Below, one piece after another: positions 1 through 13,796 of a stretch of DNA of 13,796 nucleotides. The position numbers and the translations under genes are program-made. Positions within the stretch are counted from its first letter, which is position 1, and each line of letters begins with the position of its first letter. Location: NCBI GenBank assembly GCA_009859145.1, contig VRVR01000005.1, positions 1 through 13,796 of the forward strand, written 5' to 3'. Under the pieces are notes generated by a model. It did not search any database. It was not told where the DNA came from and saw nothing but the letters and a program-made list of their open reading frames with translations. The stretch comes from Andalucia godoyi And28. Its lineage: Eukaryota; Protista; Jakobida.

Positions 1-89
1 CCGTCCAAACAATTTCATTTGCAACGGTAGGAGTGGAGAAGTGTTGCTTCGGGATTGACGGAGGCGTGAATGCCATTTCGCTTCCCGTT

Positions 90-3000
90 CTACGCCTTCT
101 CCGTAGACGTAGCCTTTTTAAAGAACCCCGCAAAATATGACGATTTTCTTGAAGAGAACGAGGAGGTCTGAATGGATGGCTTTCGATACAGAATAGACTG
201 CGAATGTGACTGAGGAGGCCGTGAAGCAGGCACACAAACACCCGCAATGCTTTCAGAAGCCTGACGCCGCAGTTGCTTGCGCACAACGTATCCCCTCCAA
301 AAAGCCTGAATTCGTAATGCCATTAGACGACGTCTGGCCAACAAGAGCGGCCCGAAGAGCTGCCGCTGAATAACGACCGCTGATATCCATCTTTGATGGA
401 AAAATGACCGGCGGCAACAATGGCGCCACCACCGTTGGACCTGCAGTGCGCTTGAGTGTCTGACACCAATGTTCCTTCTGCACACGATGGATTTCCACAC
501 AGATTGAATTCGTGTAATACGACTCACGTCGAATGCAATAGAAGGGCAATGGCGAACGAAGCGAGACAATACATGCGACGCCACGTTTGCCCTCGAGGAT
601 TCCTTGATTTGGCTCACAACCCTGCGCTGGACAATAACATGCAGGAACAGCTTGCAGAAGCGAGACAGTCGACAGAGGGTGAGTTTTCGTCGGACAAATT
701 GTTGAATGAGCAGTGCGGCTTCTCTGCTTCGATTATTGAAAAGCAGCTGCCTGTACATGCGGAACATCGACTGAAATCGTGATAAGCGCGCATGAAGTCT
801 TTCCAAATCTAATTGCGACAACCGAGACAAAATAACCTTTTGGACATCGGTTGCCTGATCCCATCTTTTCACAATGCTTCTCGTTGCGGATCCCTTCATG
901 ACTCTTTGGATGGTTCGAATATTCTTGTCTCGTCCCTCTTGCCGCACTCGGTGGCTACTGTTCCAAAAGAACTTCTGAAGACGGAGCGCAATAGCGATGA
1001 GACGCACAAACTGGCGACGCCGCACGTACATGCGCCAAGTAGCAGCAATCCGTGTAGATGCATTCACAGCTCGGCGGAATCTGCGTTTTTGGAAAAACAT
1101 CAGCAGCACACGACGGACGGTGGATTGCAGTTCATATTTGCGACGACGTCGAATGTCCGCGAAGCGCTTCCGCAGCCATTTTTGTACAACGCTTGCGGCA
1201 GCTTCGTGGGAATGCAGAATTTGACGGCACGCCATGCCTCGAACTATGGGCGACAGCAGGCTGCTGAGACGCTTCAATGCAAACATTCTTTTCAGCCCGT
1301 GCTGAAGCAGCATCGCGGATTGGATGAGACAAATGATCCGACAGTACCGCGAGAAGGACGGCACAAGAAATCTTCGGATAGAGGATTGCAACACAAGACG
1401 AGCGGCGAGTTCAGACGACATCTTTCGATGATGGCTTCGCATTTTGACTGCTACTCCAAGGGTCTTTGCGGCCACACTTCGACGAAGAGCACTCGAATGC
1501 GACAAGAAACTTTGAGCTTTAACGGCGATCGCAGACGATGCAATTTGGATTCGCCGAATCCGACGAAAAGCAAGTGTCTTCCTCCAGCTCAGTTGAATGA
1601 CAGCGGCACATCGATGACACCTCGCCATTTTCAGACGGACTATCTTCGATCGCCAGACAACTCCAATTTTTGCGATCAACCTGCGAAACCTTCGGAAGTT
1701 TCGAAGCATTAACCAGCCCCGGCCACATTGTTGCACTCTCTTCCACAAATACGACACCCGCGCTTGTCGGTGACGAAATTTCGAGCACGGCTGGATCTTG
1801 GATAGGCCGAGTTGAACTGCGGAGAACTGTCGGCGATCAAGAATTTGTCTCCAACGTCGCTGAAGGACGGCGGCAGCGGCAGAGCGCTTTATGGTCCGTA
1901 GCCAGTCCATTCGCTGACGAATCAAACGCTGGAGGATAAGAACGGACGAGCGAAGCCGTGTGAGCCGCTGACGACAAAGGAAGCCCCGGAACCATGTCTG
2001 CAGGCGAAGTGCAGATCGCATCATCATTTGGCGATGCAATCTCATTAAGAAGCCACGCGACCTTTGCTGAAGGATTATGGATGCGGCATGCATTCGACAA
2101 TTGAGAGTGATTTGGTGGACAAGCTTCGATTGGATATCCGCCAAACGGATCATGTTTCGCCGATTAAATGCGACTCGACAGTCTCTCCGACAGCAGTACA
2201 TGCTCTGTATTTGTCGAGCGGCTACCATCTGGCGATCACGCAGCCGACGTGCTGAAAATACCCGAAAAGCGCGCTGCAACGGCTCAGACCGCTCCCGCTC
2301 CCAACGGAGATGCAATCTCGCATATCTGCCACGACACACACGAGAAATCAGACGACTTGCTCGAAGTATTCGTTGTGCATAATGAGCATGTACCCATCGT
2401 CTGATCTCGCATTGAACCCTCTGGACACGAGCCACAAATTGCCGGTACGCACATTTAGCAAGACGTCCTCGCACATTCGTCTGAAACGCGATGCAGTTCT
2501 GCAGCAGTCGCAGATACATTCTGCTGCATAAAACTTTGCGAAACACAGACTGAATCTTTGTCGCAAGCTGCGATCGCAGGCCTGTCAAAAACATAGCACG
2601 GTGACTTCTGTACATTTGCTGAATGAGAATCGCAGACAATTTTTGGCTCCGCAGCCTCTGACGTTCCTGCATGCTCCTCCACAGCCGCTGGATGCGCACC
2701 GCAGCATGAAAAGATCGCAACAGTTTTCTGAACACGATTCTCTTACGAATGTGCGCTCGAAGAGTGTCAAATGCTCGGACAATCTTCTTCCAAAATCGTC
2801 GAGCAAGGAAGCGTGACACAATTCTTCGCAGAAGACGTTGGAACTGTGCCATGCGATTTCGCTTCAGTCTGTAGATCGCGCATCGAACGAATGACAATAC
2901 ATGCTGGGAGGCAGTGTATCTCAAACACTGTACACTCTGAGAAACCATTCTCATTCCCATCTTCTGCAGCAAGCAGGCAGACCTTTGCAACTTTCTGACA

Positions 3001-5660
3001 ACCACCTGCGAATGGTGGCGTCTCCAAGCTCGCTGCAAATGGATCGCCATTTGGGTATCCCTATGCAGGTGAAGACGAGAAATGTGTGTGCGGCACACTC
3101 GAATGAGCAGCTTCATGACTCGACGATTGTGGCGGAAGATTCGTAGACACCTCTTGCATCGAACCCATTGTTGGAGTTTGACGCATGCTGCGCGCTGTCT
3201 TTGGAACCGAAGCCAATGCACAGATCTTCTCCACAGCGATTGGGCCAAAATAACAGAAGCGCGTGTTTGCAAAAATTTCCTCCGAAGCAGACAGGACAGC
3301 CAGGTGTTTTGAATACGAGATGCACACAGATTCATCTGCTTCTTCTTGGATAGTGCAAGCAAATGTCTCCACCAGAATTGAATTCTGCGACAAGCTAAAT
3401 CCGTGGACTGCACACGGAGAACTAGCCGGAATCGTCGCTGTATTGACAGAACAATTCGTCGCAGACGCAAAAATGAGTTGCGAAACTTGCAGGATTTCCA
3501 ACGCAAAATAACGCGCTTCAGTAAATCGCGAATGCGCTGATGAGAGGAAATCAAGCGGTTAGCAGCAACAAACTGTTGAATTCTAGAGGCGGCTTCCAGA
3601 CGCTTAGACAACCCCACATTTGCTGAAAACCCGCGGTACACTCGTTGAATTGTCAGAGCTGCGCGTTGCTCTCGAAGCTGCCGTTGCTGCTGCAAGAAGC
3701 TCAATGTTCTTCTTGAAATTTTGATTTGGCTGCGTATAATCACATCTACTCTGCGTCGTGCTAAATGCCCCGTAGCAAGAGCGGAGAGACGAAGGAATCC
3801 AACTCTTGCCTCGTCCGCAAATTCCTTCGCACGAACCTGCCGAATACACGAGCATATCGTCGTGCACGCGTCTTTCATCTGCAGGTAGGAACGTCTGGAT
3901 AATCGCATGCGAACATGAGAGGAGACAAACGACGATAGACAACGCAAAAACAAAATGCGACGCAAGCATGCAGCTCTCCGGAACAAGGCTTGGATTCTAC
4001 AAACGAGACGCACGGTTTCTGCAAGAACTCGTCGGGTTATGCACGATCGGATGAAGCTGCACATCAGGGCAGCACTGGCACGCCTGCAATTTGCGAGACG
4101 TCGGTCACTCCATGATCGGCAGATGCGTTGAACATTTGTCGCAGACAACTTCAATGCGAATAAATACCGCTGCAGGGCTTTGCGACGAACGTAAGATCGG
4201 AGACAGCGTGCACCGAATTGTCTTTGGAAATTGGCGATGCGTTGCAAAACACCACGGAAAATGGCCTGCAGATATCGAACGAGACGGAGGTCGTAGGGAT
4301 ACTGCCAACGACTTCGCAGCCATTTTTGGATGTCTAATCCACTCTGGCGCTGATGGAGAAACCTCCTCCTAGTTTGGAACAATTTCCAGAGAGACTGAAT
4401 GACAACCGCAGCAGATCTCCGAACGCTTTCCTTCCAAATGAACAATGCCAAACGCACACGGTACCCACGAAAAACGCGTTGGATGAATACTGCTGATTCC
4501 AGTCGTCTCTTCTCGTCTCGATATTTTTGTACAAGCTGAACGGCAGACAGTCGCCTGTCATGATCCGCAGAGTACGACTTTGCCCGACTTAATTTTCGCA
4601 AAGTTGTCTTACCGTGACAAAATGGGTTTGCCATCGATCTTCTCACAAAATACCCACGGAGGTATCGTTGAATGCAGACGGCAGCGTCCCAACGTCTTCG
4701 ATAAACACTAGGACGAAGTGCGGAATCCGGTGCAAAATGGGGAATAAGGCGTCCAGAAGTCGACGACATGAGACGAAAAAGCGTTCCATCGCTCCCGGAT
4801 GATTTCGGAGGACTCGGCAGCTGCTTCCGCTTTGCTTTTGCACCGGACGATCGGCCCAGAGACTTTTGCGGAGTAACAATATTCTCCAATTTGAGAGGAG
4901 TCGCTGCCTTGCGTGGAAGCACGGGCTGCGTAGAGGCGTTTCCCTTCTTTTTGAACAGCGGAGGCTGAAGAGCGTTGGAGACAAACGAGTCCAATGCGTC
5001 CGCAGAAGAGAACCGCACATTAGGAGTGAATGCATAAGTCGGTGCACGAATAAGATTTTGCAGGTCCTGCAAACACTGGTGAAGCCGAGTGTTAAGACCC
5101 GCAGCTTCCAAGCAGGATGCAAGTCCCAACAAATACACATCCTGAGAAACCAGAGACGAGCCCAAGAAAATGCCAGACTCGAAAGACAGCAGCGCAGCAT
5201 CAAATTTCTTCTTTCGACGAAAATACATGGCCTGCAAATAGCATACAACTTTTCGAAAGGACTCCGCACTGGTCATCTCCTTGCAGTGCTTTCGAGACAG
5301 CACGAACGAAGCAGTTTCAAGACAAAATGCAACAGTCTTTTCGTCGGACAATGCAGAAGCTTTCGAGGTTCTTTCTGAGTTCAGGACGGAAGCGGAGCAC
5401 CAGCAAGCAAGTCGAACACAGTGTTCCGCAAGTGATAGGTCGTAGTTCCAGTCCAGAACCTTCCGGTACTTCATCAAGGCGGCGGAATAGTCTCCGGAAC
5501 TTTCAGAGCGACACCCATCCTCCTCAATCAACAGAAAGTCTACGGCAAGCTTTCTATCCGTACCTCTTGCAAGAAACAACGACGGCAGAGATCCGGACAG
5601 ATTGCTGACAATCCGACCTGGGGGCTTTTCCAACTCCAACGGAACAGGTAAGATCGCCAT
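90..5660 (-). CDS. Giant IQ-motif repeat (calmodulin/EF-hand-binding) protein, ASPM-like IQ array with TPR-like N-terminal region
   Basis: Uninterrupted ORF of about 1856 aa. The track start at 5666 is TTG; the first ATG is at 5660. Dozens of IQxxxRGxxxR-type motifs (IQRYLRGYFVRR, IQRVFRGYRVR, IQRVYRGFSAN, LQTWFRGFLCR, IQAFWRGYVVRK). No ASH, CH or C-terminal HEAT domain recognised, so the ASPM symbol is withheld. Confidence 0.85.
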   Translation of the reverse strand: MAILPVPLELEKPPGRIVSNLSGSLPSLFLARGTDRKLAVDFLLIEEDGCRSESSGDYSAALMKYRKVLDWNYDLSLAEHCVRLACWCSASVLNSERTSKASALSDEKTVAFCLETASFVLSRKHCKEMTSAESFRKVVCYLQAMYFRRKKKFDAALLSFESGIFLGSSLVSQDVYLLGLASCLEAAGLNTRLHQCLQDLQNLIRAPTYAFTPNVRFSSADALDSFVSNALQPPLFKKKGNASTQPVLPRKAATPLKLENIVTPQKSLGRSSGAKAKRKQLPSPPKSSGSDGTLFRLMSSTSGRLIPHFAPDSALRPSVYRRRWDAAVCIQRYLRGYFVRRSMANPFCHGKTTLRKLSRAKSYSADHDRRLSAVQLVQKYRDEKRRLESAVFIQRVFRGYRVRLALFIWKESVRRSAAVVIQSLWKLFQTRRRFLHQRQSGLDIQKWLRSRWQYPYDLRLVRYLQAIFRGVLQRIANFQRQFGARCLRSYVRRKALQRYLFALKLSATNVQRICRSWSDRRLANCRRASAALMCSFIRSCITRRVLAETVRLVCRIQALFRRAACLRRILFLRCLSSFVSSHVRMRLSRRSYLQMKDACTTICSCIRQVRAKEFADEARVGFLRLSALATGHLARRRVDVIIRSQIKISRRTLSFLQQQRQLREQRAALTIQRVYRGFSANVGLSKRLEAASRIQQFVAANRLISSHQRIRDLLKRVILRWKSCKFRNSFLRLRRIVLSIQRRFRLVLRVQSTDLACRRIQFWWRHLLALSKKKQMNLCASRIQNTWLSCLLRRKFLQTRASVILAQSLWRRSVHWLRFQRQRAACVKLQQWVRCKRCLRIFRHNRRVMKLLIRVCRTHISRLHLHRDTQMAIHLQRAWRRHHSQVVVRKLQRSACLLQKMGMRMVSQSVQCLRYTASQHVLSFVRCAIYRLKRNRMAQFQRLLRRIVSRFLARRFWKKIVRAFDTLRAHIRKRIVFRKLLRSFHAAVRIQRLWRSMQERQRLRSQKLSAILIQQMYRSHRAMFLTGLRSQLATKIQSVFRKVLCSRMYLRLLQNCIAFQTNVRGRLAKCAYRQFVARVQRVQCEIRRWVHAHYAQRILRASRLISRVCRGRYARLHLRWERERSEPLQRAFRVFSARRLRDRQMVAARQIQSMYCCRRDCRVAFNRRNMIRLADIQSKLVHQITLNCRMHAASIILQQRSRGFLMRLHRQMMMRSALRLQTWFRGFLCRQRLTRLRSSVLILQRLIRQRMDWLRTIKRSAAAAVLQRRWRQILDRRQFSAVQLGLSKIQPCSKFRHRQARVSYLWKRVQQCGRGWLMLRNFRRFRRLIAKIGVVWRSKIVRLKMARCHRCAAVIQLSWRKTLAFRRIRRIQIASSAIAVKAQSFLSHSSALRRSVAAKTLGVAVKMRSHHRKMSSELAARLVLQSSIRRFLVPSFSRYCRIICLIQSAMLLQHGLKRMFALKRLSSLLSPIVRGMACRQILHSHEAAASVVQKWLRKRFADIRRRRKYELQSTVRRVLLMFFQKRRFRRAVNASTRIAATWRMYVRRRQFVRLIAIALRLQKFFWNSSHRVRQEGRDKNIRTIQRVMKGSATRSIVKRWDQATDVQKVILSRLSQLDLERLHARLSRFQSMFRMYRQLLFNNRSREAALLIQQFVRRKLTLCRLSRFCKLFLHVIVQRRVVSQIKESSRANVASHVLSRFVRHCPSIAFDVSRITRIQSVWKSIVCRRNIGVRHSSALQVQRWWRHCCRRSFFHQRWISAVVIQRQLFGPLLLARRRLMALRIQAFWRGYVVRKQLRRQASESIAGVCVPASRPPQSHSQSILYRKPSIQTSSFSSRKSSYFAGFFKKATSTEKA
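270..4685 (-). repeat. Protein-level tandem array of degenerate IQ motifs, often about 23 aa apart
   Basis: Successive motifs IQSLWK, IQKWLR, LQAIFR, LRSYVR, VQRICR, MCSFIR, IQALFR start 23, 20, 23, 23, 23 and 23 residues apart. The DNA is not visibly repetitive, implying an old array. Confidence 0.85.
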
Positions 5661-6119
5661 CAACAACCAATCATGAACGCTGTGAAATCTATGGTGGGGG
5701 AAAAAACCGTAAAGCCTTCCTGAACCCTACGAGAAGCGACTTGCTTGCGAAATCTTACTTATTGTGTTTGGTTTGCACAATGACGATTGGGACTTCTGAT
5801 GTGTGTATATGGTGTAGACCACTGGTGGATGGGTGCAATCAAGAGGCGGAATGGTGCTTTTCTTCTCAATCCCCTTCGTTTTCTTGTTGTCAAACCTTTC
5901 ACCCATCCTCCAAAAAAAAAAAAAAAATATGATGCTGAAAAAAATCAAAAAGGAAACCGCAAAAGCATAGCATCAAATGAGTCGTTCAGCATCAAGCGCC
6001 AAGAAAAGACAGGGGGGAAGTGGGGGAAGTGGGAAAAAGCAAAAGGGTCCGCTGTGTCGGAGTGATCATCGCCAGCTCCGTGTTTTTTGTCTTTGTGCTG
6101 CTGTTGTTGACTGTTTCCG
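5661..6119. promoter_or_regulatory. Divergent (head-to-head) intergenic region between the IQ-array gene and STK19
   Basis: Both flanking ORFs start here, pointing outward. A-rich on the left part and T/GT-rich next to the STK19 ATG. Confidence 0.55.
5912..5927 (+). repeat. Poly(A)16 tract
   Basis: 16 consecutive A in the intergenic spacer. Confidence 0.95.
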
Positions 6120-6947
6120 ATGATTTCTGGCTGTGCAACGCAGGCGTCTTACAAGAGATCATACAGCTTGACTGAACCGAATGGAGCGTCTTCACTGGCA
6201 GATTCGATAGTGTCACGACCTTCGAAGCGAACGCGGCGCGAGCCGGCTATAGATCCCACTCCGTTGCTGCTGGAGCTTGATGATGTTGATGAAGCACTGG
6301 CGAGCACTTCCGAAGTGTCACTCGTCGCGGACCACATCCTAAGCACTTTTCCGGCCTCCAAGTTCCCAGCTGTGATTCCGTTTTTCCCTGTGCACTTCAT
6401 TTATAACCATTTTGCGGATCGATCCGCTGCCGATGCAGAATTGCACCAGCTCTCGCAGTTGCAGTACGTCATCACGCGTCTTCCGTGCCTGCCCTGCGAA
6501 GACGTAGTGTTTCCGTTGGAATGTTGGAAGCAGCAGTTGGCTGCAAACCAACACGTTCCTGCAATGCTCAAAGAGGATGTTATGGCGTCGATCCGTAGCG
6601 GTCAGGTCGAGCGTCTTCATCTCGCAGACGTTGCAAAACGGCGAATCTTGCTCTCGCAAGGGTTTTATTCTGTTCCTGCGGAGAAGGAACTTGGAGTTGC
6701 AGACGAGTTCTTGCGTATTTCCATTCCAAATGCTGTGTCGGTAGCGACCGACTTGAGAAGGGCACGTAGGGCGTTGCTGGGGATTTTCAAGGGGAGAGCG
6801 GTGCCAGAAGTCCCCGTAAGCCACATTGTCGAAAGAATTTACTCCAAGCTTCCGCCTATTTGGGCTGTGTGGGATGCTATTGGGAAAAAGGTCTGTGAAG
6901 TTATCCACGCTCCTTCTGGGAAGCTGCTCGTTTGCGACAATCCATGA
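6120..6947 (+). CDS. STK19: STK19-family protein (tandem winged-helix DNA-repair factor, historically annotated as Ser/Thr kinase 19)
   Basis: 275 aa, ATG to TGA. Motif order matches STK19: FP..FP..IP....H.IY..FADRSAADAELHQL (human FP..LPPIVLRSQVYSLVPDRTVADRQLKEL), ISIPNA (LAVPGAG), RRALLGIFK (RQAVLSMVRK), WDAIGKKVCEVIHAPSGKLL (HDLIGAQLVDCISTTSGTLL). Confidence 0.8.
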   Translation: MISGCATQASYKRSYSLTEPNGASSLADSIVSRPSKRTRREPAIDPTPLLLELDDVDEALASTSEVSLVADHILSTFPASKFPAVIPFFPVHFIYNHFADRSAADAELHQLSQLQYVITRLPCLPCEDVVFPLECWKQQLAANQHVPAMLKEDVMASIRSGQVERLHLADVAKRRILLSQGFYSVPAEKELGVADEFLRISIPNAVSVATDLRRARRALLGIFKGRAVPEVPVSHIVERIYSKLPPIWAVWDAIGKKVCEVIHAPSGKLLVCDNP

Positions 6948-7142
6948 CTATGTCAAGGTACTCTGCACGCGTGTGGTTTTGTGTTGACGCTTTGCGGACA
7001 TTGCTCGTTGTGTTCCTTGTGCAGCAACGGCAGGAGTAGGAGTGATATCGGATTGAACAAGTAGTTGTTTTTCTTTTTCAATTATCATCACCACAGTACA
7101 AGGGTTAAAAAGAATATATAAAAGCCATAGAGAGTGGGCCTG

Positions 7143-7985
7143 TCAAATCATGTTCGAGGCATTCGAGGTCTTGGATCTGGAACCGGTAAGTGGTACTGTT
7201 TCAGAAAGCTCTTTGTTCTTCTTACCTGGAGTACTCGCAGATCTGGAGATAAATCCCTGCTCCGAAACTTCTCTTCCTACCGCCCACGTTGCCGCGGTAA
7301 ATTGGACATTGGCTAAGAACCAAAATACGATTGCCAACAAGGCCGCAGCGAGCGAATCGGAAGAATTCCAATCGTAGTGAGCGCCATCCACTGCCAGCGC
7401 CGCCATGGGAGCGTAGAACGGAGCAATTCCCTTGAAATCGCTGACCGACGGTGCCGATGCAGAGTACGAGAACACTCCTGCGGCAAACAAGATCATGGAC
7501 ACCCACGCAAAAAAGACCCAAACGGCCTTGAGTGCGAACGGCGGAAGAGGCACCGAGGTGTACGCATCGTCTGTAGACATGCGCAAAAGGGAAAAGATGA
7601 TCACAGGGCACACCAGCAAGATGGACAGCGCAGTTAAGACATAGAATGGCCGAGGTGATGATTCAATCAGCTTGTGGCAAAAGTCGGAAATCGCGGAATG
7701 CGACGACCCCAAGTTGGAGCAGGAGCGGACGAATGACGTCGAATAGACGAAAGGCGGAGTTGCACCGGGAACGATTGTTGCGCCGATTACTTTATATGAT
7801 GACACCGAAACATCGACAACAGACATGAGAGTTGTCGATTGTGCCGTGCAGCTGTAGACAAACCACGATCCGCCGTTCAGGGCGAGAATCGCAAGAATAA
7901 TCGCGCATGCGTACGTCATGAACGTCGACGCAAATGTGAACCGCTGCGCCTTGATGCAGCAAACCTTCACTATGTTTCCCCTCAT
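7143..7985 (-). CDS. Four-transmembrane protein, claudin/PMP22/Sur7-like topology, function unknown
   Basis: The track start at 8006 is TTG; the first ATG is at 7985 (280 aa). Four hydrophobic segments (FMTYACAIILAILAL, FYVLTALSILLVCPVIIFSLL, AVWVFFAWVSMILFAAGVF, LAAALLAIVFWFLANV), W just after TM1, a large Cys-containing first loop and a polar C-tail. The claudin GLW signature is absent. Confidence 0.7.
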   Translation of the reverse strand: MRGNIVKVCCIKAQRFTFASTFMTYACAIILAILALNGGSWFVYSCTAQSTTLMSVVDVSVSSYKVIGATIVPGATPPFVYSTSFVRSCSNLGSSHSAISDFCHKLIESSPRPFYVLTALSILLVCPVIIFSLLRMSTDDAYTSVPLPPFALKAVWVFFAWVSMILFAAGVFSYSASAPSVSDFKGIAPFYAPMAALAVDGAHYDWNSSDSLAAALLAIVFWFLANVQFTAATWAVGREVSEQGFISRSASTPGKKNKELSETVPLTGSRSKTSNASNMI

Positions 7986-8307
7986 CACAACGGGCTGCAG
8001 CGGCAAGTGGGACGGAGGGAGGAATATAACAGTATGCGCTGAGATGAGGCATAGTAAATATTATAATAATAAAAAAACCGCTGAGATGGACCACGGAAAA
8101 GCCAAGCCCAAAAAAAAGACTGGGTGTCGCTAGGAATTCCCGATCGGAGAAAAAAGGGTTCCAGCTTGATGCTTCATCCGCTCTCTGTTCCCCCCCCCCT
8201 CTTCTCGCCCCCAACACTGCACTCTGTTTCTTTCTCCTTTTGACTCTTCTCTTTTCTGATTTCAGCGAAACCTTTTTCATTCGACCGTACAACTACCGTT
8301 CAAGAGA
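7986..8307. promoter_or_regulatory. Divergent intergenic region between the 4-TM gene and TXNDC17
   Basis: Head-to-head ORFs. A-rich left half, pyrimidine-rich right half including C10 at 8190-8199. Confidence 0.5.
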
Positions 8308-8733
8308 ATGCACACTGTCAACGTTACGGATGCTCTCCGAGCCAAAGAAGAGGCGTATGCCGTGCTTGCAGCAAACCCATCTGCAAAGGTCCTGCTGTAC
8401 TTTTATGGAGGCCCCGATGCGGAAACTGGTGCGATCTCGTGGTGTGGCGACTGTGTGAAGACCAAGGCGCCTGTGGAGAACGCATTGGCATCTCTTTCTG
8501 AAGAGCAGTCCGCCAACCTGTACGTTTTGCACGTGTCTCTTGAGCGCCCGCTGTACAGAGACCGCGCTGCGTTTACGCCGCGTCGTGACGAGACCATTCA
8601 TCTTGAGGCCATCCCGAACCTCATCCATGTTGCATCCACAGAGCCACGCGATGCAGAGGAGAGGCTTATTGAAGGAGAGCTTGCGGACCAGGAGAAGGTG
8701 CGCCAGTTCCTCATCAAGGTCGTTTCGGAATAA
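8308..8733 (+). CDS. TXNDC17: Thioredoxin-domain protein 17 / TRP14 (DUF953) homologue
   Basis: 141 aa. LLYFYGGPDAETGAISWCGDCV matches the family pattern (F.G..D..G.SWCPDC), followed by V...R..YRD....R and the cis-Pro segment IPNLI. Confidence 0.88.
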   Translation: MHTVNVTDALRAKEEAYAVLAANPSAKVLLYFYGGPDAETGAISWCGDCVKTKAPVENALASLSEEQSANLYVLHVSLERPLYRDRAAFTPRRDETIHLEAIPNLIHVASTEPRDAEERLIEGELADQEKVRQFLIKVVSE

Positions 8734-8765
8734 AGGCCTGCAAGGGATGGTGATGCGACGTCGTC

Positions 8766-8791
8766 TTTTTTTTTTTTTTTTGTGTGTGTGT
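8766..8791 (+). repeat. Poly(T)16 followed by (GT)5 microsatellite
   Basis: Read directly from the sequence, just downstream of the TXNDC17 stop. Confidence 0.9.
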
Positions 8792-9163
8792 ACGTTCTTC
8801 AGTTGCTCTTTTGTGCTCTCTTGTAAAATTGACTGGATTTTCCCCACGCGCAAAACCCGTTGTTCTTGGACATTGCTACCCTTCTGCGCCAAGCTCGTGC
8901 GTCTGCAGGTTCATACAGTCCGTCGTACAGTCACACAGGAAGAGTGGGTGAGGAAAAAACAGCTGCAGTAAAAACTTGAAGTTTCAATCGACCACCCAAA
9001 AACCGACCAATTTGTGTGAGCCCTTTCTTTCCTTTTTCGCAGCGTTTGTCCAATCGCCTTGTTGTTTTTTGTTTTGTTTTGTTTCGTCTTTTTCCTCCTC
9101 CTCGGTTTGCCACATTTTGTTGACGAGGTTCGAGCTCACAGACATTCGCGCTTTTCCTAACAA

Positions 9164-9778
9164 ATGGCATCCTCTTCGACCTCCAAGCACATCCGCTGGG
9201 ATGAACACAATCTGGACGTCAATGAATCGGAAAAGGTGCCGCGGATGAAGATCGACGAGCCGAAGACTCCGTATGTCGTGTATGACACAAGCACAGATGA
9301 AGAAGTCCAAAAGGCTCTCGGCGAGTCTTCTGTTCCCGATGCACCGAAAGGACAAACAATTATTTCGCCTTCGGACTCGTCGGTCCTGATGATTTCCCCG
9401 CATGGCCACGCAGAACGCATGGAGGTCGATGTTGGTGAAAAGGTCGATCTCGATGCGGTGAGCTCAAAGCTAATGAGCTCAGATTCAAAACGAAGGAGAA
9501 GGCGCAGAGTCCGCATTTCGCCTCACAGTGGGGAAGAGAACGATGGCGGCCATGGTGAATGGGATACCACGTCATCGGAGGGCGATCTTGACGCAGATCG
9601 TATGGACGACGTCGACGGAGAGCCAGACAGCGAGATGGACCATGGCGCGTTTGTTGAAAAGCGCAAGAAACATTACAACGAGTTTGAAATGCTCAAACAG
9701 TGGAAACAGCAGCATGAACAGGACGACGACGAGGATGCCCTAACTCCAGCCTCCGCCCCAACTGCATCTGCATTTTGA
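9164..9778 (+). CDS. PPP1R2: Protein phosphatase 1 inhibitor-2 (IPP-2/Glc8 family)
   Basis: 204 aa, acidic, start context caaATGG. All three family motifs in order: KHIRWDEHNL (RVxF-like), MKIDEPKTPY (phospho-Thr site) and FVEKRKKHYNEF (catalytic-site helix). Confidence 0.93.
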   Translation: MASSSTSKHIRWDEHNLDVNESEKVPRMKIDEPKTPYVVYDTSTDEEVQKALGESSVPDAPKGQTIISPSDSSVLMISPHGHAERMEVDVGEKVDLDAVSSKLMSSDSKRRRRRRVRISPHSGEENDGGHGEWDTTSSEGDLDADRMDDVDGEPDSEMDHGAFVEKRKKHYNEFEMLKQWKQQHEQDDDEDALTPASAPTASAF

Positions 9779-9883
9779 GCAACATGATCTACGTGCACCG
9801 CAACGCCTTTCAGAGATTAAAGTACTTTCGGTACCAATCGTATATTGCCCCTTTTTTTCCTTTTTGCAAATTGCACACCCCTT

Positions 9884-9896
9884 CCCCCCCCCCCCC
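9884..9896 (+). repeat. Poly(C)13 tract
   Basis: 13 consecutive C about 105 nt downstream of the IPP-2 stop. Confidence 0.9.
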
Positions 9897-10132
9897 GCCG
9901 ACAACAGCGTGCATCAACTTTTCTGCTGTTATACTTTCTGTCTGGCAGCAATCGATCGCCAAAACATGAATCATGATTGATCACCGGGCTAAGCTGTCAT
10001 TGAGGGCTTGATTATGAAAAACACAAAACAGAAAATCATAGGAAAAAACAGGAAAAAGTTAAGAATGACAGAATTCTAGACTGGACTACGGTAAGAAAAT
10101 CGTATTGTTTTGATGTTCAATGTTTGACATAC

Positions 10133-10150
10133 AAAACGGTCAGCCGTTTT
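10133..10150. promoter_or_regulatory. Perfect inverted repeat AAAACGG-TCAG-CCGTTTT (dyad of Myb-type AACGG cores)
   Basis: The 7-bp arms are seen directly, about 180 nt upstream of the XRRA1-like ATG. A regulatory role is inferred only. Confidence 0.35.
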
Positions 10151-10329
10151 CGTCTGGTCTTTCTTCTGTTTGATCTCCGGAGCTGTGTTTCTTCTTTAAT
10201 TATTTATTGCCGTAATAATTTGATTTTTTTTTAAATTATATTTTCAATTCTGGGGGGATATTCGCTTTGCATTTTCCTTTTCGTTTTCTTCGTCGTCGTC
10301 GCCGTCTCCGTCGTGGTTGTTGTTGACGT

Positions 10330-11799
10330 ATGCTGAGGCCGGATTATGTCCCCCGGCCGGGCCCGGTTCCATCACGGACGCTTGGTGCGCGGCAACAGTT
10401 TGATTTCAGAGTTCTTCGAAGCAGGACGCCGACGGATCCGATCCCTCGACTACCAGTCCGGAAGTCTGCGCCGACGGTTCGGTGTTTGAATGCACAGACA
10501 GGGTCGCTGGTGAACCATCCTTCGCCGTACCGTTCACGCTCCCGTATTTTGGCATTGAATCCAAGACAGGCGGCGATGCATGCCCACCAAGAAAAAAAGA
10601 TTGATCTTGACGGGTTCTTGCTGTTGGAAGCTTCTCATGCAGAAGATCCAGAGGATGCAACAGAGGCAGTGCTTAATAATCGAAAACTTCACGGAGCCAT
10701 CACGGAAGATTTGTCATATTTTACAAAACTCCGGTACCTGGATGTTGGGGAAAATAACATGTCGTTCTCGGCGTTTGCGCCGCTTGCTGCTCTCGAGGAG
10801 CTGCACATGCACTGCAATGCTCTGCGCATCATAGATCCTTCTCCGGGCTCTTTTCAAAATCTCCAAACGCTGAATGTATCTTATAACCTTTTAACCTCCA
10901 CATGCTTGGAGAGACTAACTTGCTTGCCAGCTCTTCGGTTTTTGGACCTTTCTTGCAATGATCTGCGTGACGAAGATTTTCCGCCAGATCTGTCTGGCCT
11001 GCGATTGCTCGAATGCCTTGCTCTTGAAAAGAACAATCTCTCCGCACATGAAGAGGTTTTCTCGTCTCTTGCGTCGATTCCGTGCCTTCGCGAACTGAAT
11101 GTGAATTATAACCAGTTTAAACAGGTTCCGCGTCTGCAGTTCCCTTTCGAGCGGTTGGAAGTGCTATCGATCGCCAACAATCAAATATCGACATACGAGA
11201 GCCTGCTATCGTGCCTGGACTGTCCATCGATGAAAACAGTGATTGCGCATGGGAATCCAATCGACGTGTTCTCTGCAGACAAGCAAGCGTTGGTGGAAGA
11301 CTTTGCGGACAACGGGATGTTGATCGTCTTTGAGTCAACAGACCTGCTCCCGAAAAAGCCGCCTGTTGGAGTATTCTACCAGGCAAACACAACCAAGCTT
11401 GCGCGCGTGCAGACGACCTTGCCATTTATCAAGCGACGAAACCCGCGAAGAAAGCAAGAGAAGGCACAAGTGCTGGAGATTCTGGATGATGATCAGATGG
11501 ATTACGACAACCAAACTGAAGATGGAGACGAGTACGATCACACCAGTGGTGGGGCCGCAGACAGCAGCACGTTCTTCATTACAGGTGGAGGAAACGAAGG
11601 ACACATCAAGGACGAAACTGGATCCGTGTTATCGATGTCTTCCGACGAAGCCGAAGCCAGTCTTCCGACCCAGGCGTTCAACAAAAAATCTACGGCCCAT
11701 CAGCGAGCGAAAGTTACGCAGCCAAAATCCCATGGACTGCAATCCGCATTGCATGCGCTAAAGTATGCGCTGGAACATCCACCCACAGGATATGATTGA
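10330..11799 (+). CDS. XRRA1: Leucine-rich repeat protein, XRRA1-like
   Basis: 489 aa. LRRs such as LRYLDVGENNM, LEELHMHCNAL, LQTLNVSYNLL, LRFLDLSCNDL, LECLALEKNNL, LRELNVNYNQF and LEVLSIANNQI. LDGFLLL, ENNMSFSAFAPLAALEEL and FSSLASIPCLRELNVNYNQFKQVP parallel XRRA1 (LDQAFLL, ENLLPLEAFHTFPALKEL, FASLAGLRRLKKLSLDENRIIRIP). Acidic disordered C-tail. Confidence 0.75.
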   Translation: MLRPDYVPRPGPVPSRTLGARQQFDFRVLRSRTPTDPIPRLPVRKSAPTVRCLNAQTGSLVNHPSPYRSRSRILALNPRQAAMHAHQEKKIDLDGFLLLEASHAEDPEDATEAVLNNRKLHGAITEDLSYFTKLRYLDVGENNMSFSAFAPLAALEELHMHCNALRIIDPSPGSFQNLQTLNVSYNLLTSTCLERLTCLPALRFLDLSCNDLRDEDFPPDLSGLRLLECLALEKNNLSAHEEVFSSLASIPCLRELNVNYNQFKQVPRLQFPFERLEVLSIANNQISTYESLLSCLDCPSMKTVIAHGNPIDVFSADKQALVEDFADNGMLIVFESTDLLPKKPPVGVFYQANTTKLARVQTTLPFIKRRNPRRKQEKAQVLEILDDDQMDYDNQTEDGDEYDHTSGGAADSSTFFITGGGNEGHIKDETGSVLSMSSDEAEASLPTQAFNKKSTAHQRAKVTQPKSHGLQSALHALKYALEHPPTGYD

Positions 11800-11862
11800 A
11801 AATTACTCGTAGCGGCATATGATGACAATGCCAATGTAAATAAGAAGGGGAGGAGAGAAAAG

Positions 11863-13137
11863 TTATTGAAGAGATACGGCATCGGTGAGCTGAATCAGTG
11901 GCAAGATACCGACAGCAGCAATGAACACAACCAGCAGCCCCACCAGCACGGTGGTTGCAGGTTGAATGATTCCCAGCATTGCCTTCACTCGAGCCACGTA
12001 CTGTCGGGTAACAGCCTGGGAAACGTATCGCAACCCTTCCTGCACAACAGAGTGCTTCCTTGACACAAAACACGCTTGCAAATACGCAATCTCGTACGGA
12101 GAAAACACGTGCTTCTGCGTCAGAAGATACCCGAATACTTCTTCAGGAGTGCCTCCACTCCTTGCCTTTGCGGCCATGGATTCGAGCATCTGTTGCAGCA
12201 CCACGTTTCCGGTCAAATTCACACACGACAGAATCAGCTTTGAAGAAACGTGGTCCTTGTCCAGAAGCGAGAGCATGTGCAGCACAGTGGCTTTGTCCCG
12301 CAGCAGCGCAAGATGCGAGAGTGGTGTATGAAGACGAAGATAATGCAACTTCAACCACGTCCTGAACGGCAGGTAGTGGCTCGATAGTGCTTGAGGAACC
12401 AGGTACAGAAGAGCAAGCCAGTAGTAATCCACTCGGTGGATCAGAGTGTGAATCAGGCGGAGAAACGGAGGTACGGCCAAGTTCAGTGCCTCGAACTGCT
12501 GGATGTTTCGAGGAAGGATGGTCGTGACAAGAACCACGATCGCCGCAATCGCCAAAAACATCATTAAAGCAGGATATGCAAGAGAAGAATAGAGCTCATT
12601 TCGAAGCCTGATGTCCTGGGCAAACCGCTGTGCTGCAAAAGACAGTACTTTATCGAAATCACCGATCGCTCGGCCAAGCACCAGGCAAGAGTAATACCAC
12701 GCGGGGAGGAACACCTTCACTTTTGCAAGCATTGTTATGAAGGTTGCGTAATCGGCGCCACCCAGTGCAGATCGCGGGATCTTCAACTGTGACAAGAACG
12801 GGAGCAAATCAGAGGTCGCGCTGGAGGATCGCATCATGACGTCAAAGATGGACACTGTATTGGCGGTTGCCGGAGCCGAATTGACAAGAAACAAAATATT
12901 GTTGAAAGCCTGCAGTGATTCATCCGAGAGAGCCCCTTTACCATGGACCGATCTGACTATTTTCCAGAGAAACGACGATGACGACCGACTGTCGGCTATT
13001 TGGTCATGATCGATGCTGCTGCTGGCACCTGTCATGGACGGTGCCTGTCCCACAGACGGCACGTTCAGGTGTCGAACCAACCGATAGACACGCCTCAGAT
13101 GGACAGATCCGCGTGACGCCATAGAATGGATTGTCAT
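11863..13137 (-). CDS. gspF: GspF/PilC (T2SSF family) inner-membrane platform protein homologue with putative mitochondrial presequence
   Basis: The track start at 13161 is TTG; ATGs are at 13137 and 13122. Bacterial GspF layout: domain 1 FLPAWYYSCLVLGRAIGDFDKVL..RLRNELYSSLAYP, TM1 ending ILP..F..L...VP, YYW plus TM2, domain 2 GNVVLQQML..ARSGGT..VFSP, then IIQP plus TM3 ending LPLIQL. Confidence 0.88.
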   Translation of the reverse strand: MTIHSMASRGSVHLRRVYRLVRHLNVPSVGQAPSMTGASSSIDHDQIADSRSSSSFLWKIVRSVHGKGALSDESLQAFNNILFLVNSAPATANTVSIFDVMMRSSSATSDLLPFLSQLKIPRSALGGADYATFITMLAKVKVFLPAWYYSCLVLGRAIGDFDKVLSFAAQRFAQDIRLRNELYSSLAYPALMMFLAIAAIVVLVTTILPRNIQQFEALNLAVPPFLRLIHTLIHRVDYYWLALLYLVPQALSSHYLPFRTWLKLHYLRLHTPLSHLALLRDKATVLHMLSLLDKDHVSSKLILSCVNLTGNVVLQQMLESMAAKARSGGTPEEVFGYLLTQKHVFSPYEIAYLQACFVSRKHSVVQEGLRYVSQAVTRQYVARVKAMLGIIQPATTVLVGLLVVFIAAVGILPLIQLTDAVSLQ

Positions 13138-13392
13138 GTATCCCGCGGTCGCTTGATGCAATTCAAATTACGTGGACAATGGTGTGTGTTTCCACACCTT
13201 CAATCTGACTCCGTCTTCTCGGGCGTGTTTGGACAGGATGCCGATCCCCTTACCGTTGAATAATGACACGACATTGTCATATATACGGGAGGAAGTATAC
13301 ATAAACAGACACGGTCAATACTGACCGACACTAGCACGTTTTGTTTCACAGGGAATTCGTGTTTACGCACGCTCGGCCAAAATTCAGTCTGG

Positions 13393-13420
13393 TTTTTGGT
13401 TTCACTTTTTTGGTTTCACT
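13393..13420 (+). repeat. Perfect 14-bp tandem duplication (TTTTTGGTTTCACT x2)
   Basis: 13393-13406 is identical to 13407-13420 and is followed by TTTT. Confidence 0.92.
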
Positions 13421-13452
13421 TTTTATTCAAATGTGGGCGTAAGTGCGCTGGG

Positions 13453-13796
13453 ATGACGCATTCGCCTACGCCTACGCCGCTCGATACAGGGCCTCCTAAG
13501 TCCCGGAGACCTACTAAGAGACCACGTGTCACTACGCCTGCCGTCTCTTCCTACTCTCGTATCTCCAGCTGCATCAATCGCGCTATAACTGAGGACACGA
13601 AAGCGCCTGCTGCTAGGGCCGTCAGAATCAAAATGCACCCTTCTCAGGAACAACGTGTCACGCTGAGAAAGTGGCTCACCGATTGATCGAGATTGGGAAC
13701 GGAGCGCGGAACATTTATCTGAAGAACGCAGAGAGGCGTGTTGGAGCCTATCCCTTTCCCGGCAACGGGATGCAAGATTGAATATGCATGTCTACT
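13453..13796 (+). pseudogene. Possible degenerate TnpB/Fanzor (IS200/IS605/IS607 OrfB-like) N-terminal fragment
   Basis: ATG ORF 13453-13686 (77 aa) ends RAVRIKMHPSQEQRVTLRKWL, resembling the HTH_OrfB_IS605 pattern (RLYPTxEQxxxLxxW). After an in-frame TGA the same frame reads LGTERGTF, resembling (F)GxxRxxYN. A second stop follows, and no RuvC domain is visible in the window. Confidence 0.45.

Follow-up and report, generated by a model that had tools for sequence, protein, structure and literature searches.

The locus and its neighbourhood

The window, the whole stretch of DNA that was analysed, comprises 13,796 nucleotides and corresponds to positions 1-13796 of contig VRVR01000005.1 (509 kb) of assembly GCA_009859145.1. 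VRVR00000000 is the nuclear genome of the jakobid Andalucia godoyi (PMC7050145). The following features are found in the window:

90-5666, strand not given: giant open reading frame with IQ repeats
8308-8733, strand not given: TXD17-like thioredoxin
9164-9778, strand not given: IPP-2 (PF04979, 66 bits)
10330-11799, convergent with the GspF gene: leucine-rich-repeat (LRR) protein, confirmed as an LRR protein only
11800-11862, no strand: spacer of 63 bp that separates the convergent GspF and LRR-protein genes
11863-13137, minus strand: complete, intronless coding sequence predicted to be the GspF of the mitochondrial T2SS-derived system (miT2SS), 424 amino acids plus TAA (KAF0853007.1 / ANDGO_01917)

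The GspF open reading frame starts with an ATG at 13137, ends with TAA at 11863-11865 and is intact throughout. An in-frame stop lies 11 codons 5′ of the ATG; the mechanical list of open reading frames begins this one at a TTG (13161), 8 codons before the ATG. The translated sequence is identical to KAF0853007.1 across the printed published sequence, both being 424 amino acids long, and the A. godoyi gene model was checked against RNA-seq (PMC7050145). The protein was curated as "T2SS F-like protein (GspF)" (Gray et al., 2020, Table S1), is entered as 'GspF / Andalucia godoyi KAF0853007.1' in Supplementary Data 1 of Horváthová et al. (2021) and appears in the alignment of their Supplementary Fig. 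4I. A. godoyi GspF is already known, its gene, annotation, predicted targeting and alignment having been published in 2020-2021. The first-pass annotation had proposed a new record if the host lay outside the lineages it listed; the host is a jakobid, from one of those four lineages, and its GspF has been published twice, so that proposal falls.

The gene resembles its neighbours in GC, GC3 and codon usage (RSCU r 0.66, compared with 0.26-0.78 among the neighbours themselves). The 63 bp spacer falls inside the 44-691 nt range of A. godoyi intergenic spacers (PMC7050145). The GspF gene is 660 bp from an N-gap of the assembly at contig positions 13797-13915, beyond which are genes for V-ATPase subunit d and a kinesin. 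The neighbours in the window had been described as eukaryotic, and for IPP-2 this is borne out by Pfam. The STK19 identity proposed for the open reading frame at 6120-6947 is not, as this frame matches nothing in Pfam at E ≤ 0.1 and no sequence in the PDB. The tail open reading frame at 13396-13686, whose start looks TnpB/Fanzor-like, has no Pfam match at E ≤ 1, and this reading was dropped. Among the window's main open reading frames scanned against Pfam there are no T2SS or type IV pilus (T4P) families besides GspF, so that the window yielded neither gspE/pilB nor a pilin gene, in agreement with the earlier view that the gene stands alone.

Domain architecture and family assignment

The A. 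godoyi protein matches Pfam T2SSF (PF00482) over two stretches, the number expected, with 66 bits and an E-value of 3.9e-18; the gathering score is 25.2 bits, and a typical bacterial GspF reaches 211. Its best NCBIfam model is that of GspF (TIGR02120), with 68 bits over residues 141-421, a score far short of the equivalog cut-off of 424 bits. ComGB and PilC models follow at 45 bits and another PilC model at 22. The segments of the protein, in order of translation, are:

13048-13137, minus strand: N-terminal presequence region, amino acids 1-30, with 5 Arg and zero acidic residues; putative matrix-targeting signal
12973-13065, minus strand: Ser/Gly-rich linker, amino acids 25-55, pLDDT <50, predicted to be disordered
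12595-12942, minus strand: first cytoplasmic-type helical domain, amino acids 66-181, from alignment and Foldseek; presumably on the matrix side
12499-12594, minus strand: transmembrane (TM) segment 1, amino acids 182-213, Kyte-Doolittle peak 2.83
12370-12429, minus strand: TM segment 2, about amino acids 237-256, weakly hydrophobic (peak 0.96)
11983-12369, minus strand: second cytoplasmic-type helical domain, amino acids 257-385, net charge +8
11887-11982, minus strand: TM segment 3, amino acids 386-417, Kyte-Doolittle peak 3.03, within a hydrophobic stretch of amino acids 384-423

In the predicted AF2 structure the helices follow the expected order of first cytoplasmic domain, TM1, TM2, second cytoplasmic domain and TM3, with helices 224-236 and 240-250 in the region of TM segment 2. 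Three transmembrane domains are also given by TMHMM (Horváthová et al., 2021, Supplementary Data 1). The charges of the second cytoplasmic domain (+8), the loop (+1) and the tail (-1) are consistent with the positive-inside rule.

Three motifs align with the GExxG, YP and EP columns of bacterial GspF. GRAIG (12661-12675) is in frame as amino acids 155-159, and the longer GRAIGDFD (12652-12675) stands in the first helical domain at the position of bacterial GExxGxL(D/E). YP (12571-12576) is Tyr188-Pro189, inside TM segment 1, and QP (11959-11964) is Gln392-Pro393, in TM segment 3 at the bacterial Glu-Pro position. In the second helical domain, CFVSRKH with a 3-residue insertion (12052-12072) replaces bacterial GE(E/Q)SG. 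Pfam and the in-frame coordinates agree with the earlier description of a two-domain T2SSF reading frame carrying these motifs. BLASTP detects a weak similarity between the two halves of the protein (E 0.004), in which YP is placed over QP.

PilC, EpsF and OutF are the top Foldseek matches in the PDB. The cytoplasmic-domain matches to these three have TM-scores (target) of 0.6-0.72 and probabilities of 0.89-0.99; all E-values of this search are >0.001, and no full-length experimental GspF structure is among the matches. PilC (3jc8, E 8.6e-5) is the sole PDB sequence match.

As in bacterial GspF (PulF of Klebsiella, EpsF of Vibrio, OutF of Dickeya), a helical cytoplasmic domain precedes a TM helix in both T2SSF repeats, a further TM segment lies in the middle, and the fold matches the cytoplasmic domains of EpsF and OutF. 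Unlike bacterial GspF, the A. godoyi protein is nuclear-encoded, carries a putative presequence and is without a gsp operon. PilC of Myxococcus and Thermus belongs to the same superfamily and has the same topology, but its NCBIfam models score below that of GspF. For some eukaryotic Gsp proteins, assignment to the T2SS or to another machine of the T4P superfamily is not unambiguous (Horváthová et al., 2021).

The N-terminal region is amphipathic over amino acids 1-30, with a helical hydrophobic moment of up to 0.63 and an AF2 helix at amino acids 10-24. The linker that follows stands in place of the bacterial N-domain, which lacks a counterpart in A. godoyi GspF. Across the eukaryote-type proteins, the bacterial N-terminal residues (about 60) align to gaps or to an unrelated extension, and PF28597, found in addition to T2SSF on the bacterial matches, is absent.

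Relatives of the A. godoyi protein

A. godoyi GspF is 48-72% identical to 17 eukaryote-type proteins and 15-30% identical to bacterial GspF. The eukaryote-type relatives include proteins of Naegleria fowleri, N. lovaniensis, Willaertia magna and Acrasis kona; for Malawimonas jakobiformis GspF the identity is 54-58%. In an exhaustive search of 1.84 billion representatives, the eukaryote-type group scored 252-489 bits, and no bacterial protein was found with >80 bits or >31% identity.

In a neighbour-joining tree, the 18 eukaryote-type sequences form a single clade with 100/100 bootstrap support, on a stem of length 1.12. The earlier assignment to miT2SS GspF is upheld by these identities and by this clade, and the nesting within a recent bacterial clade that had been feared is not seen. 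The mean corrected distance is 0.43 within the eukaryote clade and 1.69 among the bacterial representatives. At the sequence level, such strong conservation argues for a constrained machine, the kind of machine being left unspecified. A. godoyi GspF and an environmental relative (P0002, 72% identity) are the most divergent full-length members, and the pair is basal in the eukaryote clade with the root placed on the bacterial sequences. The two loci do not share synteny: the neighbour of the environmental gene (contig L002) encodes a Rad50-like coiled-coil ATPase, not an LRR protein.

The miT2SS GspF proteins of Naegleria gruberi and N. fowleri, Gefionella okellyi, M. jakobiformis and Reclinomonas americana are orthologues with 48-59% identity over ∼85-95% of the length. 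Shared features are G(K/R) for GE and, in repeat 2, CF..SGKH with an insertion; in addition, the residue that precedes the TM3 proline is not acidic, and an N-terminal extension replaces the bacterial N-domain. The A. godoyi protein differs in having Q392, where most of the others have N, and R360, where all other eukaryote-type GspFs have G. Its putative presequence is short, with ∼55 amino acids before the conserved core, in contrast to extensions of 150-250 amino acids in Naegleria. The lack of introns in its gene is a further difference.

Loss of three glutamates in the eukaryote clade

A motif census was made of the 18 eukaryote-type GspFs and 135 bacterial representatives. Three glutamates that are kept in 85-97% of the bacterial sequences are missing from every eukaryote-type one. 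The GE glutamate of repeat 1 is present in 131/135 bacterial proteins and that of repeat 2 in 128/135, and both are found in 0/18 eukaryote-type proteins; A. godoyi has GRAIG and CFVSR at the respective positions. The third, before the TM3 proline, is present in 115/135 bacterial proteins and is replaced by N, Q, S, G or T in 18/18. The YP of TM1 is conserved in both groups (among bacterial sequences, Y is present in 134/135 and P in 135/135; both are present in 18/18 eukaryote-type sequences), and the TM3 proline (Pro393) is invariant in bacterial and eukaryote-type (18/18) sequences alike.

In the PulF trimer, the channel is lined by the TM1 Tyr-Pro and the TM3 proline, and a constriction formed by Y168 and E370 adjoins the invariant prolines (PMC10790770). 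Y168-P169 of PulF corresponds to Tyr188-Pro189 of A. godoyi, and E370-P371 to Gln392-Pro393. PulF tolerates the single substitution E370C (PMC10790770), so the TM3 glutamate is typical and not strictly required. Each PulF cytoplasmic domain docks on the N2 domain of PulE. In eukaryotes, GspE consists of the C1E and C2E domains alone, and proteins of their own supply the N2-like parts (Horváthová et al., 2021).

With the N-domain and the three glutamates lost, remodelling in the eukaryote clade has probably affected the surface on which the ATPase docks and, at the channel constriction, any site that binds ions. A broader proposal can be offered only tentatively, at clearly less than even odds: given the loss of all three glutamates in every sampled eukaryote-type GspF, the miT2SS platform may work differently from the bacterial one. 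One possible difference is that the constriction binds no cation or proton, so that assembly would not be driven by an ion-motive force. Another is that the docking surface has been rebuilt to receive the separately encoded N2-like proteins GspEN2A/B in place of an N2 domain that is part of the ATPase. With the glutamates absent and TM2 weakly hydrophobic, the mechanism known from bacteria may apply only in modified form. The three-glutamate census was not found in the text of the published descriptions, in which the GspF alignment is an image. As the PulF channel model dates from late 2023, this reading postdates the 2021 description.

Partner genes in the assembly

That other T2SS genes might be absent from the genome had been a concern, and this is not the case. 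GspE is encoded on another contig, VRVR01000038.1, by a gene with three introns; it has no predicted presequence (Horváthová et al., 2021). GspD, Gcp6, GspDN1 and Gcp12 are A. godoyi NCBI proteins encoded on contigs of the assembly, and GspG is present according to tables in the literature. The contig of GspF also carries GspDN1 (about 162.5 kb) and Gcp12 (about 250 kb), whereas Gcp6, GspD and GspE are on other contigs. GspDN1 is the nearest known miT2SS-linked gene, ∼149 kb from GspF, and a tblastn search of contig positions 1-23137 found none of Gcp6, Gcp13, GspDN1 and Gcp12.

Six miT2SS-linked accessions of A. godoyi fall within 43 numbers (KAF0853000, 3007, 3013, 3016, 3021 and 3042), from which a gene cluster around GspF might be read. 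The actual gene positions reject such a cluster. GspF is the sole gene called in 21 kb in the locus table, which suggests that the record annotates only a curated gene subset; accession numbers are therefore not gene-by-gene positions. With 3 of about 28 linked genes, this contig, which holds ∼2.5% of the genome, is slightly enriched at most.

Proposed mechanism and alternative explanations

Taken together with the mechanism outlined here, the open reading frame is read, with a probability of roughly 0.85, as the single-copy nuclear gene that encodes GspF of the A. godoyi miT2SS. GspF would be made in the cytosol, imported by way of its Arg-rich N-terminal presequence and inserted into the mitochondrial inner membrane by three TM helices. 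Both helical 'cytoplasmic' domains would then face the matrix, the topological equivalent of the bacterial cytoplasm. By analogy with PulF, the protein would oligomerise through TM1 and TM3 around the Tyr-Pro and X-Pro pairs. The platform so formed would link GspE, the ATPase in the matrix, to the building of a GspG pseudopilus in the intermembrane space, with the N2-like proteins GspEN2A/B as the probable intermediaries. The pseudopilus would then push substrate through a truncated GspD pore in the outer membrane. In bacterial two-hybrid (BACTH) assays, G. okellyi GspF interacts with itself and with GspG1 (PMC8134430); in yeast, GspF alone among the subunits resisted expression (PMC8134430). 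Secretion is a hypothesis even in the best-studied species, since no eukaryote is known to have homologues of GspC, L, M or O (PMC8134430).

These same gaps, together with missing minor pseudopilins and a GspD that is truncated and split, also lend themselves to a different explanation, in which GspF is a genuine member of the miT2SS clade and the GspE/F/G/D remnant builds a pilus-like filament for a job other than secretion. Membrane contact, intermembrane-space scaffolding, handling of nucleic acids or lipids and a link to peroxisomes are examples of such a job, and the absence of the GE, GE and EP glutamates from every member of the eukaryote clade would then reflect the change of job. Several of the co-occurring Gcp proteins fractionate with peroxisomes. 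Against this reading, GspG of G. okellyi shows the oligomerisation and the binding to GspF that are known from bacteria (PMC8134430). The strong conservation of the clade (0.43 versus 1.69) also speaks for a machine under constraint, though not for which kind. A non-secretion role is considered unlikely.

A location in another membrane (endoplasmic reticulum, plasma membrane or peroxisomes) and not in the mitochondrial inner membrane is a good deal less probable still. Published targeting predictors favour a mitochondrial presequence by 3 to 1: TargetP 1.1 gives an mTP score of 0.947, MitoProt 0.976 and MitoFates a positive call of 0.847, while TargetP 2.0 returns 'OTHER' with 0.57 (Horváthová et al., 2021). 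The WoLF PSORT result is split (mito 12, plas 6, ER 5; Horváthová et al., 2021). Mislocalisation of G. okellyi GspD in Trypanosoma brucei (PMC8134430) would also allow for a different membrane. Against these stand an N-terminus that is rich in Arg and without acidic residues, and the finding of N. gruberi GspF in the mitochondrial and not the peroxisomal proteome (PMC8134430).

Bacterial contamination, or a recent isolated horizontal transfer unrelated to the mitochondrial system, which the otherwise bacterial family, the intronless gene and the nearby assembly gap might suggest, is effectively refuted by the lack of a close bacterial relative, the fully supported eukaryote clade, the eukaryotic genes on both sides in the 509-kb contig, the fit of GC3 and codon usage to the neighbours, the finding that ∼88% of 864 curated A. 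godoyi nuclear genes for candidate mitochondrial proteins are intronless anyway (PMC7050145), and the presence in the same genome of GspE, whose gene has three introns, and of GspD, GspG and accessory genes. Indirect evidence against a chimeric contig comes from composition, codon usage, the eukaryotic flanks on either side and the published gene model with its RNA-seq check.

Significance

The favoured reading, a GspF subunit of the A. godoyi miT2SS, places this gene in a remnant of the bacterial T2SS that persists in mitochondria and probably goes back to the last eukaryotic common ancestor. To what was known of this protein, the clade-wide loss of the three glutamates is a small addition, one that is testable against the recent ion-channel model of PulF.

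The GspF gene of Andalucia godoyi

Andalucia godoyi GspF belongs to a eukaryote-specific clade of platform proteins; it is intact and conserved and has two repeats. The first-pass annotation had described an open reading frame of bacterial GspF type, and this observation is confirmed, with the three motifs in frame exactly where they had been placed. The features are as follows (protein features in amino acid positions).

11863-13137, minus strand: GspF open reading frame of 424 amino acids, ATG at 13137, TAA at 11863-11865
155-159, minus strand: GRAIG motif, in frame, at the GExxG column in alignments with bacterial GspFs
188-189, minus strand: YP motif, in frame, at the YP column of those alignments
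392-393, minus strand: QP motif, in frame, at the EP column
182-213 and 384-423, minus strand: strongly hydrophobic segments by hydropathy
~237-256, minus strand: middle, weakly hydrophobic segment

An in-frame stop lies 11 codons 5′ of the ATG; a mechanical list of open reading frames opens this one eight codons earlier, at TTG 13161. Two stretches of the protein match the Pfam T2SSF family, as had been expected, scoring 66 bits where the gathering score is 25.2. The best NCBIfam model is GspF (TIGR02120; 68 bits, residues 141-421), with ComGB and PilC at 45 bits each, and the GspF score is far under the equivalog cut-off of 424. The internal repeat is visible as a weak match of the two halves to each other (E 0.004), which sets YP over QP.

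The public collection contains the exact protein a single time, at positions 11863-13137 of contig VRVR01000005.1 (508,847 bp; assembly GCA_009859145.1). These positions equal those in the window, which therefore covers contig bases 1-13,796. VRVR00000000 belongs to the jakobid A. godoyi and is its nuclear genome (PMC7050145). The gene is already known as KAF0853007.1/ANDGO_01917, since it appears in two earlier publications (Gray et al.; Horváthová et al., 2021) and its host belongs to the lineages listed for the mitochondrial T2SS-derived system (miT2SS); the possibility of a new record thus falls. Horváthová et al. (2021; PMC8134430), the paper cited in the first-pass annotation, place A. 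godoyi with the species that have the full core set of four genes, and their Supplementary Data 1 enters the same sequence under 'GspF / Andalucia godoyi KAF0853007.1', counting 3 TMDs. Published predictions of mitochondrial targeting are TargetP 1.1 mTP 0.947, TargetP 2.0 'OTHER' 0.57, MitoProt 0.976 and MitoFates positive, and Supplementary Fig. 4I aligns the protein with bacterial GspFs (PMC8134430).

Genomic neighborhood

The neighbors of GspF in the window include the following open reading frames.

90-5666, minus strand: giant frame of 1858 amino acids, R/Q/L-rich, opening ~90 bases from the contig end
6120-6947, plus strand: 275 amino acids, presumably the frame that the first-pass annotation named STK19
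7143-8006, minus strand: putative multi-pass membrane protein of 287 amino acids with several hydrophobic stretches
10330-11799: leucine-rich-repeat (LRR) protein, convergent with GspF
13396-13686, plus strand: 96 amino acids, between GspF and an assembly gap

Eukaryotic genes in the window encode an IQ-repeat protein, a TXD17-like thioredoxin, IPP-2 and the LRR protein. A Pfam scan bears out the earlier naming of IPP-2; of the XRRA1-like assignment, the leucine-rich repeats stand and nothing beyond them is confirmed. The frame at 6120-6947 has neither a Pfam match at E ≤ 0.1 nor a PDB sequence match in support of STK19. The giant frame carries at least seven calmodulin-binding motifs of the IQ type, its only domain (Pfam IQ, 27 bits), and looks like an IQ array of the ASPM/abnormal-spindle type. 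The 7143-8006 product probably spans a membrane several times; it matches no Pfam family, and four Gcp/GspDN1 queries gave no tblastn match there. The 96-amino-acid frame has no Pfam match and may be cut by the gap; a likeness of its C-terminal stretch to the start of TnpB/Fanzor-type proteins has no support from any match.

GC content is flat across the window (0.44-0.53). GspF has a GC3 of 0.58 and an RSCU correlation of 0.66 with the pooled neighbors, and both its GC3 and its codon usage lie inside the neighbors' own spread (0.26-0.78). The 63 bp spacer between GspF and the LRR gene fits a compact genome. Gene models of the curated A. godoyi set were checked against RNA-seq (PMC7050145). 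The window ends where a 119-base N-gap begins (contig 13797-13915; 9223-9341 of L001, the locus reaching past the window end), flanked by a (GA)n run, and past it lie the eukaryotic genes for V-ATPase subunit d and kinesin. Together, the base composition, the codon usage, the short spacer, the eukaryotic genes on both sides and the checked gene models are indirect signs against a chimeric contig. The intergenic stretch that separates the kinesin gene from the one after it contains a long (TG/CA)n microsatellite (L001 6617-7270 and 7033-7716), which gives rise to spurious 'CVCVCV' and 'THTHTH' frames. The first 300 bases of the contig show no telomere-like repeat.

Relatives and phylogeny

A word-indexed search of 5.8 billion proteins found 17 eukaryote-type relatives at 49-72% identity, among them Malawimonas jakobiformis GspF, proteins of Naegleria fowleri, N. 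lovaniensis, Willaertia magna and Acrasis kona, and metagenome proteins; the next tier consists of bacterial GspFs at 22-30% identity (E 1e-11 or worse). When HMMER was run exhaustively against 1.84 billion representatives, with 2410 matches at E ≤ 0.001, eukaryote-type clusters scored 252-489 bits, fragments aside, and no bacterial-type protein exceeded 80 bits or 31% identity. When the 18 eukaryote-type proteins were placed in a neighbor-joining tree with 45 bacterial representatives, 100 of 100 bootstraps recovered the eukaryote clade, whose stem measures 1.12 substitutions per site. GspF is thus not nested in a recent bacterial clade, and its reading as a miT2SS component is supported by the clade and by the 49-72% identities. 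A recent bacterial origin is ruled out by the same clade and by the bacterial ceiling of 80 bits and 31% identity. Published maximum-likelihood analyses likewise identify no bacterial donor, in agreement with this tree.

The mean corrected distance is 0.43 among eukaryote-type GspFs versus 1.69 within the bacterial sample. Because distances are this short despite the splitting of jakobids, malawimonads and heteroloboseans near the eukaryote root, either the protein is under very strong constraint or its spread is younger than descent from the last eukaryotic common ancestor would imply.

A. godoyi GspF pairs with the environmental protein P0002 in 79 of 100 bootstraps. This closest relative (72% identity) is encoded on a 4.4 kb JGI metagenome contig (3300042934, Ga0456364_0021673; L002).

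160-1575, plus strand: GspF relative on L002, called gene truncated, open frame extending upstream
1601-4318, minus strand: Rad50-like coiled-coil ATPase on L002, convergent with it

The extended frame is a full-length, intronless GspF with an Arg-rich N-terminus. L002 shares no synteny with the A. godoyi GspF locus, and its source is probably an uncultured Andalucia-like jakobid.

Partner genes and linkage

Locally, GspF stands alone. The main open reading frames of the window match no other T2SS/T4P family in Pfam, in keeping with the earlier remark that no gspE/pilB or pilin gene stands beside GspF, and tblastn of Gcp6, Gcp13, GspDN1 and Gcp12 against contig positions 1-23137 gave no match. 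Of the partners expected elsewhere in the genome, GspE and GspD were recovered, as were the accessory proteins GspDN1, Gcp6 and Gcp12, all as A. godoyi proteins. The GspE query retrieved the NCBI entry 'mitochondrial T2SS E-like protein (GspE) [Andalucia godoyi]'. Three partners were placed.

VRVR01000038.1, 118420-119846 (2001-3427 of the GspE locus L003): GspE, 1427 bp for 348 codons
VRVR01000005.1, ~162.5 kb, minus strand (1001-1306 of L004): GspDN1 (KAF0853016.1), ~149 kb from GspF
VRVR01000005.1, ~249.6-250.4 kb, plus strand (1001-1819 of L005): Gcp12 (KAF0853021.1), ~237 kb from GspF

The span of GspE agrees with its three published introns of 154, 117 and 109 nt (Gray et al.), whereas GspF has none. 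A second, shorter NCBI isoform of GspE has 263 amino acids. No mitochondrial presequence is predicted for GspE in the published table (TargetP 'other' 0.87, MitoProt 0.19), an uneasy fit with a place in the matrix.

Six miT2SS-linked proteins with accessions within 43 numbers suggested a gene cluster at GspF; the actual positions disprove it. GspF is the sole called gene in its 21-kb locus, so the record of VRVR01000005.1 seems to annotate only a curated gene subset, in which case accession numbers would not track gene-by-gene position. Gcp6, GspD and GspE lie on other contigs, and the nearest known partner is ~149 kb distant on the same 509-kb contig. Gcp13 (KAF0853013.1) and GspG (KAF0853042.1) could also lie on this contig, judging from accession order. 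At most there is shared linkage and no cluster, and three of ~28 linked genes on ~2.5% of the genome amount to a mild excess at best. The text of the 2021 paper (PMC8134430) does not speak of synteny, of adjacent genes or of genes on one contig.

Predicted structure and proposed mechanism

An AlphaFold2 model from a 25-sequence alignment (mean pLDDT 75, pTM 0.65) displays the expected all-helical layout. A Foldseek comparison with the PDB is led by PilC 3jc8 (probability 1.0), together with the cytoplasmic domains of EpsF and OutF and the N-terminal domain of PilC; TM-scores on the target are 0.6-0.72, and no E-value is as low as 0.001. The sole PDB sequence match is PilC of 3jc8 (E 8.6e-5). 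In place of the bacterial N-domain, A. godoyi GspF has an N-terminal extension. Residues 1-30 contain five Arg and no acidic residue, with a predicted amphipathic helix at 10-24, and residues 25-55 are predicted to be disordered.

GspF would be imported into mitochondria and then inserted in the inner membrane. Both helical domains would face the matrix, in line with the net charges (cyto2 +8 versus loop +1 and tail -1). An orthologue is present in the N. gruberi mitochondrial proteome, and in BACTH assays G. okellyi GspF self-interacts and binds GspG1 (PMC8134430). Oligomerization may proceed via TM1 and TM3, like the PulF trimer, and GspF would link the ATPase with assembly of the GspG pseudopilus. 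In the PulF trimer, which has experimental support, Y168 and E370, each beside an invariant proline, form the channel constriction (PMC10790770). Among the full texts searched, no paper that speaks of miT2SS settles the substrate or purpose of the system.

Loss of conserved glutamates

Conserved residues were counted in 135 bacterial representatives of 340-470 amino acids and in the 18 eukaryote-type proteins.

Residue census, bacterial versus eukaryote-type GspFs
E of GE, first repeat: E in 131/135 versus 0/18 (K or R)
E of GE, second repeat: E in 128/135 versus 0/18 (F, L or I)
E before the TM3 proline: E in 115/135 versus 0/18 (N, Q, S, G or T)
Y188: Y in 134/135 versus 18/18
P189: P in 135/135 versus 18/18
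P393: P in 135/135 versus 18/18

In the second repeat of the eukaryote-type proteins, the preceding G is also replaced by C, and a three-residue insertion follows. Pfam T2SSF scores are 211 bits for a typical bacterial GspF versus 46-66 for the eukaryote-type proteins.

The PulF-PulE model has each of the PulF cytoplasmic domains docking onto the ATPase at its N2 domain. Eukaryotic GspE has only C1E and C2E domains, and the N2-like parts exist as proteins of their own, GspEN2A and GspEN2B (Horváthová et al., 2021). It is therefore reasonable that the lost GE motifs may reflect a remodelled ATPase-docking surface. The non-acidic residue at the constriction argues against a conserved cation site. 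This argument is tempered by PulF itself, which tolerates a single E370C substitution (PMC10790770), and by the 4 of 135 bacterial representatives that also carry Q before the TM3 proline. The clade-wide glutamate census, set against the 2023 PulF channel model, represents one modest addition to what has been published on this protein.
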